Part shown: positions 1 to 64,000 of the stretch, piece by piece
Layout: every line of letters starts with the position of its first letter
How positions within the stretch are numbered: position 1 is the first letter of the stretch
Origin: a virus
Reading direction: 5' to 3' (one strand)
IMG/VR virus record: IMGVR_UViG_3300019124_000003
Coordinates: 1-64,000 of that record
Length of the DNA: 64,000 bases
The notes under the pieces: model-generated
What the model saw: the letters and a program-made list of their open reading frames with translations, nothing else
Told to the model about the DNA's origin: nothing
Databases searched by the model: none
Program-made: the position numbers and the translations under genes

Positions 1-459
1 ACGATCGTGCTCGTCGGCATCACCCGGCACGGGGACCTGCTCAAGAAGAAGATGCAGGAGGCCGGGCTCAAGGTCGCCTTCATCCAGGGCGAGGACAACC
101 AGGCCGAGCGCAAGGCCCAGCTCACGGCCCTGAAGGACGGCGAGATCGACGTTCTGATCGGCACCACGATCCTCGATGTCGGCGTGGACGTGCCGGCCGT
201 GGGCATGGTGATCCTTGCCGGCGGCGGCAAGGCCGAAGTGGCGCTGCGCCAGCGCATCGGCCGCGGACTTCGCGCCAAGAAGACCGGCCCGAACGTCTGC
301 TTCATCGTGGACTTCGCCGACGACCTTAACACCCACCTCAAGGAACACGCCCGGACGCGCCGGGCCATCGTCGAATCCACTCCAGGGTTTGCCGAGAACA
401 TCCTGTCCGACCACGAGGATTTCGACTGGTCGGTGTTCGAAATGCGCAAGGCTGCATGA
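1..459 (+). CDS. SF2 (DEAD/DEAH-type) helicase, C-terminal domain; 5' end outside window
   Basis: Frame 1 open from base 1; helicase-C motifs TTILDVGVDVP (V) and QRIGRGLR (VI); stop 457-459. Confidence 0.75.
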   Translation, partial: TIVLVGITRHGDLLKKKMQEAGLKVAFIQGEDNQAERKAQLTALKDGEIDVLIGTTILDVGVDVPAVGMVILAGGGKAEVALRQRIGRGLRAKKTGPNVCFIVDFADDLNTHLKEHARTRRAIVESTPGFAENILSDHEDFDWSVFEMRKAA

Positions 460-466
460 GAGCGCT

Positions 467-670
467 ATGTCAGACGACAAGATGAACAGACCCAAGGTCG
501 ATCCCATCCACTTCTTCGACGAGCGCGGCAACGCCCTGGTCAACGTCGATCACCTCTATCGGGAGATCGAGCGCCTGGCGAAAGAGGTCCACGAACGGGA
601 TCTCACCATCGCCAGGCTCCAGGGACGCCTGTCCGCCCTGCTTCGAGGAGAAGACCTGAAACGCCACTGA
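467..670 (+). CDS. hypothetical small coiled-coil protein (67 aa)
   Basis: ATG 8 nt after helicase stop, in-frame part of ORF 215..670; charged heptad-like sequence; no family recognised. Confidence 0.45.
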   Translation: MSDDKMNRPKVDPIHFFDERGNALVNVDHLYREIERLAKEVHERDLTIARLQGRLSALLRGEDLKRH

Positions 671-730
671 CCGGTTCTTGAGCCGGGCAGCGGCATCGTC
701 ATGCAACCCCTTATCAGTAAGAACTGACTT

Positions 731-1327
731 ATGAGCAACACGACCCCGACTCTTCCCCGCTTCATCGCGATCTGCGGCAACCCGAAATCCGGCAAGTCGC
801 TCGTCCAGGAGATCCTGTTCCAGAACTACGGCGTGCAGCCGATCGACGATGGCGAGCCCATGCGCGACTTCGCCATCCGTCACCTCGGGCTGACCTACGA
901 GGACTGCTACACCCAGGAAGGGAAGCTGCGCTTCACCAACGTCCTCGGCGAGGACTGGCAGAACCGGAAGATCCTCGGCGAGCTGGGCAACCGGTTCGAG
1001 GAGATGTTCGGCAAGCACATCATGCCCTGGATGGCCGTGCAGAAGACCAAGGGCCGGCCCGGATCCTTCTCGTTCGGATCCGTGCGCCGCGACCAGGGCG
1101 CCTTCTACAAGAGCCAGGGCCCGGCCCTCATCCTCGAGGTCGATAACCCGCTCGCCAGCCCCTCCCCTTACGAGTTCGACCGGTTCGACCGTGAGATCGT
1201 GGACATTCGGCTCAACAATGACGGCCTGGCTGCCGGCATGAGCCCGGCCATGGCCCGGCGCGACCTCGAGATCAAGGTCGCCGACGCCCTCGCCTCCTGG
1301 GCTCTCAAGCAGAAGGCGGCCGCGTGA
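731..1327 (+). CDS. P-loop NTPase, phage dNMP-kinase-like
   Basis: Walker A GNPKSGKS at N-terminus; layout resembles T4 gp1-type deoxynucleotide monophosphate kinases; preceded by CAGTAAGAACTGACTT leader box. Confidence 0.6.
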   Translation: MSNTTPTLPRFIAICGNPKSGKSLVQEILFQNYGVQPIDDGEPMRDFAIRHLGLTYEDCYTQEGKLRFTNVLGEDWQNRKILGELGNRFEEMFGKHIMPWMAVQKTKGRPGSFSFGSVRRDQGAFYKSQGPALILEVDNPLASPSPYEFDRFDREIVDIRLNNDGLAAGMSPAMARRDLEIKVADALASWALKQKAAA

Positions 1328-1434
1328 TGCTCGACCGCTCCTCTCTCACCCCGCCCAAGGGCGCCGGCTGCCTCGCCGCGATCGGGGCCGTCGCCTGGAT
1401 CCTGCTCATCGCCTGGCTCATGGGAGCGTTCTGA
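1327..1434 (+). CDS. small hydrophobic protein (35 aa)
   Basis: MLDRSSLTPPKGAGCLAAIGAVAWILLIAWLMGAF; TGATG overlaps at both ends (coupled to 731..1327 and 1434..2348); below ORF-track size cut-off. Confidence 0.4.
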   Translation: MLDRSSLTPPKGAGCLAAIGAVAWILLIAWLMGAF

Positions 1435-2348
1435 TGCGTCACCGCAAGGACAACGCCCTCGAGGTCTGCCTCGAAACCCCGTCCTCGGGCCTGCGCCTGG
1501 TCGGCTGGCTCACCGACGCCCGCATGTCCCGGCACATGTATCTCGGCTCCACCTATCGGGTGCGGCAGATCACCTTCGACGAATACGGCGAGGCGATCGA
1601 CGACGAGAGGAGCTTTCCCTACGGCCGGCTGCGCTGGGAGCTGGACATGAGCCGGCTCTCCGGATCCCCGATCGCCATGATCGAGAAGAACACGCCGCGC
1701 TACGCGACGGAGGATGTCGATGTGGCGCGGGACATGTCGATCTACACCTGGCCGGTCCTGAAGCTCACCAGCCTCGACGACTACGAGTGGCTGTTCGACC
1801 ACTCGGCGTTCGAGCCCTTCGACGAGGGCCCGCCCGACGTGGAAACCAGGAAGATCTGCGCCGATCTCGCCCGCGGCATCCTCGAGGAGAAGGGCGAGGA
1901 CCTGCTCAAGGAGCTCGCCGGGACCGGCAAGACGATGGGCGCGGTGAGCGCCATGACCGCCCATCGCCGGGGCAAGTCGATGCTGGGATCGATGATCGCC
2001 GAGGGCACGATCAGGGCCGACAAGCTGAAGACCAGCGAGATCAAGGGCGTGAGCGCGACAACGATCGTAGTGGATGAATGCGAGAGCCTCGATGCCGCGG
2101 CCGTCGAGGAGGTGAAGCGTCGGGCCCTCGAGGCGGAGCTGGAGATCAAGAAGCGGGAAATGGAGGAACACGCCCGGGCCGCAGCGGCCTTCTACAGCGG
2201 GGTGCTTCGTCCGAGGCTCACGGTCGCGATCAAGAACGAGGACAAGCCCTTGTCCAAGGAGCTCGCCGGCAGGACGTTCGGGCTTTCCGGCCTCAAGGAC
2301 CTGCTCCGGCTCAAGACCAAGCCCGTTATCAACGAGGGAGTCGCCTAG
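1434..2348 (+). CDS. hypothetical protein (304 aa)
   Basis: Long ORF with protein-like composition, coupled start; no family recognised. Confidence 0.7.
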   Translation: MRHRKDNALEVCLETPSSGLRLVGWLTDARMSRHMYLGSTYRVRQITFDEYGEAIDDERSFPYGRLRWELDMSRLSGSPIAMIEKNTPRYATEDVDVARDMSIYTWPVLKLTSLDDYEWLFDHSAFEPFDEGPPDVETRKICADLARGILEEKGEDLLKELAGTGKTMGAVSAMTAHRRGKSMLGSMIAEGTIRADKLKTSEIKGVSATTIVVDECESLDAAAVEEVKRRALEAELEIKKREMEEHARAAAAFYSGVLRPRLTVAIKNEDKPLSKELAGRTFGLSGLKDLLRLKTKPVINEGVA

Positions 2349-2432
2349 CGACTCCTTTTCACACTGTTAACGAGGCGTTAACTCGCGTATGGGAACGAAT
2401 TAGCGAAATGCCTAAAGCGCGAGTTCGCCCAA

Positions 2433-3071
2433 ATGCTAACAATCGCCTGTCTCTCTCAGAAGGGTGGATGCGGTAAGTCCACTCTTTCGCGTCTCATAGC
2501 CCGCACCTACGCTCAGGCCGATTGGCGAGTGAAGATCGCGGACTTCAACACCAAGCAGAAAACCTCCGTCGATTGGGTCGCCTTGAGGCTCCATCAGAAG
2601 ATCGAGCCCGTGATCCAGGCCGAGCCATTCACGTCGGTCAAGACGGCCCTCAAGCAATCGAACTTCGACCTGATGGTGTTCGACGGCAAACCGGATTCCG
2701 AGCCGTCCACCCTCGATCTCGCCAAGGAAGCCAATCTGGTCGTCATTCCTGCGGTCCCGACCCAGGACGACCTGATCCCCAATATCAAGTTCGCCCACGA
2801 GCTGCGGGCGCGGGCCGTCCATCAGCCGAAGATCTTCTTCGTCATCAACAAGACAACCGAATCCCAGGTCTGGGCGGATGCGGCACGCGCCTATATCCAG
2901 GAAGCGGGCTACTCCGTCGCCAGGACGGAGCTGCCCTACAAGACGGGCTACCAGACGGCACAGAACACGGGTCGCGCCGTCTCGGAGACGAACTACCCTT
3001 CACTGAACGAGAAAGCCGATGCCCTCGCAGCCGAGATCGTGGAACGCCTCACCCAGCTCACAGGGAATTAG
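2433..3071 (+). CDS. parA: ParA/Soj-family partition ATPase (small type Ib-like, 212 aa)
   Basis: Deviant Walker A KGGCGKST near N-terminus; ParA-like length and layout. Confidence 0.9.
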   Translation: MLTIACLSQKGGCGKSTLSRLIARTYAQADWRVKIADFNTKQKTSVDWVALRLHQKIEPVIQAEPFTSVKTALKQSNFDLMVFDGKPDSEPSTLDLAKEANLVVIPAVPTQDDLIPNIKFAHELRARAVHQPKIFFVINKTTESQVWADAARAYIQEAGYSVARTELPYKTGYQTAQNTGRAVSETNYPSLNEKADALAAEIVERLTQLTGN

Positions 3072-3072
3072 A

Positions 3073-3369
3073 ATGTCGCCGACCCCGAAGAAGCCCAACG
3101 TTCCTCCGCCCCCTGGCAAAGGTAGCTCCGCTCCCAAGCAACGGTTCATGACCAGCGTTCCGACGCTGGACACGGCGCCCGACAACCTGTCCAGGCCCTC
3201 CGAGACGACGCTCCAGGACCTCAACTTCAAGGTCAGCCCGGACTTCCACCGCGCGTTCAAAGTCGCGGCGACCACCCGCGGCATGACCATGAAGGAGCTC
3301 CTGGAAGCCTGCTACTCCCACTACATGCAGGCCTTCCCGATGAAGCAGGACGACCTGTTCCGGAAGTGA
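3073..3369 (+). CDS. ribbon-helix-helix DNA-binding protein, ParG-like partner of ParA
   Basis: ATG 1 nt after parA stop; disordered basic N-terminus then beta-alpha-alpha pattern LNFKVSPDFHRAFKVAATTRGMTMKELLEACY. Confidence 0.65.
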   Translation: MSPTPKKPNVPPPPGKGSSAPKQRFMTSVPTLDTAPDNLSRPSETTLQDLNFKVSPDFHRAFKVAATTRGMTMKELLEACYSHYMQAFPMKQDDLFRK

Positions 3370-3527
3370 CGGCCAAGGATGGAGATCCGGGAGTGTCGGT
3401 CTACCGCCAAGGACCGTGCCGGGAGTGAGGTGGAGCCAGGCGGCATCCTCCTCGCGCGAAAGCTGTCAATCTAGGACTTCGACTTTTTGCACGATTGCAA
3501 CTTTCTTGCGCGACACTCACAAGCGCG

Positions 3528-3561
3528 AAAAAAAACAAGCGCTAGAGTCGCTCTAGCGCTT
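3528..3561 (-). terminator. intrinsic terminator after 3620..4300
   Basis: AAGCGCTAGAG-CGA-CTCTAGCGCTT followed by G and T8 on the minus strand; a second hairpin with the same stem lies at 3579-3603. Confidence 0.7.
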
Positions 3562-3619
3562 GCGTAGTGTCTGAGACTGCTAGAGCGCTTGAAGCGCTCT
3601 AGCGTGCGTTAGAAGCGAT

Positions 3620-4300
3620 TTAATCGCTATTCTTTTTGCGACGCGAAGCTTTCTTGTCAGTCGCTTCACTCTCGCTCGCTTCTGTTACGTTGTTCTCTTT
3701 CATCTTGAGCGAGAGTTTCGACGCAAGCAACTTTGTTGCTTCGCTATCGTAGTTCACGCGATAAGCGTGCGTGCGCGACATAGACGCGACACGCTTAATG
3801 ATGTTGAACACTTGCAACGCATTAACGTTCATCGACGTTTGAGCGCTTGCAGTCGAAGCAGACGCGCGCGTAGTAGTGTAACGTTCGATATGCTTCTCGC
3901 GCTCTGCGCTGAAAGCGTTACACTCTAACGAACAAGCTGCGCGAAAGTCTTCTGCGTTGCAGTCGAGATCAGCAGCGCTCAGATTGAAGACGCTGCGAAT
4001 GCAACTCAAGAACATTGCATTCATGTGCGTGACAGTCTCGTTGTTCGCGAACAAGCGCGCGAGTTCAGCAACGCGCTTGAGAGAATGAACGTTGAATTGT
4101 GCATCTGCGTTGCGCGACGAAACAACGAAGTCGCAAGCAACGTTGAGTTTCATCATGACTTCAGCAAGTCGCACGTCGTTGATCTTTTTGCGATAATCTT
4201 GCAGATTACGAACGTTGCTTTCGTTCTTATCTTTCGCAATGCGCGAATCGACGAAAGCAAGATGCGCGTCGAGATAGTCTTTAGCAGTAGCGTAGTTCAT
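3620..4300 (-). CDS. hypothetical protein in low-GC island; paralog of 6628..7476
   Basis: Start chosen at MNYATAK behind leader CAGCAACACACAAAAGAGAG; C-terminal SASTASAQTSMNVNALQVFNIIK matches SASTASTQTSSTMHALQALGIVK of 6628..7476. Confidence 0.7.
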   Translation of the reverse strand: MNYATAKDYLDAHLAFVDSRIAKDKNESNVRNLQDYRKKINDVRLAEVMMKLNVACDFVVSSRNADAQFNVHSLKRVAELARLFANNETVTHMNAMFLSCIRSVFNLSAADLDCNAEDFRAACSLECNAFSAEREKHIERYTTTRASASTASAQTSMNVNALQVFNIIKRVASMSRTHAYRVNYDSEATKLLASKLSLKMKENNVTEASESEATDKKASRRKKNSD

Positions 4301-4356
4301 GTTTCTAACTCTCTTTTGTGTGTTGCTGTTATCAGTTGTGTTCAACTGACAATGCA

Positions 4357-4385
4357 AATCTAGTGACTTGCACATGTGCAGTCAA
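4357..4385 (-). promoter_or_regulatory. sigma-70-like promoter with palindromic operator
   Basis: TTGACT-N17-TAGATT upstream of 3620..4300; spacer holds the 12-bp palindrome TGCACATGTGCA (4369-4380). Confidence 0.5.
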
Positions 4386-4787
4386 TACTGACTGTTATGC
4401 AAAAACGCATGTGAACTTTGCAGGGTTGCAGCAACGAAATAGCCTTGTGCAATGTAATGGGATTGCGCTACGTCAGAACGTAGCGAGGCGCTATCACGTA
4501 GCGCGACGTTGCATCATAGCGCGACGTTGTTCTATTGCGCAACGATAGAACAGAGCGAAACGTTACAAAGCCGCGTCCCATGGGCTTGCCCTGGGCGCGG
4601 CGGGTCCCTCGGTTCCTGGCCGTGCCACACGACCGGACGCCGTATCATGGAATTCGCCTATGGCTGGCCCAAGACCCCGCACACGAGCCATACCTAACCG
4701 GGCCACCGAGATCCAGCCCCTAGGGACACCGGACGCACCGACACCGTCCCTTCCTGCCCCGCCCGGCTCCCAAGGCAACGACCGGGA

Positions 4788-4820
4788 GACGACGAAAGGG
4801 GCGCCCCTCCTAGCGCCCCT
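4788..4820 (-). terminator. terminator-like hairpin after 4838..5188
   Basis: AGGGGCGC-loop-GCGCCCCT then TTCGTCGTC (weak T-run). Confidence 0.4.
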
Positions 4821-4837
4821 TCCGCCTTCGAGAGCCC

Positions 4838-5188
4838 CTATAGGGCGCTCTCGAACGCCGCCTGCTCAGCCTCCTTCTGAGCCCTGCGTTGCCTGATCAC
4901 GCGCACGCGAGCCGCCTCCCTGCGCGCGATTTCCTCGTTGACCGCCTCAGTCACCGAGTCGAGATCTGCGATCCCGATGTTCCCGAGAGCTGCTGCCGCG
5001 CGCTCGACCATGATCGCCTTCTGCGACTGAATCTGCGCCCACAGCTCCCGCGAGTAGCGAAGCTGCTGCGATTTGAAGCCTCGCTCGACGCCCCGGCAGA
5101 ACTCCTCGAAGTCAGCCATCAGCGAGACGAAGCGCGCGCGAGTCGCGGGAGCGATCTTAGCGAGAGCGACGAAATCGACGTTGAGCAT
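4838..5188 (-). CDS. hypothetical protein (116 aa)
   Basis: Class-1 promoter and leader GCAACACGCGAAAGGG upstream of ATG. Confidence 0.7.
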   Translation of the reverse strand: MLNVDFVALAKIAPATRARFVSLMADFEEFCRGVERGFKSQQLRYSRELWAQIQSQKAIMVERAAAALGNIGIADLDSVTEAVNEEIARREAARVRVIRQRRAQKEAEQAAFESAL

Positions 5189-5227
5189 CTGAGTATCCCT
5201 TTCGCGTGTTGCTCTAACATCGTGATC

Positions 5228-5259
5228 TTCGCTAATTCGCTATTTCGCGTCGGCTGGGA
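5228..5259 (-). promoter_or_regulatory. class-1 phage promoter
   Basis: TCCCAGCCGA-N14-TTAGCGAA upstream of 4838..5188. Confidence 0.5.
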
Positions 5260-5428
5260 AACGCGAGGGATCGAGATGGCCCGTCCTGTGGTTTGCGCAT
5301 GGGAAGGCTCAAGGGATCCGGAATGGGCGCCCGGCGTGGCATTCCCCTGGGAAGCGTCCGTGGCCTGGCCGGCGCGGACTGGACCGGCCTGGCCGGCATG
5401 GACCGGACCACCATGGGACCGGCCGGGT

Positions 5429-5459
5429 GGTAAAGAAAAGGCGCCTGGTGCGGCGCCTT
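5429..5459 (-). terminator. intrinsic terminator
   Basis: AAGGCGCC-GCACCA-GGCGCCTT then TTCTTTACC. Confidence 0.65.
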
Positions 5460-5586
5460 AATAGGGCAGTATCCTGGCCTCGATCCCACGGCGCGTGAGG
5501 TTGCGGTAGATGCGGGATGCCTGGCGGAAGCTCAGGTCGCGCGCCTTGACGCGACCCTTGCACATGATGGCGAAGCGGATGGTCAT
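5458..5586 (-). CDS. small basic protein (42 aa)
   Basis: MTIRFAIMCKGRVKARDLSFRQASRIYRNLTRRGIEARILPY; ATG directly follows stop of 5587..5724; stop runs into intrinsic terminator. Confidence 0.4.
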   Translation of the reverse strand: MTIRFAIMCKGRVKARDLSFRQASRIYRNLTRRGIEARILPY

Positions 5587-5724
5587 CTAGCCATTCACGA
5601 TGATGTAGGTGGCTGCGACGACGGTGCAGATGCAGGCGCAGCCGATGAGCGAGAGAATGGCGTCGAGGGTCGCATGGACACGACGCTTGGCGTTGTCGCT
5701 GAGAGTGAAACCTTGATGGCGCAT
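5587..5724 (-). CDS. small membrane protein (45 aa)
   Basis: Leader GTCAGCAACACGAAAGGAG then ATG; C-terminal hydrophobic helix ILSLIGCACICTVVAATYIIV. Confidence 0.5.
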   Translation of the reverse strand: MRHQGFTLSDNAKRRVHATLDAILSLIGCACICTVVAATYIIVNG

Positions 5725-5758
5725 GTTGCGCTCCTTTCGTGTTGCTGACACGAAGAGA

Positions 5759-5790
5759 GTCGCAAATTTAGAGACGGGGTTCGGCTGGGA
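5759..5790 (-). promoter_or_regulatory. class-1 phage promoter
   Basis: TCCCAGCCGA-N14-TTTGCGAC upstream of 5587..5724. Confidence 0.55.
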
Positions 5791-5836
5791 TCGGCGCGGG
5801 AAATGTGATGGCCGGGTCCCATGGGCGCAGCACGCG

Positions 5837-5867
5837 CACAAGAAAGGGGCGCTTCCCTAGCACCCCT
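5837..5867 (-). terminator. intrinsic terminator after 5876..6109
   Basis: AGGGGTGC-loop-GCGCCCCT then TTCTTGTG. Confidence 0.55.
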
Positions 5868-5875
5868 CTCCCTCG

Positions 5876-6109
5876 TCAGAGCTGACGAACCAACTCTACG
5901 CTGTTGTCGTATCCCGTGACCTGCGCGTGTGCCAACATGCGCTGCTTCAAGAACTCCCGCGACACCTCCCGTCTGAAGATCGTCGCGATGTGGTCGAACG
6001 CTTGCTTCATGTCCCGTGCGTTGTCGAACGCTTCGACTGCGAGGGAGCAGATCGCATCGATGTCAGCTCCCAGGTCGCGCATCATCTTCTTGAACTTGCG
6101 AAAATTCAT
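5876..6109 (-). CDS. hypothetical protein (77 aa)
   Basis: RBS GGGAGAG after stop of 6122..6418; followed by terminator. Confidence 0.65.
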   Translation of the reverse strand: MNFRKFKKMMRDLGADIDAICSLAVEAFDNARDMKQAFDHIATIFRREVSREFLKQRMLAHAQVTGYDNSVELVRQL

Positions 6110-6121
6110 GGTCGCTCTCCC

Positions 6122-6418
6122 TTACTGCACGACGTAGGTCGAATAGACAGAATTGGCGGCTTCGATGGTCGCGTCGTCGTTGCTTCCCTCGCTCATGTTG
6201 AAGGTCAGCACAGCGACAGCGAGATCAGCGATGCGCTTGGCAGCGATCTTGGCCTTCTCAGGGGAGAGCTTCATCTCAGAGAGGTGATACGAGAGGCGCA
6301 CGAAGAGGTCGAACTGCTCGTCATCGCGCTCGATCATGAGGGAATGCAGCTCGTCGTAATCGAACGCTGCGTTCGGGATGTCGAGGTTGTATGCGAGGTA
6401 TTCTCTGATGGTCTGCAT
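6122..6418 (-). CDS. hypothetical protein (98 aa)
   Basis: Start at MQTIREY behind class-1 promoter and leader GCAACACACGAG. Confidence 0.65.
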   Translation of the reverse strand: MQTIREYLAYNLDIPNAAFDYDELHSLMIERDDEQFDLFVRLSYHLSEMKLSPEKAKIAAKRIADLAVAVLTFNMSEGSNDDATIEAANSVYSTYVVQ

Positions 6419-6464
6419 TGTTCTGCTCGTGTGTTGCGTCGCTCTCTCTTGCGACATGATCAAC

Positions 6465-6496
6465 ATAGCGAGCAGCGAGCAGGCATTCGGCTGGGA
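6465..6496 (-). promoter_or_regulatory. class-1 phage promoter
   Basis: TCCCAGCCGA-N14-CTCGCTAT upstream of 6122..6418. Confidence 0.5.
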
Positions 6497-6583
6497 TCTG
6501 ACAGGGATCGACGTGGCACTCTCCGCGGGAGCCGCGGGCCGGCCCAAGGGAATGTCAACAGCCACCCCAAGGGATCGACCTGG

Positions 6584-6611
6584 CGCAAAAGAGAAGGGGC
6601 ACTAGGCCCCT
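6584..6611 (-). terminator. intrinsic terminator after 6628..7476
   Basis: AGGGGC-CTAGT-GCCCCT then TCTCTTTTG. Confidence 0.6.
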
Positions 6612-6627
6612 CCCCTTCTCGCTCGCC

Positions 6628-7476
6628 TTACGCTGCCTTGAGAGCCACCTCCCTGAGCTTCTTCGTCACGGGAGATTCCTGCACGATGTAGGTCGGGTTG
6701 CGTCCCGAGCCGGTCGCCTTGACGATCCCGAGCGCCTGCAGGGCGTGCATGGTGCTCGAGGTCTGCGTGGACGCCGTCGAGGCGCTGACCGTGTGCCGGA
6801 CCAGGTGTTGACGGATGGTGAAGTCCACCGGGATCTTGTTGGACGCTGCCGCCTTCGCCACCTCGTGCGTGAACGCCACCTTCGCCTTCTCGCAGTTGAA
6901 GAGGCTCTTGATCAGGGCGACGTTGATGGCATTCGTCAGCCCCTCGTCAGTCAGCCCCTTCACGATGTCCGCGAGCTTGCCAAGCCCATAGACGTTGAAG
7001 AACGAGCCCTCGTGGACCGAGCGATTGATGAAGGTCGGCTCCACGTTGCACGCCAGGAGCACACGCGCGGCACGCTTAGTGACGAGCTTGGCGCGAGCGT
7101 TCTTGAGGTTCTTTTGGATCGACTCGTTGTCGGGATGATCGGCAGCCTCCTGGGCCGCGCGAATGTCGATCTGCTTGGCGATGGCGTGGACCATGACCTC
7201 GACCGCCTCCTCGCCCTGAGCGAGCAGCAGCTCGTCGAAGGACGGCATGTCGGTCTCGTCGCCGGCAGCTTCGGTCTCGGTGGCATCGACCGCCTCCGCC
7301 TCGGCGAGAGCCACGCCCTCGACCTCAGCCTCTTGGACCTCGACCGTCTCGAGAGCCTGCTCCTGCTCTGCGGCAGCTTCGGCTTCAGCGGCGGCGATGA
7401 TGGCCGGATCGATCTCGATCTCGCGAACCTCAGCGAGAGCAGCGACCATGTTCTGAGAAGCGTTCTTGCGAGCCAT
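6628..7476 (-). CDS. hypothetical protein, acidic Ala/Glu-rich N-terminus plus conserved C-terminal domain
   Basis: Start at MARKNAS behind GCAACACACGAAGGAG leader; ORF-track N-terminal extension to 8109 is non-coding-like. Confidence 0.75.
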   Translation of the reverse strand: MARKNASQNMVAALAEVREIEIDPAIIAAAEAEAAAEQEQALETVEVQEAEVEGVALAEAEAVDATETEAAGDETDMPSFDELLLAQGEEAVEVMVHAIAKQIDIRAAQEAADHPDNESIQKNLKNARAKLVTKRAARVLLACNVEPTFINRSVHEGSFFNVYGLGKLADIVKGLTDEGLTNAINVALIKSLFNCEKAKVAFTHEVAKAAASNKIPVDFTIRQHLVRHTVSASTASTQTSSTMHALQALGIVKATGSGRNPTYIVQESPVTKKLREVALKAA

Positions 7477-7528
7477 GTTCAAACTCCTTCGTGTGTTGCA
7501 AGTCAGCGTCGTTGCTGACACTTCGCTT

Positions 7529-7560
7529 GTCTCACAGCAGGAGTTGGGGTTCGGCTGGGA
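7529..7560 (-). promoter_or_regulatory. class-1 phage promoter
   Basis: TCCCAGCCGA-N14-TGTGAGAC upstream of 6628..7476. Confidence 0.6.
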
Positions 7561-7721
7561 TCGAAGAGGGAAATAAAATTGCCTGGGCTCCCGGAGCCTA
7601 CGCACTTTTATTGCCTTGGGGCCTTTACGTGCGCGCGTCGCGTTCATTAGATCTATGCGAGCGCAGGAGCCGGGAGTTGCCTTGGGAGCGGCTCGAAGGT
7701 CACGGCCGGAGCCATGGTCAT

Positions 7722-7790
7722 GCCCAAAGCCAACGCCGAATAATATTAGATATATAGATACTACTAATATATCGGGAGTTGGCTTTGGGC
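7722..7790. repeat. 13-bp perfect inverted repeat flanking an extremely AT-rich core
   Basis: GCCCAAAGCCAAC (7722-7734) / GTTGGCTTTGGGC (7778-7790) around AATAATATTAGATATATAGATACTACTAATATAT. Confidence 0.9.
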
Positions 7791-7842
7791 ACGCCCTTGG
7801 TAGACTGCTCCCGGGTCTGTGCCGTGGGCCCTCCCATGGGAA

Positions 7843-8054
7843 TGCCAACACTCCGGCCTCGGTGTCGCCTTGGCTCTCCCATGGGGTTGCCTCGGTCTCC
7901 CCATGGCAATGCCTAGGCACAACCATGTGCCTGCCTCGGGACGGCGCTCGGTTCCGGGCATGGGCTGCCTCGGCAGATCCGTTATCCTGGCTCCTTGCCA
8001 GCTCCCGCCTTGGTTCCTGCGGCCGTGGCAAACCTCGGCGAGCCATGGCAGGCG
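7843..8054. repeat. array of CCCATGG-N3-TGCC-like direct repeats
   Basis: Copies at 7843-7856, 7878-7891, 7900-7913; degenerate copies at 7957-7969 and 8042-8054; non-coding context. Confidence 0.7.
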
Positions 8055-8059
8055 ACCGA

Positions 8060-8089
8060 CCAAAAAGAAGGGCGGCCCGAAGACCGCCC
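8060..8089 (-). terminator. intrinsic terminator (UUCG tetraloop)
   Basis: GGGCGGTC-TTCG-GGCCGCCC then TTCTTTTTGG; G-U pair only in the minus-strand RNA. Confidence 0.7.
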
Positions 8090-8235
8090 GTAAAGTGTCG
8101 GAGACCCAAGCCTCTGCCGTTCGTCGCCCGGAGTCCGCGGACAGAGGCTCAGACCTCGTCAGCAACACACGCGAGAGAGTGGATGAACGCCTCCGGGGTG
8201 CTTGTTAGCGCGTTCGCTCGCTCACGTTTCGACAT
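8060..8235 (-). ncRNA. candidate ~170-nt sRNA antisense to the conserved early-gene leader
   Basis: Class-1-like promoter 8236-8268 and intrinsic terminator 8060-8089 with no credible ORF between; contains CUCUCUCGCGUGUGUUGCUGAC (8179->8158). Confidence 0.4.
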
Positions 8236-8268
8236 ATAGCGACACGCAGTCGGAGCGTCGAGTGGGGA
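8236..8268 (-). promoter_or_regulatory. class-1-like promoter of the candidate sRNA
   Basis: CCCCACTCGA-CGCTCCGACTGCG-TGTCGCTAT; spacer nearly identical to that of 12077-12108. Confidence 0.45.
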
Positions 8269-8328
8269 AAGGTAGGCTTGAAGAGTGCCTATGCCGTGGT
8301 AGGCGAGCGCCGCACGTCTTCCTTGTCC

Positions 8329-8585
8329 GTCTCTATAGGTGTCTCTCTACGGTCCATTCTCTACCGGTAGGTCTCTCTGTAGAGGCTATATCGTTTACCG
8401 GGTCCTCAGATGCCCGAAGCCGTCTCTCTATCTCTTATACGTAGTATCTATGTTCTATATCGAGAGACGGATTTGGGTCTCTCCGGAATATGTATTCGGG
8501 CTTGCCAGGTAAGCGATTGCCGCTTCCGCTCTCATGAGCGTGTCTCTCTTGAGCCCATGCTATCCGCTGAATTTTCGTCTCAAGA
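8329..8585. repeat. iteron-like array of GTCTCTCT(A/G) repeats
   Basis: Copies start at 8329, 8341, 8371, 8422, 8477, 8542, 8577, plus an inverted copy at 8462-8468, in a ~700-bp gene-free region. Confidence 0.8.
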
Positions 8586-8833
8586 GCTATTCCCCGCTGC
8601 CTCTGTCTGAAGCCCTTCCGGAAATGAGCCGGATTCCAAGCCTTTGCTCCCTTGGGAGCCTGATGTTGAGCGGAAAATGGGTTCGGTCGCTCAACATAGA
8701 CCAAACATAGGACCAAGAAGCTTCAACATCCTTGGCGGGTCGTTTCTTGGTCGCTTGTTACGTGGATGTTTGGCCGGTGTTTAGCGGACCGGCCGTGGCC
8801 TTGAGGACCAGGACCGCTGATTCAACATTTTGG

Positions 8834-9154
8834 TCAGGGCTGGCCGATGCCGAGATTGAGCGTCCACAGGCATTCGAACTCGCCGTCGGGGCGGATGCAG
8901 GCGTAGTCCTCTCCCCGGTAGATCATGGTCTTCATGATCCATCCCTTCCCTGCTTTCAGCCTGCCGCAGTCGCCGCTCTGATACTTCTCCTGCATGAAGC
9001 GGGCTGCCGTGGCCTTGTCCTGCTCGTTGAGCTGGATCAGCTTGTGGAAGTCCGCGATGGCGATGCAGGCCGGTAGGCTCGTCTCGATGGTGACGGGCTT
9101 TGCGAGAGCGGGTGTGGCGACTGCCAGTGCCAGCAGGAAAGCGGGTAGTCTCAT
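8834..9154 (-). CDS. secreted small protein (signal peptide)
   Basis: MRLPAFLLALAVATPALA-KP signal-like N-terminus; RBS AAAGGAGA; 4 Cys. Confidence 0.7.
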   Translation of the reverse strand: MRLPAFLLALAVATPALAKPVTIETSLPACIAIADFHKLIQLNEQDKATAARFMQEKYQSGDCGRLKAGKGWIMKTMIYRGEDYACIRPDGEFECLWTLNLGIGQP

Positions 9155-9366
9155 GTGGTGTTCTCCTTTCTTGGGGCGTATCTAGCGGTTTCTAATTCCT
9201 TGTTCCAGTCGATCGGCTTGAGGCTGATACGGCGAAGCATAGCCAGCTCTTCCTCTGTGAGGTTGGCGATGAAATTGTGACTCTTGGTCCATCCCTCGAG
9301 GGCGCCGCGGAGCTTTCCCATGAGGGCTTCGATGTCGGCTGTGATCTTCTTGGCGTGATCGCTCAT
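9151..9366 (-). CDS. hypothetical protein (71 aa)
   Basis: Start at MSDHAKK with RBS GGGAGAAG; 4-nt overlap with next gene. Confidence 0.6.
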   Translation of the reverse strand: MSDHAKKITADIEALMGKLRGALEGWTKSHNFIANLTEEELAMLRRISLKPIDWNKELETARYAPRKENTT

Positions 9367-9391
9367 AGGCTTCTCCCGCAATGATCGATGA

Positions 9392-9769
9392 TCAGATCCC
9401 CAGGCTCGCCCGGTAGCTTATGTCGAACAGAGACCAGCTCAGGCGGTCGTGGACCTGGTTGCGGTCGTGGTCCGTCATGCTCACGACCGGGAAGACATCC
9501 ACCTCGAAATCCGTGTCCGGCACGACCCGCGAGAGATCCTTGGCAACCTCCATCGGGTCGTTGGGGTCGATGTGGATCTGATAGTCGTTGAAGGCATCCG
9601 CGATCGTGGTGCCGGCGAGCTGGCAGAGCATCTCCGTTGCCGCCTCGGCGGAGAACGCCACGGCGCCGACCTCGGGCCAGTGGTCGTTGCCGGCGTCGAA
9701 ATCCCGGCGCTTGATGGTCCAGATGACCGGGTGATCGCTGGTGTTGGAATAGAGGGTCTTCGTAGGCAT
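9392..9769 (-). CDS. hypothetical protein (125 aa)
   Basis: Start at MPTKTLY with RBS GAGGA; lies downstream of palindrome-rich intergenic region. Confidence 0.65.
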   Translation of the reverse strand: MPTKTLYSNTSDHPVIWTIKRRDFDAGNDHWPEVGAVAFSAEAATEMLCQLAGTTIADAFNDYQIHIDPNDPMEVAKDLSRVVPDTDFEVDVFPVVSMTDHDRNQVHDRLSWSLFDISYRASLGI

Positions 9770-9928
9770 GGCGTCCTCGTATTGGCAGAGGACTCCTTTT
9801 ATTAGCGGTGTTTTGCCCGCCTGCAACAACCAAAAACAACGAAGTGCAAAACGCCTGACGAGTTCTCGTCGATAATTCCTTAGTTGCGATATTTAGGTAG
9901 TTCATAGCGAGTGCAAGTCCTTGCCGCG

Positions 9929-9986
9929 CAAAGGATTGAGGTGACGAATTTTCGTCAGAAATCCTTTGGTTTAACCGAATCCTTTG
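9929..9986. promoter_or_regulatory. operator-like palindromes
   Basis: CAAAGGATT (9929-9937) / AATCCTTTG (9960-9968, 9978-9986) bracket the palindrome TGACGAATTTTCGTCA (9942-9957); GACGAGTTCTCGTC at 9857-9870. Confidence 0.6.
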
Positions 9987-10198
9987 CTGTTCACATTTTC
10001 GTGATCGGGCTTCGCCTGGCGCGGCTGCCAGGAGAACCAGAGCAGGAAAACGGCGAACCAGATGGCCCAGGCGACGAAGCCGACGGCCGTGGCGATCGCC
10101 TGAAGGCTGCTGCCGAGCAGAAGCCCGTAGAGGGCCACCGGAACGCAGATCCCGAACGTCAGCATGAGGCCGAACTGGATGAGGCGTGTCGGGGTCAT
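9971..10198 (-). CDS. small membrane protein (2-3 TM)
   Basis: RBS AAGGAGAAG; strongly hydrophobic sequence. Confidence 0.65.
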   Translation of the reverse strand: MTPTRLIQFGLMLTFGICVPVALYGLLLGSSLQAIATAVGFVAWAIWFAVFLLWFSWQPRQAKPDHENVNSKGFG

Positions 10199-10207
10199 GG
10201 CTTCTCC

Positions 10208-10492
10208 TTACCTGCAACGATAGATGGATCCGGTCTGGGAGCACCTGGTGCCGTCCTCGAAGAGGATGGTCGGCTCCCGGCGCCGCGAGGGCATGTCGTC
10301 CCGTCGGCCGGTGCGGTCGCGGGTGTTGTCCTCGTTAATGATGGCCTTGCCGTCGTCGCAGTTAAGGACCGTGGTGCGGCTGTAGCGCTCCACGTAGCAG
10401 TCCTTCGCCTGGGCGACGCAGATCGCGGCGAGCCATAGAGCCGCGGCCACGCCCGCGATGATCAGAGGCATGTAGCTGTCCTGTCTCCTCAT
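10208..10492 (-). CDS. secreted or anchored Cys-containing small protein
   Basis: ATGA overlap with upstream stop; signal-like MPLIIAGVAAALWLAAICVAQA; alternative start at MPLII. Confidence 0.6.
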   Translation of the reverse strand: MRRQDSYMPLIIAGVAAALWLAAICVAQAKDCYVERYSRTTVLNCDDGKAIINEDNTRDRTGRRDDMPSRRREPTILFEDGTRCSQTGSIYRCR

Positions 10493-10935
10493 GCGTGGGC
10501 CCTCCTGTGGATCTCCTCGAGCCGCAGCCACTCCTCCAGCTCCGCGAGACGCTCGCTGGCAGAGGCCCGGCGCCAGTTCTCGTATTCGTCCAGATCATTG
10601 TCATAGACGCGGCAGAAATACATGCCCGCGGTGCCGCCGTCCGTGATCCCGAGCGGATCCATGATCGCCCGCAGCGCCGCGTCCAGATCGTCGATCTCGA
10701 TGGCCTTCGCCATGAGCCCCTGCTCCTTCGCTATCACGGCGTAGGTCTTGCGGAGCTGTGGCTCCTCGATCGGGATCTCGACCACGCCGTTCTCTTCGGG
10801 CCGGACGTTGAGGACCTCGTTGTAGTGGCCCGAGGCCCGGCAGCACGCCTGGTGCTTGGCGTCCTCCTCGTTCTCGGCCTCAACCATGAAGGCCTCGATC
10901 ATCTCCACACGGACCGATACCTCGTAGAGTGCCAT
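10489..10935 (-). CDS. hypothetical protein (148 aa)
   Basis: Start MALYEVS, RBS GGAGGGG, TGATG coupling. Confidence 0.7.
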   Translation of the reverse strand: MALYEVSVRVEMIEAFMVEAENEEDAKHQACCRASGHYNEVLNVRPEENGVVEIPIEEPQLRKTYAVIAKEQGLMAKAIEIDDLDAALRAIMDPLGITDGGTAGMYFCRVYDNDLDEYENWRRASASERLAELEEWLRLEEIHRRAHA

Positions 10936-11417
10936 CAGTTCCCCTCCCCGATCATGTCCAACAGCCAGCCGACCGCCTGCATGTGATCGTCCTCGTTCGG
11001 ATCCGCGGCTCGAGAGGCGAGCTCCAGCAGCGTCCGCAGGTGATCCATCTCGTCCGCGTCGCAGCACGCCAGGATTCCCTCAAGGTGCTCGCGGTATTCA
11101 GGGCTGATGCCAGCCTTCATGTCCCGGAGCCGCTGGAGCTTCTGCTCTTTGGTCAGCTCGGGCTCCGGAACCGCGTTCGGATCGGCGCCCCAGAGCATGA
11201 TCTGGCGGTAATCGCGGATCACGCCGAAGCGGTCGATATGCTCGACGATGACCTTCGCCGCGGGCATATCCCATGTGCGGTTCGCCCGCGCCCGTCGCTT
11301 GATGTAGTCCCAGCCGGCCCGCGCATCGTCGAACTCGGCGATGTCGGTCAGCTCCCCGACGGGGAGCTCCTGGGAATCGATGGAGTTGTAGAGGTAGAGG
11401 ACGAAGCGGGTGGTCAT
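10935..11417 (-). CDS. hypothetical protein (160 aa)
   Basis: Full ORF, ATGA coupling to upstream gene. Confidence 0.7.
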   Translation of the reverse strand: MTTRFVLYLYNSIDSQELPVGELTDIAEFDDARAGWDYIKRRARANRTWDMPAAKVIVEHIDRFGVIRDYRQIMLWGADPNAVPEPELTKEQKLQRLRDMKAGISPEYREHLEGILACCDADEMDHLRTLLELASRAADPNEDDHMQAVGWLLDMIGEGN

Positions 11418-11617
11418 GAAGCCCTCCTGACCGTGTGCCAGCAGCCGACGAAGCCGAGGATGCGATACTCCTCGCCCTTTTCGAGCGCGGCGCGGAGCTG
11501 CTCCTTCTCGCCTTCGAGCGCATCGGCGTTGACTTCGAGGAAGTGGTTGAGGTCGAAGGTGCCGATCGACACCTCTTCCTTCATTTCGAGTCCGCCTTCG
11601 AAAACCTGGATCTGCAT
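11414..11617 (-). CDS. hypothetical protein (67 aa)
   Basis: Start MQIQVFE behind class-1 promoter and leader CAACAACACGCGAGACGGAG. Confidence 0.6.
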   Translation of the reverse strand: MQIQVFEGGLEMKEEVSIGTFDLNHFLEVNADALEGEKEQLRAALEKGEEYRILGFVGCWHTVRRAS

Positions 11618-11658
11618 GGTTTCAGAACTCCGTCTCGCGTGTTGTTGACGCTCACACT

Positions 11659-11690
11659 GTCGCATGAGCGTCTGCGGATTACGGGTGGGA
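11659..11690 (-). promoter_or_regulatory. class-1 phage promoter
   Basis: TCCCACCCGT-N14-CATGCGAC upstream of 11414..11617. Confidence 0.5.
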
Positions 11691-12041
11691 AGTGAGCTTC
11701 AGAAGATCGACGCAGATCGGCACGAAACGCATCCAAAGGTGCTCGTCCTCGGGCGGCTGATCGAGGGTGCCGTCGAGGTCGTCGTAGCGGGGATGAAGCC
11801 CGATGTGGAAGCGGCGCTCGGCATCGGTGGTGCCCCAGATCGACCCCTTGTCGGCCGAGATGGACAGCCACTTCCCTTCTTCGCCGTCCCAGAGGTAGGC
11901 GTGGTTCAGGGTGCGGAGCTGGAGCTTGCGCTCGTCGGCGAGCTGCCACAGGCGATCGAAGAATTCTTGGCTCGGCGTGTCGAAGGACAGCACGTGCATG
12001 TGGATGTCGGCGTCGAAGTATATCTTAGGGTTGTGGAACAT
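11679..12041 (-). CDS. hypothetical protein (120 aa)
   Basis: Start MFHNPKI behind class-1 promoter and leader CAGCAACACGCGAGAACAG. Confidence 0.65.
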   Translation of the reverse strand: MFHNPKIYFDADIHMHVLSFDTPSQEFFDRLWQLADERKLQLRTLNHAYLWDGEEGKWLSISADKGSIWGTTDAERRFHIGLHPRYDDLDGTLDQPPEDEHLWMRFVPICVDLLKLTSHP

Positions 12042-12076
12042 TTCTGTTCTCGCGTGTTGCTGTTGACGCTTCGACA

Positions 12077-12108
12077 GTCTCACACGCTCAGCGGAGCGTC
12101 GGCTGGGA
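12077..12108 (-). promoter_or_regulatory. class-1 phage promoter
   Basis: TCCCAGCCGA-N14-TGTGAGAC upstream of 11679..12041. Confidence 0.6.
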
Positions 12109-12109
12109 T

Positions 12110-12358
12110 CTACGCGGCAATTTCTCTGGCGATCTGCCGGCCCTTTGCCGTCAGCCGCGCCACGTCGTTGTCGTTGTCCACCTCGACCAGGCCCTTCGGC
12201 GCCAAGCGGAAGATGGTGCCGGTCACGGCGCGCTCGCCGATCCACCAGGAGTAGTCGGACTGTTGGTTCGAGCGAAAGACGCGCCTTGCCTCGCCGTGCT
12301 GCCGCAGCAGCCGGATCACCTGGCGCTCGGTGTCGGTGATGAAGGTCTTCTTCGCCAT
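12110..12358 (-). CDS. hypothetical protein (82 aa), possibly DNA-binding
   Basis: Start MAKKTFI with RBS GAGAGGAA; basic, helix-rich. Confidence 0.6.
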   Translation of the reverse strand: MAKKTFITDTERQVIRLLRQHGEARRVFRSNQQSDYSWWIGERAVTGTIFRLAPKGLVEVDNDNDVARLTAKGRQIAREIAA

Positions 12359-12493
12359 TTCCTCTCGTCTCTTCGGGCTCGAAAATTCGCTCAGTGAGCG
12401 ACGGAAACGCGCTGCGCTGTCTGTGATCGTCAGATGCGCTGCCGTCGCTCTACGATGCGTTTCTGTGCGTTTTTGAGCGCTCCTCATCGAGCG

Positions 12494-12811
12494 CTATGCA
12501 GCGCTCTCGCGCAGCTTCTTGCCCCGCACATGCTTGAGCACGGCGGCGACGTTCGGCTCGACACTCGCCTCCCTGCACTTGTCGAGGTCGAGGGCGACTT
12601 CGAAGGACGACACCTCGTCCCGCTGGATGACCGAGAAGCGATGATCTCCGGTCGCGGACTGCGCGAGAATGATGGCGCCATCCACCGTGAATTCCTTCAC
12701 GAGATGGCTGTGGCCGTGCTCCGTCTCGATGATCACGCCCTTCACCAGGTCGGTCTTGGCCGGATTGAGGTCCTCAAGCGCCTTGAGGATGAGCGTCTGT
12801 GCCAGCTTCAT
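12494..12811 (-). CDS. hypothetical protein (105 aa)
   Basis: Start MKLAQTL with RBS GGGAGA just after upstream stop. Confidence 0.65.
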   Translation of the reverse strand: MKLAQTLILKALEDLNPAKTDLVKGVIIETEHGHSHLVKEFTVDGAIILAQSATGDHRFSVIQRDEVSSFEVALDLDKCREASVEPNVAAVLKHVRGKKLRESAA

Positions 12812-12821
12812 GCGGTTCTCC

Positions 12822-13049
12822 CTAGATAGCTTCCTTGATGGCCTTGAGCTTGCGCTCCAGCGCCTTCTCCCGTTCCCGCGCCGGCAGATGGATATGACCG
12901 ACGACGAACTGCTCACCGCAGCGCTCGCACGGAGCGAGGCAGTCGGCATGTTCGGTGTTGAGCCCATCGATCGCCGTCGGCCGGACGCGGAAGTAGACCG
13001 GTCGCCGCGGCGGCACGTGGCCGAAGGTCTTGCAGAGGTAGTGCGCCAT
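12822..13049 (-). CDS. small Cys-rich (zinc-binding-like) protein
   Basis: RBS GGAAGGAGGAAGG, TGATG coupling; Cys pattern C-x30-CxxxCxxC. Confidence 0.6.
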   Translation of the reverse strand: MAHYLCKTFGHVPPRRPVYFRVRPTAIDGLNTEHADCLAPCERCGEQFVVGHIHLPAREREKALERKLKAIKEAI

Positions 13050-13354
13050 CAGCCTTCCTCCTTCCAGCCGAAGGGCCGCGCCTCGATCTCCTCGCGCGTC
13101 TCGTCGGCGACGGCGTGGCAGAGGATCATCTTGTCGGCGCGGACCGAGAACGAGTTGATGTCCCTCGCGCAGCGCCCGCAGTAGTAGCGCCTGGTCGAGA
13201 GGTTGAAGTAGTTGGCGCCCGGCGCCTGGCAGGCCTCGCGGTTGCAAGAGCCCTGATACTGGCCCTTGTCGGGCTTGGTCCGGAGCGCCTCGACGATGCG
13301 CTGCGGCAGCGGGTTGCGCAGGCGCCGGCCCAGCATTTGCGAATAGCGGCCCAT
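13049..13354 (-). CDS. zinc-ribbon-like small protein
   Basis: TGATG coupling; CNREAC ... CGRC. Confidence 0.6.
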   Translation of the reverse strand: MGRYSQMLGRRLRNPLPQRIVEALRTKPDKGQYQGSCNREACQAPGANYFNLSTRRYYCGRCARDINSFSVRADKMILCHAVADETREEIEARPFGWKEEG

Positions 13355-13707
13355 CAGTCGTTCTCCGTTCCAATCGTGATGCGAATGTCGTTCTCGGCGA
13401 GCGTCTCCGCGGTCAACGAAAGTGCGAAGGCGATGATCTTCAGCTTCAGGTCGTCGAGGCTGTAGGTCTCGACACCCTCGCCGTGGCTGCCGATCTCGTA
13501 GGTGAGGTTGTAGAGAGGCGGCGGATCCTCGACGTAAGCCAGGCTCTCGCACTCGGGGCAGCGGCCCGCTGGCGACGGATCGCCGGGCGTGAGAATGGCA
13601 TCGCCGATCTCCAGCAGCTCGGACGCGGTGCCGCCCCATTCGCAGCTTCCGCAGGAAACCGGGGTGTCGTTGTCCATATCGAACACAGTTGCGGCATATC
13701 CGGTCAT
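13354..13707 (-). CDS. zinc-ribbon-like small protein
   Basis: ATGA coupling; CGSC ... CPEC. Confidence 0.65.
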   Translation of the reverse strand: MTGYAATVFDMDNDTPVSCGSCEWGGTASELLEIGDAILTPGDPSPAGRCPECESLAYVEDPPPLYNLTYEIGSHGEGVETYSLDDLKLKIIAFALSLTAETLAENDIRITIGTEND

Positions 13708-14039
13708 AGGCTCATCTCCTGGCATCCGTTTTCGCGATAGAAGGTGCGGAGCTGCTCCGCGGGCGTCTCCAGGGCGCCCTCTTCATGGGCGCGGCGGTAG
13801 AGGTAGCTTTCGGCTTCGGTGAGGGTGTCGAACACTTCCAGCTCGCCCCAGGCCTCGACCTCGAAGGCGCCGTTCAGCTCGGCGATGACCAGGAAGGCAT
13901 TCGGGTTGAGCGGGTAGACGTGGAAGGTCTCGTCGGGATCGTTGCGATAGCCCTCGCCCAGGACCTCGACGATCTTCGCATCAGCGGCCTCGCCCGAGAT
14001 CCGGGCGGCGCGAAACTGCTCTAGCGTGTGCGTTGGCAT
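13704..14039 (-). CDS. hypothetical protein (111 aa)
   Basis: First gene behind class-1 promoter at 14076-14107; SD sits in loop of CAGTCAGGAGTGACTG hairpin. Confidence 0.7.
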   Translation of the reverse strand: MPTHTLEQFRAARISGEAADAKIVEVLGEGYRNDPDETFHVYPLNPNAFLVIAELNGAFEVEAWGELEVFDTLTEAESYLYRRAHEEGALETPAEQLRTFYRENGCQEMSL

Positions 14040-14075
14040 CAGTCACTCCTGACTGTCGTTTGCTGACGTTCTTTT

Positions 14076-14107
14076 GTCTCACGACACGATTCGGAAGTCG
14101 GTTGGGA
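14076..14107 (-). promoter_or_regulatory. class-1 phage promoter
   Basis: TCCCAACCGA-N14-CGTGAGAC upstream of 13704..14039. Confidence 0.55.
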
Positions 14108-14160
14108 TGTGATAGGATAAGTAAGAACTGACTTCAAGCGATCTTTAGGGAGAGAGTCCG

Positions 14161-14826
14161 ATGATCGAAGCCTTGGCGTATTTCTTCGCCTACCTCTACG
14201 CCCCGATGAAGGCTGCCATGGTGCCGGTCGGGGTCTTCAGCAACGCGATCCGGGGCGGCCGCTACCTGCCGGAGATCGGCACGGCCAAGAAGCTCTGGCT
14301 CGCGGCCTTCCTGCTCTCGGCTTTTGCCGCCTTTCTCTATCCGCCCCATATCGCCGTGGCGATCGGCCTGGTCTTCGTGATCTGGGACTGCCTGCTGCCC
14401 TGGGGCCGCTACTTCACTCTCAATCGGCTGCCGCGGGAGCTCTCCGAGGGCCACACCCTCATCGAGCGCCTGATCGAACGCGTTTCGGACGTGGGCGGCG
14501 TTCGTCGCGACCGCGTTGCCTTCTTCATCCGTAACGTGATTGCGTTCACGGTCGCCCTGGTCGTCCTGGCGATCGCCCTGGGCGAGCCGATGCTGATCGT
14601 GCTCGCCGTCACCAGCGGCAACCCTGCCCTGCTCTGGTCGGCTCTCGCCGCTGCCAACTGGAACGTGCTGTGGCTGGCTCCGGTCGCCGCCCTTGCCCAG
14701 AACCTCGCCTACGAGATCGGTTGGGCCGTGGCCGACCGTGTGAACCCGCGGGGCGGCATCAATTATTCGGAGCATGTCTTCGGCGCCATGTGGGGCGCCG
14801 CGATCGGGTTCGGGGCGGGTTTGTAA
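14161..14826 (+). CDS. multi-pass membrane protein (221 aa)
   Basis: RBS GGGAGAGAG; several hydrophobic helices; plus-strand gene diverging from the minus-strand array. Confidence 0.75.
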   Translation: MIEALAYFFAYLYAPMKAAMVPVGVFSNAIRGGRYLPEIGTAKKLWLAAFLLSAFAAFLYPPHIAVAIGLVFVIWDCLLPWGRYFTLNRLPRELSEGHTLIERLIERVSDVGGVRRDRVAFFIRNVIAFTVALVVLAIALGEPMLIVLAVTSGNPALLWSALAAANWNVLWLAPVAALAQNLAYEIGWAVADRVNPRGGINYSEHVFGAMWGAAIGFGAGL

Positions 14827-14848
14827 CCGCGCGCTCCCGTGCTATATA
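14821..14848 (+). promoter_or_regulatory. sigma-70-like / class-2-like promoter
   Basis: TTGTAA-N16-TATATA (also TAACCG-N11-GCTATATA) at the stop of 14161..14826. Confidence 0.4.
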
Positions 14849-14851
14849 AGA

Positions 14852-14962
14852 GGCAGCCCTGTCGAGGGGTTGGAGTGGAGCCGGGGATTTCTCCCCGACC
14901 CCGTTTCCTTAGCCTATCTTTAGACGGAGGATGAGGGACCAGCTCATCCTCCGTTTCCATTT
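14852..14962 (+). ncRNA. candidate ~100-nt sRNA
   Basis: TTGTAA-N16-TATATA (14821-14848) followed by structured RNA (CGGGGA-TTTC-TCCCCG) and a 12-bp hairpin plus UUCCAUUU; no credible ORF. Confidence 0.35.
14924..14962 (+). terminator. terminator-like hairpin
   Basis: ACGGAGGATGAG-GGACCAG-CTCATCCTCCGT then TTCCATTT. Confidence 0.5.
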
Positions 14963-15157
14963 GAGGCCAAGGGCTACGCGAATCCGCGGCAGTAGCCACT
15001 TCATCTTGCAGTCCTCCGTTAGAGGGGCGGTGCCGTCGCCCTACAGACACCCAGCGGCTTACTGGGCATGGGGGCCTGGCCGCCCCTGGCGTTTCCGCAT
15101 CCTCCAACACTCTCTTCATAGCATAGCTTCGTTAACGAGCAACCCCTTGGAAATTAT

Positions 15158-15176
15158 GGTTAATTTATAATTAACC
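15158..15176. repeat. AT-rich palindrome upstream of the serine recombinase
   Basis: GGTTAATT-TAT-AATTAACC, about 150 bp upstream of 15330. Confidence 0.8.
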
Positions 15177-15329
15177 GTAGCTATATCGGCTTTCGATTCG
15201 TTCACCTTGACCATTCCGCGGCGCCTGGTTTTGCGGCTCCGGAAGGTCCCCTCCCCTGCCCGCTGGAAGCTAGGCAAATCACGGTTACATCGGTAAACGT
15301 GCGTTTACAGACCGCAATCTGAGCCGCAA

Positions 15330-15989
15330 ATGCCCACCTACGTCGCCTATCTCCGCAGATCCACGGCCAAGCAGGCCATCACCGTCGAGGCCCAGGAGGA
15401 AGCGATCCGCCGCTTCATCGGCGGCCGCGGCGAGATCATTGCGAGCTACACGGAGACGGAAAGCGGCAAGCGCAAGGACCGTCCGGAGCTCCTGAAGGCC
15501 CTCGACCACTGCCGGCGCACGAAAAGCGTCCTGGTCATCGCCAAGCTCGACCGCCTGGCGCGCAACGTCGCCTTCATCGCCAACCTGATGGAAGCGGGCG
15601 TCGAGTTCCTGGCCGTGGACTTCCCGGAGGCGAACCGGCTCACGCTCCACATTCTCGCGGCCGTGGCCGAGCACGAATTGCGGATGATCTCGGAGCGGAC
15701 CAGGACGGCGCTCCAGCAGCTCAAGCGGCAGGGCCGGCGGCTCGGCAATCCGAAGAACCTGCCCCAGGCTCAGGCATTGGGCCGGGCGACCCAGATCGAG
15801 CGGGCGGCGCAGCGCGCCGAAGACATCGCTCCGGTCATCGAGGAGATCAGGCAGACCGGCCTCAAGACCCTCGAGGAGATCGCCGTTGCGCTCAACCGTC
15901 GGGGCTACAAGACGGCGCGCGGCCGCCCCTGGCACAAGACATCGGTTTCGCGGGCCCTGACCCGCGCCAGAAACCTAGAGGGCGTGTGA
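15330..15989 (+). CDS. small serine recombinase (resolvase/invertase family)
   Basis: N-terminal YLRRSTAKQ catalytic-serine block, VIAKLDRLAR, C-terminal HTH-like LEEIAVALNRRGYKTARGRPW. Confidence 0.85.
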   Translation: MPTYVAYLRRSTAKQAITVEAQEEAIRRFIGGRGEIIASYTETESGKRKDRPELLKALDHCRRTKSVLVIAKLDRLARNVAFIANLMEAGVEFLAVDFPEANRLTLHILAAVAEHELRMISERTRTALQQLKRQGRRLGNPKNLPQAQALGRATQIERAAQRAEDIAPVIEEIRQTGLKTLEEIAVALNRRGYKTARGRPWHKTSVSRALTRARNLEGV

Positions 15990-16309
15990 TGGGTATCTAC
16001 TGGAAGCGGACCCGCGAGGTCTATCCGGACGCGGGCTATGACGACACCTATTGGACGGCCTTCGATCCGGCCGTGCGGTTTCTGCGCTTTCACATGGAGA
16101 CGGGTGACGAGACGATCGGCAACGTCCACCAGGTCAAGGGCGGACCGGAGGACGGGCTCTGGCAATGGTCGATGACGGTTTCTCTGCCAGGCCCTCGCTA
16201 CGGAGTGACGAACGGCAGGGAGGCGGACGCGAAGGCGGCGGGCCGGAAGGTGATCGAGTGCTATCGCCACTACCTTTCGACCCGCCCAGGCACCTACAGG
16301 CAGCGCTAG
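15989..16309 (+). CDS. hypothetical protein (106 aa)
   Basis: TGATG overlap with recombinase stop. Confidence 0.6.
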   Translation: MGIYWKRTREVYPDAGYDDTYWTAFDPAVRFLRFHMETGDETIGNVHQVKGGPEDGLWQWSMTVSLPGPRYGVTNGREADAKAAGRKVIECYRHYLSTRPGTYRQR

Positions 16310-16398
16310 GCTCGTCCGAAACTTCGGATCATCAGCCCGACGTTAGCGATGGCGCAGACGACGCAGATCAGGGCGGCGATGTCGTCGATGCAATTCAT
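16306..16398 (-). CDS. possible small hydrophobic peptide (30 aa)
   Basis: MNCIDDIAALICVVCAIANVGLMIRSFGRA, 22 nt after stop of 16421..16786; weak RBS. Confidence 0.3.
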   Translation of the reverse strand: MNCIDDIAALICVVCAIANVGLMIRSFGRA

Positions 16399-16420
16399 GG
16401 TTCGACCTCAATCCCGTCCG

Positions 16421-16786
16421 TCAGTCGTCGTCAGTAATCACTGAGATTACAGCGGCTTCGATCTGCTCGGGTGTCGCGGTCCCAACATCGGCCCCAACAG
16501 GGAGGGTTACGCGGAAAGCGGCAATCCGCTTCCACGCCGCCTCCGACTGCGCCGCTGCTTCCTCAAACCCCTTGAACCGAAGTGCTTTCGTTGCGGCCTT
16601 TAGTTCGCGTTCAGCCGCCTCCAACTCGGCCCTAACAGCGGCCCCAACAGATGCTCGGCCTTGCCGCCACGCCTCCTGAAGCTTAGACGCAATCAGTTGC
16701 GTCTCCTCCTCCAGCTCATCTGGATAAGGGCAACTCCATATCTGTTCCCTAAGCCATTGCGCCTCTTCTGCGAAGTCGATCTTCAT
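16421..16786 (-). CDS. hypothetical protein (121 aa)
   Basis: Start MKIDFAE with RBS GAGGGAAG. Confidence 0.65.
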   Translation of the reverse strand: MKIDFAEEAQWLREQIWSCPYPDELEEETQLIASKLQEAWRQGRASVGAAVRAELEAAERELKAATKALRFKGFEEAAAQSEAAWKRIAAFRVTLPVGADVGTATPEQIEAAVISVITDDD

Positions 16787-16824
16787 CGCTTTACTTCCCT
16801 CTTTTGCTCGTAATCCCGTCCGCC

Positions 16825-17076
16825 TCACTCTTGATCCCAACCGGGATGCTTGGCGTCCATTTCGTTCATGTCGGCAAGATTCAGAGGCGACGATGCGGAT
16901 TCTTCCGAGGGCTGTTCACCGGCCCCAACGGGTCGCACGGCTTTCAGGTCGGCTAGGCAACGATCAAGCGCCTCTTTTGCGGCGTTCGGGTCGCCCTGCT
17001 CGAGCCGCAACCGCGCAATCCCGATCCACTTCTCGGTGATGTAGTGGTGTTGCTCTAGGTAGTTCTCGCGGCTCAT
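16825..17076 (-). CDS. hypothetical protein (83 aa)
   Basis: RBS GAGGGA; full ORF. Confidence 0.65.
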   Translation of the reverse strand: MSRENYLEQHHYITEKWIGIARLRLEQGDPNAAKEALDRCLADLKAVRPVGAGEQPSEESASSPLNLADMNEMDAKHPGWDQE

Positions 17077-17095
17077 GCTCTATCCCTCGTCGTAG

Positions 17096-17296
17096 TCATC
17101 CTCGATCAGGACGACGCCTGTGCAGCCGTTGATCAGATCCTCGTAGCTCACTGTCTTTCCTCTCCCGTTCGTGCGCTTCCTTTGCGTCGCGATACTGGTT
17201 CGGGTTGAGGTTCCTGTGGTCCTCGCACGGGAACCACAGGAACCAAGTGTCCGCCTCGACCGACGGCTTGCCGCAGAAGCACTTGAAGGCGGTCAT
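17096..17296 (-). CDS. small Cys-containing protein (66 aa)
   Basis: ATGA coupling; MTAFKCFCGK...WFPCEDH; C-terminal 18 aa look out-of-frame-like (see rejected notes). Confidence 0.5.
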   Translation of the reverse strand: MTAFKCFCGKPSVEADTWFLWFPCEDHRNLNPNQYRDAKEAHERERKDSELRGSDQRLHRRRPDRG

Positions 17297-17889
17297 GCTG
17301 CTGCCTTCAGCGACTCCCGAAGCTCCCTGAGCCACCTGTTGCGCCCTTCGGTGCGCTCGATCTCCTCGCGCTGCCCCTTCTCGTGATACTCCACGTTCCA
17401 GAGGGCGCTCTTGAGCGCGGCGTGCAGCCACTCCTCGCTCGTCTTGCGCTTGGGCGGCTCGCGGTCGCGGCAGTCGAACTCGATGGATTCGCGGAGCTGG
17501 CTCGCCATGAACTCCTTCAGGCCCGTGTGATCGGGTGTCGGCGGCACCCAGGCCTCGACCTTCGCCAGCATGTCCTCGTAGCGCTTGCGCTGAAGCGCTG
17601 TCTCCGCGACGCGCTTGTTGTGGTAGTCGAGCTCCGTCTGCCAGGCCTTCTCGGCCTCGGCCTCGATCTGCTCGGGCGTGAGCGAACGCAGCCGCTCCAG
17701 CTCCGCCTTCGCCTCCGCAAGCCGCCTGGTGTGATAGTCGCTCGGCTCGAAGGCGTCCGGGATCTTGGCGTCCATCGGCTCGTCGCGCATCATCACCAGG
17801 GCTCCGAAGGCCCTGGCGCACTGCAAGGCGAAGTCCTTGAACTCCGTGATTTCGCCCGACTGAACGGGCGCCGTGTATCCTGTCGGCAT
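17293..17889 (-). CDS. hypothetical protein (198 aa)
   Basis: Full ORF, start 1 nt after upstream stop. Confidence 0.7.
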   Translation of the reverse strand: MPTGYTAPVQSGEITEFKDFALQCARAFGALVMMRDEPMDAKIPDAFEPSDYHTRRLAEAKAELERLRSLTPEQIEAEAEKAWQTELDYHNKRVAETALQRKRYEDMLAKVEAWVPPTPDHTGLKEFMASQLRESIEFDCRDREPPKRKTSEEWLHAALKSALWNVEYHEKGQREEIERTEGRNRWLRELRESLKAAA

Positions 17890-17890
17890 G

Positions 17891-18118
17891 TCAGCCCTCC
17901 CCTTCCCTTTCCAGCACCCTCTGAACGTTCGCCGGGTCCGCAGCCTTGAGCGCCGCGATCACGCAGTTCTCGATGGCCTGGCGATCGCGCGGCATAAGAT
18001 GCTCCCAAGCCGGGACCAGCTTCTCGACGTTCATGCCGCGCTTGACGCATTCCAGGCGGTAGGCGACGAGCCAGGCCTGCGTCGCCACCCGGATCTGATC
18101 GGACGTGAACTTCGCCAT
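17891..18118 (-). CDS. hypothetical protein (75 aa)
   Basis: Start MAKFTSD, TGATG coupling. Confidence 0.6.
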   Translation of the reverse strand: MAKFTSDQIRVATQAWLVAYRLECVKRGMNVEKLVPAWEHLMPRDRQAIENCVIAALKAADPANVQRVLEREGEG

Positions 18119-18612
18119 CACGCAGCGCTCGCCTCGTCCGGGACCTCGACCTTCAGAGCGTGATAAGCCTTCGACCACTTGTCCGCCTGCTCCTCCTCGT
18201 TCTTGAGGGCGGCTTTCGTCGCGGCGAGCTCCTGCTCCAGCAGCTCGATCTCCTCGCGGCGCTCGACGAGCTCCTCGGCGATGGCCGCAACGTTGTCGCC
18301 GATGCTGACATCGGGCTTGGCGAGCTTGTGCTGGTCGAGGGCGTTCTCGACGGCGCGCAGGTCGCGTTCCGCGGCGCGGGCGCGATCGAGATAGAGGTTG
18401 TTGGCCTCTAACAGTTCGGTCACGCGCTCGTCGTGGCGATTGAAGCGGCGCAGCTTGTCGAGCAGCAGAAAGGTGAGCGAGGAGTCGGCCCGGCGATCTG
18501 CCAGCGTCTCCTTCAGCACCCGCGTCGTGTAGCGGCTGGTGTGAATGAACATGGCTGTCGAGCCGGCGGCCGCGGCGAAGCTGATGACAGCGGAAGCTGT
18601 TGCGAAATCCAT
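18118..18612 (-). CDS. N-terminally anchored coiled-coil protein
   Basis: First gene behind class-2 promoter at 18649-18672; hydrophobic N-terminus, long heptad region. Confidence 0.7.
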   Translation of the reverse strand: MDFATASAVISFAAAAGSTAMFIHTSRYTTRVLKETLADRRADSSLTFLLLDKLRRFNRHDERVTELLEANNLYLDRARAAERDLRAVENALDQHKLAKPDVSIGDNVAAIAEELVERREEIELLEQELAATKAALKNEEEQADKWSKAYHALKVEVPDEASAA

Positions 18613-18648
18613 CGTGTGTTTTCCTCGTAAGTCATTGCTGACTGATTA

Positions 18649-18672
18649 AACATAGCAAGCGAATAGCGGCGT
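18649..18672 (-). promoter_or_regulatory. class-2 phage promoter
   Basis: ACGCCG-N10-GCTATGTT upstream of 18118..18612. Confidence 0.5.
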
Positions 18673-18683
18673 GCGCGCGGGAT

Positions 18684-19070
18684 TCACGCGCCGCCCAGCT
18701 CCACGTTCCGCACGGAGCTCGGGCCCCAGCGTTGGCCCAGCGCGGGTTTGATGCCGCGTTTGTTCAGCTCCTCGGCGATGCCGCGATAGCTGTTGATGCC
18801 GTTCGCCCGGATCTCCTTGATGACCGGACGGACCTGCTCCCGAAACTCGATCGCCTGCTTGTGCCTGGTTTCGTGGCCGCGGTGCCGGCCCAGATGCAGC
18901 CCGGCGAGCCGTCCTGGCTTGCCGCGCTGCTCCAGCGCTGCCCTCAAGTTCTCCCGGGCGACACGGAACTGGTCCCAGAAGGTCGGCGATTCCGGATCGA
19001 GGTTCACGATCACCTCGGCCGCCCTTCGCAGGTTCCGATGTCGCACCTGGAGCGCTTTCAGGTCAGGCAT
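18684..19070 (-). CDS. stand-alone recombinase-type HTH domain protein
   Basis: RPVIKEIRANGINSYRGIAEELNKRGIKPALGQRWGPSSV parallels the C-terminus of serine recombinase 15330..15989; no catalytic domain. Confidence 0.6.
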   Translation of the reverse strand: MPDLKALQVRHRNLRRAAEVIVNLDPESPTFWDQFRVARENLRAALEQRGKPGRLAGLHLGRHRGHETRHKQAIEFREQVRPVIKEIRANGINSYRGIAEELNKRGIKPALGQRWGPSSVRNVELGGA

Positions 19071-19260
19071 CCTTCTCTTCCTCCGTCACGTAGTCGATGA
19101 CAAAGGGCGGATCGACCTCTTCGAGCGCCACTTTCACGGCGGCGTCGATGTTATCGAACCGACCCTGCCATCGCGCGCCCTTCTTGGGCAGTTTGATCTG
19201 AAGCTTTCCGGACTTGGCGTCGCGGAACACCTTCAGAACAGGCTTAACGGCGTCATCCAT
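19063..19260 (-). CDS. hypothetical protein (65 aa)
   Basis: Full ORF, overlaps neighbours by a few nt. Confidence 0.55.
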   Translation of the reverse strand: MDDAVKPVLKVFRDAKSGKLQIKLPKKGARWQGRFDNIDAAVKVALEEVDPPFVIDYVTEEEKDA

Positions 19261-19384
19261 CGCTTCGTGCCCAGGCGATTGTGGTCACGAAGTCGCGAAC
19301 GACGCGCAGTCCGGGAAGTGTCACCACCCCGGCCAGGAAGGACAGGATGCCAAGCACAACGTAGGAATAAGTCGTCGGGTCCAT
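19256..19384 (-). CDS. small membrane protein (42 aa)
   Basis: RBS GGAGGA; MDPTTYSYVVLGILSFLAGVVTLPG...; below ORF-track cut-off. Confidence 0.45.
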
Positions 19385-19433
19385 CGATGTTCCTCCAAGT
19401 CACTTCTGACTGTCAACCCCGGCTAAAGGGTCA

Positions 19434-19691
19434 TCAGTTGAGGGTGACTTCCATCGCGGTCATCGTCTCGCTCGCCATGTAGAGCTGATCGAGGATCGCC
19501 GGATTCTTCAGGGCGTAGGCGAGCGCCAGGATCTTCCTGCCCTGGTCGATCTGGGCGTCCGTCAGCGTCTCCGGATCGATCTCGCCGGTGGAGAAGACCT
19601 GGAAGGTGCCGTCGGGCTTAAGGACGATGCCGGCGTCGCCGCGCTGGATCGGGGTGGTCAGGACGTTCTCGGTGGTGATCAGTGCCGTCAC
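19434..19691 (-). CDS. hypothetical protein (85 aa, GTG start)
   Basis: Leader GCAACACGAGAGGAGAAATC then GTG; class-2-like promoter at 19725-19748. Confidence 0.55.
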   Translation of the reverse strand: MTALITTENVLTTPIQRGDAGIVLKPDGTFQVFSTGEIDPETLTDAQIDQGRKILALAYALKNPAILDQLYMASETMTAMEVTLN

Positions 19692-19724
19692 GATTTCTCC
19701 TCTCGTGTTGCGTTTCGTGCTTCT

Positions 19725-19748
19725 CACATAGCGATGGCGCAGCGGGAG
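19725..19748 (-). promoter_or_regulatory. class-2 phage promoter
   Basis: CTCCCG-N10-GCTATGTG upstream of 19434..19691. Confidence 0.45.
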
Positions 19749-19752
19749 CGCG

Positions 19753-19914
19753 TCAGATGCCGAACAGTCCCAAAACGTCGGAAGCCTCGGACCGGGCTGG
19801 GTTCCGAGGCTTCCTGGTGTAGGCCTTCTTTGACCTGACGATGCGCTGGCGATAGAGCGGTTTCGCCAGTTCGCGGGCGGCATGATTCGGCTTCTTGCTA
19901 AGCTTCTTCCGCAT
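19753..19914 (-). CDS. small basic protein, ArfA-like (alternative ribosome-rescue factor A pattern)
   Basis: MRKKLSKKPNHAARELAKPLYRQRIVRSKKAYTRKPRN...; PL(F/Y)RQR(V/I)...KK...Y.RK resembles E. coli ArfA [34 protein letters not shown]; sigma-70-like promoter. Confidence 0.45.
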   Translation of the reverse strand: MRKKLSKKPNHAARELAKPLYRQRIVRSKKAYTRKPRNPARSEASDVLGLFGI

Positions 19915-19938
19915 CCTTATCTCCTATAAATTTGTTCT

Positions 19939-19966
19939 TGCATACAACTTGTGTGCAACTTGTAAA
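19939..19966 (-). promoter_or_regulatory. sigma-70-like promoter
   Basis: TTTACA-N16-TATGCA upstream of the ArfA-like gene; direct repeat ACAAGTTG x2 across it. Confidence 0.5.
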
Positions 19967-20135
19967 TACTTAGCATAAGTTACACGGTAACGCTACGGGA
20001 TTTAGCGAAAAGGCGACTTCGCGCAAAGGCGAATTAGCGTGGTGAAAACGCCGCAGCCTTTGAAAACGTTGGATAAATCGGAATGGTTAAGCTGTGAACT
20101 GTTTTTTTGTTCACAGTTTGTTCTCGTTCACCATA

Positions 20136-20165
20136 TTGACGAGAGCCTCGGCAACCCTCATTAAA
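20136..20165 (+). promoter_or_regulatory. sigma-70-like promoter
   Basis: TTGACG-N18-ATTAAA upstream of the EF-hand gene. Confidence 0.4.
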
Positions 20166-20234
20166 AGTGGCGCGGCTGGTTGGGGCGAATACAGATAAGA
20201 TAGCCCCTAGTCTGCTTTCCAAAAGGTATAAGCC

Positions 20235-20699
20235 ATGACAGTCACTATTAGGGGCAGCTTCCAGACACACAAAGAAGGTCTCGCTGCTGCAATGTTGATC
20301 GCCGCAAGAAATTACGTTGCGGCAAAGGGGCTGGGTTATTTCGATGCCTCCAAGCTTTCCGAATACCCACGTCGCCTCGAAGACCATGCCGGCGAGATCC
20401 TTGCGCTCGGCACCAATGCCTTCGATGACGAAGAGGAAAGCGAGGAGCGTTCGAGAACGCGCTCCATGAACACTGCCGTCGAGGTGGTCCGGCAACATGG
20501 GCGCCGCCTGGCGCTGATTATTTTCGTGCTCGCCGCATTGCCGGCCTATTCCATCCTCGACTGCGATGCCGACGGCATGATCAGTCTTGCCGAGATCGAG
20601 TGCGTCTTCGACGGCTCGCATTCGCATGGCGCAAGCGTCGTCGCGGCGACGGATAGCGCGCGCACGAAGTCCGCTGCCATGCTCGGGGAGAACCAATAG
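20235..20699 (+). CDS. membrane protein with canonical EF-hand loop
   Basis: DCDADGMISLAE fits the 12-residue EF-hand loop; TM LALIIFVLAALPAYSIL; own promoter and terminator; opposite strand to neighbours. Confidence 0.7.
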   Translation: MTVTIRGSFQTHKEGLAAAMLIAARNYVAAKGLGYFDASKLSEYPRRLEDHAGEILALGTNAFDDEEESEERSRTRSMNTAVEVVRQHGRRLALIIFVLAALPAYSILDCDADGMISLAEIECVFDGSHSHGASVVAATDSARTKSAAMLGENQ

Positions 20700-20752
20700 A
20701 TCTTCGACGCCGATTTGGCTGAAACCAACTGATCCGCTGCGGCAGCAGCGAC

Positions 20753-20783
20753 ACCCCGGGTCCAAGACCCGGGGTTCTTGCTT
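20753..20783 (+). terminator. intrinsic terminator after the EF-hand gene
   Basis: ACCCCGGG-TCCAAGA-CCCGGGGT then TCTTGCTT; abuts the 3' end of tRNA-Cys on the other strand. Confidence 0.65.
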
Positions 20784-20787
20784 GAAT

Positions 20788-20862
20788 TGGAGTTGCGGGA
20801 GGGACTTGAACCCTCATAGACGGATTTGCAGTCCGCCGCCTCACCCTTCGGTCCACCGCAAC
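20788..20862 (-). tRNA. tRNA-Cys (GCA)
   Basis: Manual fold: 7-bp acceptor GTTGCGG/CCGCAAC, anticodon loop CTGCAAA, T-arm GAGGG-TTCAAGT-CCCTC, discriminator U73, CCA encoded; D-stem weak. Confidence 0.85.
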
Positions 20863-21080
20863 GAAATTTCGGCCCGCTGAATCGGGATGCCAGGCAAGCC
20901 GGGGATCGGAGCCAGACGGGCCCGGATGGTTTCGGTTCATCCTACTGCCACCCATGTTCGGGTCGATGCGGGCCGGATTGGCTACCGGCACCCGGTTTTG
21001 CGACCCAACCCGTCGGCTGGGGCTCAGGGCGGTCCCGACTCTAGCGAGCTCCCGGAGGATCTACCTCTGCCGCATCGAAA

Positions 21081-21156
21081 TGGTTGCTCCGGCTGGATTT
21101 GAACCAGCGCTCCCGGATTATGAGTCCGGCGCTCTACCAGGCTGAGCTACGGAGCC
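21081..21156 (-). tRNA. tRNA with CAT anticodon (Met, Ile2 or initiator unresolved)
   Basis: Manual fold: D-arm GCTC-AGCCTGGTA-GAGC, anticodon arm CCGGA-CTCATAA-TCCGG, T-arm GCTGG-TTCAAAT-CCAGC, CCA encoded; G1-A72 mismatch. Confidence 0.8.
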
Positions 21157-21256
21157 GAAGAGTGCAGGTCGGACGCTACCCCGACCCTGTGGACGATAGG
21201 CGTGGTATCGACGCCTCGTTTTACGTCATCGGCATTGCTGCCGACCCTGGAAGGCG

Positions 21257-21329
21257 TGGAGCCGGCCGGAATCGAACCGGGCATCCTTCGCAGACCGTTC
21301 TGGACGCTCTACCCTTGAGCTACGGCCCC
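21257..21329 (-). tRNA. tRNA-Ala-like element with non-canonical anticodon arm
   Basis: Acceptor GGGGCCG/CGGCTCC with G3:U70, canonical D-arm GCTC-AAGGGTA-GAGC and T-loop TTCGATT. The anticodon region TCCAGAACGGTCTGCGA cannot form a 5-bp stem with a 7-nt loop and has no U33. Confidence 0.5.
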
Positions 21330-21843
21330 AAAACTCGTTGGGGCTTCCCCGTCCCAGGTTCTCGTTCCACTGATTAGCGTGTTCGCTCCCACGCCGCTGC
21401 ACTCTCCGTAAAACTCGGTGATGGGGAGGGACCAGTTGGATCCCACTGGGTTGGTGGAAGGCCCCTCCCCTATTCGGTGCTCCGATTATCGTCGTGGCCC
21501 TCGGAGCAACGGGCGGTCGCATCACGCTCGATCCAGGCGTCCGCCGTTCACGCCAGCGAGACCACACGCAAGTTTAGGTCATTGCAGACCCGCTTCCGCG
21601 AGAGATGGCACGGAACCCTGGCTCAGACGCGCGAGGCGTCCCCAAGTAGGCGGTGCGTGCCGAGATCAAAGATTTGATGTCGGTGTTGCGGCAGGTCTCC
21701 CGGATCAGTGTTTAGCGATGCGGGCGACGGTATAAGGCCGCTATGGCGAACGTGTCAAGTCAGAACTGACTTAGCTAACGTCGGAGCATGGTTCCCTCCC
21801 CTGTTGTCGCTGCGCGTGTCGCTCATGCGCTGTCGATGATTTG

Positions 21844-21867
21844 ACTATAGCAGCGCATGAGCGGCTG
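21844..21867 (-). promoter_or_regulatory. class-2 phage promoter of the tRNA region
   Basis: CAGCCG-N10-GCTATAGT; no ORF follows for ~500 nt before the tRNA-like element. Confidence 0.5.
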
Positions 21868-21910
21868 TGTGTCGGGATTTAGCGAAGCAGCGAAATAGCC
21901 GCTTCGCCCT

Positions 21911-22186
21911 TTAGCGCCACTGAGCCTTGAGCTCCTGCACGCCCTTCGTGACCTCGGCCTGGTCGTAGCGGGGATGGCGCTTCCAGTAAGCCATCTTCTT
22001 CTCGCAGATCGCCATCTCCTTGCGCGCCTGGGCCCGCTCGCGCCCGTCCTTCGAGGCCTTGGCGATGAAGTCGAGGTAGAGGTAGTTCGCGTAGTGCTTG
22101 AGATAGTGCTTGACCGCGTTCCAGCGCTCATACGGGACGGTTGGAGCTCCGCCCTCGTGTCGTTCTTCGCTATAGATGATCGCCAT
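21911..22186 (-). CDS. hypothetical protein (91 aa)
   Basis: Start MAIIYSE behind class-1 promoter and leader CAGCAACACGGAGG. Confidence 0.65.
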   Translation of the reverse strand: MAIIYSEERHEGGAPTVPYERWNAVKHYLKHYANYLYLDFIAKASKDGRERAQARKEMAICEKKMAYWKRHPRYDQAEVTKGVQELKAQWR

Positions 22187-22219
22187 ATGCGAACCTCCGT
22201 GTTGCTGAACGATCACATG

Positions 22220-22251
22220 ATCGCGCAGCAGAGCACGGAAGTCGGGTGGGA
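22220..22251 (-). promoter_or_regulatory. class-1 phage promoter
   Basis: TCCCACCCGA-N14-TGCGCGAT upstream of 21911..22186. Confidence 0.5.
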
Positions 22252-22274
22252 AATTAGCGGTTTAGCGAAATCGC

Positions 22275-22499
22275 CTATTCGCTCTCGTCCTCGACAGTCT
22301 CCTTCAGCAGTTGCCTGAGCAGAAGGTCCTGGTTGTAGGAGTTGAGCTGGCGCGTCACCAGCACCGTCACGTAGACCAGGTGCTTCGGATCCTTGATCTC
22401 GGCGAAGGCTCTCCGGACGTTGAGCCCCTCCCCTATCCGCACCCAGCCGGCAATCCGGTCGGCCTTGTCAGCCAGAACTCTCAGCTCCCCTTCGGTCAT
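22275..22499 (-). CDS. hypothetical protein (74 aa)
   Basis: RBS GGGGACGGAG; full ORF. Confidence 0.65.
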   Translation of the reverse strand: MTEGELRVLADKADRIAGWVRIGEGLNVRRAFAEIKDPKHLVYVTVLVTRQLNSYNQDLLLRQLLKETVEDESE

Positions 22500-22556
22500 C
22501 TCCGTCCCCTTTTAGCGCTTTCGCGAATTCGTCATCGGTCAGGAGGTGGATATACA

Positions 22557-22739
22557 TCAGGCCACCCATTTTCCGCCACCGCAGCTCCATGAGCGGGGCT
22601 GCTTCACGCCGATGATCTGGTCGTCCGGGAAGATGGCCCGATGCTTCTCCCGGGCTTCTTTGGGCGAATTAGCGAAATGGTCGGCCGCGAAGCTGCGATT
22701 CCAGCCGGGCCGCTTCCAGAACACGAGATAGTGGTTCAT
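22557..22739 (-). CDS. hypothetical protein (60 aa)
   Basis: Start MNHYLVF, ATGA coupling. Confidence 0.55.
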   Translation of the reverse strand: MNHYLVFWKRPGWNRSFAADHFANSPKEAREKHRAIFPDDQIIGVKQPRSWSCGGGKWVA

Positions 22740-22912
22740 CGGGCCGCCTCCCTGGCGACAATCACGCCGTCCTTCAGCAGCACCACCTGCCGGATGCCGC
22801 CTTTGGCGATCCGCGCGCACTCGCGGGCGTAGCGGGCCCGGGCGGCGTCGCCGTCCTCGACCGGAGCGCGCCAGGTCGGCGCGCCGCGGTAATCCACGAT
22901 CACCTGATACAT
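22736..22912 (-). CDS. hypothetical protein (58 aa)
   Basis: MYQVIVDYRGAPTWRAPVED...; strong RBS CGCGAAAGGAGGAA; below ORF-track cut-off. Confidence 0.5.
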   Translation of the reverse strand: MYQVIVDYRGAPTWRAPVEDGDAARARYARECARIAKGGIRQVVLLKDGVIVAREAAR

Positions 22913-22958
22913 CGCTGATTCCTCCTTTCGCGAATGGGCGATTTAGCGAAACGAAGGC

Positions 22959-23417
22959 TCACCAGGAGCCCTCTTCCGCAAGCTGCGCGGGATCCGGCCG
23001 CTTGACCTTCAGCCGGAGCCGAACCAGGTCCACGTCGTCATTGACGCCGCGATTTAGCGATTTCGCGAGTTCGCGCGGCCGCGCCGGCGGTGCGTCGTAG
23101 ACGACCAGTCCGCCGTTGGCCTCGATCTCCTCGAGGAGCTGGCGCCAGTATTTGCGGAGCATCGGTCGCGCTTTCGCTAATTGGCGATCGGTCATGTGAT
23201 TGCGCCACCTCGGCAGCGCCTTCGCGATCGAGGTCAGGAACGGCGCGTCGTTGGCGTTGAAGCCGCGGCCGTTGCGGACCCGGGTGGTCTCGTCGGACTG
23301 CTCGTCTTCGGTCTGCCGGGCGAACAGGGTCAGGATCGCTTTGGCGACCGCCTGATCGTTGGTGTCGAGGAGCTGGATGATCGCGTCTTTGTCCCAGACT
23401 TTCTGCTGCGTGGTCAT
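22959..23417 (-). CDS. hypothetical protein (152 aa)
   Basis: Start MTTQQKV behind class-1 promoter at 23455-23486. Confidence 0.7.
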   Translation of the reverse strand: MTTQQKVWDKDAIIQLLDTNDQAVAKAILTLFARQTEDEQSDETTRVRNGRGFNANDAPFLTSIAKALPRWRNHMTDRQLAKARPMLRKYWRQLLEEIEANGGLVVYDAPPARPRELAKSLNRGVNDDVDLVRLRLKVKRPDPAQLAEEGSW

Positions 23418-23454
23418 CGTCGTGTCCTGCAATAGCGTTGCTGACGAGACGACG

Positions 23455-23486
23455 ATCTCAAATTCCTGACGGACAGTCGGGTGGGA
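23455..23486 (-). promoter_or_regulatory. class-1 phage promoter
   Basis: TCCCACCCGA-N14-TTTGAGAT upstream of 22959..23417. Confidence 0.5.
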
Positions 23487-23827
23487 TTTCGCGAATGCGC
23501 GAATGGGAGATTTAGCGATAGCGCGGAATCGCTTTAGAGCGTCGCTGAGCGACGGCAGCGCGTGTCGAGTGTCGCTCTAGTGACGAGAGCGCCCCGTCGC
23601 TCTGTGAGCGCTTAGAAGCGCTGCAAAGCTATAACCAGTTCAACGCTACTTGAACGATTGCGCGATCTTGCGCGTTGTGCGCTGGACGCGGCTCCGGCCG
23701 ATGGCTAGGAAGCCGCGTCTAACTGGAAAGCAGACAAACTTGGCGGCTCCGGTCTCGGCTGGAGTCGCCCTTTTAACGCCTGGGATTCGAAAAGGTTTGG
23801 TCGGGGGATCGACCGCGAATCCGCTAT

Positions 23828-23992
23828 TTAGCGAAACCAGCTCATCACCGTGCCGCCCGCGGCCACAAAGCCCAAGAGCACCAGGAATCCGAAGGCGGCC
23901 ACGCCGAGCATTTGGACGATCTCCGGCAGCTCCCGTTCGATGAAGAACTGGATGGAGATCCGGAGGTTTCTCAGATGCCAGCGGATGCCCAT
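23828..23992 (-). CDS. small membrane protein (54 aa)
   Basis: RBS AAAGGAGGAA; MGIRWHLRNL...GVAAFGFLVLLGFVAAGG; below ORF-track cut-off. Confidence 0.45.
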   Translation of the reverse strand: MGIRWHLRNLRISIQFFIERELPEIVQMLGVAAFGFLVLLGFVAAGGTVMSWFR

Positions 23993-24013
23993 TTTCGCTA
24001 ATTCCTCCTTTCG

Positions 24014-24280
24014 TTAAATCGTTATCGGAAACCAGACGCGGACGTGGCTGGAGCCGGGATGGTCCCAGTCCCAGGTCACGTTCTCGGTGATGCTGAAGGC
24101 TTTGAGCCAGTGCTCCATCGCCGGCCGGTCCGACGCAGGGATCACGATTCTTGCCTTCACATTCGGCTCGGCGCCGTCAAGCACGACGACCACATCGAAG
24201 ACGGCGAGATCCGTCGTCTTCTTGAGGTGGTCGATCAGCAGCTTGAGGGGAGGGACGTAGGATTTCGCGGTTTCGCTCAT
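24014..24280 (-). CDS. hypothetical protein (88 aa)
   Basis: ATG 3 nt after rtcB stop; RBS AAGGGGA. Confidence 0.65.
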   Translation of the reverse strand: MSETAKSYVPPLKLLIDHLKKTTDLAVFDVVVVLDGAEPNVKARIVIPASDRPAMEHWLKAFSITENVTWDWDHPGSSHVRVWFPITI

Positions 24281-24283
24281 TCG

Positions 24284-25657
24284 CTAATTCCCCTTCTTCT
24301 TGCGCCAGGGCGCGTCCTTCTCCCAGTCGCCGGCCATGATCGAGCCATAGGGCAGGATCTCGTCGGTGATCTGTGCCAGACCATACTTGGCGATCTGGAA
24401 CCGCACCGCGTCGGCGTTCTTGTAGGCGGACGGCAGCTCGGAGTGGTCCGGGATACCGCAGAACGAGCGAATGTCGAGGCCCTGCGCCTGGAGCGCCGCT
24501 AATTCGTCCTTTAGCGATTCCGCGTTCTCGCGAAGGTGCTGCGAGCGGGAGGAGTTGCGGCCGGCGCCGTGCGGCGCGAAGCCGAGCGCCTCCTTCCTGT
24601 TCTTGTGCCGCGCGATCAGGATCGGCTGGCTCATGTTGAGCGGGATCAGGGTCCGGCCGTCATCGTCCGCGGAGAAGCCGTCCCACGAGGGCGTGGCGCC
24701 CTTGCCGTGATAGAACAGCCCGTCGGACTTCTGGAAAACGAAATTATGTTCGTTCCAGAACCGATCGACGATCTTGTTGCCGATCATCATCGCGGCGAGG
24801 TCATGGATCGCGAAATGCGAGCGCTTGGTCCAGTCGCGGACGATCTGAAGGGCCTTCCAGTATTCCTGCCCGTCGGCCGAATCCGCCTTGAGCCAGGCAT
24901 TGTGCGCCGGGACCTTCGGGGCGTGGATCGCCGTGTGCCGCTTCGCATCGGCCATGCCGCGCTTGTAGAGCTGCGCGCCCAAGCCCCTCGAGCCGTGATG
25001 GGTCACGAGGGCGAGCTGTCCCGTGCTCTTGAGGCGGCCCACATAGGCGAAGTGGTTGCCGTCGCCCTGGGAGGCGAAGTGCCCGAGCGCATAGTTCTCC
25101 AGGCCCGCTAAATAGCGATTTCCCGAAATCGCGCTCATGATGGCCCGCGGCGGCTCGATCATCTTGTCGCGCCCGCCCGGCCCGAAATGCGTCACCGACT
25201 GCACCGCGTCGAGCAGCTTCTTGGGCTCGTCCTGGCGCATGAACACCGAGATCGCCACCGAGCAGCAGATGTCGGACGAGTGGAAGCCCGGATGGATCGC
25301 GTCTTCGCAGGCGACCGCGCCGCCGACCGGAATCGTGCCGAGCTGGCTGCCGGCAGGGCAGGCGTCGGGCATCACCGCGCCGGCCTTGATCGTCGGCACC
25401 CGCATCAGAGCGTCCATGTGCTTGACGACCGCTTCCAGGTTCTCGCGCTCCTGGTCCGTCTCCGGATCAAGGAAGACGGAGTAGGGGAGGGCGTTCGTCC
25501 GCAGCAAGGTTTCGACCGGCTGCATCGTCTGGAGATGGGCGAAGATTGCGTCATCGTCCGCACCCTCCGCGCGCATACGGTTGGCCGTCAGGAGCGCGTC
25601 CTTGAACCACCTGCCGGGCTTGAAGCCCCATTCTTGTAGTGTGAGCCCCGTGATCAT
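24284..25657 (-). CDS. rtcB: RtcB-family RNA 3'-phosphate ligase
   Basis: 457 aa with GDGNHFAYVG, HHGSRGLG and C-terminal PHGAGR blocks typical of RtcB. Confidence 0.9.
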   Translation of the reverse strand: MITGLTLQEWGFKPGRWFKDALLTANRMRAEGADDDAIFAHLQTMQPVETLLRTNALPYSVFLDPETDQERENLEAVVKHMDALMRVPTIKAGAVMPDACPAGSQLGTIPVGGAVACEDAIHPGFHSSDICCSVAISVFMRQDEPKKLLDAVQSVTHFGPGGRDKMIEPPRAIMSAISGNRYLAGLENYALGHFASQGDGNHFAYVGRLKSTGQLALVTHHGSRGLGAQLYKRGMADAKRHTAIHAPKVPAHNAWLKADSADGQEYWKALQIVRDWTKRSHFAIHDLAAMMIGNKIVDRFWNEHNFVFQKSDGLFYHGKGATPSWDGFSADDDGRTLIPLNMSQPILIARHKNRKEALGFAPHGAGRNSSRSQHLRENAESLKDELAALQAQGLDIRSFCGIPDHSELPSAYKNADAVRFQIAKYGLAQITDEILPYGSIMAGDWEKDAPWRKKKGN

Positions 25658-25691
25658 CGTTCTTTCGTCCTTTCGCTATTTCGCGGAATCG

Positions 25692-26051
25692 TTACTGGTT
25701 GCGCTTCTTGCGCGGATCCTGGTCCTCGCGCAGCGCGCGGCTCTGCTCGGCCATCTCCTTCGTGATGTTCATCACGGCGCCCAGATCCTCGTATTCGTGG
25801 ACCATCGCCGTCTCGACCTTCATCGGAACCGGGTGAGGGGTCAGCGTCGTGATCGCGACCGAGCCGCCCGCGTTGAGCAGGGCGAGCTCCTCCTTCGTCG
25901 GCTTCCACATCGACGTGACGGTGTAAGCCTGAATGTCCGGATACCAGATGCGCTGCACGGACAGCTCACCGCACGGCCCGAGCTTGCCCTCGTCCCAGCC
26001 TTCCGGCTGGCCGTAGCGCTGGTTGGCTCCTTCGAACAGAATCGGGCGCAT
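25692..26051 (-). CDS. hypothetical protein (119 aa)
   Basis: Full ORF, immediately upstream of rtcB. Confidence 0.7.
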   Translation of the reverse strand: MRPILFEGANQRYGQPEGWDEGKLGPCGELSVQRIWYPDIQAYTVTSMWKPTKEELALLNAGGSVAITTLTPHPVPMKVETAMVHEYEDLGAVMNITKEMAEQSRALREDQDPRKKRNQ

Positions 26052-26065
26052 GAAACCTCCTGTTG

Positions 26066-26365
26066 TTACGCCACGTTGCGGACGGGGATCTTGAGGGCCT
26101 CGTAGAGGGTCACGGCGCGCGGGCAGAAGCCGAAGAAGCCGGAGAGCTCCTCCAGGCGCGCGAACTGCTCGACCCGCTCGATGTTCTGGCGCGTATCGAG
26201 GTGATAGGCGACGTAGGGCTTCTCGACGCCCTGGACCTCAAAGACCTGCATGAAGCCGCGGCTCCGATCGAACCCGCATCCCCAGCGTTGGCTCGCGAGC
26301 TTCACGCCCTCGATCGTGAGGGATCCGCCGTCGGCAAGTGAAATGGTGTGACGCTCGATCTGCAT
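26066..26365 (-). CDS. hypothetical protein (99 aa)
   Basis: Full ORF; RBS GGGAAAGGG. Confidence 0.7.
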   Translation of the reverse strand: MQIERHTISLADGGSLTIEGVKLASQRWGCGFDRSRGFMQVFEVQGVEKPYVAYHLDTRQNIERVEQFARLEELSGFFGFCPRAVTLYEALKIPVRNVA

Positions 26366-26404
26366 GGAATTCGCCCTTTCCCGAATCCGCTAATTCGCTA
26401 TTTC

Positions 26405-26432
26405 GCCAAAAGGGGAGGGCGTTACCCTCCCC
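26405..26432 (-). terminator. intrinsic terminator after 26457..27308
   Basis: GGGGAGGG-TAACG-CCCTCCCC then TTTTGG. Confidence 0.65.
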
Positions 26433-26456
26433 GTTTTCGTCAATCGGTGATGAGGA

Positions 26457-27308
26457 TCACTCCTCGCTCTTGCCCATCAGGTCCTTGAGCGCCTGGGCGA
26501 GCATCGAGTCGGCGCGCAGCTTCAAGGTCTGCTTCTCGCGATCCGCGATCTTGAGGATCGGGAAGAGCGCCATGATCTGACCCGCCTGACTGCGCGCGGT
26601 GCCTTCCGAATACTTCTTGCGGAGTGCGGCCACGAGGTCGGTCGAGGTCGTCTCGCCGGTCTTCGCCAGGACCTCGAAGCACTCCATCACGTAGACGGAC
26701 GGCTTGCGGCCCGCGGCGACCGCGGCGAGCACGTTGTCGAACTTCTCGGCAACCTTCTTGATCGCCGGGCGCGAGGCGAGCACGGCCGCCTTGTTGGCGT
26801 CGAGATCCTCCGGGATCTCGGTCGTGAGCACGAAGTTCTCGGCCGGCAGGCTCGACAGGTCGCGGGCGACGCGCGGAACGCCGGTGCCTTTCGAAGCCTT
26901 CGTCTTCGCAGGCTTCGTCTCGACCGGCGTCGCCTCGGTCGTCATGTCGCTGCCTTCGGCGCTCTCATACGCCTCGGACTTGGCGATCTCGATCTCGACG
27001 GCCCGATCGATGTCCTCGTCCACCAGGTCCTCGATTTGGGCATCGTCCGCAGTCTGCGCCTCAAGCGCCGTCTCGTCGGGCTCCTCCACGATGTCCTCCT
27101 CGATCGCCGGCTCGTCGCGGTCCTCGACCGGAAGATCATCGAGCAGGTCGAGGGCGGCCATCACGTCGTCGGCCACAACATCGCCAGAAGTCACGCCAGG
27201 GTTCACAGTCATCGCTTCAATCTCCTCTAGTAGTGCGCTCGTCGCGTCATCGCTTGCGACAGTTTCAGTTATAGCGTCGTCCTGACGGAGCTGCGGGTGG
27301 GATTGCAT
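26457..27308 (-). CDS. acidic protein with C-terminal domain related to 6628..7476
   Basis: N-terminal half very Asp/Glu-rich; C-terminal TARSQAGQIMALFPILKIA resembles TASTQTSSTMHALQALGIVKA; alternative start at MTVNPG (RBS AGAGGAGA). Confidence 0.7.
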   Translation of the reverse strand: MQSHPQLRQDDAITETVASDDATSALLEEIEAMTVNPGVTSGDVVADDVMAALDLLDDLPVEDRDEPAIEEDIVEEPDETALEAQTADDAQIEDLVDEDIDRAVEIEIAKSEAYESAEGSDMTTEATPVETKPAKTKASKGTGVPRVARDLSSLPAENFVLTTEIPEDLDANKAAVLASRPAIKKVAEKFDNVLAAVAAGRKPSVYVMECFEVLAKTGETTSTDLVAALRKKYSEGTARSQAGQIMALFPILKIADREKQTLKLRADSMLAQALKDLMGKSEE

Positions 27309-27332
27309 GAATTCCTCGCGGGATCTGGATGG

Positions 27333-27650
27333 TTACACGACGCGCAGGAATGACGGGCGCGGCTTTACTTCAGTATTCTTGGGCGCAGTCGGAATCCCGG
27401 ACATGGCTGGCGTCTTGCCGTCCCAGGGCGGGCAGAGCGGGTGCGGCTGCGCGGCGATCCCGACGGCAGCCGGCATGGCGTAACCCCGGTCGCGATGCCA
27501 GAACCGCTTCATCAGGAACCACGCGCCATCGGGCGCCCTTGCCTCAACCAGGATCCGCATGTCCGTGCCAAGCATGGCCCCGGTAGGGGAGGGGACTTTG
27601 CCCGCGTGGAACTCGTCCGCCGTCAGATTGTCGTTCACTGCCACGAACAT
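27333..27650 (-). CDS. hypothetical protein (105 aa)
   Basis: RBS AAGGAG inside GTCAGTAAGGAGTGAC hairpin. Confidence 0.6.
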   Translation of the reverse strand: MFVAVNDNLTADEFHAGKVPSPTGAMLGTDMRILVEARAPDGAWFLMKRFWHRDRGYAMPAAVGIAAQPHPLCPPWDGKTPAMSGIPTAPKNTEVKPRPSFLRVV

Positions 27651-27653
27651 AAG

Positions 27654-27932
27654 TCACTCCTTACTGACGTTGCGGGACACGCGACCAAGCAGCCCGAGGA
27701 CCACGAAACCGATCCGGGTGATCAGCCAGATCAGGATTGCGCCGATGAAGTAGCCGGTGGCGCCGAGCAGCGCGAAGAAGGGCAGCTTCATGGCGTGCAG
27801 CAGAGTGCCAGGCGCGTAGAAGATGCCGCCCTTCAGGCCCAGATAGACCGACTGCCAGTAATTCGGATTGGGCCCGTTGAACCTGAACTCGGCGAGCTCC
27901 GGCGCCTGGTCTGCCTCAAGCTGCTTCTGCAC
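27654..27932 (-). CDS. membrane protein (92 aa, GTG start)
   Basis: RBS GGAGGTG; two hydrophobic helices; 17-nt overlap with exonuclease gene. Confidence 0.6.
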   Translation of the reverse strand: MQKQLEADQAPELAEFRFNGPNPNYWQSVYLGLKGGIFYAPGTLLHAMKLPFFALLGATGYFIGAILIWLITRIGFVVLGLLGRVSRNVSKE

Positions 27933-28482
27933 GTGCCACCTCCATGCCTTCCGGCAGTCTGAACCAGCCCCAGTCGAGGCCCCTGAAGAAAGCGTCCATC
28001 ATCACGCCCACGTCGTAGTCGGCGGCGTGCGCCTTCTCGGTGTCGTAGGGAATGTCGGTCGCAAAGCATAAGGCGCCGAGATTGGGGATCGCCCCGTTCG
28101 CCGTCGCCCAGCGGCCATTGAGCATCGTATCGACGATCGGCTTGTCGATCGGCTCCAGCCCGACGCGCTCCAGTTCGTAGTTGATGAACGGGCCGTCGAA
28201 CTTCTTCCAGTTGTGGCCGACGACCACATCCGCCTCGTCGAGCATGTCGCGGACACGAGGCGCAACGACGTTCCAGGTCGGGCAGCCTTCCACGTCCGCG
28301 AGGCTGATGCCGTGAACGCGCTGCGTCTCGATGGGGATCGAGCGCTGCGGATCGAGCCTGGTGTAGAACTTCTTGACCAGCTTGCGCGAGGTCAGATCCC
28401 AGTGGCCGAGATAGATCTCGACCATGCGATGATCGCCTGGCTCAAGCCCGGTCGTCTCAATATCTCCGCCCAGAATGATCAT
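27916..28482 (-). CDS. DEDDh 3'-5' exonuclease (DnaQ-like)
   Basis: DIETTG (Exo I), HNWKKFD (Exo II), HAADYD (Exo III); ATGA coupling; ORF-track N-terminal extension is non-coding-like. Confidence 0.85.
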   Translation of the reverse strand: MIILGGDIETTGLEPGDHRMVEIYLGHWDLTSRKLVKKFYTRLDPQRSIPIETQRVHGISLADVEGCPTWNVVAPRVRDMLDEADVVVGHNWKKFDGPFINYELERVGLEPIDKPIVDTMLNGRWATANGAIPNLGALCFATDIPYDTEKAHAADYDVGVMMDAFFRGLDWGWFRLPEGMEVARAEAA

Positions 28483-28988
28483 ACATGGCTCCACGTCTTG
28501 CCCGCGATGATGTCGCGGATCGTTCGTTCGCTGACTGAATACTTTATAGCGAGCGCTGAGAGGTCGTGCGGGATGGCAGCGCGAATCTCCTCGACCTGGC
28601 GCGCGGTAAGTTTCGCGTTGGAGTTCGACGAGCCGCGGGTGATCTTGAGGCCCGTCTTGAAGGCGTGCTCCTCGTTCTCGCTCTGCGTCGCCCATTCCAG
28701 ATTCTTGGGGTGGTTGTTCCGCTTGTTGCCGTCCAGGTGATTGACGTGCGGCTTGTTCTCCGGGTTCGGATGATAGGCCCAGGCGACCATCCGGTTGACC
28801 AGCACCGATTTCGTGATGCCCTTGAAGGTCATCGTGAAATAGACGCGGCCCGTTTTCTTGTGGACGCGCGGCACCACGCTGACGTAGCGCCCGCCCTTGA
28901 ACTTCTGGATCGTGCCGTCGAGCAGGACGCGGTAGGCGCCGCAGCGCAGCGCGTCCTTGATCCATTCGTCCTTGTCGAACTTCACCAT
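28479..28988 (-). CDS. HNH homing-type endonuclease
   Basis: VNHLDGNKRNNHPKNLEWATQSEN HNH block plus C-terminal HTH-like tail. Confidence 0.85.
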   Translation of the reverse strand: MVKFDKDEWIKDALRCGAYRVLLDGTIQKFKGGRYVSVVPRVHKKTGRVYFTMTFKGITKSVLVNRMVAWAYHPNPENKPHVNHLDGNKRNNHPKNLEWATQSENEEHAFKTGLKITRGSSNSNAKLTARQVEEIRAAIPHDLSALAIKYSVSERTIRDIIAGKTWSHV

Positions 28989-29437
28989 ACGTCCTCGCTG
29001 AACAGATGGCTCTTGGGCTCGCCATCGAGCGTCTGCTTGGCTTCCGAGGCGATCCAGCCGGCGATCTCCCGGTCTACGAACACGCCCTTGTCCGTGACGA
29101 AGCCCTGCTCGCAGGCGACCATGCTCGGAATGCCGGCGCCGAGCGCGGCGTGCATGACGTGGACGTGACGGCCGGGCGCCTCGCACATAAGGACCAGGGG
29201 CGGCATCGCATCGCCGTGCGGCCCGACGAGGCCGTGCAGCCTCACGGCCGCGGCGACGATCCGGGTTCCGTATTTCTCGAAGCGCTCCGCCTTCCAGGTC
29301 TCCGCGATCTTGGCGAGGTCGCGGCGCAGCTCGTCGAGGCTGCGCCCTTCCGGATGCAGCATCAGCGAGGCGGCTTCGAGCGGCATCGCCGTGCCGAACA
29401 GATTCCAGATTTCTTCCTGGGTGAGTTGATCGGTCAT
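28982..29437 (-). CDS. hypothetical protein (151 aa)
   Basis: ATGA coupling at MTDQLTQ. Confidence 0.65.
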   Translation of the reverse strand: MTDQLTQEEIWNLFGTAMPLEAASLMLHPEGRSLDELRRDLAKIAETWKAERFEKYGTRIVAAAVRLHGLVGPHGDAMPPLVLMCEAPGRHVHVMHAALGAGIPSMVACEQGFVTDKGVFVDREIAGWIASEAKQTLDGEPKSHLFSEDVW

Positions 29438-29751
29438 TGGCACAGATCCTTCTGAGTCTTGGCGAGCAGCTCGGCGACCTCCCAGGGCACCAGGCCCGTG
29501 ATCGAGTGGTAGAGGCTGTCGATGATCAGGCTGAGTTCGCGCTTGGTGATCTCGCCCTGGTCGAGCTGGAACACGCGCTCTTGGAGCTGCTCCAGGACCT
29601 TGCGCGAGAGCTCCTCTTGGTGAGAGGGCCAGGAGGAGTCCTGTTTGAACTGCTCCCGGACCATTTCGAGGACCTTGCGCAGGAGAGGGGAGGGCACCTT
29701 GTCGAAGTTCCGGATGGTCTTATCGACGGCTGCGACAACCTTCTCGCGCAT
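29434..29751 (-). CDS. hypothetical protein (105 aa)
   Basis: RBS AAGGAGAAG. Confidence 0.7.
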   Translation of the reverse strand: MREKVVAAVDKTIRNFDKVPSPLLRKVLEMVREQFKQDSSWPSHQEELSRKVLEQLQERVFQLDQGEITKRELSLIIDSLYHSITGLVPWEVAELLAKTQKDLCQ

Positions 29752-29761
29752 GAGCTTCTCC

Positions 29762-29929
29762 TTACGGTCGGTATCCGGCGATGCAGAGCTTGTCGCCGTT
29801 GATGCGCGCGAGGACGAAGCCCTCGCGGCAGATCGGGTCGGGAGCGGGCGGGCCGACGATCAGATGCGCCGCAATCGTCGGCCCCGCGACGACGAGCGCG
29901 ACGATCAGAACCAGCTTCCAGAACGGCAT
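29762..29929 (-). CDS. small secreted or anchored protein (55 aa)
   Basis: TGATG coupling; MPFWKLVLIVALVVAGPTIAA hydrophobic N-terminus, 2 Cys. Confidence 0.5.
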   Translation of the reverse strand: MPFWKLVLIVALVVAGPTIAAHLIVGPPAPDPICREGFVLARINGDKLCIAGYRP

Positions 29930-30633
29930 CACGCCACCTCGAGGCCGCGCCGCGTCGCGAGGCTGTGGAAGCGGCGCATGAACAGGTGCTTGGCCTGCTC
30001 CGGGTTCCAGAACTGGAGCTTCACGTCCGCCTCGACCGAGGAATCGTGCAGGTGGCCCTTGTGCGGATTGTTGATGTTCTGCGCCATCTCCGCCGTGACC
30101 ACGGCCTCGTCCGCCTTCTTGACCGATGCCGGCCACGGATAGACGAGCCCGAAGCGCTGCGCGATCACCGCCTCGTTCGCGGCCTCGATCGGCAGATAGG
30201 CGTCACGAAGCTGCGGGATCAGCTTCAGCGGCCGGATGATGTCGCCGATATAGGCCTCGGCCGCGTCGTGCAGCAGACGCTCCAGCGCCTCGTCTTCCGG
30301 GCCGATGTAGGAGGCCCAGTAGCAATGTTCGGCGACCGACAGGAAGCGGCGCGACTGCCCATTGAAGCGGCACTGGTTGGAGAGCCCGTGCGCGATGTCC
30401 TCGATGTGGACTTCCTCGACGCGCGGATCGAGCGGGAAATACCAGCGGCCCGAGAACGTGTGCATTCCGTAGCCGACACGCTCGGGGTTCGACGGGCAGT
30501 GAATGCCGCCGGCGATGGCCTGAGCCTTCGCGATCAGCTCCGCGACCGTGTTCTTGATGGCGTCGGAGATGATCAGGTTGCCTTCCGGCACCGTCGGCAC
30601 GATCACCTTCTTTTTCTGCGTCTTGGTTGTCAT
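29929..30633 (-). CDS. HD-domain phosphohydrolase (5'-deoxynucleotidase-like)
   Basis: VAEHCYW ... LLHDAAEAYIGD His/HD metal-binding pattern; behind class-2 promoter. Confidence 0.8.
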   Translation of the reverse strand: MTTKTQKKKVIVPTVPEGNLIISDAIKNTVAELIAKAQAIAGGIHCPSNPERVGYGMHTFSGRWYFPLDPRVEEVHIEDIAHGLSNQCRFNGQSRRFLSVAEHCYWASYIGPEDEALERLLHDAAEAYIGDIIRPLKLIPQLRDAYLPIEAANEAVIAQRFGLVYPWPASVKKADEAVVTAEMAQNINNPHKGHLHDSSVEADVKLQFWNPEQAKHLFMRRFHSLATRRGLEVA

Positions 30634-30684
30634 GGAATCCTTCCTTGAGACAGCTCGCCGTCTGCTAAGTCAGTTCTTACTGAT

Positions 30685-30708
30685 AACATAGCAGACGACG
30701 AGCGGCTG
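30685..30708 (-). promoter_or_regulatory. class-2 phage promoter
   Basis: CAGCCG-N10-GCTATGTT upstream of HD gene. Confidence 0.55.
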
Positions 30709-30722
30709 TGATCAGGGATCGA

Positions 30723-32075
30723 TCAGGCTGCCTTGAGGTGCTTGGCGAGCGACTTGCGGCACATGCCGAGCTTCTTCTCGATCTCGCGGAGCGAGAGCCC
30801 GTTGCCGTTGTCGTAGAGCTTCTTCGCCTTTTCGAGCTTCTTGGCGTAGTCGGCCGCCTTCTTCTCGGCAGGGGAGAGCTTGGACTTCTTGACGGGATCC
30901 GCCGCCTTCTTCGTGACCGCCTTGACATCGGCCTTCGCCGACTTCAGCGACTTCATCACCGGCGAGTCCTTCTTGGGCTTCGTGCGCTTGTCGAGGTTCG
31001 CCCGTGCGGCGCCCTGTGTGATCGCCAGGCTCATGTCGCCGGTCATCGCCGCCTGGATGAGCTGCCGCGCCTGCTTCGGATCGACCTTCGGGGCCACATC
31101 GACCTTGCGGGGCTTCACCTTCTTGGCGACCTTGCCCGTCGCACCCTCGACCGGCCGGACCTCGATCGGCGTATCCTTGTCCTGGTAGGTCGAGCCGTGA
31201 ACGATCACCTCCTCGATCACGTCGATGTGGTTGCCGGCGAGAACCTCCTCGACGACCTTCTTGCCAGCCGGGTCGGTGATCGCCGAGATTCCCTGCCGGG
31301 TCTGGTGATAGGCGCTCTGAGGCAGGATCGCGACCAGGTGATAGGCGGCGCAGCGCATCTTGCCGTTCTCGTTGAGCGGCACCGCGATCACGTCGGCAGG
31401 CCTGACCTTCGCCAGGAACACCGTGTTGCCGTAGGAGCCATACTTCGACGAGCACACATGCAGGCCCGTCGAACACTGGACGCGGCGGTTGTCGTCCACC
31501 TTCTCGACCGGCATCATCACCTTCGAGCCGAGGCGCTGCTTCACCTTGCCGGTGTGGTGATCGACGTAGACGCCTGCCTCGCCGGCCTTGTCGAGATACT
31601 TGTAGACCAGGATCGAGCCGTCGTCGCAGATCGGCAGGTCGTTGATCCGCATGAACTCCAGGAGCTCCTGCGCCGAGTGCTTGTGCGGAATGCGGGCGAA
31701 GTCGCTCATGAACGCCTGGAAGCCCTTCGCGCCCTCGCCATAGGCCGCACGCTCCAGGTGCTTCTTGAGCTTGTCGCCGTCCTCGACCGTCACGGTCCCG
31801 GTCGAGATCGCGGTCTTGCCGTTCTTCTCCTCGACCTTGATCGCGCCGCCGGTCATCTCCTCGACGCGCTTGGCGAGCGAGAACTTGCCGAGGTCGATCG
31901 CGTAGGGCTTGCCGGGATTGCGGGCTAGGCCGGGCAGGACTTCCTCGACGATGGCCTGGGTGCGATAGCTCTCGCTCGCCAGGACTTCCGAGGTGCCGTC
32001 GGCGAGAAACAGCGTCACGCCGTTCTTTGAGACGATGGCACCCATGACATTGATCGTGCTCATGTCGTGCTCCAT
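30723..32075 (-). CDS. rIIB: rIIB-like protein with Lys-rich C-terminal extension
   Basis: CSTGLHVCSSKY and GKMRCAAYHLV parallel T4 rIIB CSRGLHVCSKSY and AKMRTCQYEVV; directly downstream of rIIA; alternative start MSTINV. Confidence 0.8.
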   Translation of the reverse strand: MEHDMSTINVMGAIVSKNGVTLFLADGTSEVLASESYRTQAIVEEVLPGLARNPGKPYAIDLGKFSLAKRVEEMTGGAIKVEEKNGKTAISTGTVTVEDGDKLKKHLERAAYGEGAKGFQAFMSDFARIPHKHSAQELLEFMRINDLPICDDGSILVYKYLDKAGEAGVYVDHHTGKVKQRLGSKVMMPVEKVDDNRRVQCSTGLHVCSSKYGSYGNTVFLAKVRPADVIAVPLNENGKMRCAAYHLVAILPQSAYHQTRQGISAITDPAGKKVVEEVLAGNHIDVIEEVIVHGSTYQDKDTPIEVRPVEGATGKVAKKVKPRKVDVAPKVDPKQARQLIQAAMTGDMSLAITQGAARANLDKRTKPKKDSPVMKSLKSAKADVKAVTKKAADPVKKSKLSPAEKKAADYAKKLEKAKKLYDNGNGLSLREIEKKLGMCRKSLAKHLKAA

Positions 32076-34522
32076 TAAGCGGCGATCGGCAGCGGGGCCG
32101 GAACGCCTGTGGTTGCTTCAGGGGTGGGTTCGGTCGAAGCCTTCTGTTCTTCCGCCTTGCGCTCCGACCGCTCGCGCTTGCGGTTTTCCTCGACCAGCTC
32201 GCAGAGCCGGTCCAATTCCTCGTCCTTGAGGCTCGTCACGGCCTCGGAATGGTAGGTCGTCAGCCGGGCAAACAGGCTCAGGTGCGGGAAGGGTTCCCGC
32301 TCGATCTTGATCCCGGGCGGGTTCTTCTTCAGAAGCTCCGTCAGAACGTCCTCGAACAGCGTCTCGATCCCGAGCAGCTCCACCGTCTCCGCCTCGTTGA
32401 CCACGACGGCGTGATGCGAGCGGTTTCGGAACAGAATCCGGGCACCCAGCCACAGGCTCCACGCCTCGTCACGGTCGGCGTTCTCGCGATAGGGCAGGCC
32501 GAAGGCGACATGCGCGGCCTTGCGCGAGCGCCGATACATCTTGAGCGCGAAGCCGAGCGGCGAGCCGCTGTCGTGATGGTGCGTCACGATGAAGTCGGCC
32601 ATGTAGGCGTAGAAGCTCTCGTAGGGCTTCCTCTTCGCCACGCGCCGCTTGATCGCGTCGAGGACCAGGCTCTCGAGCCGCGGAATCCCGGCCGCTTCCA
32701 TCTTCTTGATCGTCGTGACGTTGGTCGCGACTGCAACATCGTTGCCGAGAGACCCGAGATAGTCGAGCAGCCGCCTCTGGCCGGTCGAACTATACATGGC
32801 GACGCCCGGACCTTCGTAGGCGGAGCGGATCAGCTTGCCCGCATAGAACGATGACGGCGTGAACGCCTCCGGATCGTTTATGGCCCAGCCGGCGACATGG
32901 CCGTAATGGCTGACGTTGCTGGCCATCGTCAGACGCCGATAGGTGGCACCCTTGACCGCCTTCGGCTTCGGCGGCGCCTTCGGCCTGGGCTCGGGCTTCT
33001 CCAGCTCGACGACCGGAACCTTCAGCTTTTCGGCCTTCGCCTTGATCGCATCGATCTGCTCGGGCGTGAGCTTGCTGGTGTTGACGTAGAAGCCGCGATC
33101 CTGCTTGAGGATCATCGCCTCGCGGGTCGGAGCCAGGAAGAGGCGCTGCGTCAGAGGATATGACGAGTGCCGCTTGATTTGAAACTTGCGAAGCTGCTCG
33201 GCGTAACGGCCCGGCGTCAGGCGCAGATAGGTCGCATCGACCGCGCCGCCCGCGCCAACGATCCGGACCATCCGGCGCAGGACGTAGAATGCCTGCTCGC
33301 TCGTGAAGTCCATATAGCGGCGCATACTCGGAATGTAGGTGTTATAGCCATCGAGCTTGCGCAGGATCCTCGTATGGTCGCGAAGGGTCCTGGCCGCGAT
33401 CCGCGTGAACTGGCGCAGGTCGATGTTGAACCGGCGCATGTTGTAGCGCGCCACGAAGCGGGCGATGGCCTCGCCGCCGCAGATCGCACCCTCCGGGATC
33501 ACTTCCGGCTTGTCGGCACGGGAGCGCCAGTTGTGCAGCCCGTCGCGTCCGAGCTTCTTGGCGTGCTCCGTCATCTCCTCGCGAATAAAGCGCGGATAGC
33601 GCCGGCCGACCTCGTGCGTCACCCGCCGCAGCATCTTGGAGAGCACCTTCAGGGTGATCGGATCGTAGGACAGACTCTCACGCGAGGGCGTGATGCCGAT
33701 CGTGTCGGGCTTGGCGTAGAGCACCAGGTCGTAATCGCCCGGCATGAAGGCGATCACCTTGCCGATCGCCTTGCCCAGATCGTTGTGATGATCGAGCGGG
33801 TAGAGCACGTTGGCGTAGAGCACCTTGATCGTGGTGGCGCCATAGTCGCCGTGCCGCTGCCGCACCAGGCCGAAGCCGTGCTCCTTCAGCTCCACGTAGT
33901 CTCGGGTCGGCAACCGCTTGCCGTTGAGCCTGACCTTCATGCCGCCTTCGAGCACGACCGCGCGGAGCGCCTGATCCATCGCATTGCGCATTGCGCCGCT
34001 CTCAAGAGGGATCGAGACTGCGAGGCCCGTCTTGTCGTGGGGAACCCGCGCCATCTCGCGCACTTCCGGCTCGCCCGAACCCTCGCCGATGGTCATGGCG
34101 TAGACGACTTTGAAGCCGTCGTGAGCGTTGATGACGGTGAAATGGTCGGTGATTGAGAACGGGGCCTTCGCGCCCAGGCCGAAGCCGCCAGTCTGACGTT
34201 TGTCCTGGGTCTTCGTCGAGCCGAACAAGGTGCAATAGACCGGCACGATCTTCTCGTGGGGAATGCCGGGCCCGAAGTCCTCGATCCGCAGCTCGGTGTC
34301 GGTCAGCGTGACCTCGACCGGCAGATCGGGCTTGCCTGCCGCGATATGGGCGTCGATGGCGTTGCAGAGCGTCTCGCGGGCGACGGCCCTGATCTTGTCG
34401 CGATACAGGGTATCGGACATCAGTTTGAAGGCGTATCCGCTCGCGTTGATCTGGAATTTCTGGGCTTCGCCTCCTCCGACAAGCGCGAAGGCGTCGGACT
34501 CGACGGCATGACTGACCTGCAT
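32075..34522 (-). CDS. rIIA: rIIA-like protein (GHKL ATPase-like N-terminus)
   Basis: RAVARETLCNAIDAH, DFGPGI, GGFGLGAKAPFS, ITPSRESLSYD are collinear with T4 rIIA RAVVRELITNMIDAH, DFGPGM, GGFGLGSKSPFS, IAPSREALSLD. Confidence 0.9.
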   Translation of the reverse strand: MQVSHAVESDAFALVGGGEAQKFQINASGYAFKLMSDTLYRDKIRAVARETLCNAIDAHIAAGKPDLPVEVTLTDTELRIEDFGPGIPHEKIVPVYCTLFGSTKTQDKRQTGGFGLGAKAPFSITDHFTVINAHDGFKVVYAMTIGEGSGEPEVREMARVPHDKTGLAVSIPLESGAMRNAMDQALRAVVLEGGMKVRLNGKRLPTRDYVELKEHGFGLVRQRHGDYGATTIKVLYANVLYPLDHHNDLGKAIGKVIAFMPGDYDLVLYAKPDTIGITPSRESLSYDPITLKVLSKMLRRVTHEVGRRYPRFIREEMTEHAKKLGRDGLHNWRSRADKPEVIPEGAICGGEAIARFVARYNMRRFNIDLRQFTRIAARTLRDHTRILRKLDGYNTYIPSMRRYMDFTSEQAFYVLRRMVRIVGAGGAVDATYLRLTPGRYAEQLRKFQIKRHSSYPLTQRLFLAPTREAMILKQDRGFYVNTSKLTPEQIDAIKAKAEKLKVPVVELEKPEPRPKAPPKPKAVKGATYRRLTMASNVSHYGHVAGWAINDPEAFTPSSFYAGKLIRSAYEGPGVAMYSSTGQRRLLDYLGSLGNDVAVATNVTTIKKMEAAGIPRLESLVLDAIKRRVAKRKPYESFYAYMADFIVTHHHDSGSPLGFALKMYRRSRKAAHVAFGLPYRENADRDEAWSLWLGARILFRNRSHHAVVVNEAETVELLGIETLFEDVLTELLKKNPPGIKIEREPFPHLSLFARLTTYHSEAVTSLKDEELDRLCELVEENRKRERSERKAEEQKASTEPTPEATTGVPAPLPIAA

Positions 34523-34568
34523 GTGCAGTCGCTCCTCTCGTTGTGCGTGTGCGTTGCGCTACAGTCTT

Positions 34569-34592
34569 GTTATAGCGACTGTAGCGCGGCTG
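34569..34592 (-). promoter_or_regulatory. class-2 phage promoter
   Basis: CAGCCG-N10-GCTATAAC upstream of rIIA. Confidence 0.55.
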
Positions 34593-34615
34593 TGTCAGTC
34601 AAAACTGACTTATTT

Positions 34616-35230
34616 TTAGTGGTAAATTGCAGTCCGCTTCTGGGCGGAAATCTGCTCCAACCGCTCGCAGATCACGCCGGCCGAGGCCGAGATCCGGGTC
34701 TCCAGGTCGGCCACGTTGAGGATGCCGACGGTGACGGTGCGATCCACCTGCTTGAGCGCCCCTTCGAGGATGAACTGAAGGTGGTGCTGGTAGGCGATGT
34801 TCGGCGGCGGCTTGCCTTCCTCGACCTTGTAGTTGCCCGGCAGCGGCTTGCAGACGATCAGGGTGTCGTAATTCTGTTTCGTCAGGTCGATGCAGCGCTG
34901 CACATAGGCCAGGATCCGCTGCTGGAGCTCCGGCGAGGCGTCGTGGTGCATTCCGATCTCGCCGAGCGTGTAGGTGATCATGTCCATGGGCGTCCGGTCG
35001 GTGAGACAAGGCCGCGGGGCGGCCTTGATCTCCTCGATGTGCCGGTCGAGCACCTTCTCCTGCATGTCGATGCGCTCGGAGAGCGACATCGGCGCCACGG
35101 AATCGTAGCCGAGATCCTTCGCGATGCGGCCGAAGGACGAGTCCTGGAAGTGGATTCCCAGGCGCTCGCTCAACTCCCGGGCAAGAGTTGTCTTGCCCGA
35201 GCGATGAGTGCCGACGACACCGAACATCAT
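34616..35230 (-). CDS. P-loop NTPase/kinase-like protein
   Basis: Walker A GTHRSGKTT at N-terminus; ATGA coupling to dut. Confidence 0.65.
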   Translation of the reverse strand: MMFGVVGTHRSGKTTLARELSERLGIHFQDSSFGRIAKDLGYDSVAPMSLSERIDMQEKVLDRHIEEIKAAPRPCLTDRTPMDMITYTLGEIGMHHDASPELQQRILAYVQRCIDLTKQNYDTLIVCKPLPGNYKVEEGKPPPNIAYQHHLQFILEGALKQVDRTVTVGILNVADLETRISASAGVICERLEQISAQKRTAIYH

Positions 35231-35856
35231 GCCTGAAGACCCGTGGAGCCGAAGCCGCCTTCGCCGCGCTCCGTCTCGTCGAGGCTCTCGACGACGCGCC
35301 ACTTGGCGCGGGCGTAGGGCGTGATCACGAGCTGGGCGACGCGCATCCCGTAGGTGACGGTGAACGGCTCGTCGCCGAGGTTGATCAGCATCGCCTTCAG
35401 CTCGCCGCGGTAGTCCTCGTCGATAACGCCGGGCCCGTTGAGCACGGTGATGCCGTGATTGAGCGCCAGGCCGGAGCGCGGGCACACCAGGCCCACGGAG
35501 GACGCCGGCAGCTTCACGGCGATGCCAGTCGGGACCAGGGCCCGGTCGCCGGGATGCAGCACAATCGGCTGCTTCACGTCGGCCGAGAGATCGAGCCCCG
35601 CGGCGCCGGCCGAGCCGTAGGACGGAATGATGGCCGTGTCGGTGAGCTTCTTGAACTCCACGTCCGCGCTGAAGACGGTCGGCTCGTCCTCGTCGTAGAA
35701 GTCGCGGTAATAGAGGCCGGCAGGCTCGCGAGCCTCTTCCAGCTCGTCATCATCATTGGCCGCGACGGGACCCGTCGCCACGGTGTCGTTCTCATCCGTC
35801 TCCGGCAGACCCGCGTCGAAGAGGAAACGGTGAATGGCACGTCCGATCGCACCCAT
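35227..35856 (-). CDS. dut: dUTPase (trimeric type) with ~65-aa acidic N-terminal extension
   Basis: AGLDL, PRSG, GVIDEDYRGE, RVAQLV, RGEGGFGSTG motifs I-V. Confidence 0.9.
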   Translation of the reverse strand: MGAIGRAIHRFLFDAGLPETDENDTVATGPVAANDDDELEEAREPAGLYYRDFYDEDEPTVFSADVEFKKLTDTAIIPSYGSAGAAGLDLSADVKQPIVLHPGDRALVPTGIAVKLPASSVGLVCPRSGLALNHGITVLNGPGVIDEDYRGELKAMLINLGDEPFTVTYGMRVAQLVITPYARAKWRVVESLDETERGEGGFGSTGLQA

Positions 35857-36263
35857 TATGCAAGCTCCTTGTCGTCGTGAGAGAGGGGAAGGACGCCGAC
35901 CTCGCTCTCGGCGAGCGGCTCGGCAGGGGTCTTGAACATGACCAGCGGCAGGGTCTCCTCGCTGATCTCCTCGTCCTCGACCATCAGGGCGTTGGGCTCG
36001 AGATCCTCGTCCACCGGCAGGTCGCCGACGAAATCGACCTCTTCCTCCAGCGTGTCGTCGCCCTCGTGCTCCGCGAGCGCGTCCTTGATGAAGGTGACGG
36101 CCGCCTCACGGGCCGCCTCGCGCGTCTCATAGGGGCCGGCGAGCGGGATCGGGTCGCCCTCGACCTCCTCGCCGGTCGGGATCGAGTAGTAGAACCCCGG
36201 CTGGAAACCGGGATTCTCGGAGTTCGTCAGGTCATAGACCTGAAATTCGACGGTATCGCTCAT
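35856..36263 (-). CDS. highly acidic hypothetical protein (135 aa)
   Basis: RBS TAGGAGG after leader box; Asp/Glu-rich. Confidence 0.7.
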   Translation of the reverse strand: MSDTVEFQVYDLTNSENPGFQPGFYYSIPTGEEVEGDPIPLAGPYETREAAREAAVTFIKDALAEHEGDDTLEEEVDFVGDLPVDEDLEPNALMVEDEEISEETLPLVMFKTPAEPLAESEVGVLPLSHDDKELA

Positions 36264-36294
36264 GTGTAGAGCCTCCTAAAGTCAGTAATGACTG

Positions 36295-36831
36295 TTAATT
36301 CTGGGCCGGCTTAGGGTCGGCCACCGTGATGACGAGCGGCTCCTGGCGCAGACGGAAGGGCTTATCCGAATAGAGATACTTGCCGTTCCACTGCCGATAC
36401 TCTCCATTGGTGTTCCAATAGAAGATGTATTCGGCGGACGAGCCCCAGGTGCCTTCGTCCGAGGGCGTGGCGACCGTCTGGTAGGCGGTGCCGCCGTTGG
36501 TGCCGCCGATCGAGAAGCCGCGGACCTCGTAGGGCTTGGTCAGGCGCTTCGATCCCGACGTGATCTTGCCGCGCACGCCCTCATACATGATCGACTGGCC
36601 GGCCTCGTTCATGAGCAGGATGAAGCCGATCTGACCGGGCTTCGAGGTCAGCTCGATGCGCGCCTTGATGTTGTCGATCTCGGCGTTGTCGGTGAAGGTG
36701 ATGGAATTCGCGGCCTCCTGGGCCTTCTGCGCCTGGGTGTTCTTCACCGGCTGCTGGGCCTGCGGCTGCTCGTTGCAGCCCGTGATCAGGAGAGCGGCGC
36801 CCATCAGGGCGAGCAGAGTGGACTTCTTCAT
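36295..36831 (-). CDS. lipoprotein (178 aa)
   Basis: Signal peptide with lipobox LITGC. Confidence 0.75.
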   Translation of the reverse strand: MKKSTLLALMGAALLITGCNEQPQAQQPVKNTQAQKAQEAANSITFTDNAEIDNIKARIELTSKPGQIGFILLMNEAGQSIMYEGVRGKITSGSKRLTKPYEVRGFSIGGTNGGTAYQTVATPSDEGTWGSSAEYIFYWNTNGEYRQWNGKYLYSDKPFRLRQEPLVITVADPKPAQN

Positions 36832-36834
36832 GGC

Positions 36835-37242
36835 TTACTCGCAGATCGAGGGGTTGAGGGATTCCGGCGCCTCACGGCCCATGAAGATGCTCTTGTTGAT
36901 CTTCGTGGCGTTGGCGTTGTAGCGGCCGACGAGATCGCGGCAGCCCTGCTGGATCGCGGACAGCTCGATCCGCAGGCGCGACTTCTCGGCCGCGTCCGTC
37001 GTCTCCTCCAGGATCTTCTTGTGGCCGGCGATCTGGGCCACGCGCGCCTTGACCTGGTTGTTGGCGTCGTGGAACCACTCGTAGGAGGAGATGATGTTGT
37101 TGGTGTCCAGGGTCTTCTGGATCACCCGGCCGGGCGCCGTCGCCACCGAGACCGCGGTGCCGACGAGATTGCTGACGACGACACCGCCGCCGATCAGCGC
37201 GATCGCGCCGACGCCGTAGAGAATATACTTTCCGATGCTCAT
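36835..37242 (-). CDS. N-terminally anchored membrane protein with helical ectodomain
   Basis: RBS AAGGAGGA; TM ILYGVGAIALIGGGVVV followed by a helical region. Confidence 0.7.
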   Translation of the reverse strand: MSIGKYILYGVGAIALIGGGVVVSNLVGTAVSVATAPGRVIQKTLDTNNIISSYEWFHDANNQVKARVAQIAGHKKILEETTDAAEKSRLRIELSAIQQGCRDLVGRYNANATKINKSIFMGREAPESLNPSICE

Positions 37243-37251
37243 GGGTCCTCC

Positions 37252-38109
37252 TTAGACCTTCGGCTTGTCGCACTTGACGAGCGGGAAGCCGTCGTCGCCC
37301 ACGCCGATCTCGAAATCGGCGAAGATGTGCGGAGCCATTTCCTTGAAGTGCTTGGTGAACTCGACCGCGAGACGCCGGATCTCCAGATCCGCGCCTTCAG
37401 CGCCACGCAGGGCGCAGACATGCCGGGCCGCTCGCATGTTCATGGTCCACACCATGCGGGTCTCGGCCGCGTTGAACAGCACGGAGCGTGCCGCCTCCAG
37501 CGCCCGCTTCTTCTTCATGGTGTCGAACTTGATGCCGTGTCCCTTGAGCTGCGCGGCGTCGAGCGCCAGGTTCAGCGCATCGCGGGTGCGCTCGTAGGCC
37601 TGAAGGCTGTAGGCGCAGTCGGCTTCGAACTGCGCGGTCAGCTCCGGATCGCTCAGAGCGGCGATCAGCGGCGGCACGACGAAACGGATGTCCTTCGCGT
37701 CCACGTAGCGCTGGCTCTCCTGGGACGGAGAAGCGCCGGCTCGATGCCGGATCAGCTCGTGGGTGAGAGAACGGGAGATGCCCGACACGGCGAACGACAC
37801 GACGGAGTGCTCCAGCACCGAGCCGTGCTCCATGTCGATGATGTTCTTGATATAGGCGTCGCGCTTTCGCCCTTTCGCGAACGACCGGTAGCAGAAGCGG
37901 CCGGCAAACTCCGGCAGGGCATCGAGGGAGTTCTGCTCGATGTCGTGGCCGTCGGAGAGATCTTCGGCGAGGATGCCGAGAGGCGTGCCCTCTTCGTTGT
38001 AGATGTCCAGGAACCCGTGATCCTCGGCCCACTGATACAGGGCATCGGGATCCATCATCGTGCGCGCAATCGGGATGACACTGGGCTGATAGACGAGTTT
38101 TACGGTCAT
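37252..38109 (-). CDS. thyX: flavin-dependent thymidylate synthase ThyX
   Basis: ThyX signature RHRAGASPSQESQRY. Confidence 0.9.
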   Translation of the reverse strand: MTVKLVYQPSVIPIARTMMDPDALYQWAEDHGFLDIYNEEGTPLGILAEDLSDGHDIEQNSLDALPEFAGRFCYRSFAKGRKRDAYIKNIIDMEHGSVLEHSVVSFAVSGISRSLTHELIRHRAGASPSQESQRYVDAKDIRFVVPPLIAALSDPELTAQFEADCAYSLQAYERTRDALNLALDAAQLKGHGIKFDTMKKKRALEAARSVLFNAAETRMVWTMNMRAARHVCALRGAEGADLEIRRLAVEFTKHFKEMAPHIFADFEIGVGDDGFPLVKCDKPKV

Positions 38110-38120
38110 TGTGTGCCTTC

Positions 38121-38155
38121 TTGAAAAAGGGGAGGGGGCCGTTGATCCCCCTCCC
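38121..38155 (-). terminator. terminator/attenuator hairpin in the thyX leader
   Basis: GGGAGGGGG-8 nt-CCCCCTCCC then CTTTTTC; lies between class-2 promoter 38203-38226 and the thyX ATG. Confidence 0.6.
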
Positions 38156-38202
38156 GTGTGAGGGCTGCTTATCAGAAGTCGTCAGTCATCGCTGACTTAT
38201 CT

Positions 38203-38226
38203 AACATAGCAGCAGACAAGCGGCTG
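38203..38226 (-). promoter_or_regulatory. class-2 phage promoter
   Basis: CAGCCG-N10-GCTATGTT upstream of thyX. Confidence 0.55.
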
Positions 38227-38237
38227 TGCGTCGGAAA

Positions 38238-40817
38238 TCACGCGTCCGCCATAAGGCCCAGATGGGCCACGAGGTCGTCATGACCGCCGATCAGGACCTC
38301 GCTGCCCGCGGCATCGATGGCGTAGACCTTCGGGAAGGTCCGCTTGTCGCCCTCGAAGCCGCGCTCGTCGAGCCAGGCGATGCGGTCGGCCCGGTCGAGG
38401 ATCCGGACATAGTTGAACCGGAAGTCCAGCTCCTCGAGAAGGTTCTTGGCCTTCTCGCACCAGGGGCAGCCGTCGAAGCCGTAGAGGCGATAATCGACGT
38501 TGTTATCCAGGACATAGCTCAGGTCCGGATTGCTGCCCTTTTCGAAGACCTCGCCCTCGTTGAAATCGACCGGGCAACCACCGCTGCCGCAATCGACGTG
38601 CTCGAAGCCGATCTCCTCGCGCATCCCGGCGCCGGCGATTGCCGCGGCGATCTGCTCGAAACGCTCCTTCGTCACCGGCTCCTCGGGCTGATACTCGTAG
38701 GCCGTGGTGTCGGCCTGCGGCATCACCGAGCAGCAGCGGATCGAGAACTGGCCCTCGATCAGCGTCTCCAGGAAGTGCTCGTAGGAGACGGTCTTCGGGT
38801 CATACTTGAGCGTGTAGGAGACCTGGTTGCCCGACTCCTCCAGCGGCGTCACGCCGTCCTCGGCCACGCCCCGGATCCAATACTTCTCCAGCAGGCGAAG
38901 GAACTGATACTGCTCCTCCGGCGTCGCCTCGGCCGCGGTCACGACCCAATCGCCGCCGTCGAGTTCGCAGATCCTCGGCTTGGTCGGGAAGCCCACGACC
39001 GTCGTGCCCTCATACTGGACCAGGCGCTTGATCGGATAGCCCTTCGCCTCGTATTCGGCGACGAGCGGATCGTCGTTGCGGAACTGGACCCAGCGCAGGA
39101 ACTCCCGCATCGAGGGCAGGTGCGCGCCTTCGGTCAGGCCGAACAGCTTCGACGTGGTGCCGGCCGGCTTGAAGGTCGTGTTCGTATGCGGCACCTCGAC
39201 GCCGAGCTGCTTCGCATAGCGATAGGCCTCGTCCACGACGGCCCGCTTGAACCGGGAGAGCGTCAGCCACATGGGCTTAGACTTCGCCTCGTCGATGATG
39301 TCGTGCCAGGTGAACTTGAAGCGGGCATAGGCCCACTCGTGGAAGCCCGTGATGCCGACGCCGATGCGGTTCGTGCGCTGGACCTCGCGCTTGTAGAGCG
39401 AGTCCATCAGGTTCGTGCGGATCAGAGCGCGCACGGCCGTCCGGAACGCATCCTCCGCGTCATCGTCGTTCTGGGCGTGGAAGGGCACCACGTCCGCGAT
39501 CACGCAGTAGCCGCCGAGCATCAGCAGGGTGATCTCGCCGCACGGGTTCGTGATCATCTGGTAGCGCAGGCCCGCGACGACCCGCGCCAGCTCGCGCATG
39601 AGCGGCATGGTCTCGTCGTCGATCCGGAACTTGGCGGACTCGGCGTAAAGCCCGTCCACGTAGTCCGAAATGTCGCCCTTCTGGGTCAGCTTGTCCTGGT
39701 TGATCAGGCCGGGCTCGCCGGTGCCGTCATGGAACGCCGCGTAGGCCAGGCGCCGCAGGACGCGGTAGGCATGAGCCTCGTCGTCGTTGATCTGGCCTGT
39801 GACCAGAAGCACGGACAGACGGTTCTCGATCTCCACTTCCGGGAACTTGGCGACGAGCGGATGAACCTTCTTCACGGCCGTCCGGAACTCGTCGTCGATG
39901 GTGACGGAGTTGTTGGAGCTCCACAGGAAGCCGCCCCGCTTCAACTCGATGAAGTCGAAGATGGTCCGGTCCTTCCAATACTTCGTCGCCATGCGGGCCG
40001 CGCGCCGCGCGCCGCCGACGAGAACGCACTCCGCCGCATAGTGGTCGGCATACATCGCCGCGCGCCAGGGCGCCATGCCGGCGTCACGGATGCGGGCGAT
40101 CTTGGCGATCGCGCCCATCAGCGGGCCGGGACCGGAAGCCGGACGGCCCTGCATTCCCATGATCGGCGCGCCCTGCTCGCGAACGTCGGTGAAGTCGAGG
40201 ATCAGGACCTCCTCGCGCCGGCCTTCGAACGCCATGCGCTCGATGATTTCGATGGCCTTCGCCCAGCCCTCGCGCGAATCCGGAACGCGGAAGACGGTGA
40301 TCTTGCGCCCGCGATAGAGGTGCTCGGCGTCGCGCTGCGTCATGTAGCCCTGCACCAGGCCCCGGGCCACGTCCTTGTGGCTCCAGTCGATGACCGGCAC
40401 GACGATCGGCATGTTGTTGAGGTCGGCCTTGATCATCGCGTCGTCGTAGGCGCGACCGACGCCGGAGCCGTTCAAGAGGAGATAGAACAGGAGGAAGGTC
40501 GCCGCTGCCGTCGAGCAGTTGGTGAACACTTCCATGTTGCGGGTCGGCTGCGTCTCGTCGCCGTGCTGCAAGTGCCGGCCGGACATCAAGAGCGAGGCCT
40601 GCCGCAGATGATGCTCCATCTGGTAGCGCTCATACTCGCGGGAGGCGAGACGCGGCTCCAGCAACGAGTTGCCGAGCGCGACGCGGGCCGCGACCTCGGC
40701 CCAGGTTTCGACCCGGGTGGTGCCGTCGGGGTTCTTGATCTTGCGGTTGACGGTGCGATCCGCGACCGCCTGGCCCATGCCAGGGAAATAGTCGCGAGCG
40801 GGCGTTGGGTGGCCCAT
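38238..40817 (-). CDS. nrdJ: class II (B12-dependent-type) ribonucleotide reductase fused to a C-terminal glutaredoxin-like domain
   Basis: Single 859-aa chain with TNPCGEI active-site block (class II style) and C-terminal Cys pair DCGSGGCP. The last ~85 aa have a Grx pattern: YGFDGCPWCEKAKNLL. Confidence 0.85.
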   Translation of the reverse strand: MGHPTPARDYFPGMGQAVADRTVNRKIKNPDGTTRVETWAEVAARVALGNSLLEPRLASREYERYQMEHHLRQASLLMSGRHLQHGDETQPTRNMEVFTNCSTAAATFLLFYLLLNGSGVGRAYDDAMIKADLNNMPIVVPVIDWSHKDVARGLVQGYMTQRDAEHLYRGRKITVFRVPDSREGWAKAIEIIERMAFEGRREEVLILDFTDVREQGAPIMGMQGRPASGPGPLMGAIAKIARIRDAGMAPWRAAMYADHYAAECVLVGGARRAARMATKYWKDRTIFDFIELKRGGFLWSSNNSVTIDDEFRTAVKKVHPLVAKFPEVEIENRLSVLLVTGQINDDEAHAYRVLRRLAYAAFHDGTGEPGLINQDKLTQKGDISDYVDGLYAESAKFRIDDETMPLMRELARVVAGLRYQMITNPCGEITLLMLGGYCVIADVVPFHAQNDDDAEDAFRTAVRALIRTNLMDSLYKREVQRTNRIGVGITGFHEWAYARFKFTWHDIIDEAKSKPMWLTLSRFKRAVVDEAYRYAKQLGVEVPHTNTTFKPAGTTSKLFGLTEGAHLPSMREFLRWVQFRNDDPLVAEYEAKGYPIKRLVQYEGTTVVGFPTKPRICELDGGDWVVTAAEATPEEQYQFLRLLEKYWIRGVAEDGVTPLEESGNQVSYTLKYDPKTVSYEHFLETLIEGQFSIRCCSVMPQADTTAYEYQPEEPVTKERFEQIAAAIAGAGMREEIGFEHVDCGSGGCPVDFNEGEVFEKGSNPDLSYVLDNNVDYRLYGFDGCPWCEKAKNLLEELDFRFNYVRILDRADRIAWLDERGFEGDKRTFPKVYAIDAAGSEVLIGGHDDLVAHLGLMADA

Positions 40818-40875
40818 CTTGTTCTTCTCCTATGACTGAATGAAAGGGCATATATAGTAGGTCAGTCAGAACTGA

Positions 40876-40899
40876 CTTACTAGACTTGACAAACGGCTA
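40876..40899 (-). promoter_or_regulatory. class-2-like promoter (weaker match)
   Basis: TAGCCG-N10-CTAGTAAG upstream of nrdJ. Confidence 0.35.
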
Positions 40900-41475
40900 C
40901 GCAGCGACAGGTGGCGCGGTGCTCTTCCAGACCGCCAAAAGCTGCTTGAACTCCTGCAATCCGATGCCGGCCTTCGCGATGGCGCAGGCGTCCGCCAGGT
41001 GCTCGTTGTCGTTGGTGTAGACCATCTTGCCCTTGAACTTGCGCTGGCGCCAGGGTGCGTCCGGATACTCCTCGCGCGCCCACTCCATCATCTCCTCTTT
41101 CGAGGCGGTCTTGGTGCCCACGGCCGCGAGCTTCGCCTGGAAGTTCTGCACCTGGAGGATCGGGATCGGCGAGCAGGCGACGAGCCCGATGGCGATGCCG
41201 AAGCCCGTCGCGGCCCGGTGATCCTGCGCGCCCGACGGGATCTCGGCAAAGCCGATCGCGCAGTCCTTCACCGCCTTATGGAAGCCATCGCGCAATTCGA
41301 TGGCCCGGCGCAGGTCATCCGAGTTCTTGCGGATGTTCTTGCCGGCATCGTTCTCGGTCTTGAGCAGGATCAGGTCCTCCACCTTCAAATCGAGGGTGTC
41401 GAGATCGAGCAGCATCCGGGCGATGCCGAAATTGACGAAGCCGGGATCGATGCCGGCGATGCGGATATGTGTCAT
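40897..41475 (-). CDS. RuvC-like Holliday junction resolvase
   Basis: IAGIDPG, FAEIPSG, NEHLADA acidic catalytic pattern of the RNase H fold; start ATG chosen, upstream GTG at 41511 possible. Confidence 0.75.
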   Translation of the reverse strand: MTHIRIAGIDPGFVNFGIARMLLDLDTLDLKVEDLILLKTENDAGKNIRKNSDDLRRAIELRDGFHKAVKDCAIGFAEIPSGAQDHRAATGFGIAIGLVACSPIPILQVQNFQAKLAAVGTKTASKEEMMEWAREEYPDAPWRQRKFKGKMVYTNDNEHLADACAIAKAGIGLQEFKQLLAVWKSTAPPVAA

Positions 41476-41495
41476 TTCGAAAGTTTCCGTTCTCC

Positions 41496-42173
41496 TTAAA
41501 ACTGGCCCCACGTCTCGTCGCTGCCGATCATCGCCAACTGCTTCACGTCCTGAAGCTCCCGGTTCGTGCGCTCCAGATCGGCGCGCAGGTTCTCGATCCG
41601 ATCCTCGAGCGCAACAATGAGCTTCGTGGGATCCGGCGCCGCGGTGAGCATCTTGCCCTTCAACTGCTCCGCGTAGTTGAAGCCGTGCTCGTAGGTGGAC
41701 ACGTAAGGATGGTTGTTGCGAGACCAGCCCATCATTCCGGCCGCGAAGGCGCGCAGAAAGCCCGTCTCCTCCGGCGACATCGCCACAGCGCCCGGAATGG
41801 CCCCATGGGTCCGCCCCTGAAGCTCGATGATCTTGTTCTCGATGGTCATCAGCCGGTCGGCACCAGCGGCGCCGGCATTGAGAGCGCTATGGGCGTTGAG
41901 CATCCAGCACAGCCGACCGCCGAAGATGAAGCCCTTCTCGTAGTTCGGGTTCTTCATCTTCTCCGCATTCGACGGGTTCATCATCAGACCGTCGATCAGG
42001 CCGTCGGCCCACATCAGCCTCGGATCGGGCGTGACCTCGATCGTGCCGGAATAGGTCGCCCCTGGCGCGATCGTGACCGAGAACTCACCCGGGCTCTCGG
42101 CGAGGGTCTCCGGCATCGGAGTCGCGACGATGCCTTCCTGCTCGCCCTCGGGCCACTTGAACTCGACGCCCAT
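41496..42173 (-). CDS. hypothetical protein (225 aa)
   Basis: TGATG coupling at MGVEFKW; ends SDETWGQF. Confidence 0.7.
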   Translation of the reverse strand: MGVEFKWPEGEQEGIVATPMPETLAESPGEFSVTIAPGATYSGTIEVTPDPRLMWADGLIDGLMMNPSNAEKMKNPNYEKGFIFGGRLCWMLNAHSALNAGAAGADRLMTIENKIIELQGRTHGAIPGAVAMSPEETGFLRAFAAGMMGWSRNNHPYVSTYEHGFNYAEQLKGKMLTAAPDPTKLIVALEDRIENLRADLERTNRELQDVKQLAMIGSDETWGQF

Positions 42174-42637
42174 CACCAGGATCCCCAAGTGTCGTCGTCG
42201 GCATAGACGGCCGCCGTCTCGGCCTCGGCCTTCGCCTGCTCTTCCTTCTTGGCCTTCTCGATCTCGCGCTTGGCGGCGGCGACGAACTTACGCTTCGCCG
42301 ACGGCCAGCCCGTGTCCTCGGAATAGCCGAGCGCGTGGCAGAGCATGGGCTCCAGGTCCGGGAACGTGTCGAAGACCTTCTTCTCGTCCAGCTCCATCTG
42401 CTTGAAGGGCTGGGAATCGACCGGCTCGAACTCGAAGATGAACTGCGACCGCACGCCTTCGCGCACGCCGCTGAACAGGAATTCCGTGCCGCCGGCCAGG
42501 TTCTTGTTCTTGTATTTGCCATCGACCATCAGGAGCGTCGCCATGATCGGCGCCTTGAGGGTGAAGACCCCATCGACGGCCTTCAGATGGGCCGTCACCT
42601 TGTCGATGATCTGCTGTGATGGATTGGTTTCAGTCAT
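42173..42637 (-). CDS. hypothetical protein (154 aa)
   Basis: Behind class-2 promoter; ends DDDTWGSW. Confidence 0.7.
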   Translation of the reverse strand: MTETNPSQQIIDKVTAHLKAVDGVFTLKAPIMATLLMVDGKYKNKNLAGGTEFLFSGVREGVRSQFIFEFEPVDSQPFKQMELDEKKVFDTFPDLEPMLCHALGYSEDTGWPSAKRKFVAAAKREIEKAKKEEQAKAEAETAAVYADDDTWGSW

Positions 42638-42673
42638 CGGTTCGTCCTTGTAAGTAAGTTCTGACTGATATGT

Positions 42674-42901
42674 TCAGTTATAGCGAAATCTGCTCGGCTG
42701 CGCGTCGGAGCTCCCTCGGACTGCTCGCTTGATCAGCGCCTTGATGTTGGCGAGGTTGCGATAATCGCCGGGCGTCTTCGCGGTGAAGAAGAACTCGCCG
42801 TTGGGCGCCTTCCAACGCAGGTGCTTGGCCGACGGCTCGATGATCCATCCCTCGGCACGCTTCTCGCGCACCAGCTTGTTCATGTCTCCTTTCAAACTCA
42901 T
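42674..42901 (-). CDS. small protein with weak HicA/YcfA-like pattern
   Basis: ATGA coupling at MSLKGD; GW...KH...NG...TP.D.R pattern only loosely HicA-like. Confidence 0.5.
   Translation of the reverse strand: MSLKGDMNKLVREKRAEGWIIEPSAKHLRWKAPNGEFFFTAKTPGDYRNLANIKALIKRAVRGSSDAQPSRFRYN
42677..42700 (-). promoter_or_regulatory. class-2 phage promoter
   Basis: CAGCCG-N10-GCTATAAC upstream of 42173..42637. Confidence 0.55.
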
Positions 42902-43368
42902 GGGCTCCAATACCTTGCAACGTTACGAATGGGTTTGCCGACTTCGAGGGCATAACTGATGGTCCGGTCGGTGCCGCCGGGAGTGCCGTTGTAGAGCGCC
43001 AGCAGCAGGTCACAGCGGTCCACCATCCACTTGTCACGGGCGAACATCTTGTAGGGCTCGTATTCGCCTTCCGAGACGACCACGACCTCATCGGCCTGCT
43101 CCAGGATCTTGCGGTAGAGATCCTGATAGTCCGCGGCCCACCGCGTCTCCTGGCCTTTGAAGGGAAGGGCACATGTCAGTGGGATGCGCCGATCGATTGC
43201 GCCGATCGCGAGCGCCATGTCCCAACCCAGCGCCATGCCGGAGATGACGCGCTCCACGCCTTCAATCTGCCCGAGCTGCTCGATGGCGAAGTGGGTCAGC
43301 TTGGTGAAGACCCGCTTCGAATAGCCACCGAGCTTGTTAGGGCGATGCCCCGTGCCCGCGACGATCAT
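42898..43368 (-). CDS. SLOG/DUF1273 (YpsA/YoqJ)-like protein
   Basis: N-terminal IVAGTGHRP block and Rossmann-like layout. Confidence 0.6.
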   Translation of the reverse strand: MIVAGTGHRPNKLGGYSKRVFTKLTHFAIEQLGQIEGVERVISGMALGWDMALAIGAIDRRIPLTCALPFKGQETRWAADYQDLYRKILEQADEVVVVSEGEYEPYKMFARDKWMVDRCDLLLALYNGTPGGTDRTISYALEVGKPIRNVARYWSP

Positions 43369-45311
43369 TCCGCCGTCTCCACAACCGTTGACTTCTTGCC
43401 CTTCTTGACGACTGTGATGCTGTTACGCACCCAGTCCTTCAGGTCGTTGTGGCTGATGATGAAGACCGAGCCCCGCTCGCGCGCCTTCTCCTCCAGGATC
43501 ACCATCAGGCGCTCCAGCCCGGCCTTGTCCAAAGCGTCGTCGATTTCGTCGCCGATGAAGAGGTCGATCGGCTTCGAGGCACGACGGGCCACGAGATCCT
43601 GCAGAGCCAATGCCGCAGCGACCCGGACCTTGCGCTTCTCGCCGCCGGAGACGAGCCCGAAACTGTCGCCGCCCTCGGCGTGGGTCACGTCGATGGTGAA
43701 CTTCTCGCGCAATTCGCCCTTCGCCGTCTTCGTCAGCGTGTTCCAGGTCGCAACGATGTTGCCGTCGGAGAGCGTTCCGAGATACTTCGCGGTCTGGTCG
43801 TTGAGAAACGGCGTCACGTCGTCGAGGATGTGAGCCCGGACGCCGGCCGGCGAGAACACCTTCGCGATCGCCTCGGCGACCTTCAGCTTCTCCTGCTCGT
43901 GCCGGACGACCTTCTCGCGCTCGGCGAAGTCGATCGTCCGGGACTCGATCTGAGCCTCGCACTTCTTGATCTGGATGTCGTAGGGGTTCTCCTCGGCGCT
44001 GACGCGCTTGATCTCCTCGGCGAGACGCTTTGTCTCCTTCACGGCCAGGGCCAAGTCGCGCTCAAGCCTGGCGATCTCGTCTAACTGGGCCTGAAATTTC
44101 GCTCTCTCAGCGCTTGTTGCTGAAAGATCAGTCATCGACGCTCTGAACGCGTCCCGCGCGTCTGTGACGCTCTGAAGCGATTTCTGAGCACGTTCCACGA
44201 CGCTCTTAGCTGCGCGCACTTTCGCGAGCGTATCGTTCGCGGCAGCGGCAGCCGCGGCCTTCGCAGGCTTGATGTCCTCGGCCGTGAACGGACGCGCGCA
44301 GCCGGAGCATGGGCAGCCGATCTTGTGATCGAGTTCGTCGTGGACCTTGCGCTCCCGGACGAGCTGCTCGGCGAGGCTCTTGAGGGTCGTCTCGGCCGCG
44401 GTGAGTTCGGCCTGGGCCTTCATCACCTCCTCGTCGTGCTTGCGCAGCTCCTTATGCTCCGCAGCGCAGCCGGCGATCTTGGCGTCGCAATCGGCGATAC
44501 CCTTCAGGACCGCGGGCTTGTCGCGCAGGTCGATGTTCTCCTTGATCGACTTGGCAAGACCCGCCTTTGTCTTCGCCTGCGCCGTCAGATCGGCGACCTT
44601 CAGGCGCCGGCCTTCCTCCCAGGACTCGTGCATATCCTTCAGTTCGACCAGGTGATCCTTCGCGTCGTTGAGGCGCCGCTCGGCGTCGTCGCGGTTGCGG
44701 CTCGCCGCTTCCGTGTCCGCCTTCTGCTTGGCGAGACGCCCCGACGCCTCCTTGTAGGCCTTTTCGAGAACGTCGGTGCCGGCAGCCTCCTCGACCAGCA
44801 TCTTGAGCTTCTTGTCGGTCATGCCGGGAAGGTCGGGCATGGCGTCCTGGCCGGCATAGATGGCCGCGACGAAGACCTCATAGGAGCAGCCGAGAATCTG
44901 TCGGATCTTCTCCTGGGTCAGGTCGATCTTGCCCTGAGTCAGGTTGATCTTCTCGGTTACGCCGTCCTTGTCCTCCAACTTGAACAGATGAAGCTCGTTC
45001 TTGCCCGTCTTATGCTTGCGGTAGCGCACGACCTCATAGAGTTCGTCGCCGTCCTCGACCATCACGCGCCCGAAGCAATCCTTGCCGGCCGTGCGATTAA
45101 CAACCGCATCGCCCGACGCGCCGCGCGCCGTTTCTCCCCAAAGGGTCCAGCACAGGAGATCGGCAAGCGACGACTTGCCCGAGCCGTTCGAATCCGCGGA
45201 CGTGTCGTCGTGATTCTCGCCCTGGATCAGCACCAGGCCCCGGTCGCGCAGATCGAGGCTGACCTTGCCCAGCGTGAGAAAGTTCTCGCCTTCGAGGAGT
45301 GGAAACTTCAT
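43365..45311 (-). CDS. sbcC: SbcC/Rad50-like ATPase (T4 gp46 analogue)
   Basis: Walker A GSGKSS, long coiled coil with CPCSGC zinc hook, signature SGGEKRK, Walker B LFIGDEID. Confidence 0.9.
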   Translation of the reverse strand: MKFPLLEGENFLTLGKVSLDLRDRGLVLIQGENHDDTSADSNGSGKSSLADLLCWTLWGETARGASGDAVVNRTAGKDCFGRVMVEDGDELYEVVRYRKHKTGKNELHLFKLEDKDGVTEKINLTQGKIDLTQEKIRQILGCSYEVFVAAIYAGQDAMPDLPGMTDKKLKMLVEEAAGTDVLEKAYKEASGRLAKQKADTEAASRNRDDAERRLNDAKDHLVELKDMHESWEEGRRLKVADLTAQAKTKAGLAKSIKENIDLRDKPAVLKGIADCDAKIAGCAAEHKELRKHDEEVMKAQAELTAAETTLKSLAEQLVRERKVHDELDHKIGCPCSGCARPFTAEDIKPAKAAAAAAANDTLAKVRAAKSVVERAQKSLQSVTDARDAFRASMTDLSATSAERAKFQAQLDEIARLERDLALAVKETKRLAEEIKRVSAEENPYDIQIKKCEAQIESRTIDFAEREKVVRHEQEKLKVAEAIAKVFSPAGVRAHILDDVTPFLNDQTAKYLGTLSDGNIVATWNTLTKTAKGELREKFTIDVTHAEGGDSFGLVSGGEKRKVRVAAALALQDLVARRASKPIDLFIGDEIDDALDKAGLERLMVILEEKARERGSVFIISHNDLKDWVRNSITVVKKGKKSTVVETAE

Positions 45312-45475
45312 GGCTTATACCCCGCAACACAGGTCCAACCGTTGATTGCGCCGTGCCAACGCGCGACATGACCGGGAGTGCACTCGGGCCGGAACGCCGA
45401 GTGCAGCATGACCCCGATGACGACCAGGAACGCCAGGATCATCCAGGCGAGCGCCGTGATCTGAGCCTGGCTCAC
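45308..45475 (-). CDS. small membrane protein (55 aa, GTG start)
   Basis: GTGA overlap upstream and ATGA overlap with sbcC; TM LAWMILAFLVVIGVML. Confidence 0.45.
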   Translation of the reverse strand: MSQAQITALAWMILAFLVVIGVMLHSAFRPECTPGHVARWHGAINGWTCVAGYKP

Positions 45476-45849
45476 GAAGCCCTCCCGGCCATGCGGGTCA
45501 CGACATCGGCGTAGTCGCCGGTCATGATCGTCGGGCTCTTGGTCTTGGCCTTCTTCTCGGTCTTCTTCTTCGGACCGAAGCTGAAGCCCTTCTTCGCGGA
45601 ACGGCCCATGTCGTAGGTGTAGCCGCCGGCCGTCGAGACGCCGCCCTTCTTGCTGCTCATGCCGTATTGCCTTTCGATGCGAACGTTGGCGTCCGGAAAC
45701 TTCTTCCTGTAGGCCTCCGCCGTAGACAGAGGCAGGTCGTGGAACGAGATCGGGATGCGCTCGACCTTCTCGCCGGTCTTCCGGCCCTTCGTATCGAACA
45801 CCGAAATTCGTTGTTCACGCTCCATGTGGACAGTATAAAAGTCAGCCAT
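45472..45849 (-). CDS. hypothetical basic protein (125 aa)
   Basis: RBS CAGGAGGA; full ORF. Confidence 0.7.
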   Translation of the reverse strand: MADFYTVHMEREQRISVFDTKGRKTGEKVERIPISFHDLPLSTAEAYRKKFPDANVRIERQYGMSSKKGGVSTAGGYTYDMGRSAKKGFSFGPKKKTEKKAKTKSPTIMTGDYADVVTRMAGRAS

Positions 45850-45910
45850 AACAGTAATCCTCCTGTCGATGCTGAAATTGTATCAAGCAGAACGCGGTGC
45901 GAGCGCGGGT

Positions 45911-46987
45911 TTACACGCTCGCACTACGGACAAACGTCAGCACATCGAGGCAGCCAGCCTTGACGGCGGCAGGATCATCGACGCCCATCGCGTCCACGTA
46001 GTTCGCGACCGAGGCCTCGAGGCTCGGGGCCGACGAGGCAGCGCTGCGGGATCGAGCGACCGCTTCTTCGCGGATCGCGTCGAAGATCACGCCCTTCGCG
46101 CCCATTCCTTCGAGATCGGCCCGGAAGTAGCGGGCCTGCTCCGCGGTCAGCTTCATCGACCGGACGCGCACATAGTTGCCGTCGGCGATCAGCGGCAGCT
46201 CGTCCTCTTCCGTGTCAGCCGTGACATCGACGAATAGCGGCGCGTGGGTGGCCCGATACTCGACGCGATCCTCATGCACGATCAGGAAACCGGCCTTCGT
46301 GCCGACATCGGAGAAGGTCTGGTGATTGAGCGCGCCGATCGAGATCACGCGCCCGCCTTCGAAGACGCAATGATGGTGGTAGTGACCGGCGAAGACGCGC
46401 TTGAAGCCCCAGGAGGCGATCTCGGCGCTGGTCAATCCGTGCGCCGGAACGCCGGAGAGCACGCCGTCGATGCCGGCATGGATGATCAGGTCCATTTCGT
46501 CGCGGTCGGCGATCGCGCCGCGGATCTCGTCAACCGCCTCGCGCAGACCCTTCAGGTCGCGGCACCAGGGGATCATCACGACCGGCTGGCGATCGGCGAG
46601 GCCGGACTGGAACACATAAGGACTCGTGACGACGGTGAAGCCGTCGAGGCCGCCGATGGTCTGGATCGCGTTGCCCAGCTCCGTCGTATCCTGGTCCTTG
46701 TTGTCGTGATTGCCCGGGATCGCGTAGATCCGCACGCCCGACGCCAGGATCTCCTTGATCGTCGCATGGGTCGGGTTGAACACCTCCGGATCCATCGATC
46801 CGCGGGTGTGAAACAAATCGCCCGCGAAGAACAGGGTATCGCCGCCCGCTTTCTTCACCTCGACGGCGGCGCGCTTCATTTCGTCGAGGGTGATTTGGAG
46901 ACGCGAATTGACGCCCGACTCCAGGCGCTTCGAGAACATGCTCCAGTTGTGGCAATGCTGGTCGGACAGAACACCGTGCGGCTTCAT
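45911..46987 (-). CDS. sbcD: SbcD/Mre11-like nuclease (T4 gp47 analogue)
   Basis: Metallophosphatase motifs SDQHCH, GDLFH, GNHD, GHYH; start at MKPHGV; ORF-track extension rejected. Confidence 0.9.
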   Translation of the reverse strand: MKPHGVLSDQHCHNWSMFSKRLESGVNSRLQITLDEMKRAAVEVKKAGGDTLFFAGDLFHTRGSMDPEVFNPTHATIKEILASGVRIYAIPGNHDNKDQDTTELGNAIQTIGGLDGFTVVTSPYVFQSGLADRQPVVMIPWCRDLKGLREAVDEIRGAIADRDEMDLIIHAGIDGVLSGVPAHGLTSAEIASWGFKRVFAGHYHHHCVFEGGRVISIGALNHQTFSDVGTKAGFLIVHEDRVEYRATHAPLFVDVTADTEEDELPLIADGNYVRVRSMKLTAEQARYFRADLEGMGAKGVIFDAIREEAVARSRSAASSAPSLEASVANYVDAMGVDDPAAVKAGCLDVLTFVRSASV

Positions 46988-47057
46988 CGAGATCTCCGGT
47001 CGAGAGGGCAGGGGAGGGGGCCAGTCATTACTGACTGACCCCAACGGATGCGAACGG

Positions 47058-47777
47058 TCAGTGCTGAACCCGGAAAGCCCGGACCTGAACGTTGGCACCC
47101 TCGCCGGCGAACTTCGCCTGGAGACGCTGGAGGAGCGCCGCAATCTCCGGCGGCATGTCGTCGGCGCCGACGGGCTGGATCTGGTCGGCGTTGACGCCGA
47201 CCTGCTCGGCGATCTGCGAGCGAATGAAGGCACCTTCGCCCGTCATGGCATCGACCTTCGGATCGACCGCATCGGCCGGAGCCTCGAAGTTCTGACGCAC
47301 GGCTGCCTGGGCCTCGTGCTCCGCCTGGCACTCGGGACAGTCGCATTCCTGCTGCGCCTCGGCGAGCTTGCCCGCGAGAGCCTGACCGAAGATCGCCTGA
47401 AGCAGGTTCTCGGCGCCGCGGCGAGCCGCCTCGTCGTTGTCGCGGGCCGCGGCCTGGGCCTGCTCATTCTCACGCATGGCCGAGATCAGGCCGGCCTGGA
47501 CGTTCGCGGTGGCGAGGATCCGGGCGATGGTCGGGATACGATCGGCGAGCGCATCGACCTCCTTGAGGTTTTCGAGCGCGAGGCCCACGAAGAGAGCGGC
47601 GTTCTCGATCTTGCCGACCACATCGACCCCGAGAGCCTCGCGCTGGGCCTGGTCGCGCAGCCCGGACGGCATCGTGCTCAGGGACTCGGTGTAAGCCGAG
47701 AGGGTGTCTCCGCCTTCGGTGAGGGCGTCGAACAGCTCGGAATCGGCGAAGCGGAAACCATTGGCGTTGCGAAGCAT
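47058..47777 (-). CDS. hypothetical protein (239 aa)
   Basis: Start MLRNANG behind class-2 promoter; CDCPEC pair. Confidence 0.7.
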   Translation of the reverse strand: MLRNANGFRFADSELFDALTEGGDTLSAYTESLSTMPSGLRDQAQREALGVDVVGKIENAALFVGLALENLKEVDALADRIPTIARILATANVQAGLISAMRENEQAQAAARDNDEAARRGAENLLQAIFGQALAGKLAEAQQECDCPECQAEHEAQAAVRQNFEAPADAVDPKVDAMTGEGAFIRSQIAEQVGVNADQIQPVGADDMPPEIAALLQRLQAKFAGEGANVQVRAFRVQH

Positions 47778-47831
47778 GTGTGAAGTCCTTTCTAGCTGCG
47801 CGTTGCTGTCGTAAGTCATTGCTGACTGTTC

Positions 47832-47855
47832 ACTTATAGCGAACAGTCAGCGGGT
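47832..47855 (-). promoter_or_regulatory. class-2 phage promoter
   Basis: CACCCG-N10-GCTATAAG upstream of 47058..47777. Confidence 0.5.
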
Positions 47856-47878
47856 GTGTCGTGGAAACGCGAAGGATT

Positions 47879-49600
47879 TTACTTCGCCATCTCCTTCTCG
47901 AATGAGGTCACGTTGGCGATGACCTTCTCCAGGGCCGGCAGATCGACCTTCGTGCCGCCCGCCTTCGCGAGGGTCTGGGTGAGCCGGATCACGTTCTTGA
48001 TCTGACGCCCGTTGATGTCGTGCGTGGCGAGCTTGTCGATCTCGGACGCGTCCAGCGTGATGCCGGCAGCATCGAGCAGGTTCGTCCAGATCTTCCGACG
48101 CTTGTTGTTGTCGGCGCCGTCGAAGCGCAGGGCCATCGAAATGCGCGAGTAGAAGGCGCGGTCGATGTTCTTGATGCGGTTCGTGGTCAGGAACAGCACG
48201 CCCTGGTGGTATTCGAGCAGGCGCAGGAACACGCCGACCATCGCGTTGCGCAGGATGTCCTTCTCGTCGCGGGCCTCCAGGAAGATGTCGGCCTCGTCGA
48301 GCAGGAGCACCGCGTTCCAGACGGTCGCAATGTCGAGGATCTCGCGGAGCGTATCCTCGAGCTTGTCCGGGTTGGTGCCCAGCTCACCCACCGACACCGA
48401 GTAGAGCGGACGGTGCAGGAGCTCGGCGACCGTCTCGGCCGTGAGCGTCTTGCCCTGCCCGGGCTCGCCGTGCAGCATGAAGATGCAGCCGCCCGACTTG
48501 CCGTCCACGATGTCGGAGAACGACCCGCCCGAGTGCTCGACCAGGGCCCGGATCATCTCCTTCTTCTCCGGGTCCAGCACCAGCTTGTCGAAGGCGCCGT
48601 CGGCCCACTGGATCTCACTCATGCCCTCAACCGGCATGATGCCCCACTGTTTCGCCCGGAACGAGAACCCGAACAGGTAGGGCCAGGTCATGTAGAGGTT
48701 GTCCTCCGTGATCTGAACCTCGTTGTCCTTCTGGGTCTCCGAGTTGTCGTATTCGAGGCCGATCATGCGGGCGCAATCCCGGAAGGTCTCGGAATCGATG
48801 CGCTGCATGGACTTCGAATCGACCATCACGCGGCCGTCGGCGCGGTAGGTGCGATCGCCCCACCAGGACTTCTGCGTGATGAGGCCCTGGAACGCGACGA
48901 AGTTGGCGCCGGTGGCGAACTTCTGGAACTTGCGCCCGCGCTCGTTGAGCTTGTCGCGCATCTCCTTCGTGAGGATCTTGACCGGCAGGGCCGAGATCTC
49001 CTTGAGGCCGCCCCACGCATAGACCTTCGCGTTCGTCGTGCCCTTCGCCACGAAGCCGTTCATGGCGTGCAGGACCTCGACCTTGATCTCCAGGTAGCGA
49101 CCCATGAAGAACGAGGACTTCTGCGCCACGGAGACGACCTTGCCGCCGAGATCATACTCGCCGTCGGACCAGGTGACGGGCGTATCCTTCTCGTAGATGT
49201 AGGAGAGGTCGTCGAACTCGATCAGGCCCTTCGCCACGCGGGTCATGATGGACTTCGCCTGCTCGGCGCGATGCTTGTCGATGAAGTCGAGCGCCGGCTT
49301 CCAGTCCGGGAACGGCTCGAAGCCTTCTTCCTCCCACTGGGCCCGGATCGCCGGCAGCATCTTGGCGATGTAGTCGAGCGGATAGACGTGCTCGAAGCTG
49401 CGCGCCCGATGACCCTCGATGTCCACCAGGGTGTAAAAGAGCTTGTTGCGGAACTCGTGGTCGCGGACCGCCCGGCCCGCGAAGGACAGATAAACGTCCG
49501 CCCCGACCTCGATGATCTGGAACGCCTTGCCTTCCAGGACGATGATGTTGCCGCGCTCGTCGCGCTTCGGCCCTTCGGCCGCGTTCACTACTGCCAGCAT
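47879..49600 (-). CDS. AAA+ ATPase with large N-terminal domain
   Basis: Walker A GEPGQGKT, Walker B LLLDEADI, classic AAA second region of homology. Confidence 0.85.
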   Translation of the reverse strand: MLAVVNAAEGPKRDERGNIIVLEGKAFQIIEVGADVYLSFAGRAVRDHEFRNKLFYTLVDIEGHRARSFEHVYPLDYIAKMLPAIRAQWEEEGFEPFPDWKPALDFIDKHRAEQAKSIMTRVAKGLIEFDDLSYIYEKDTPVTWSDGEYDLGGKVVSVAQKSSFFMGRYLEIKVEVLHAMNGFVAKGTTNAKVYAWGGLKEISALPVKILTKEMRDKLNERGRKFQKFATGANFVAFQGLITQKSWWGDRTYRADGRVMVDSKSMQRIDSETFRDCARMIGLEYDNSETQKDNEVQITEDNLYMTWPYLFGFSFRAKQWGIMPVEGMSEIQWADGAFDKLVLDPEKKEMIRALVEHSGGSFSDIVDGKSGGCIFMLHGEPGQGKTLTAETVAELLHRPLYSVSVGELGTNPDKLEDTLREILDIATVWNAVLLLDEADIFLEARDEKDILRNAMVGVFLRLLEYHQGVLFLTTNRIKNIDRAFYSRISMALRFDGADNNKRRKIWTNLLDAAGITLDASEIDKLATHDINGRQIKNVIRLTQTLAKAGGTKVDLPALEKVIANVTSFEKEMAK

Positions 49601-49650
49601 TCGTTGCTCCTCTATAGCTGTGCGTCTCGTCAGTCAGCGCTGACTTATCG

Positions 49651-49674
49651 AACATAGCAAGCGCTGATCGGCTG
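49651..49674 (-). promoter_or_regulatory. class-2 phage promoter
   Basis: CAGCCG-N10-GCTATGTT upstream of AAA+ ATPase. Confidence 0.55.
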
Positions 49675-49699
49675 TGCGTCGGAATCGATGCGGAAAAAT

Positions 49700-50098
49700 T
49701 CACACACGGACGCGGCCGGGCTGGAGCTTGAAGTGCTGGAACGGCAGGTAGCGCTGGAGCGCGCCGCCCCGGGCCTCGTAGTTGAGGATCTTGGCCGCGG
49801 AGCGGTCGAAGAACTTGTCCAGCGTGGTCATGTAGACATCGTTGGTGTCGCGGACCTTCACGCCCACGAACTTGATGCCCTCGGCGCGCATCCGGATCAG
49901 GTCCTCCTCGTCGATGGCCCAGCAGGCCGTGCCCTTCCGGATGGCGTCTGAAATGGTCTTCTCGCCGGACCGGAAGATGTCCTGAATCCGGCGATAGGCG
50001 AGGTAGCACCGCTTGCCGCTAGGAAGCGTGTATATACCGCCATAGACCCTGCGGCCCTTCTTGACCTGTGTGATCGTAACTTTCTTTGAGCGCGCCAT
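49700..50098 (-). CDS. hypothetical basic protein (132 aa)
   Basis: Only in-frame start; overlaps the ASCH gene end by 80 nt. Confidence 0.6.
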   Translation of the reverse strand: MARSKKVTITQVKKGRRVYGGIYTLPSGKRCYLAYRRIQDIFRSGEKTISDAIRKGTACWAIDEEDLIRMRAEGIKFVGVKVRDTNDVYMTTLDKFFDRSAAKILNYEARGGALQRYLPFQHFKLQPGRVRV

Positions 50099-50519
50099 GT
50101 GGATCCCATTCCCAGATGCCCTGCGCGCCGCGGGCGACGACCGGGTGAGGGAAGGGCATCGGGCGTCTGACGCGCCAGGCGTAGCGACCCGGGGTGAACC
50201 AGCCGAAGGCCTCTTCCTCGCTCGTTATGTCGTCCGTGAAGTCGGCCCCGATCGGCTCACAGTCGAACAGCTCCACCGTGCCTAAGATGCAGCCCTTCGG
50301 CAGCTCGTCGAGCTCCGGCAGGCCCGTCTGGCGGTAGTAGCGCTGAAAGTTCGGATCGAGGTAGTGGACGCGCTGCTCGGGTTTGACGGTCTTGGTCGCC
50401 GCGATCCCGATCCGCTGTCCGATCACCGACTTGGGCGCAGGCCATCCTCTTGTTTCGATGACCTTGTGGCCGTGGACGATCAAAGATGCCCACGGCTGCC
50501 AGATGCTTATGACCTTCAT
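50019..50519 (-). CDS. ASCH-domain protein
   Basis: ISIWQPWASLIVHGHKVIETR N-terminal ASCH/PUA-like block. Confidence 0.75.
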   Translation of the reverse strand: MKVISIWQPWASLIVHGHKVIETRGWPAPKSVIGQRIGIAATKTVKPEQRVHYLDPNFQRYYRQTGLPELDELPKGCILGTVELFDCEPIGADFTDDITSEEEAFGWFTPGRYAWRVRRPMPFPHPVVARGAQGIWEWDPHGALKESYDHTGQEGPQGLWRYIHAS

Positions 50520-50583
50520 CGCGAATTCCCTGCTCTGTCTGTTCGACAGATAGGGCTATTCGCGATTTAGCGAAAGAGGAGGC

Positions 50584-50817
50584 TTACTCCTCTTCCACGA
50601 TCTCCTCGTCGTCGAGGACCTTCTCGACCTTCTTGACGAACGGAGCGCCCCAGGGGCTCATGCCCGTCTCGGTCCATTCGACCTCGGTGGCCTTCGTCCG
50701 GGCGATGGCCTTCGCCGCGTCGGCCGCCTCCTCCTTCGAGGGCGCCTCGACAGTCACGGTGGCCCGCTCCGTCACGGTCGCCTCACGCTCCAGGTCCACT
50801 TCGAATACAGGACTCAT
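50584..50817 (-). CDS. hypothetical acidic protein (77 aa)
   Basis: ATGA coupling at MSPVFEV. Confidence 0.6.
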   Translation of the reverse strand: MSPVFEVDLEREATVTERATVTVEAPSKEEAADAAKAIARTKATEVEWTETGMSPWGAPFVKKVEKVLDDEEIVEEE

Positions 50818-51092
50818 TCCGCCTTCCATCCTTCCGTTGCGTGACCGGTGCCGGCAGGCTCGCCCGCCTGGACGCCCTCGTAGACGAGGAGCGATCCGAT
50901 CGCGGCGCCGACGGCAACCGACGTAATCTTGCCGAGCGCGTCCGAGTCCGACTTCTTCGGCTTGGAAGCCTTGTAGGTCTTCGACGAATAAGACTTGGAC
51001 GAGAACGACTTGCCGCCGGAGCGGCCGCCCTTCGCAGCGGCCGGAGCCGCCGCGAGGGTCAGGGCAAGGGCGAGAGCGACGGCCCGGATCAT
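50814..51092 (-). CDS. secreted Ser/Lys-rich small protein
   Basis: ATGA coupling; signal-like MIRAVALALALTLAAAPAAA. Confidence 0.6.
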   Translation of the reverse strand: MIRAVALALALTLAAAPAAAKGGRSGGKSFSSKSYSSKTYKASKPKKSDSDALGKITSVAVGAAIGSLLVYEGVQAGEPAGTGHATEGWKAE

Positions 51093-52189
51093 GCCGCATC
51101 CTTCAGGTCGTCGCCGGCCTCGATCTCGGTCGAGAGCGCCGCGATCTCCTCGGCGCTCATGGTCTCGCCGTCGAAGGACTTCGGCAGCAGCGCCAGGAGC
51201 TCGCGCATCTTGTTCTCGCGCTGGATCAGGCGCGCGAGAGCCTCCTTGCCGATCTGCTTGCCCTCCCACTCGACGAAGCCAGGCCGGCCCTTCTTGAGAA
51301 GACCCTGCGCCTCAAGAAACTCGACCGTCGAGCGCTCCACGTCGAAGCGGCCGGTGCCGTCGGGCTGGAACATGAAGCGATAGGTCGCCTTCTGGAACGG
51401 ACGCGTGACCTTGTTCTTGATGAACTTCGCCGTCACCTCGTTGCCGATGATCTCGTCGCCCTGCTTGATCTGCTTGGCAGACAGCATGAGGCGCTGGCTG
51501 AAGTAGAACTTCGGCGAGTCACCGCCCGGAGTCGTGGTCGGGTCGCCATACATGACGCCGATCTTGGTGCGGGTCTGGTTGAGGAAGATGCCGCACATGT
51601 CGAGATCCTCGCACCACTGGGCGAAGGCCGGGAAGTGGGCCGAGGTCGCTCGCGCCAGCGCCGTGTTGTCGTTCATGTTGCGGTCTTCGGCGTTGCGGTC
51701 CTTGCCGGTCTTCTGGTCGATCAGCACGGACTGGGGCACCATCGAGGCGAGGGAGTCGAAGACCCACACGATCGGCGAGGTCGGAGCAATCAGCTTCTTC
51801 TCGCGCACGTAGGACGCCGCCTTGACGGCGATAGTGATCGACTCCTCGAAGGTGCGCGGCTTCTTGTAGACGAAGCGCTCCTTCGTGTTGAGGCCGAGCC
51901 TCTCGGCGAGCGCATAGGAGAACGAGCGCTCGTGGTCGTTGAAGCCGGCCAGGCCGCCCCGGCGCTGCGCGTAGCCCATCGCGGCGGTCGCGAGCGCGGT
52001 CTTGCCCGCGGACGGGGGACCGGCAATCTCGATCATGCGACCGCCCGGAAAGCCGCCGTCGTAGCGGCTCGAGGCCGCGAAGTTGAGCGGCGCGAAGCCG
52101 GTGTCGAGGAAGGTCGAGACGGTCGCCTCCTCGTCGTTCTTGCCGATGACGCTCTCAAGCGCCTTTGCCAGATCTTCTGCGGATGCCAT
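51089..52189 (-). CDS. RecA/UvsX-like recombinase
   Basis: Walker A GPPSAGKT, Walker B VWVFDSLAS, RecA-fold length. Confidence 0.85.
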   Translation of the reverse strand: MASAEDLAKALESVIGKNDEEATVSTFLDTGFAPLNFAASSRYDGGFPGGRMIEIAGPPSAGKTALATAAMGYAQRRGGLAGFNDHERSFSYALAERLGLNTKERFVYKKPRTFEESITIAVKAASYVREKKLIAPTSPIVWVFDSLASMVPQSVLIDQKTGKDRNAEDRNMNDNTALARATSAHFPAFAQWCEDLDMCGIFLNQTRTKIGVMYGDPTTTPGGDSPKFYFSQRLMLSAKQIKQGDEIIGNEVTAKFIKNKVTRPFQKATYRFMFQPDGTGRFDVERSTVEFLEAQGLLKKGRPGFVEWEGKQIGKEALARLIQRENKMRELLALLPKSFDGETMSAEEIAALSTEIEAGDDLKDAA

Positions 52190-52200
52190 GTCGTGTTCTC

Positions 52201-52629
52201 CTATTCGTCAAGAAATTCAATGTCGTTCTCGTCCGGAGGCGTGAGGGCAGGGGCCTTCGGACGGGATTCGAGGTCGAGGGTCTGGGCCGGATAGACGGGC
52301 TGCTTCGAGCCGACGAGCTTGCCTTCCGGCATCACGAAGCGGGTCGGCGGCGTGATGCCCGGCGCCACGATCGTCGTGGTCGTGGGCAGGGCCGCGGTGG
52401 GATGCGCCGTATTCGGCAGGTCCATGTCGAGCGTGAACCTCTCGGCCATGTTGACCTGGCGCGCGACGAGCGCCTGGCGATGCACATTGGCGAAGGTATT
52501 GCCGATGAACTGGAACACCTTGTTCACCTGCTCGTCGTTGAGTTCGGCGCCGTGCTTCTCGAACGCCTTCAGCAGCTCGCCCAATGCCGAGCCGACCTTG
52601 TTGACCGCCTGTTCGATCTTCTGTGTCAT
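52201..52629 (-). CDS. hypothetical protein (142 aa)
   Basis: ATGA coupling with FEN gene; acidic C-terminus DENDIEFLDE. Confidence 0.7.
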   Translation of the reverse strand: MTQKIEQAVNKVGSALGELLKAFEKHGAELNDEQVNKVFQFIGNTFANVHRQALVARQVNMAERFTLDMDLPNTAHPTAALPTTTTIVAPGITPPTRFVMPEGKLVGSKQPVYPAQTLDLESRPKAPALTPPDENDIEFLDE

Positions 52630-53618
52630 GCCGCCTCCTTCATGGTTTCAGCAGGCGCGAACGGCTTGCACCATTCGTCGAGGTCAGTCAGGAATGACTT
52701 AAACATGAAGTCCTCGCAGAACTCGCCGAACTTCGCCTGATCAAACTCTCCTTTCGTGATCTTGAGCCCTTCCGGGGCCGGGACATGCTTGGAGTTGAGG
52801 TCCATCAGCATCATGTTGCGATGGAAGCGCGCGATCTTCTCCTCATCGGAGGCGAAGTCCGCGAGCTTCTTGGGCAGCTTCAGGCCCTCGGTATTGGCCC
52901 GGTTCCAGAACTCCGCGACCGAGCCGAACTGGTTCAGAAGCTCGATGGCGCCCTTCTCGCCGATGCCGCCGACGCCCGGGATCTCGTCCGAGGTGTCGCC
53001 CATCAGCGCCTTGATCTCCAGCCAGGCGCGCGGCGTCCTGACCGGAACCCATCCGAGATCGACGGTCTCGCCATCGACCTTCTTCTGCTTCATGTAGCCG
53101 AGCTTTTCCGGCAGGGACTTCGGGGTGATGTGCATCCCGCGTTGCGGGTCGAGCCAACCGACGCCGGGCTGCACCAACTGGATCCAGTCCTTGTCGCCCG
53201 ACAAGAGCAGGATCTTCTTGCCCTGCGGCTGGTAGCGACGCACCAGGATCGCCGCGAGGTCGTCGGCCTCGAGGTTGGCCGCGATCATCTGCGGCACGGC
53301 GAGCAACTTCAACGCCTGCTTGATGAAAGGCTGTTGCGACTTGAACGAGGCGCGGATCTCGGCCTGCTGCTGCTCATAAGGAGTCTCCGGCTCCTTGTCG
53401 CGATTTGCCTTGTAGTCCTTGAACGCCTGCTTGCGCCACGAGAACCCGTCCCACAGCACGATCGGCTGGAGCATCGGGAAGCGAAGGACCGCGGACTGGA
53501 GCGTTCTCAGGAATCCATAGATCGCCTGGGTCTCCTGCTCGCCGACCTTCAGCTTCTTCGTCGCGGCAGACGCATAACCAATGTTGTTACCGTCGATGAC
53601 GAGAAAGCCTTTATTCAT
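52626..53618 (-). CDS. 5'-3' exonuclease / flap endonuclease
   Basis: PIN-like N-terminus (VIDGNN, EADD) and H3TH GDTSDEIPGVGGIGEKGA; ATGA coupling. Confidence 0.9.
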   Translation of the reverse strand: MNKGFLVIDGNNIGYASAATKKLKVGEQETQAIYGFLRTLQSAVLRFPMLQPIVLWDGFSWRKQAFKDYKANRDKEPETPYEQQQAEIRASFKSQQPFIKQALKLLAVPQMIAANLEADDLAAILVRRYQPQGKKILLLSGDKDWIQLVQPGVGWLDPQRGMHITPKSLPEKLGYMKQKKVDGETVDLGWVPVRTPRAWLEIKALMGDTSDEIPGVGGIGEKGAIELLNQFGSVAEFWNRANTEGLKLPKKLADFASDEEKIARFHRNMMLMDLNSKHVPAPEGLKITKGEFDQAKFGEFCEDFMFKSFLTDLDEWCKPFAPAETMKEAA

Positions 53619-53848
53619 AGTTCGACATCCACGACGCGCGCCGGAGCCTCGTTCCAGCCATGCACACCCTCTGTCGAGCGCATTGGCGGAACCTCGTGAA
53701 CACCAACCGCGATCACGCCTTCTTCGGGAAGCTCGTCCCTGCGAAACTCGCGCCACAGAACAATCGCGCGCTCATCCGACGCTGCCGTAACGAGCTGATC
53801 ATGGCTCGTGCCATCATCGTCGGTATAGTTGATAAGAAACTGCTTCAT
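53615..53848 (-). CDS. hypothetical protein (77 aa)
   Basis: RBS AAGGAGGA at MKQFLIN. Confidence 0.6.
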   Translation of the reverse strand: MKQFLINYTDDDGTSHDQLVTAASDERAIVLWREFRRDELPEEGVIAVGVHEVPPMRSTEGVHGWNEAPARVVDVEL

Positions 53849-53861
53849 TTCGATCCTCCTT

Positions 53862-53909
53862 GAGACGAAACGGGCGGCAGAGCGCGGGGCTTGAGACGCT
53901 CTGCCGCCC
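53862..53909 (-). terminator. intrinsic terminator after the SSB gene
   Basis: 13-bp stem GGGCGGCAGAGCG/CGCTCTGCCGCCC then GTTTCGTCTC. Confidence 0.65.
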
Positions 53910-53951
53910 ATGAGGCCCGGAGGAAGCGGCTGGACCGGGCCTCAAGCTCGA

Positions 53952-54929
53952 TTAACCGGTCAGGCCGTCGAGTTCGCCCAGGAGCTCCTCGATCTCGTTC
54001 TCCGGCAGGTCGGCGCCGAAGTCGTCAGCGGCCTTCTCGGCCTTCGGGGCCGGCTTCTCCTCGGCCTTCGGAGCGGGCTTCGCGGCCGGCTTGTAGCTCT
54101 CCGGGACGCTCTCACCCATGATCTCCGTCTCGGAGACCTCGACCTCCTCCAGCACCACGTCGTTATCGACCTCCTCGACGGTCGCCTTCGTCAGAAGGGC
54201 AGCCGTCTTCGAAGCGCCGGACGAGCCGATGCTCTTCGTGGTCACGTCGATGCCGATCATGTTGGAGATCGCGATCAGCGCCTTGCGCTCCTCGCCGTCG
54301 CGGAAGTATTCGCGCTCGATCAGGGCATCGAGGTCGTGCAGCTTGTCGAGGGTCTCCTTCGAAACCTTCTTCGACTTGAACTGCGGCATCACCTTGTATT
54401 CGGTGTCGCGACCCTTGCCGGTGCGCTCGATGGTGAAGTCGTAGCCCGACTCCGGATCGACCGCGTTGCCGTAGTCGGCGTAATACTCTTCCATCATGGC
54501 CGTGATCATGCCGAACACGGTGACGGGCAGGTTGAGCGGAACCGGATCTTCGCTCTCCTCCGAGCCCGAGCGGATGCAGGCGTTGACCAGGACGGTCTTC
54601 TTGGGCTTCCAGTCCTTGATGATGGCGAGCGTCTCGTCGTCGGGAGCGACGCGGGAGGCCTTCTCGATGGCAAGATCGATCGGGCAGGTTTCGCCCTTGA
54701 TGATCTCGCGGCAGCCCGCGACGGCGACGGGCTTGCCATTCAGCTCGGTCTTGATCCAGTGGACCCCGACCTCGCGGAAGAAGACGATGTTGGAAGGATC
54801 CCAGGACGGGAGAATGCGGACGCGGGTCTTGCCCTCCTTGAGGGTGACGATCTTGCCCGAAGAACGGTTGAACTTGGTCTTCGCGCCCTTGATGACGGCG
54901 AGCATGTCAGCGGCAGATGGTGCGGCCAT
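53952..54929 (-). CDS. gp32-like single-stranded DNA-binding protein
   Basis: RVRILPSW, Cys pair C-x9-CP, YDFTIERTGKG and an acidic C-terminal tail parallel T4 gp32; class-2 promoter upstream, strong terminator downstream. Confidence 0.7.
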   Translation of the reverse strand: MAAPSAADMLAVIKGAKTKFNRSSGKIVTLKEGKTRVRILPSWDPSNIVFFREVGVHWIKTELNGKPVAVAGCREIIKGETCPIDLAIEKASRVAPDDETLAIIKDWKPKKTVLVNACIRSGSEESEDPVPLNLPVTVFGMITAMMEEYYADYGNAVDPESGYDFTIERTGKGRDTEYKVMPQFKSKKVSKETLDKLHDLDALIEREYFRDGEERKALIAISNMIGIDVTTKSIGSSGASKTAALLTKATVEEVDNDVVLEEVEVSETEIMGESVPESYKPAAKPAPKAEEKPAPKAEKAADDFGADLPENEIEELLGELDGLTG

Positions 54930-55010
54930 ACGGCTATCCTTTCTTGCGTTCGTTCGTGTTGCGATTACGGCTTGCGCGCTAGATTAGCGATTTAGCGATT
55001 TCGCTATTTC

Positions 55011-55034
55011 AATATAGCAATCTGCGAGCGGTCG
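55011..55034 (-). promoter_or_regulatory. class-2 phage promoter
   Basis: CGACCG-N10-GCTATATT upstream of SSB gene. Confidence 0.5.
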
Positions 55035-55074
55035 TGCATGTTTGAGCAGGAAAAATTTTCGGGTTCGTCCTCCT

Positions 55075-55656
55075 CTAGTGGGTCTTTCCGGCGTCGGCGG
55101 CCATCTGCTTGATGAGCCGATCGACGGTCGCGGCGGTCTCGGCTTCCGCCTCCTTGCGGCGGTTGATCGAGACCTCGCCTTTAAGCTCCTCGCGGGCGAG
55201 CAAGCCCTGCGACACCAGCATGTCCTTGCGGTGCCGGAAGGCCTCGACCGCGATCTTGGCGTTCGCCTCGATCTGCTTGGCCTCGTTGAGGGCCTTCTTG
55301 ACCTCGATCACCTGGGGATGGGTCGCGACCAGCTTTTCGAGCTGGGCCTCCGTGACCTTCTCGCCCTTCGCGGCCACCTCGTCGCGGATGCGGCGATAGA
55401 CCTTCGCCTCGGTGACTTCGAGGAGCATTTTCAGGTCGTCCACCTGGCGCGAGGCCCGTGACGACTGCACGCCGTAGTGAACGAGAAGGGACGCCTGCTC
55501 CATCATCGCGTCGGACAGGTTCGCGAGCGAATAGGTGGAATCCGCAGCCAGCTTCTTCTCGTCCACGTAGTTGCGGACTGTGACCTTGCGCACCGAGGGC
55601 CTCGGCGCGGGTGTCTCTTCGGTATCGTCGGCAGGCTCTCCGTGCCGATTGCTCAT
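55075..55656 (-). CDS. hypothetical coiled-coil protein (193 aa)
   Basis: Behind class-2 promoter; RBS AAAGGAGAAG. Confidence 0.7.
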   Translation of the reverse strand: MSNRHGEPADDTEETPAPRPSVRKVTVRNYVDEKKLAADSTYSLANLSDAMMEQASLLVHYGVQSSRASRQVDDLKMLLEVTEAKVYRRIRDEVAAKGEKVTEAQLEKLVATHPQVIEVKKALNEAKQIEANAKIAVEAFRHRKDMLVSQGLLAREELKGEVSINRRKEAEAETAATVDRLIKQMAADAGKTH

Positions 55657-55694
55657 GGGCTTCTCCTTTCAGTCAGTTCTGACTGACACTTGCT

Positions 55695-55718
55695 GACATA
55701 GCGAAACGCGAGCGGGTG
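55695..55718 (-). promoter_or_regulatory. class-2 phage promoter
   Basis: CACCCG-N10-GCTATGTC upstream of 55075..55656. Confidence 0.5.
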
Positions 55719-55904
55719 TTACTTGGACAAGATCTTCTTGACCGAGGCCGCGTAGATGAAGCCAACAATTGGCGATCTAAGCGTCTGAACCTCCGCCCGC
55801 TCGTAGATCGTCACCTCGATGTCGCTTTCGCGAGCCTTTGCGATCAGCTCGTTGAGCCGGTCCATCGCCTTCTTGATCTCGGTCGTGATTTCCTCGTCTG
55901 TCAT
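55719..55904 (-). CDS. hypothetical protein (61 aa)
   Basis: RBS TAGGAGGA just after dnaE stop. Confidence 0.6.
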   Translation of the reverse strand: MTDEEITTEIKKAMDRLNELIAKARESDIEVTIYERAEVQTLRSPIVGFIYAASVKKILSK

Positions 55905-55913
55905 CCAATCCTC

Positions 55914-58900
55914 CTATTCGGCCAGCGATGCTGCCGTTGCGAAAACCTCGTTGAGCGGGATCTGCTTGTCCGGATCATGATAGACCTCGCCCGGCGAGAA
56001 CCCGACGATCAGGTTGGCGTCGAGCTTCTCCGAGTAGATCACCTTGCCGGCAGCATCCGACGCCTTGCCCTTGAAGTCGGGGATGAAGTGGCGCACGGTC
56101 GCCGAGCCCAGCATGACGATCACCGGCGGCTTCAGGATCTCGATCTCGCGGTGCAGATAGGGCGCGTAGGTCTTGATCTCTTCCGGCGAGACCTGCTTGC
56201 CCTCCTTCGGCCGCTTGATCAGCGCCGTCCAGTAGGCGTCCTTCGTCGAGAGCCCCGCCTCGTGCAGAGCCTCGCAGGTCGCCTGCCAACTGAACCCGTC
56301 GCCCATCGTCATCTGACCCTTGCGCTCCTCGGGTGCCGACGGACAGTCGAAGATCACCATGAAGCGCGCATCGCGGCCCAACGCCGGCTTTACGGGCGTT
56401 CCGTCCTCGGCGTGGGATGCGCGGTATTCGGACACGAGCGCGCCGAGCTTCGCCTTCGCGAACTTGTCGCGCTCCATGTCGCGATGAACCGGAACGATGT
56501 CCGTGATCAGGCCCGGGATCAGCTCGCGCTGGTCACGGATCCGGTCAGGGTGCTTCGCCGGCAGCGAGCCAGGCTCGATCGCGGCAAAGGCCCCGACCTT
56601 CTCCAGCTTCGTGACGTGGCCGATGTTGCAGCGCCGCTTCTCGACCCTGGCGATGAAGTCCGCCTTCGACTTGAACGGGCCGTCCTCGCGCGCAGTCAGG
56701 ATCGCCTTCACCGTGTTCTCGCCCACGCCCTTGATGCGCGAGAGCGGCATCGCGAGCTTGGTGTCGGTGACGATCTCGAAGCGGTCGGTGGACAGGTTCA
56801 CGTCCGGCAGCATCAGCTCGACGCCGAAGCGCTCCGCGTCCTTCAGGATCGCCGGCAGCTTGTCCTGATCCATCAGCGTCAAGGCGGCCGCGAAGAACTC
56901 GACCGGGTAATAGGTCTTGAGCCACATCGACTGGTAGGAGATCAGGGTGTATTCGACCGAGTGCGACTTGTTGAAGCCGTAGCCGGCGAAGCCCTCGATC
57001 TTGTCGAAGAGTTCACCCGCCCACTCCTCGTCGCAGCCGATGGTCTTGACGCAGCCTTCGACGAACTTGGAGCGCTCCTTCTTCATCTCCTCGGGCAGCT
57101 TCTTGCCCATGATCTTGCGCAGCTTGTCGGCGTCGGGCGCGGAATAGCCCGCGATCACGCGCGACACCTGCATGACCTGTTCCTGATACACCATAACGCC
57201 GAACGTCGGCGCCAGGATCGGCTCCATCAGCGGGTGGTCGTATTCGACGGACTCGATGCCCTGCTTGCGGCGCCAGTAGCTATCCATCATGCCGGATTCC
57301 ATCGGACCCGGACGATAGAGCGCGGTCGCGGCCGTGATGTCGTCGAAGGTGATCGTGCCGTCCTTGCCGAGCTCCTTGAGCAGGCGACGCATACCGCCCG
57401 ACTCGAACTGGAAGATGCCGACGGTCAGCGCCTTCGCGAAGTTCGCCAGCACCTTCTCGTCGTCGAGCGGGATCCGCATCAGATCGACCTTCTTCGAATG
57501 CCGGCGACGGATATAGTCGAGCGTCAGCTTGATCAGGTCGAGGGTTTCGAGGCCCAGAATATCCATCTTGACCAGGCCCATATCCTCGACGATGCGCTTG
57601 TCCCAGTTGACCGTCGCGCCGTCCTTCCGGCGCTCGATCACGCCGCGCTCGACCAGATCGCAGCCGCCCACGACGATGCCGGCCGCGTGACGCCCGAGCG
57701 TCTTCGTGACGCCCTCGACCTTGAGGCTCGTCTCCCAGATCGGCCCGAACTTGTCGCGGAACTCGCCGATCTCCGGCACCATGTCGGCCGCCTCTTTAAG
57801 CGGAATGTGCGCGCCGTGCTTCTTCGGCATCAGCTTGGTGCAGGCATAGAGCGACTCCGGCAGGCCGAAGGCCTTCGCCACGTCGCGGATTGCGGACGCA
57901 GGGCCCAACGCAATGAAGTTGGACACGCCCGCGACGCGCTTCTCGCCGTATTTCGAGGTCAGGTAGTCGATGATCTCGCCGCGCCGTGTTGACATGAAAT
58001 CGAGATCGGCATCGGGAAGGTCAATACGATCCGGGTTGATGAACCGTTCGAAGAGCAGACCGAAGCGAATAGGATCGCAATCAGTGATTCCCATAAGATA
58101 CGCAACAAGAGAACCGCCCACGGAGCCGCGGCCAGGACCCACCAGAATGCCATTCGATTTCGCAAAGCGAACAACGTCCTGAACCAGGAGGAAGTAGCCG
58201 GAGAAGTTGAGCTTCTTGAGGACTTCGAGTTCATAGGCGAGCCTGGGCTTGTAGACATCGCGCAGCTCCTCTGCCGACGGCTTGTGACCGAACACGCTGG
58301 ACCCGAAGCGATGGCTCCAGCCCTTCCTGCATTCCTCGACCACGGTGGCGAACTCGTCCGCGGCCATCTTAGGCAGGCTCACCGGCGCCTTCGACCACTC
58401 GTAGGCAACCTTGTTCACGAAGTCGGCCGTCGCCACGAGGCCCTGCTTGAACCAGGCGCCGGCGTCGCTGACCCCGAAGCGATCGATCAGGCGCCGGGCC
58501 GCGCTCGTCGCATGGGCGACGAGATCCTTCGTGCCCATCGGGTGCAGATCATGGAAGGCTGGCTGATAGTGCCAAAGATCCTCCAGGCGAACGTTGCGCG
58601 TCACCGCCGTCATGATCTCGGCGGCCGCCTGGTCGCCTTCCGCGTAGAGGGTAGGGCGGGCAACCAGCGTGAGCAGGCCGAACTTCGTTGCAGCGGCAAT
58701 CGCGCGCTTGTTCACCACGTCGAAATAGGGCGTGTCGATCGGCGTGAGCTGGGCGTAGATGCCGGTCGCGCCGAGCTGTTCGAGCCAGCCCTCGATGATG
58801 GTGTCGGCCTTCGGATGCGCGAGCACCGAGAACTGGTCGCCCGTCGTGATCACGAGGTCGTCGGAGCTCAGCGTCGAGAGGGCGTCGTGCAGATCCTCGA

Positions 58901-59267
58901 AACCGAGCTTCGGCACGTTGTAGAAGCGCTCGTCCGAGTTCGCCTTCGTGAGCAGCTTGAAGACTTCCTTCAGGCCCTTCTCCGAACGCACATAGACGGT
59001 CGCGAAATATTCCGGGGGAGCCTTCTTGTCCTCCTTCGTCTTGCGCCAGGACGGGTCGTCCACCAGGCGCAGACGGCAGCCGATGATCGGCTTGATGCCG
59101 GCCTTCTTCGCCTTGTTGGTGAAGTCGATCATGCCCGTCACGGACATGGTGTCGGTGAGGGCGACCGCCGTCGCCCCCACGGACTTTGCGCCCTCGACGA
59201 GGCGCTCGACCGTCATGATCGATTCACCGATAGAGAAGTTCGACCGAGCGGCCAACATCGAGTGCAT
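55914..59267 (-). CDS. dnaE: DNA polymerase III alpha subunit (DnaE-type, PHP domain)
   Basis: 1117 aa; N-terminal PHP region, FSGYFLLVQDVVRFAKSNGILVGPGRGS, C-family polymerase core. Confidence 0.95.
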   Translation of the reverse strand: MHSMLAARSNFSIGESIMTVERLVEGAKSVGATAVALTDTMSVTGMIDFTNKAKKAGIKPIIGCRLRLVDDPSWRKTKEDKKAPPEYFATVYVRSEKGLKEVFKLLTKANSDERFYNVPKLGFEDLHDALSTLSSDDLVITTGDQFSVLAHPKADTIIEGWLEQLGATGIYAQLTPIDTPYFDVVNKRAIAAATKFGLLTLVARPTLYAEGDQAAAEIMTAVTRNVRLEDLWHYQPAFHDLHPMGTKDLVAHATSAARRLIDRFGVSDAGAWFKQGLVATADFVNKVAYEWSKAPVSLPKMAADEFATVVEECRKGWSHRFGSSVFGHKPSAEELRDVYKPRLAYELEVLKKLNFSGYFLLVQDVVRFAKSNGILVGPGRGSVGGSLVAYLMGITDCDPIRFGLLFERFINPDRIDLPDADLDFMSTRRGEIIDYLTSKYGEKRVAGVSNFIALGPASAIRDVAKAFGLPESLYACTKLMPKKHGAHIPLKEAADMVPEIGEFRDKFGPIWETSLKVEGVTKTLGRHAAGIVVGGCDLVERGVIERRKDGATVNWDKRIVEDMGLVKMDILGLETLDLIKLTLDYIRRRHSKKVDLMRIPLDDEKVLANFAKALTVGIFQFESGGMRRLLKELGKDGTITFDDITAATALYRPGPMESGMMDSYWRRKQGIESVEYDHPLMEPILAPTFGVMVYQEQVMQVSRVIAGYSAPDADKLRKIMGKKLPEEMKKERSKFVEGCVKTIGCDEEWAGELFDKIEGFAGYGFNKSHSVEYTLISYQSMWLKTYYPVEFFAAALTLMDQDKLPAILKDAERFGVELMLPDVNLSTDRFEIVTDTKLAMPLSRIKGVGENTVKAILTAREDGPFKSKADFIARVEKRRCNIGHVTKLEKVGAFAAIEPGSLPAKHPDRIRDQRELIPGLITDIVPVHRDMERDKFAKAKLGALVSEYRASHAEDGTPVKPALGRDARFMVIFDCPSAPEERKGQMTMGDGFSWQATCEALHEAGLSTKDAYWTALIKRPKEGKQVSPEEIKTYAPYLHREIEILKPPVIVMLGSATVRHFIPDFKGKASDAAGKVIYSEKLDANLIVGFSPGEVYHDPDKQIPLNEVFATAASLAE

Positions 59268-59271
59268 CTAC

Positions 59272-59631
59272 TTACGCCTCCAGCGCCTTCCAGTTGGTGA
59301 TCGTGACGCGGGCGAGGGCGCCCTGGCTCTGCTCGATGATCCGCTTCTCGATCTCCTCGATGTCCGCGACCGTCCTGATGTCGCGCAGACGGCGCAGGAA
59401 CACGCGATCGGTGCCGCGGGTGGCGTCGTTGCGGATATAGTCGAACACGACCATCACCTTCGGACCCACGTTGTCGAGGATCTCCTGCACCTGCTCCGGG
59501 GTGTAGGAGACAGGGGCCTTATCGCCCTCGACCGGAGCGTTCGTCTCCGGGTTGGCCTGCTCGTTCGGAGCCTGGGTGTTCTCCGGCGCCGGAGCTTCGT
59601 TCTTGAGTTCGTCGGTCTTCTTCTTGGTCAT
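59272..59631 (-). CDS. hypothetical protein (119 aa)
   Basis: Full ORF between dnaE and the upstream gene. Confidence 0.7.
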   Translation of the reverse strand: MTKKKTDELKNEAPAPENTQAPNEQANPETNAPVEGDKAPVSYTPEQVQEILDNVGPKVMVVFDYIRNDATRGTDRVFLRRLRDIRTVADIEEIEKRIIEQSQGALARVTITNWKALEA

Positions 59632-60159
59632 CTACGCTCTCTTCAGCATGATCCGGCCATTGAGTTCGACGGCGGCGCCGAGCGCGGTGAGCACCTGGCA
59701 CGCCTGGATCGCATGGGCGGCCGCGGTCCCTTGCGTCCAATTCAGCTTCTTCATGAGCGCCATCCGGAGCTGCTCGCGGGTCAGGCCCGTCTCCAGGTGC
59801 AGCAGCAGATGGCAGGTCACGCGCAGGAAACCGATCGAGTTCTCGGGGAAGGGGTTCTCGCCCTTCGCCAGCTTCTCCGTGACCTTGATGCCGGCCTTCT
59901 CGATGCGCCTGAGCAGCGCCTCGACCTTCACCGGCAGTCCCGTTGTGAGCGCCGCGCCCGGCTCGCGCTCGGGCTTCGGGCGCTTGGGCCTCGTGCCGCG
60001 GAATTCGACCCCGAGTTTCTCGCGCAGGAGATTCCGCCGCCGCTCGCTCTCCGGTTTGCAGGACTCGGCAAACGGGCAAGAGCGGCACTCTTGAATGTCG
60101 TCGCCGTAGGACATCGGCGAGCCGTAGCAACCAGGGGCAAGGGCAAGCGTATCAGTCAT
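59632..60159 (-). CDS. Cys-rich N-terminus plus winged-helix-like C-terminus protein
   Basis: CYG...CRSCPFAESC; C-terminal WTQGTAAAHAIQACQVLTALGAAVELNG resembles the C-terminal motif of 6628..7476, 3620..4300 and 26457..27308. Confidence 0.65.
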   Translation of the reverse strand: MTDTLALAPGCYGSPMSYGDDIQECRSCPFAESCKPESERRRNLLREKLGVEFRGTRPKRPKPEREPGAALTTGLPVKVEALLRRIEKAGIKVTEKLAKGENPFPENSIGFLRVTCHLLLHLETGLTREQLRMALMKKLNWTQGTAAAHAIQACQVLTALGAAVELNGRIMLKRA

Positions 60160-60788
60160 TACTTACTTACTTCCTCGGCCAAAAGACGAAGTTCGCGGTA
60201 GATCTTGGAGCGGTCGGTGCGGTTCAGGCCCATAAGGTCGAACACGAGCGGGGCGGTCACGTCGCGCGGCGCGAAGGTGTTCAAGCCTCGCGAGCGGCCC
60301 CACTCGGCGCGGGCCTGGATCGCCTGCACCTCTTCGAGCAGCTCCTTCGGCGGATCGGTCAGAAGCGTGACGAACTGACGGGCGAGGGGAGACAGCCGCT
60401 CCAGCACGTAAGCCTTCTGATTGGCAAGCTCCACGATCTCGTCGGGCAGGGATCCGCCGTCCGCGATCACGTTATGGAGCGAGTTGTCGTCCTCGTCGTC
60501 GCCGCCCGTCGCGTCGAGCGCGACCGGCGCCATCAGACGCTCGCCGATCTCTTCCTTGATCCAGCGGTTGATATGCTGCTGCATTCCGCGCATCAGGTAG
60601 GCCCCGAAGGGCACGCCCGTTGTGGCATCGTAGCGGTCGCGGGCCTGACACCACGCGACCCAGCACTCCTGCACGATGTCGGCAAGCTGCACCGACTTCG
60701 CGCCGGCCGCTTGCGCACGCCGCATCACGCGACGGGCGAAGCTGTTCACCAGGCGTTCCGACGCCTGATAGGAGATCTGCGCCGCCAT
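60159..60788 (-). CDS. sigma-70-family RNA polymerase sigma factor (phage-encoded)
   Basis: Region-2-like ADIVQECWVAWCQARDRYDATTGVPFGAYLMRGMQQHINRWI; C-terminal region-4-like helix. Confidence 0.75.
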   Translation of the reverse strand: MAAQISYQASERLVNSFARRVMRRAQAAGAKSVQLADIVQECWVAWCQARDRYDATTGVPFGAYLMRGMQQHINRWIKEEIGERLMAPVALDATGGDDEDDNSLHNVIADGGSLPDEIVELANQKAYVLERLSPLARQFVTLLTDPPKELLEEVQAIQARAEWGRSRGLNTFAPRDVTAPLVFDLMGLNRTDRSKIYRELRLLAEEVSK

Positions 60789-61966
60789 CAGCCGAACACC
60801 CGCTGCGCGAACTGGTCGATCACCTCCTTGTCCACGCGCGACAGACGACCCGAATAGGCGAGCTTCAGACCGCCCTTCCAGTCGGAGCCGCGGACGCGCC
60901 CGAGCTTCGCGGCGTTGATCAGCTCGCGCGGAGAGATCGTCGAGCCGACGCGCCCGCCCTTGAACGCGGTGCGAACGTCGTTCGCGAAGGTGACGAGCTT
61001 CTCGGCCGCGGTGCGGTCGATCTTCGCCTGACCGGCGATGATCGCGGACTCGATCTTAGGCTCCATGTAGCCGACCTCTTCGACGATGCCGAAGCGCGAG
61101 TAGTTCGCGGCGTTCTGGAGCTGGGTGCCCTGATAGAGGCCCGTCTCGTCGCCGCCGCCGTTGGTGTTGCCGGTCGCGACGAAGCGGAAGTTCGGGTGCG
61201 GGCGGATCACGCGGAACTCAGGGGGCGCGTCCTTGATGACGAGCGGCTTGCCCTCGAGGACCGGCTGATAGACCGACAGCACGCTCGGCATGGCGAAGTC
61301 GTATTCGTCGGCGCAGTAGACGTAGCCCTCCTTCATGGCGATCGCCAGCGGGCCGAGATTGAACACCGTCTCCGGGCCGTGCTCGCCGCTCTTGACGATG
61401 AACTGGCCGATGATGTGCGCCTCTTCGGTGTTGATGGTGTGCTGAACGCGCATGAAGGGCGTGTTCGTGCGGGCGCAGATCTGCTCCCAGGCGGTCGTCT
61501 TGCCGGTGCCGTGATAGCCCCAGAAGTAGGCCGGCATGTTGAGTTCGAGCGCCATCAGGCCGGTCTTGGTCAGCTCGATGTTGAACACGTAGTTCTCATC
61601 CACGTCCGGAACGAGGGCCTGCGCCTTCTCCGAGAGGCCGCCGCGCACCGTGATCATGATCGGGGTGCCGCGCTTCGACATGGCGGCCGGAACCTCGCCG
61701 AGGCTGAACACCTCGTGGAAGGGCTTCTTGGTGTCTTCGCTCATGGTGATCGCTCCGCCGCTCTCTGCGGCCTTCCGCTCGGCAAGCTTGCGCTGCGCGA
61801 TCGCCTTCGCCTTCTCGGACATGAGCGGAGCGCCCGGAAACTCGGCCTTGTAGCGTTCAAGGGTCCAGTCCGGATGATGATCCTTGATGTGTCCAAGAAT
61901 AGTGTGAACTCTGGCGCCGTCGATCTGGCAGGTGATCTTGCCGTCGTTTTCAGCCGACTCCGACAT
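60788..61966 (-). CDS. cobS: CobS-like MoxR-type AAA ATPase
   Basis: Walker A GYHGTGKTT, Walker B YCADEYD, STISPRELI; start at MSESAEN. Confidence 0.85.
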   Translation of the reverse strand: MSESAENDGKITCQIDGARVHTILGHIKDHHPDWTLERYKAEFPGAPLMSEKAKAIAQRKLAERKAAESGGAITMSEDTKKPFHEVFSLGEVPAAMSKRGTPIMITVRGGLSEKAQALVPDVDENYVFNIELTKTGLMALELNMPAYFWGYHGTGKTTAWEQICARTNTPFMRVQHTINTEEAHIIGQFIVKSGEHGPETVFNLGPLAIAMKEGYVYCADEYDFAMPSVLSVYQPVLEGKPLVIKDAPPEFRVIRPHPNFRFVATGNTNGGGDETGLYQGTQLQNAANYSRFGIVEEVGYMEPKIESAIIAGQAKIDRTAAEKLVTFANDVRTAFKGGRVGSTISPRELINAAKLGRVRGSDWKGGLKLAYSGRLSRVDKEVIDQFAQRVFG

Positions 61967-62046
61967 ATCTAAACCTCTTCTGTTGTGTGCTTGTTTCTCT
62001 ACATAACACGACGTTCGACGGTTTATCAAGTCAGTTCTGACTTACC

Positions 62047-62075
62047 GTTATAGATCCCGTCGAACGTCTTTGCAA
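62047..62075 (-). promoter_or_regulatory. sigma-70-like promoter
   Basis: TTGCAA-N17-TATAAC upstream of the leader box and cobS. Confidence 0.45.
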
Positions 62076-62082
62076 GGGGATC

Positions 62083-64000
62083 CTACGCAGTCAGGATCCG
62101 TTTCAGTTCGCCCATGACGGTGCCCGGCAGCGAGTCCAGGTCCTCGAGGACGAAGTAGCGGGGATAGTAGTCCTTGACCGCCTTCGACATGATGCCGATG
62201 CCGACAAGCTCGATCCCCATCTTCTTCGCGTTGTCGATGGCGCGATGAAGGTTGGCATACTGCTCGTGGGGCACGCCGTAGCCGGCCGGCAGGCCGTCGG
62301 AGAGCACCAGGAGCACCTTGCGGCTCTCCTTGCGCTTCGCCAGGCGCAGCGCGGCATTCTCGACGCACTCGCCGTCGATGTTATTGGCAAGGTGCCGGGG
62401 CGAGTGAGCCGCGGCCGCGAAACGCCGCTTCACTTCGGGCGTCAGACGCTCGGCGAAGTCCTTGTAGATCGGCATGTAGAGCGCTTCCGTGCGCGAGAAC
62501 TGCCGGCCGATGCGACGCTCCTCTGCCTGAATGAGGCGAGGGGAACAACCGGTGTAGCCGTAGCCCTGCGTCGTGAAGCCTAAGACCTCGTGCGCGATGC
62601 CGACCCGCTCAAGCGTCTGCGACAGCGCAAAGCCTGCCGACATGGCGACCTCGATCGGTCCGCCGCCCATCGAGCCCGAGTTGTCGATGAGGAGGCCGAC
62701 GGCCGTATCCTTCGACGTGTTCTCCTGGGTGCGACGGAACACGCGGTCGTCGTTCGCGACCAGGCGATGCAGGCCTGCCGAGTGCAGACGGCCCGAGCGG
62801 AATCCCGGCACACGCACGGTCTGGGACCGGGCGGCCATCATGCGCTCGATGTCCTTCTGCATCACGCCGACCATGTGCCGGGTGGTGCCCTCCAGCTCGT
62901 TGAGCCAGTCGTCCTTGTAGTCGGCGCGCACGGGGTATTTCTCGATCTTGTCGAAGTCCTTCGAGAACACGATGTAATCGGCGTCCCGGGCGTGCCTGGC
63001 GCTCTCCGAGCCGATCTTCTCGGCCACCGCATCCTCGAACGTCTCCGGGATCGGGCACTCGGCGCCTTCGAACGGGTTTGGCCGCGGACGCGATGCCGCT
63101 CGCGCATCGTCCTCGCCTTCGCCACCCTTCGTGCCGACCTCGCCCTCGTCGCCGTCGGCGTCGTCTGCGTCGTCGCCGGAGCCGTCCTCGCTCTCGTCGT
63201 CGCCGTCAGCGTCGCCCTCGTCCTCTTCCTCGCCGTCGAGGTGCTCCTCGTCCTCGCCATCGTCACTGCCGGCGCCGCTCTCGTCTTCGGAGGAACCTTC
63301 GTCCTCGCCCTCGCCACCTTCGGCTTCGGATTCGTCGTCGCCTTCGCCGCTCTCCTCGTCCTCGTCGTCCTCGCTCTTGTCAGCCTTCTTCGGCTTGGAC
63401 TTGGGCTCCTCGCCAGCGCCCCTCTCAGGCTTGGACTTCGACTTCTTGGAGGACGGCTTGCCGCCCTTCTTCTTCGACGAGGATTCACTCTCGCTCTCGT
63501 CCTCCTCTTCACCCTCACCTTCGCCTTCGGGCTTGGGCGGATGGATGATGTCGTGGAGAACCTGCGCGATCTCCCAACCCTCTTTGGTCGAGGCGATCTT
63601 GGGGAAGCGCTTGATGATGTCCTCCGGCACCCGCTCGACGAACGCCTTCACGACCGGGTGTTCCCAGAGCCCTTCCTCGTCCATGAAGTCCTTGAAGCGC
63701 TTCTGACCCGCCCAGGCACGTGCGATCACCACGAGCAGCACGCCGAACTCGGCCATCGGGTCGCCCTTGACGCGCTCCAGCGCCGGTTTGGTGATCTCCT
63801 CGATGAAGAAGTCGTGCAGGCGCTCGACGTTGTAGGCCGAGCCCGGGAACTTCTTGCCCATCGCCCGCTCGATGAACGTGTCCTCGACGATGTTCTGAAG
63901 GTTGTGATGCCGCTTGCCGCGCTTCATCGCGGTCTTCACGATTTTCCAATCGGTGAAGAGGATGTGCGCAACCTCGTGATCGATGAAGCCCTGGATCGCC
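62083..64000 (-). CDS. cobT: CobT-like vWA-domain protein; 5' end outside window
   Basis: C-terminal vWA MIDAS LLIDNSGSMGG; long Asp/Glu/Gly low-complexity insert. The frame stays open upstream of the GTG at 63939 to the window edge (..GFIDHEVAHILFTDWKI). Confidence 0.8.
   Translation of the reverse strand, partial: AIQGFIDHEVAHILFTDWKIVKTAMKRGKRHHNLQNIVEDTFIERAMGKKFPGSAYNVERLHDFFIEEITKPALERVKGDPMAEFGVLLVVIARAWAGQKRFKDFMDEEGLWEHPVVKAFVERVPEDIIKRFPKIASTKEGWEIAQVLHDIIHPPKPEGEGEGEEEDESESESSSKKKGGKPSSKKSKSKPERGAGEEPKSKPKKADKSEDDEDEESGEGDDESEAEGGEGEDEGSSEDESGAGSDDGEDEEHLDGEEEDEGDADGDDESEDGSGDDADDADGDEGEVGTKGGEGEDDARAASRPRPNPFEGAECPIPETFEDAVAEKIGSESARHARDADYIVFSKDFDKIEKYPVRADYKDDWLNELEGTTRHMVGVMQKDIERMMAARSQTVRVPGFRSGRLHSAGLHRLVANDDRVFRRTQENTSKDTAVGLLIDNSGSMGGGPIEVAMSAGFALSQTLERVGIAHEVLGFTTQGYGYTGCSPRLIQAEERRIGRQFSRTEALYMPIYKDFAERLTPEVKRRFAAAAHSPRHLANNIDGECVENAALRLAKRKESRKVLLVLSDGLPAGYGVPHEQYANLHRAIDNAKKMGIELVGIGIMSKAVKDYYPRYFVLEDLDSLPGTVMGELKRILTA

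Follow-up and report, generated by a model that had tools for sequence, protein, structure and literature searches.

A promoter-to-terminator unit in a gene-free gap

The window analyzed here, a stretch of 64,000 nucleotides, is part of a ~114-kb alphaproteobacterial phage-plasmid (the pLM21S1 / RHEph10 / V1VFA-S family), whose host elements carry RepC-type replication genes (PMC5537653, PMC12509600). Near a gene-free gap in this window, ParA and an RHH partition protein are encoded. Within the gap, on the same (minus) strand as the flanking genes and overlapped by none of them, lies a unit at 8267->8061 that is best read as the gene for a non-coding RNA of ~168 nt. Gene A, located 600 nt downstream of this unit on the same strand, has its own class-1 promoter at 7559->7528; profile searches against Pfam, PHROGs, NCBIfam and PDB returned nothing meaningful on its function.

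The predicted promoter of the RNA gene (8234..8267, minus strand) consists of the upstream element CCCCACTCGA, the hexamer CTCGAC (8262->8257), a 17-nt spacer and the hexamer CTATAT (8239->8234), and the sequence CCCCACTCGACGCTCCGACTGCGTGTCGCTAT has a single occurrence, on the minus strand at 8267->8236. This promoter belongs to the class-1 elements (CCCA(G/C)CCGA-N15-16-TG(C/T)GA-type), which are present in at least 10 minus-strand copies in the window (5258, 5789, 6495, 7559, 8266, ~11690, 12107, 14106, 22250 and 23485), most of them 5' of leader-bearing genes; the motif scan of the window found no class-1 promoter on the plus strand. The initial annotation had described a minus-strand class-1 paralog with a spacer like that of the promoter at 12077-12108, and this is borne out by the alignment with the promoter at 12125->12050 (CCCA..CGACGCTCCG..CTG..GT..TGTCGAA.CGT), which contains 36 invariant columns. 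The cassette 12110->12050 is paralogous to the promoter of the RNA together with its initial transcribed sequence. A promoter scan with an E. coli-type consensus did not flag the RNA promoter; the arrangement CTCGAC/17 nt/CTATAT fits CTTGAC-N17-CTATAT, the alphaproteobacterial sigma-70 consensus. Transcription would be expected to start at ~8230-8227.

At its other end the unit is closed, as had been claimed, by an intrinsic terminator (8089->8061, minus strand; GGGCGGTC-TTCG-GGCCGCCC followed by TTCTTTTT), the 8 pairs of which comprise 7 G-C pairs and one U.G pair, and which is predicted to be functional in the minus-strand orientation only. The earlier statement that the unit encompasses no credible ORF holds as well: the only ATG-started minus-strand ORF (28 aa, 8235->8149) has its start codon within the -10 hexamer and therefore begins upstream of the expected transcription start. 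A GTG-started frame from 8168 reads across the terminator and is taken as spurious. With its own promoter, a Rho-independent terminator and no ORF, the locus has the organization predicted for an independent transcription unit, and we infer that it is transcribed. Two other readings of the locus were rejected. Against a mere terminator of the operon of gene B (8834-9154), the distance between this gene and the terminator is 750 nt, and a promoter-like site separates the two in the window and, wherever one was parsed, in the relatives. A T4-type origin transcript (a promoter with a downstream unwinding element) appears unlikely given that the strong terminator precedes the AT-rich palindrome.

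Predicted architecture of the RNA

The minimum free energy (MFE) fold of the minus-strand transcript contains a 5' hairpin, HP1 (8169..8227), in which a purine-rich, leader-like 5' arm (ACGUGAGCGAG) pairs with the CU-rich half of a segment that we denote the anti-leader. This segment, the candidate seed CUCUCUCGCGUGUGUUGCUGAC, is located at 8179->8158 (minus strand), exactly where it had been reported. HP1 does not include the GUUGCUGAC part of the anti-leader, which shows the highest conservation of any block in the RNA family. The long central hairpin HP2 (8095..8168, minus strand) has an 18-bp stem (GAGGUCUGAGCCUCUGUC / GGCAGAGGCUUGGGUCUC) and differs in both length and sequence between relatives. 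The 3' module (8061..8094, minus strand) consists of the A/U-rich linker ACUUUAC, the hairpin GGGCGGUC-UUCG-GGCCGCCC and the tail UUCUUUUU, and is kept across relatives as a linker motif ACYUUA.A, a GC-rich hairpin and a U tail. In the MFE structure most of the seed is paired (CUCUCUCGCGU in HP1, GUGUUG at the base of HP2), and the fold z-score of the RNA is only -1.49. A hairpin similar to HP1, with a leader-like 5' arm, is also found in the relatives' loci L052/L053 (AAGAGGAGC/GCUCCCUCUU), L008 and L046.

Complementarity to the leaders of early genes

The motif GCAACAC is located 10-30 nt 5' of the start codon in 9 minus-strand genes; our motif search recovered all eight sites listed in the initial annotation (4320, 5206, 5739, 6431, 7493, 12054, 19705 and 22199) and one more at 54956. 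Exact complements of at least 10 nt to the RNA were detected in 8/93 gene leaders, compared to 0.71 +- 0.89 expected from dinucleotide shuffles of the RNA (0/1000 shuffled RNAs reached 8 matched leaders), an excess that, because the leaders are paralogous, amounts to one event, namely an inverted copy of the common leader inside the unit. The sense-strand control yielded 0 leaders with an exact match of at least 10 nt, and among coding-internal windows 0/63 had an exact complement of this length to the RNA. Counted from the start codon, the matches fall between about -35 and -7. The RNA thus carries a short candidate seed that is complementary, beyond chance, to several mRNAs at or near the ribosome-binding site, and independent replication of this complementarity comes from its conservation in relatives. 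GCUGAC, a part of the match, is also the right half of the leader palindrome GTCAGC..GCUGAC, so that this portion is uninformative with respect to orientation.

All candidate targets are on the minus strand. In the case of gene A (7477..7559), the class-1 promoter and leader read CCCAGCCGA..TGTGAGACA..GUCAGCAACGACGCUGAC hairpin..UUGCAACACACGAAGGAG..AUG at 7476, and an exact 10-nt complement (GCAACACACG) adjoins the Shine-Dalgarno (SD) sequence; with a cofold ddG of -13.7, this leader is among the best-ranked targets. The candidate at 12042..12110 (leader CAGCAACACGCGAGA, gene start at 12041) combines a 15-nt exact complement with the closest paralog of the RNA's own promoter, and the leader CAGCAACACAC at 4304..4345, which belongs to the gene at 3620-4303, contains an exact complement with a cofold ddG of -14.7. 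Motif and complementarity jointly point to three further combinations of a class-1 promoter and a leader, at 5718..5790 (GUCAGCAACAC..AAGGAG), 6419..6496 (GCAACACACG) and 22187..22251 (UCAGCAACACGGAGG); the promoter scan together with complementarity adds the promoter TGCGACAGT with the leader GUCAACAACACGCGAGACGGAG at 11618..11692.

Energy-based target prediction discriminates poorly in this genome of 60% G+C, and its outcome lends weak support to predicted trans pairing. For the seed alone against the leaders, the RNAduplex mean was -20.3 vs -18.1 +- 0.8 for shuffled sequences. Duplexes no better than shuffled controls had been named in advance as evidence against an antisense function; by this mean they are better, narrowly, than ~199/200 shuffles (~1/200 being as good), and the numbers of duplexes that RNAduplex yields at fixed thresholds differ from those of the shuffles by less than 2 sd. 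The RNAcofold ddG was -6.9 for cassette leaders vs -4.8 for other leaders (p = 0.06). RNAduplex comparisons of full RNAs with leaders across phages were uninformative, giving -30 to -50 kcal/mol for any GC-rich pair.

Conservation of the unit in related phage-plasmids

A search for the unit in related phages, as suggested in the initial annotation, showed that it recurs at the same position in ~25 related phage-plasmids, which share the gap, 1.2-1.4 kb long and devoid of genes, together with a promoter-to-terminator unit in the equivalent place, and have a gene-strand terminator 350-1060 nt (mostly 350-800 nt) upstream of gene A. The relatives with this gap include isolated phages (V1VFA-S, RHEph10, RHph_N1_15 and RHph_Y2_11) and plasmids (pLM21S1, Methylobacterium AMS5 and Pararhizobium p5). 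The recurring unit is confined to the gene strand and comprises a structured RNA with a promoter-like site upstream and an intrinsic terminator, and the leader-matching copy is always located between the promoter-like site and the gene-strand terminator, ~60-110 nt before the latter. Terminator scans identified no unit in ~10 loci (L014, L015, L017, L018, L023, L034, L035, L037, L040 and L059).

The relatives in IMG/VR were found by alignment-based scans; a single-protein scan of IMG/VR with gene A gave none, an exact-pattern scan of IMG/VR for the plus-strand leader with an ORF gave no match, and neither did a BLAST search of GenBank phages with the gap. In the window no Rfam family attained its gathering score, leaving the RNA unit without a family match, and none of the families listed by E-value searches, which covered the gap and the loci of six relatives, was an antisense RNA; apart from tRNAs, the Rfam searches gave sub-threshold noise such as microRNA-like matches on palindromes. 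The mmgR / alpha-r8 family (RF00519) was considered and rejected: it scores 22.7 bits vs the 41-bit gathering score, with a match only over the terminator region (8055-8115). In a global MAFFT alignment of 17 homologs only the seed, linker and terminator align, and for this reason clade-level alignments were used instead of a covariance model.

Co-variation of the seed, the leaders and the helices

When the anti-leader of each of 22 elements was compared with the leader of gene A alone, the own-versus-cross score was highly significant (permutation p ~1e-5, from a test that responds alike to an RNA duplex and a DNA inverted repeat); the sense-orientation control was not significant (p = 0.066). 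Examples of matched changes include L011 (anti-leader CUUGCUUUGCG vs own leader CGCAAAGCAAG), L002 (CUCUCUCUUGUGUC vs GACACAAGAGAGAG) and the RHEph10 clade, where the leader changes from CAGCAAC to CAACAAC and the RNA from GUUGCUG to UUGUUGA to match (UUGUUGA vs UCAACAA). Across whole 10-kb loci, the longest antisense leader matches fall inside the unit in the window, L002 (14 nt), L003 (12), L008 (12, 11 and 10), L011 (11) and L010 (10). Exact complementarity is short (<=8-9 nt) in L004, L006/L009 and the most distant relatives, and in several elements the longest complement is to the leader of a gene other than gene A. The putative seed hence appears to be conserved in homologs and to co-evolve with its candidate targets.

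The flanking helices show compensatory double changes in 6/37 pairs of the clade-level alignment, and some invariant pairs of the structure are G-U, positions at which an RNA made from the other strand would have C-A mismatches. Between V1VFA-S and pLM21S1, the seed block is the longest invariant stretch and the helices vary with compensatory changes; the seed is unchanged between L052 and L053. The sense strand is more stably folded than the antisense strand in 12/17 homologs, L002 being an exception in which the opposite strand folds better.

A candidate antisense RNA facing a class of early genes, and its alternatives

The interpretation that we favor, with a probability of about 0.6, is that the RNA represents a new family of trans-acting antisense sRNAs that would pair near the ribosome-binding sites of an early-gene class. 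The RNA could instead be a structured RNA or terminator without a trans target, derived by inverted duplication of a promoter-leader cassette and maintained by selection on its own hairpin (stability, processing or insulation), with the complementarity to leaders as a by-product of paralogy. We consider this origin unlikely. It is in agreement with the leader-like 5' part of the RNA that pairs with the CU-rich half of the anti-leader, with the paralogy of the promoter and initial transcribed sequence to the cassette 12110->12050, and with the modest thermodynamic gain from trans pairing; however, neither the best-conserved block, GUUGCUGAC, nor any of its clade-specific variants is part of the internal hairpin or has a pairing partner within the RNA, the seed is perfect over 10-15 nt to the leaders of other genes but imperfect to its own 5' arm, and it follows the gene-A leader across the 22 elements. 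Less probable still is a role at the DNA level, whereby the leader motif would be a protein-binding site (a repressor/regulator operator or an iteron) and the gap copy an inverted extra site in a plasmid-maintenance or origin region. The permutation test would respond to an inverted repeat in DNA just as it does to an RNA duplex, genes for ParA and an RHH partition protein are nearby, DNA-type repeats abound in the gap (22-nt CCATGG and TAGAGAGAC repeats as well as AT-centred palindromes), and GTCAG-N2-10-CTGAC palindromes are present at many promoters (11 found vs 0.7 expected). Yet the match takes in two features of the RNA level, the purine run of the SD sequence and a C/A-rich stretch that is not palindromic, the matched copy invariably lies between a promoter-like site and a gene-strand terminator, the flanking helices co-vary as RNA, with G-U pairs, and the other strand has neither a second half-site nor a promoter.

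An action in cis only, to which we assign the same low likelihood as to the DNA-level role, would involve terminator read-through generating a long 5' UTR of gene A, in which the anti-leader folds onto the gene-A leader, as in P1 c4, where the RNA and its target come from one transcript. In every relative the unit shares the strand of gene A and precedes it by 600 nt, co-variation with the gene-A leader alone is significant, and gene A is among the best cofold targets; these observations have to be weighed against the class-1 promoter that gene A possesses (7559->7528), the strength of the terminator and the several elements whose longest complements involve the leader of some other gene. Finally, it seems highly improbable that the functional product is encoded on the plus strand. 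There, an 18-aa peptide (MNASGVLVSAFARSRFDI, 8183..8239) would be expressed from an inverted leader (GTCAGCAACACACGCGAGAGAGTGG-ATG), and the minus-strand RNA could be its antisense partner in a type I toxin-antitoxin pair. The leader is perfect, an SD-like GAGAGAG precedes the ATG by 6 nt and the peptide has a hydrophobic core (GVLVSAFA), but no comparable ORF exists in L002, L003, L004, L008, L010 or L011, the 15-aa ORF of L009 is different, unrelated and missing from the near-identical L006, no class-1 promoter was found on the plus strand, and the terminator works on the minus strand only. We rejected the 18-aa ORF as a functional product and, with it, the type I toxin-antitoxin interpretation, the ORF occurring in the window only and being unconserved. 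The proposal of a trans-acting antisense RNA made in the initial annotation is accordingly strengthened, as a putative assignment at the sequence level, by the co-variation of seed and leaders (p ~1e-5) and by the loss of ground of three sequence-testable rivals.

Under the favored antisense interpretation, the RNA and the early genes would be driven by one promoter class, and the RNA would end at the strong intrinsic terminator. The seed CUCUCUCGCGUGUGUUGCUGAC would pair in trans with the C/A-rich leader GUCAGCAAC(AC)ACG(CG)AGAG, which spans approximately the 5' end to the SD sequence of ~ten early mRNAs, that of gene A included. Pairing of 10-15 nt directly 5' of, and partly into, the ribosome-binding site would most likely block 30S binding or trigger cleavage of the duplex, and the RNA would thereby damp or shut off the entire early class; repression is the most likely effect, rather than stabilization. 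Given that the RNA and its targets share one promoter class, the circuit could act as an inherent negative feedback with a delay, or it could set a threshold that counters leaky expression of early genes during plasmid-prophage maintenance. From the sequences we infer pairing in trans in vivo, as we do any role of Hfq. If this assignment is correct, the RNA would act as a compact switch that controls an entire temporal class of genes post-transcriptionally, would offer a testable explanation for the unusual conserved leaders, and would constitute a new RNA family that neither Rfam nor the annotation of any deposited relative contains. The phage-plasmid family concerned is large and poorly studied; among its members are Rhizobium phages in culture as well as plasmids of Methylobacterium, Sinorhizobium, Shinella and Pararhizobium.

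Comparison with known regulatory RNAs

Regulation of phage genes by phage-encoded sRNAs is known almost exclusively from antisense pairs of a single RNA with a single target, namely OOP, sar, c4 and CI. The candidate RNA described here appears matched to a leader present on ~ten early transcripts that share its promoter class. Base pairing is also the means by which the small phage RNAs CI of P4, sar of P22 and OOP of lambda control phage regulatory genes (PMC12197685). In contrast to the short seed of the present RNA, which would face a whole transcript class, sar and OOP are encoded in cis, each with full complementarity to a single target, and CI, a processed RNA, brings about premature termination at two sites of one transcript. 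The ctRNAs of repABC and other replicons resemble the present RNA in being small RNAs of a plasmid-type region, and the host elements here carry RepC-type genes; however, ctRNAs are transcribed antisense to the rep leader that they control, whereas the present RNA is on the strand of its neighbors and overlaps no target, and no ctRNA model of Rfam matched the window or the gap.

Multi-target sRNAs of the GcvB type use a G/U-rich seed against C/A-rich leader elements. The present RNA similarly combines a GU-rich seed (GUGUGUUGC) complementary to a C/A-rich element (GCAACACAC) just 5' of the SD sequence in many mRNAs with a 3' module in which an A/U linker and a GC hairpin are followed by a U tail. 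There is no homology between the two, and the present RNA differs from GcvB in being phage-encoded and in having as candidate targets the phage's own paralogous leaders that share its promoter class.

The c4 RNA from the immI region of P1/P7 is also listed among such regulators (PMC12197685). Like c4, the present RNA belongs to a phage-plasmid and shares its strand with a target located downstream, and its complementarity is short and located at or near the ribosome-binding site, as opposed to fully overlapping antisense. The seed and target of c4 co-vary between related elements of the P1/P7 group, defining heteroimmunity, and seed/target co-variation among related elements is likewise seen for the present RNA. 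On the other hand, c4 is processed from the transcript of its own target and acts on one operon (icd-ant) at two sites, whereas the present RNA has its own predicted promoter and terminator and ~ten dispersed candidate targets. Nor is the c4-type arrangement, a shared transcript upstream of an antirepressor operon, found here, given the separate promoters, the strong terminator and the unrecognized function of gene A. Rfam includes a C4 model, and the searches of the window, the gap and the six relatives' loci revealed no likeness to c4 in sequence or structure.

It is tempting to extend the antisense interpretation to immunity, although we regard this as a tentative and rather doubtful proposition: the RNA could be the immunity determinant of a widespread family of alphaproteobacterial phage-plasmids (~110-120 kb), silencing the early regulon, keeping the plasmid-prophage quiescent and excluding superinfecting relatives, with the seed/leader pair as a candidate specificity determinant that defines heteroimmunity groups. 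The principle of c4 would then be widened from one operon to a regulon. These predictions are directly testable since V1VFA-S, B1VFA and RHEph10 and their hosts are in culture.

A conserved promoter-terminator unit in a gene-free gap

No credible genes were found in a region of 1.36 kb (7477-8833), for which the source contig (114,398 bp, from an ENA metagenome) has no public gene calls either. The gap is bounded by gene A (6628-7476, minus strand, 282 aa), for which domain and profile searches yielded no recognisable domain, and by a gene for a signal-peptide protein (8834-9154, minus strand, 106 aa). Homologs of gene A (40-58% identity) are encoded on contigs of ~110-120 kb and are found on plasmids of Methylobacterium, Shinella, Rhizobium, Sinorhizobium (pLM21S1) and Pararhizobium, in Rhizobium phages V1VFA-S, B1VFA, RHph_X66, RHEph10, RHph_N1_15 and RHph_Y2_11, on stand-alone contigs in Faunimonas and Roseospira genomes, and in a Methylocystis MAG. 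The elements that carry gene A have been described as phage-plasmids with parA, parB and repC (PMC5537653, PMC7969092, PMC12509600).

The window also encodes T4-like replication and recombination proteins (gp32-like, RecA/UvsX-like, ribonucleotide reductase, ThyX) and rIIA. A gene for a ParA-like ATPase (212 aa) and an overlapping gene for a ribbon-helix-helix (RHH) protein (116 aa; 2433-3369, plus strand) resemble a type Ib partition pair, have the opposite orientation to that of the early genes, and are kept in relatives. Three tRNA-like genes (20788-21329, minus strand) comprise Cys-GCA, Met-CAT and a third (21257-21329) that was missed by ARAGORN, matches Rfam at 44 bits and corresponds to a tRNA that the V1VFA-S and B1VFA annotations label 'pseudo-CCA'.

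Within the gap, the 32-mer CCCCACTCGACGCTCCGACTGCGTGTCGCTAT that the initial annotation had described as a paralog of the class-1 promoter, the type that precedes the leader-bearing early genes, occurs once (8267->8236, minus strand). This assignment is correct because 36 columns are invariant in an alignment of the sequence with the 12125->12050 promoter, and because at least 10 CCCA(G/C)CCGA-N15-16-TG(C/T)GA.. elements, this one included, are present on the minus strand, most of them ahead of leader-bearing genes. It can be parsed as CTCGAC-N17-CTATAT, which resembles the housekeeping consensus of Alphaproteobacteria, CTTGAC-N17-CTATAT; an E. coli-type promoter scan did not flag it. The predicted transcription start is at ~8230-8227, so that a 28-aa ORF (ATG at 8235), which opens inside the -10 hexamer, lies off the transcript. 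Downstream, the terminator GGGCGGUC-UUCG-GGCCGCCC followed by UUCUUUUU (8089->8061) ranked second in a terminator scan, and its stem includes one U.G pair, as originally described.

Other class-1 promoters are minus-strand motifs at 5258, 5789, 6495, 7559, 11690, 12107, 14106, 22250 and 23485. Members of this phage-specific class of early promoters read CCCA(G/C)CCGA-N15-16-TG(C/T)GA(C/G)nnT, with GTCAGC about 6 nt later; their upstream element is dissimilar to the sigma-70 -35 hexamer, and the TGCGAYnnT part is common to relatives.

The gap upstream of gene A (1.2-1.4 kb) is kept, gene-free, in all long relatives; its primary sequence is not conserved across them and it carries no annotation in any deposited record. 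In about 25 elements, an intrinsic terminator on the gene strand is located 350-1060 nt (mostly 350-800) upstream of gene A, and most of the elements parsed have a promoter-like site 75-170 nt upstream of this terminator (TTTGCA-N17-TATATT in locus L002, CTTGCA-N16-CTATAT in L008, TTGAAA-N-CATATT in L004, TGTGCGACA in L052 and TGTGAGACA in L053). The scans used found no unit in about 10 loci. A MAFFT alignment of 17 units contains three aligned blocks, namely the anti-leader, an A/U-rich linker (ACYUUA.A) and the terminator; the most conserved element, GUUGCUGAC, is complementary to GUCAGCAAC, the predicted start site of early mRNAs.

Complementarity to early-gene leaders

The initial annotation had reported the reverse complement of an idealised early-gene leader in the RNA, and CUCUCUCGCGUGUGUUGCUGAC is indeed present at 8179->8158. 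GCAACAC has 13 minus-strand copies, nine of which precede a start codon by 10-30 nt, within leaders of the form (GUCAGC..GCUGAC hairpin)-GCAACAC(AC)G(CG)A(G/A)AGGAG-AUG. Among 93 leaders from a GC3-based gene call, 13 contain an exact complement to the RNA of at least 9 nt, compared with 2.7 +- 1.7 for dinucleotide shuffles of the RNA, and 8 contain one of at least 10 nt (0.71 +- 0.89 in shuffles; 0/1000 reach 8). The sense-strand control gave one leader with at least 9 nt and none with at least 10 nt, and 63 coding-internal windows gave 4 and 0, respectively. The matched stretches span about -35 to -7 from the start codon and therefore adjoin, and partly enter, the Shine-Dalgarno sequence. 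Because the leaders are paralogs, this excess counts as one statistical event, and replication must come from other genomes. Energy-based predictions separate targets only weakly from background in this G+C-rich genome. The GCUGAC part of the match gives no orientation, since promoters here often carry GTCAG..CTGAC palindromes of which it forms the right half; orientation is given by the C/A-rich and Shine-Dalgarno parts.

These GTCAG-N2-10-CTGAC palindromes number 11 (0.7 expected; 0/100 shuffles reach 11), with sites at 5875, 7502, 21759, 34594, 38181, 40861, 49629, 55672 and 62030. Those compared with the gene calls are found in intergenic leaders of later and early genes alike, and AGTCAG..CTGACT variants occur in many leaders. 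The palindromes could act as hairpins at RNA 5' ends or as operators for a dimeric regulator. The gene for the gp32-like single-strand-binding protein (53952-54929, minus strand), distant from the early cluster, has a leader of the same family, CGCAACACGAACGAACGCAAGAAAGGA, with a complement to the RNA shorter than 9 nt, and could fall inside or outside the target class.

Across relatives, the anti-leader follows each element's own leaders: CUCUCUCUUGUGUC faces GACACAAGAGAGAG in L002 (14 nt), CUUGCUUUGCG faces CGCAAAGCAAG in L011, where the leader motif itself is altered, GUUACUCUCG faces CGAGAGUAAC in L010, UUGUGUGUUGCG faces CGCAACACACAA in L003, and CUUGUUGAUUAC faces GUCAACAAC in the RHEph10 clade. 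In L008, CUUGCGUUGCUGACGA corresponds to the leaders AGCAACGCAAG and UCGUCAGCAAC, and CUUGUGAGUG to the gene-A leader CACUCACAAG. When whole 10-kb loci were compared, with genuine leaders of opposite-strand genes set aside, the longest antisense leader matches fell inside the unit in the present element and in L002, L003, L008, L010 and L011; L004, L006/L009 and distant relatives have short complements. A conservative test with the gene-A leader alone (local alignment score, 22 elements) gave a diagonal sum of 380 versus 313.5 expected, with none of 100,000 permutations as high; the own leader ranked first in 5 of the 22 elements and among the top three in 11, and the sense orientation gave p = 0.066. 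Conservation and co-variation in relatives support the initial annotation, with about 25 units, compensated helices and tracking of own leaders (p ~1e-5).

Strand, structure and predicted function

The alternative of a plus-strand small ORF behind the inverted leader is very unlikely, given that this ORF is not conserved in relatives; no class-1 promoter was found on the plus strand, and the T-run 3' of the terminator hairpin exists on the gene strand only. The consensus structure of the RHEph10 clade has 37 pairs, 6 of them with compensatory double changes; several invariant pairs are G-U and would become C-A if the opposite strand were transcribed. The sense strand is the more stable fold in 12 of 17 homologs, L002 being a clear exception, and the folding free energy here is -73.0 kcal/mol (z = -1.49) for the RNA strand versus -64.5 (z = -0.77) for the opposite strand.

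The RNA is predicted to form a hairpin at its 5' end and a long one in its centre, followed by the terminator. In the MFE structure most of the seed is base-paired, its CU-rich half with a leader-like 5' arm, as in relatives. Such pairing could be the true reason for the inverted leader copy, in which case the product would be a structured RNA that lacks a trans target; it could also represent an auto-inhibitory fold. Between V1VFA-S and pLM21S1, the helices vary with compensation and a 25-nt seed block is invariant.

The most economical reading of the sequence comparisons, with a probability of roughly 60%, is a trans-acting antisense sRNA directed against early-gene leaders. Its G/U- and C/U-rich seed would pair, across the early-gene class, with the C/A-rich leader as well as with the Shine-Dalgarno sequence at its 5' edge, and the outcome, by analogy with GcvB-type regulation and c4 of P1/P7, would likely be translational repression of early genes; alternatively, the RNA may stabilise mRNA 5' ends. 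GcvB-type regulation acts on C/A-rich leader elements, and the candidate seed likewise faces such a leader. Since the RNA belongs to the promoter class of its putative targets, it would provide either a delayed shut-off after infection or induction, or a threshold that holds back leaky early expression while the plasmid-prophage is carried. Unlike c4 (summarised with sar and OOP in PMC12197685), to which it has no homology, the candidate has its own predicted transcription unit; unlike plasmid ctRNAs, it is not cis-antisense, and unlike type I toxin-antitoxin loci, its locus has no conserved peptide. Judged by sequence, it is a new RNA family. The original observation is confirmed as a whole, and comparative evidence supports its interpretation as a putative sRNA against leaders.

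Repeats and palindromes around the candidate RNA gene

Three large imperfect palindromes flank the RNA gene (7712-7800, 8403-8487 and 8693-8770), with arms of 27-31 nt that are 74-81% complementary and centres of 24-27 nt, AT-rich in the two that were read. Two of them are paralogous (7754-7769 matches 8436-8451; 7768-7789 matches 8456-8477). Similar AT-centred palindromes in the gaps of relatives include those in L004, L008, L052 and L053; in the plasmid-prophage such palindromes may serve for unwinding or protein binding. Immediately past the terminator, an array of CCATGG/CCAAGG-centred repeats spaced by 22 nt (and 45 nt; 7818-7940, to ~8050) may be a centromere or set of iterons for the nearby ParA/RHH system or the replication protein, and relatives have a conserved GGAAATTAGGAACGG-like motif with CCATGG repeats in the same position.

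Just upstream of the RNA promoter (8335-8550, minus strand) are three purine-rich repeats, (T/C)AGAGAGAC, with variants including TAGAGAATGG and TATAGAGACGG; the 64-kb window has no other exact copies, and these three are on the gene strand. Analogous TAGAGAG or ATAAGGGA repeats occupy the same place in relatives. The repeats resemble the elements' own Shine-Dalgarno sequence, show partial complementarity to the seed's CU-rich half, and could be decoy sites or DNA-binding sites.

What the first reader, a model, noticed from the sequence alone, without database searches (positions are those of the whole stretch)
19753..25657. Translation-rescue / RNA-repair neighbourhood: ArfA-like peptide, tRNAs and RtcB
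Within 6 kb lie four elements:
- A 53-aa basic protein whose core (AKPLYRQRIVRSKKAYTRKPR) resembles the ArfA ribosome-rescue factor ([21 protein letters not shown]). It is driven by a strong host-type promoter.
- tRNA-Cys (with the CysRS identity base U73) and a CAT-anticodon tRNA.
- The Ala-like tRNA element.
- An RtcB 3'-phosphate RNA ligase.

RtcB can reseal tRNAs cut by anticodon nucleases, extra tRNAs can replace depleted ones, and ArfA-type factors release ribosomes stalled on truncated mRNAs. Together these look like a counter-measure module against host RNA-targeting defences (anticodon nucleases, mRNA interferases, and abortive infection by translation arrest). The ArfA-like call is the weakest link.
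Basis: partly seen in the sequence, partly recalled or inferred. Interest (0 to 1): 0.6.

Follow-up and report, generated by a model that had tools for sequence, protein, structure and literature searches.

The report
Phage ArfA-like ribosome-rescue gene
A 114-kb phage related to rhizobium phages carries a tiny gene that is a true but unusual relative of the bacterial ribosome-rescue factor ArfA, built with ArfA's self-limiting RNA hairpin. It lies near an RNA-repair ligase and three tRNA-type genes, but nothing shows that these neighbours work as one unit.

Summary
All four elements are real.

**ArfA-like gene.** The 53-aa ORF (19753-19914, minus) is a divergent member of the ArfA family.
- Alone it scores below Pfam's cut-off (13.9 vs 25.5 bits).
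- Viral homologues that share its 12-residue core pass the cut-off.
- A family profile hits only E. coli ArfA among solved structures (E 4e-12).
- A profile of its subgroup aligns to E. coli ArfA (hhalign 95.6%).
- It lacks the 'GKG' insert and the KH motif.
- A perfect 12-bp hairpin lies inside the ORF just after the conserved core. The closest relative keeps it through two compensatory changes. Comparable in-ORF hairpins occur in phiM12, RXM and bacterial homologues. This is the known arfA design that yields a non-stop mRNA gated by tmRNA.

**Other parts.** RtcB keeps all six catalytic residues. tRNA-Cys and tRNA-Met(CAU) are sound. The third element is tRNA-like, with alanine identity marks and a defective anticodon arm.

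**Module reading: weak.**
- The parts lie in three separate transcription units.
- ArfA-like genes occur in only 2 of 28 RtcB-carrying relatives, both close kin.
- Those two kin have no tRNAs.

Phage ArfA has been annotated before (RXM, HTVC027P). This scan noted the same theme in other genomes.

The parts
19753..19914 (-). arfA-like gene, 53 aa, basic. Conserved core is residues 10-35. It lacks the GKG insert and has RN where E. coli ArfA has the KH motif. The C-terminal tail is hydrophobic.
   Evidence: ORF and Shine-Dalgarno sequence. Pfam ArfA is the only hit, E 0.037. PHROG 20887, 1.2e-5. Profile and HMM tests.
19780..19814 (-). In-ORF RNA hairpin. Perfect 12-bp stem (arms 19780-19791 and 19803-19814), 11-nt loop, codons 34-45, then GACGUUUUGG. 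Candidate RNase III site or weak terminator that would yield a non-stop mRNA.
   Evidence: z = -3.0, 0 of 200 shuffles fold as well. Two compensatory pairs plus one G-C to G-U change in L023. Only about five or six perfect hairpins with stems of 12 bp or more occur in the 64-kb window.
19939..19966 (-). Candidate promoter TTTACA-N16-TATGCA, overlapping a direct repeat ACAAGTTG x2 (19945-19963). Weak match.
   Evidence: Read. The repeat is unique in the window. The promoter scan does not call it.
20235..20699 (+). Opposite-strand gene for a 154-aa membrane protein with an EF-hand-like loop. It separates the tRNA operon from the arfA-like gene. Its terminator hairpin is at 20753-20775.
   Evidence: No Pfam or PHROG family.
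20788..20862 (-). tRNA-Cys(GCA), with U73 and an encoded CCA.
   Evidence: ARAGORN. Rfam 50.2 bits.
21081..21156 (-). tRNA with CAU anticodon, an encoded CCA and a G1-A72 mismatch. Whether it is elongator Met, initiator-like or Ile2 is undecided.
   Evidence: ARAGORN. Rfam 65 bits, with the 1-72 pair flagged as non-standard.
21257..21329 (-). tRNA-like element. Acceptor, D and T arms are intact, with G3:U70 and A73 (alanine identity marks). The anticodon arm is defective (4-bp stem with a tetraloop, or an alternative fold). No CCA is encoded.
   Evidence: Rfam 44.4 bits. ARAGORN calls it only at a lowered threshold, with an odd fold. No look-alike in phages or viral contigs.
24284..25657 (-). 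RtcB 3'-phosphate/5'-OH RNA ligase, 457 aa, of the phage clade PHROG 1075.
   Evidence: Pfam 92 bits. PHROG 3e-99. Aligned to P. horikoshii RtcB: D129, C132, H220 and H363 match D95, C98, H234 and H404. N201-H202 and H304-N305 fit the NH and HN motifs.

Best explanation
This is part of the early/auxiliary gene region of a 114.5-kb phage with terminal repeats, related to rhizobium phages. It holds three neighbouring but separately transcribed units that all touch translation.

1. rtcB sits in an operon of small unknown genes. It is an intact RNA ligase that can reseal RNAs cut to 2',3'-cyclic-phosphate/5'-OH ends (inferred: host tRNA or rRNA).
2. A tRNA operon encodes a tRNA-like element with alanine identity marks, a CAU tRNA and tRNA-Cys.
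3. A stand-alone arfA-like gene follows.

The 53-aa product is a homologue of ArfA (shown). By inference, its basic tail enters the empty mRNA channel of ribosomes stalled at the 3' end of broken mRNAs. Its Y21/QRIV segment then recruits the host's RF2 to release the peptide.

The gene carries a conserved hairpin inside its reading frame (shown). As in bacterial arfA, this probably truncates the mRNA before the stop codon. The peptide would then be tagged and destroyed by tmRNA, and would accumulate only when trans-translation is saturated, as expected during infection or nuclease-type defence (inferred).

The closeness of the three units reflects shared ancestry and the clustering of host-takeover genes, not a demonstrated functional module.
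For: **Homology**
- IMG/VR homologues share the identical 12-residue core and pass Pfam ArfA's gathering score (38.8 vs 25.5 bits).
- A six-sequence phage profile hits only ArfA chains in the PDB (E 1.6e-4). The 150-sequence family profile does the same at E 4e-12.
- 83 of 150 family representatives match Pfam ArfA and 23 match DUF7230.
- An HMM built only from GKG-type members scores the window protein at 37.8 bits.
- The GKG-less subgroup profile against E. coli ArfA gives hhalign probability 95.6%, E 1.2e-8.
- Equivalents of F25 (Y21), Q27-E30 (Q23-V26) and the basic tail are kept. The residue roles come from review PMC8012679.

**Gene design**
- The 12-bp in-ORF hairpin has z = -3.0.
- L023 preserves it with two compensatory pairs, while the loop, the flanks and the encoded residues differ.
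- In-ORF hairpins lie at the same place in phiM12 (10 bp plus U6) and in RXM g10 (11 bp).
- Bacterial homologues L070 and L075 have in-ORF terminators.
- E. coli arfA folds the same way. The review documents the stem-loop/non-stop/tmRNA logic and the hydrophobic tail.

**RtcB and separation of the units**
- RtcB keeps its catalytic residues.
- The units are separated by an opposite-strand gene and a terminator.
- Synteny with L023 is conserved except in the tRNA segment.
Against: - The window protein itself fails Pfam's ArfA cut-off (13.9 bits).
- It lacks the GKG of KKGKGSY and has RN in place of the KH motif that contacts the mRNA channel.
- The hairpin starts about 11 codons closer to the core than in E. 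coli. Cleavage in its 5' arm would leave a peptide equivalent to about 41 E. coli residues. A 40-residue E. coli ArfA is inactive (PMC8012679).
- The U-tract after the stem is weak, and no RNase III cleavage or termination has been shown.
- Several phage homologues have no hairpin at all (Cr30, HTVC027P, L010, L037), so gating is not universal.
- The host is not identified and RF2 compatibility is unknown.
- No experiment exists for any phage ArfA.
Confidence: 0.6

Rival explanations
1. First reader's module. ArfA-like, RtcB and the tRNAs act together as a counter-defence kit. RtcB reseals cut tRNA or rRNA, phage tRNAs replace depleted ones, and ArfA/RF2 clears ribosomes stalled by the damage. 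This would resemble the bacterial PrfH-RtcB2 rescue-and-repair pair.
For: - All parts are real and lie within 6 kb.
- RtcB and ArfA-like stay 3-5 kb apart in L023 and L037.
- In the three independent ArfA-like phage lineages that own a repair ligase, the ligase is within 10 kb: RtcB here; T4 Rnl1-type 0.6 kb away in Caulobacter phage Cr30; about 9 kb away in phiM12.
- phiM12's copy sits among a CCA-adding enzyme, a RelA/SpoT protein and Pth2.
- An RtcB relative, L039, has a two-piece tmRNA 4 kb downstream.
- PrfH-RtcB2 is a published precedent (PMC9304027).
Against: - ArfA-like occurs in 2 of 28 RtcB records, both close kin, so this counts as one evolutionary event.
- RtcB is found in 0 of 16 and 0 of 5 ArfA-like records.
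- Six of nine ArfA-like lineages have neither ligase.
- The lists of cultured phages with each gene do not overlap.
- 18 of 28 RtcB records have no tRNA, including both nearest kin.
- No tRNA lies beside the ArfA-like gene in ten other loci.
- The units are transcribed separately here.
- Early-region clustering can explain the proximity.
Confidence: 0.22
2. The peptide is an ArfA mimic used against the host. It occupies the empty mRNA channel and blocks tmRNA-SmpB (or ArfB) without productive RF2 activation. This would keep phage products from being tagged, or blunt a tmRNA-dependent host response.
For: - The channel-binding part is altered: the GKG insert is lost and KH is replaced by RN.
- E. 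coli ArfA A18T shows that binding and RF2 recruitment can be uncoupled from release (PMC8012679).
- In the profile alignment, the position equivalent to A18 is R14.
Against: - The RF2-contact segment (the aromatic residue plus QRIV) is the best conserved part.
- The same GKG-less form is a conserved chromosomal gene between ada and moaA in Methyloceanibacter-type Alphaproteobacteria, where an inhibitor makes little sense.
- The tmRNA-gated gene design fits a back-up factor.
Confidence: 0.1
3. The small ORF is a chance reading frame or a generic basic nucleic-acid-binding peptide. The hairpin would then be merely a terminator or processing site for the neighbouring genes.
For: The ORF is short and lysine/arginine-rich. 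A 149-aa frame overlaps it. Pfam's E-value is only 0.037.
Against: - The exhaustive profile search returns 616 family representatives at E <= 1e-3, with invariant core positions.
- The gene is syntenic in L023 and L037.
- Profile matches go only to ArfA.
- It has a good Shine-Dalgarno sequence.
Confidence: 0.04

Closest known systems
ArfA (YhdL; Pfam PF03889) of E. coli and other gamma/beta-proteobacteria; ribosome-bound structures 5MDV, 5H5U, 5U4I, 5MGP
   Same: Small basic peptide. The helix, the aromatic residue, the QR(V/I) strand, the KK..Y.RK core and a basic tail are shared. A hydrophobic C-terminal tail and a stem-loop inside the ORF are shared too, the basis of non-stop, tmRNA-gated expression.
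   Different: Three-residue GKG deletion. RN replaces the KH motif. The hairpin lies about 11 codons nearer the core. The gene is phage-borne, in a lineage infecting Alphaproteobacteria, a class in which a 2024 survey found arfA in 0 of 2,376 genomes (PMC11633108). It scores below Pfam's threshold.
Phage genes already annotated as ArfA: Citromicrobium phage RXM g10 (PMC8953757) and pelagiphage HTVC027P gp30 (PMC12753301)
   Same: Phages of Alphaproteobacteria that carry a short ArfA-family gene. RXM g10 also has an in-ORF hairpin starting at the K codon of YTRK, and a hydrophobic tail.
   Different: Those two are GKG/GRG-type and pass Pfam. They are annotation only, with no functional test and no mention of the hairpin. 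Neither phage has RtcB.
Pfam DUF7230 (PF23876), small basic proteins of unknown function
   Same: The GKG-less relatives phiM12 gp363 and the IG49/OLIVR5 ORF match it weakly. So do 23 of 150 family representatives.
   Different: The window protein does not match it at E <= 1, and ArfA is its only Pfam hit. The data here tie this group to ArfA.
PrfH-RtcB2 ribosome rescue-and-repair operon (PMC9304027, PMC9223846)
   Same: A ribosome-rescue factor and an RtcB ligase are encoded close together.
   Different: PrfH is a release-factor homologue in a two-gene operon with a dedicated RtcB2. Here the rescue factor is ArfA-like, 4.4 kb away in another transcription unit, and the pairing is not conserved. 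The window RtcB is far below the cut-off of the PrfH-linked RtcB model (37 vs 272 bits). The phage has no RF-1 domain gene.
T4 Pnkp/Rnl1 tRNA repair against the PrrC anticodon nuclease; phage tRNAs that replace cleaved host tRNAs (from general knowledge)
   Same: Same concept: a phage-borne RNA ligase and tRNAs that restore translation after host RNA cleavage.
   Different: Different ligase family. No end-healing enzyme, archease or RtcA is found in this phage. No target nuclease is known.

Membership tests
ArfA (PF03889) | Scores at or above Pfam's gathering threshold (25.5 bits) | tested here: not met
   13.9 bits, E 0.037, the only Pfam hit. Close viral homologues with the same 12-residue core score 35-38.8 bits.
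ArfA (PF03889) | Profile-level homology to experimentally characterised ArfA | tested here: met
   Family profiles hit only ArfA chains in the PDB, at E 1.6e-4 and 4e-12. hhalign of the GKG-less subgroup against E. coli ArfA gives 95.6%, E 1.2e-8. An HMM of GKG-type members only scores the window protein at 37.8 bits.
ArfA (PF03889) | RF2-contact segment: aromatic residue at F25 plus the Q27-E30 strand | tested here: met
   Y21 and Q23-R24-I25-V26 align to F25 and Q27-E30. Residue roles are from PMC8012679.
ArfA (PF03889) | KKGKGSY segment and KH motif in the channel-binding tail | tested here: not met
   The GKG is deleted and RN replaces KH. L023 has RH, and many GKG-less relatives keep KH.
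ArfA (PF03889) | Stem-loop inside the ORF giving a non-stop mRNA, plus a hydrophobic C-terminal tail | tested here: met
   The structure is present and covaries. Whether it is cleaved or terminates transcription is not testable with these tools.
ArfA (PF03889) | RF2-dependent peptide release on non-stop ribosomes; synthetic lethality rescue with ssrA | not testable with these tools
   Needs biochemistry or genetics.
RtcB (PF01139) | Pfam threshold, plus metal ligands Asp/Cys/His x3 and the GMP-accepting His | tested here: met
   92 bits vs 27. D129, C132, H202, H220, H304 and H363 correspond to P. horikoshii D95, C98, H203, H234, H329 and H404. H202 and H304 are assigned by motif; the printed alignment does not cover H202 and shifts around H304.
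Canonical elongator tRNA (third element, 21257-21329) | Cloverleaf with a 5-bp anticodon stem and a 7-nt loop with U33 | tested here: not met
   The anticodon arm pairs only as a 4-bp stem with a tetraloop. The alternative fold has C33 and a broken D arm. The rest of the cloverleaf scores 44.4 bits in Rfam.
PrfH-RtcB2-type rescue/repair module | Rescue factor and ligase co-transcribed and co-inherited across lineages | tested here: not met
   The units are separate. Co-occurrence is 2 of 28 and 0 of 21.

The most novel reading that the evidence does not exclude
Phages of Alphaproteobacteria bring their own tmRNA-gated ArfA into hosts that mostly lack arfA. Where they also carry an RNA-repair ligase (RtcB here, T4 Rnl1-type in Caulobacter phage Cr30 and phiM12), the two genes are kept close together as a phage 'rescue-and-repair' pair. 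ArfA/RF2 would clear ribosomes stalled by nuclease-type defences while the ligase mends the cut tRNA or rRNA. This would be a viral analogue of PrfH-RtcB2, built from non-homologous parts.
Probability: 0.2. Interest if true: 0.7.

Novelty: new variant of a known kind. Interest (0 to 1): 0.45.

Why it matters
ArfA is described as a back-up rescue factor of gamma- and some beta-proteobacteria. A 2024 survey found it in no alphaproteobacterial genome (PMC11633108).

Three results here go beyond that picture:
- A GKG-less branch of the family is carried by phages of Rhizobium, Agrobacterium, Sinorhizobium, Ochrobactrum and related hosts.
- The same branch is a chromosomal gene next to moaA in Methyloceanibacter-type bacteria.
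- ArfA-like ORFs turn up in 28 of 401 alphaproteobacterial species genomes sampled.

The phage genes keep arfA's non-stop hairpin. This implies the phage reads the load on the host's tmRNA system and adds rescue capacity only when that system is saturated. That would be a new way for viruses to manage host translation. It can be tested directly in tractable pairs such as Caulobacter/Cr30 or S. meliloti/phiM12.

For annotation, these 40-55-aa genes are mostly uncalled or labelled hypothetical.

Tried and rejected
- **Word-indexed protein search.** The 53-aa protein returned only itself.
- **The search for related loci with the 150-row alignment failed**. A 12-row subgroup alignment was used instead.
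- **tmRNA or other RNA families.** Rfam at E <= 1 over 19000-26500 found only the three tRNA-type hits. ARAGORN 'tmRNA' and extra 'tRNA' calls at lowered thresholds were judged noise.
- **Look-alikes of the Ala-type tRNA-like element.** None in phages. No exact match of its anticodon arm in viral contigs. A T-arm match was an unrelated tRNA-Tyr.
- **Strong sigma-70 promoter.** Not found by the scan. The ACAAGTTG repeat does not recur in the window.
- **Partner enzymes in the phage genome.** No RF-1/PrfH/ArfB domain, archease, RtcA or CCA-adding enzyme.
- **Genes between rtcB and arfA-like.** Pfam and PHROGs gave only families of unknown function.
- **Structure prediction of the peptide** was not attempted, because ArfA is disordered off the ribosome.

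Full report
**Context.** The window is the first 64 kb of a 114,497-bp IMG/VR virus record with direct terminal repeats, rated 100% complete. GC content is about 63%. Its nearest cultured relatives by RtcB are Bradyrhizobium phage BDU-MI-1 and Rhizobium phages of the RHEph10 type. Nearly all genes in the stretch lie on the minus strand.

**Observation.**
- The 53-aa ORF is at 19753-19914 (minus), with AGGAG six bases before the ATG.
- ARAGORN and Rfam agree on tRNA-Cys(GCA) at 20788-20862, with U73 and an encoded CCA. They also agree on a CAU-anticodon tRNA at 21081-21156.
- Rfam finds a third tRNA-type element at 21257-21329 (44.4 bits against a gathering score of 29). ARAGORN misses it at default settings.
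- These three are the only tRNA-type genes in the whole phage.
- RtcB is at 24284-25657 (Pfam 92 bits; PHROG 1075, 3e-99).
- The 'strong host-type promoter' is not confirmed. The scan calls nothing on the minus strand. The best candidate by eye is TTTACA-N16-TATGCA at 19966-19939, overlapping a direct repeat that is unique in the window.

**The 53-aa protein is an ArfA homologue.**
- Alone it matches Pfam ArfA and nothing else, but weakly (E 0.037, 13.9 bits against a cut-off of 25.5). It also matches PHROG 20887, of unknown function (1.2e-5).
- A scan of viral contigs found 14 homologues. Most carry the identical 12-residue core ELAKPLYRQRIV followed by KKGKGSY, the signature of E. coli ArfA. 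These pass Pfam's ArfA threshold (35-38.8 bits).
- A profile of six phage sequences hits only ArfA chains among all PDB sequences (E 1.6e-4).
- An exhaustive profile search of 1.84 billion representatives returned 616 proteins at E <= 1e-3, all 35-110 aa.
- Of the best 150, 83 match Pfam ArfA and 23 match DUF7230. Their joint profile hits E. coli ArfA at E 4e-12, and nothing else in the PDB.
- About 79 of these have the G-x-G insert and about 61, like the window protein, lack it. The two forms otherwise share the same core.
- An HMM built only from the insert-bearing members scores the window protein at 37.8 bits, with a clean 3-residue gap.
- A profile of twelve insert-less members aligns to E. 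coli ArfA with hhalign probability 95.6%, E 1.2e-8.
- Pairwise BLASTP of the window protein against E. coli ArfA gives 43% identity over 35 residues.
- One caution: the family was recruited with a profile that included the window protein. However, its members match Pfam ArfA and the solved ArfA independently.

**Residues.** The functional roles below come from review PMC8012679.
- *Kept:* Y21 aligns with F25, which makes hydrophobic contact with RF2. Q23-V26 aligns with Q27-E30, the strand that joins the RF2 beta-sheet. K29-K30, Y32 and R34-K35 align with K33-K34, Y39 and R41-K42.
- *Not kept:* the GKG of KKGKGSY is deleted. RN replaces the KH motif, which binds a pocket in the mRNA channel. 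L023 has RH, and many insert-less relatives keep KH.

**arfA-style gene design.**
- Folding the mRNA showed a perfect 12-bp stem inside the ORF. Its arms are at 19780-19791 and 19803-19814, covering codons 34-45. It is followed by GACGUUUUGG and then a short hydrophobic tail before the stop.
- The local fold has z = -3.0, and none of 200 shuffles folds as well.
- Only about five or six perfect hairpins with stems of 12 bp or more occur in the whole 64-kb window.
- In the nearest relative, L023, the hairpin is at the same codons. Two pairs changed on both sides (U-A to C-G and A-U to C-G) and one G-C became G-U. The loop length, the flanks and the residues encoded by the 3' arm all differ (z = -2.35).
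- Independent lineages show the same layout:
  - phiM12's 46-codon gene has a 10-bp stem plus U6 inside the ORF (z = -2.8).
  - RXM g10, annotated as ArfA, has an 11-bp stem that starts at the K codon of YTRK, followed by a hydrophobic tail.
  - Two alphaproteobacterial chromosomal homologues have terminator-like hairpins with U-runs well before their stops (L070, L075).
- The short forms (Cr30, CRP-212, HTVC027P, L010, L037) simply end after the basic tail and have no such hairpin.
[quoted passage not shown] E. coli arfA folded here shows that hairpin from about codon 52.
- The window's hairpin lies about 11 codons closer to the core. This leaves open how long the truncated product would be. 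Cleavage or termination itself is inferred, not shown.

**Where the family lives.**
- Cultured phages with an ArfA-like ORF by tblastn are mostly phages of Alphaproteobacteria: Rhizobium/Agrobacterium IG49, LG08, IC12 and OLIVR5/6; Sinorhizobium phiM12, phiM7, phiM19 and phiN3; Caulobacter Cr30; Ochrobactrum ORM_20; Roseobacter CRP-212; Pelagibacter HTVC027P; Citromicrobium RXM. Weak hits also occur in Acinetobacter T4-like phages.
- Two papers already call the RXM and HTVC027P genes ArfA from domain annotation alone (PMC8953757, PMC12753301).
- A published survey found arfA in 0 of 2,376 alphaproteobacterial genomes (PMC11633108). Here the family profile found an ArfA-like ORF in 28 of 401 alphaproteobacterial species genomes sampled. 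Both insert-bearing and insert-less forms occur.
- The insert-less form closest to the window protein is a conserved gene in Methyloceanibacter and related MAGs, on contigs up to 1.3 Mb. In L056 it lies between an ada-type methyltransferase gene and moaA, an ordinary chromosomal setting.

**RtcB.** Aligned to P. horikoshii RtcB, D129, C132, H220 and H363 match D95, C98, H234 and H404. The GDGNHF and EHN motifs supply the remaining two histidines. The protein belongs to a phage clade annotated as tRNA-splicing ligase in many rhizobium, Cellulophaga and Tenacibaculum phages. It is far below the cut-offs of NCBI's equivalog models, including the PrfH-linked one. The phage has no RF-1 domain protein, archease, RtcA or CCA-adding enzyme.

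**The tRNA-type genes.**
- tRNA-Cys is canonical.
- The CAU tRNA has a G1-A72 mismatch, flagged by Rfam. It has only two of the three G:C pairs typical of initiator anticodon stems. Its identity (Met, initiator-like or Ile2) stays open.
- The third element has good acceptor, D and T arms, with G3:U70 and A73. Its anticodon arm forms only a 4-bp stem with a tetraloop. ARAGORN's alternative fold has C33 and a broken D arm. It encodes no CCA, unlike its two neighbours. It has no look-alike in the collections searched.
- It is either a decayed tRNA gene or a tRNA-like RNA of unknown role.

**Is it a module?**
- *Layout.* On the minus strand, rtcB heads a run of small unknown genes. The tRNA operon follows. 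An opposite-strand gene for an EF-hand-like membrane protein, with its own terminator (20235-20775), then intervenes. The arfA-like gene follows with its own upstream region.
- *Synteny.* The whole block is syntenic with L023, except that L023 has an unrelated antisense ORF where the window has tRNAs. In L037 the arfA-like gene sits directly after the homologue of the 157-aa ORF.
- *Co-occurrence.* Among 28 viral records with this RtcB, only these two kin have an ArfA-like ORF anywhere (2 of 15 records at least 90% complete). None of 16 plus 5 ArfA-like records has RtcB. Thirteen of these are fragments, but the eight cultured phage genomes among them were searched in full.
- *tRNAs.* Only 10 of 28 RtcB records have tRNAs, often far from rtcB. 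Both nearest kin have none. Ten other ArfA-like loci have no tRNA nearby.
- *In favour.* When an ArfA-like phage does own a repair ligase, it lies near: 4.4 kb here; 0.6 kb in Cr30 (T4 Rnl1-type); about 9 kb in phiM12, whose copy also sits among a CCA-adding enzyme, RelA/SpoT and Pth2. One RtcB relative (L039) has a genuine two-piece tmRNA 4 kb downstream of rtcB.
- *Weighing.* Three lineages are too few, and phage early regions cluster such genes anyway. I rate the module reading at about 0.2. The bacterial PrfH-RtcB2 pair is the closest precedent.

**Earlier notes of this scan** (read after the hairpin and homology work). Other windows gave the same picture: ArfA-like mini-genes in phages, some next to rtcB only within close kin, some with in-ORF hairpins, and a link to DUF7230. 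They agree with this report but are not independent evidence.

**Verdict.** The solid result is a phage-borne, insert-less ArfA-family gene with a covarying in-ORF hairpin. The rescue function, the tmRNA gating and any cooperation with RtcB and the tRNAs remain inferences to be tested.

Noticed in passing
window 21081-21156 (minus): The CAU-anticodon tRNA has a G1-A72 mismatch at the top of the acceptor stem, with G2:C71 and C3:G70. This recalls the 1-72 mismatch of bacterial initiator tRNA. Its anticodon stem has only two of the three G:C pairs, and the D stem is elongator-like. Its identity is open.
   Followed up: partly
window 20235-20699 (plus), hairpin 20753-20775: An opposite-strand gene for a 154-aa protein with one hydrophobic helix and a 12-residue EF-hand-like loop (DCDADGMISLAE). 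It has no Pfam or PHROG family. In L023 a different 218-aa antisense ORF fills this slot.
   Followed up: partly
L039 15195-15482 (IMGVR_UViG_3300037258_000282, 152.6 kb): A viral record with an RtcB homologue (50% identity) carries a full alphaproteobacterial two-piece tmRNA (Rfam 82-84 bits; tag ANDNFACEARLAA) about 4 kb downstream of rtcB, beside tRNA genes. The record has 25 tRNAs in all.
   Followed up: partly
L079 (Caulobacter phage Cr30, KF301602.1 11130-11240): An unannotated 48-codon ArfA-like ORF (GKG type) lies two genes upstream of a T4 Rnl1-type RNA ligase. The host, C. crescentus, is a model for ribosome rescue and has ArfB but no known ArfA.
   Followed up: partly
L054-L066 (Methyloceanibacter and related alphaproteobacterial MAGs): A conserved chromosomal, insert-less ArfA-like gene of about 65-70 codons has a long basic N-terminal extension. 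In L056 it lies between ada and moaA. ArfA-like ORFs occur in 28 of 401 alphaproteobacterial species genomes sampled, against 0 of 2,376 in a published nucleotide-HMM survey.
   Followed up: partly
window 20863-21080 and 21330-21870 (minus): A 218-nt GC-rich spacer between tRNA-Met and tRNA-Cys, and about 540 nt without a credible ORF upstream of the tRNA-like element. A perfect 13-bp inverted repeat lies at 21820-21863. No Rfam family matches at E <= 1.
   Followed up: no
L080 (Roseobacter phage CRP-212, MZ892988.1 39097-39192): An ArfA-like ORF (GKG type, with a KH motif) lies in another frame inside a long annotated CDS (gp38). Either the annotation or the small ORF is wrong.
   Followed up: no
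L025 1464-1653: In one provirus-type RtcB relative, two tRNA-Arg genes (TCG, ACG) start 84 nt after the rtcB stop. This is the tightest rtcB-tRNA linkage seen among the 28 relatives.
   Followed up: no
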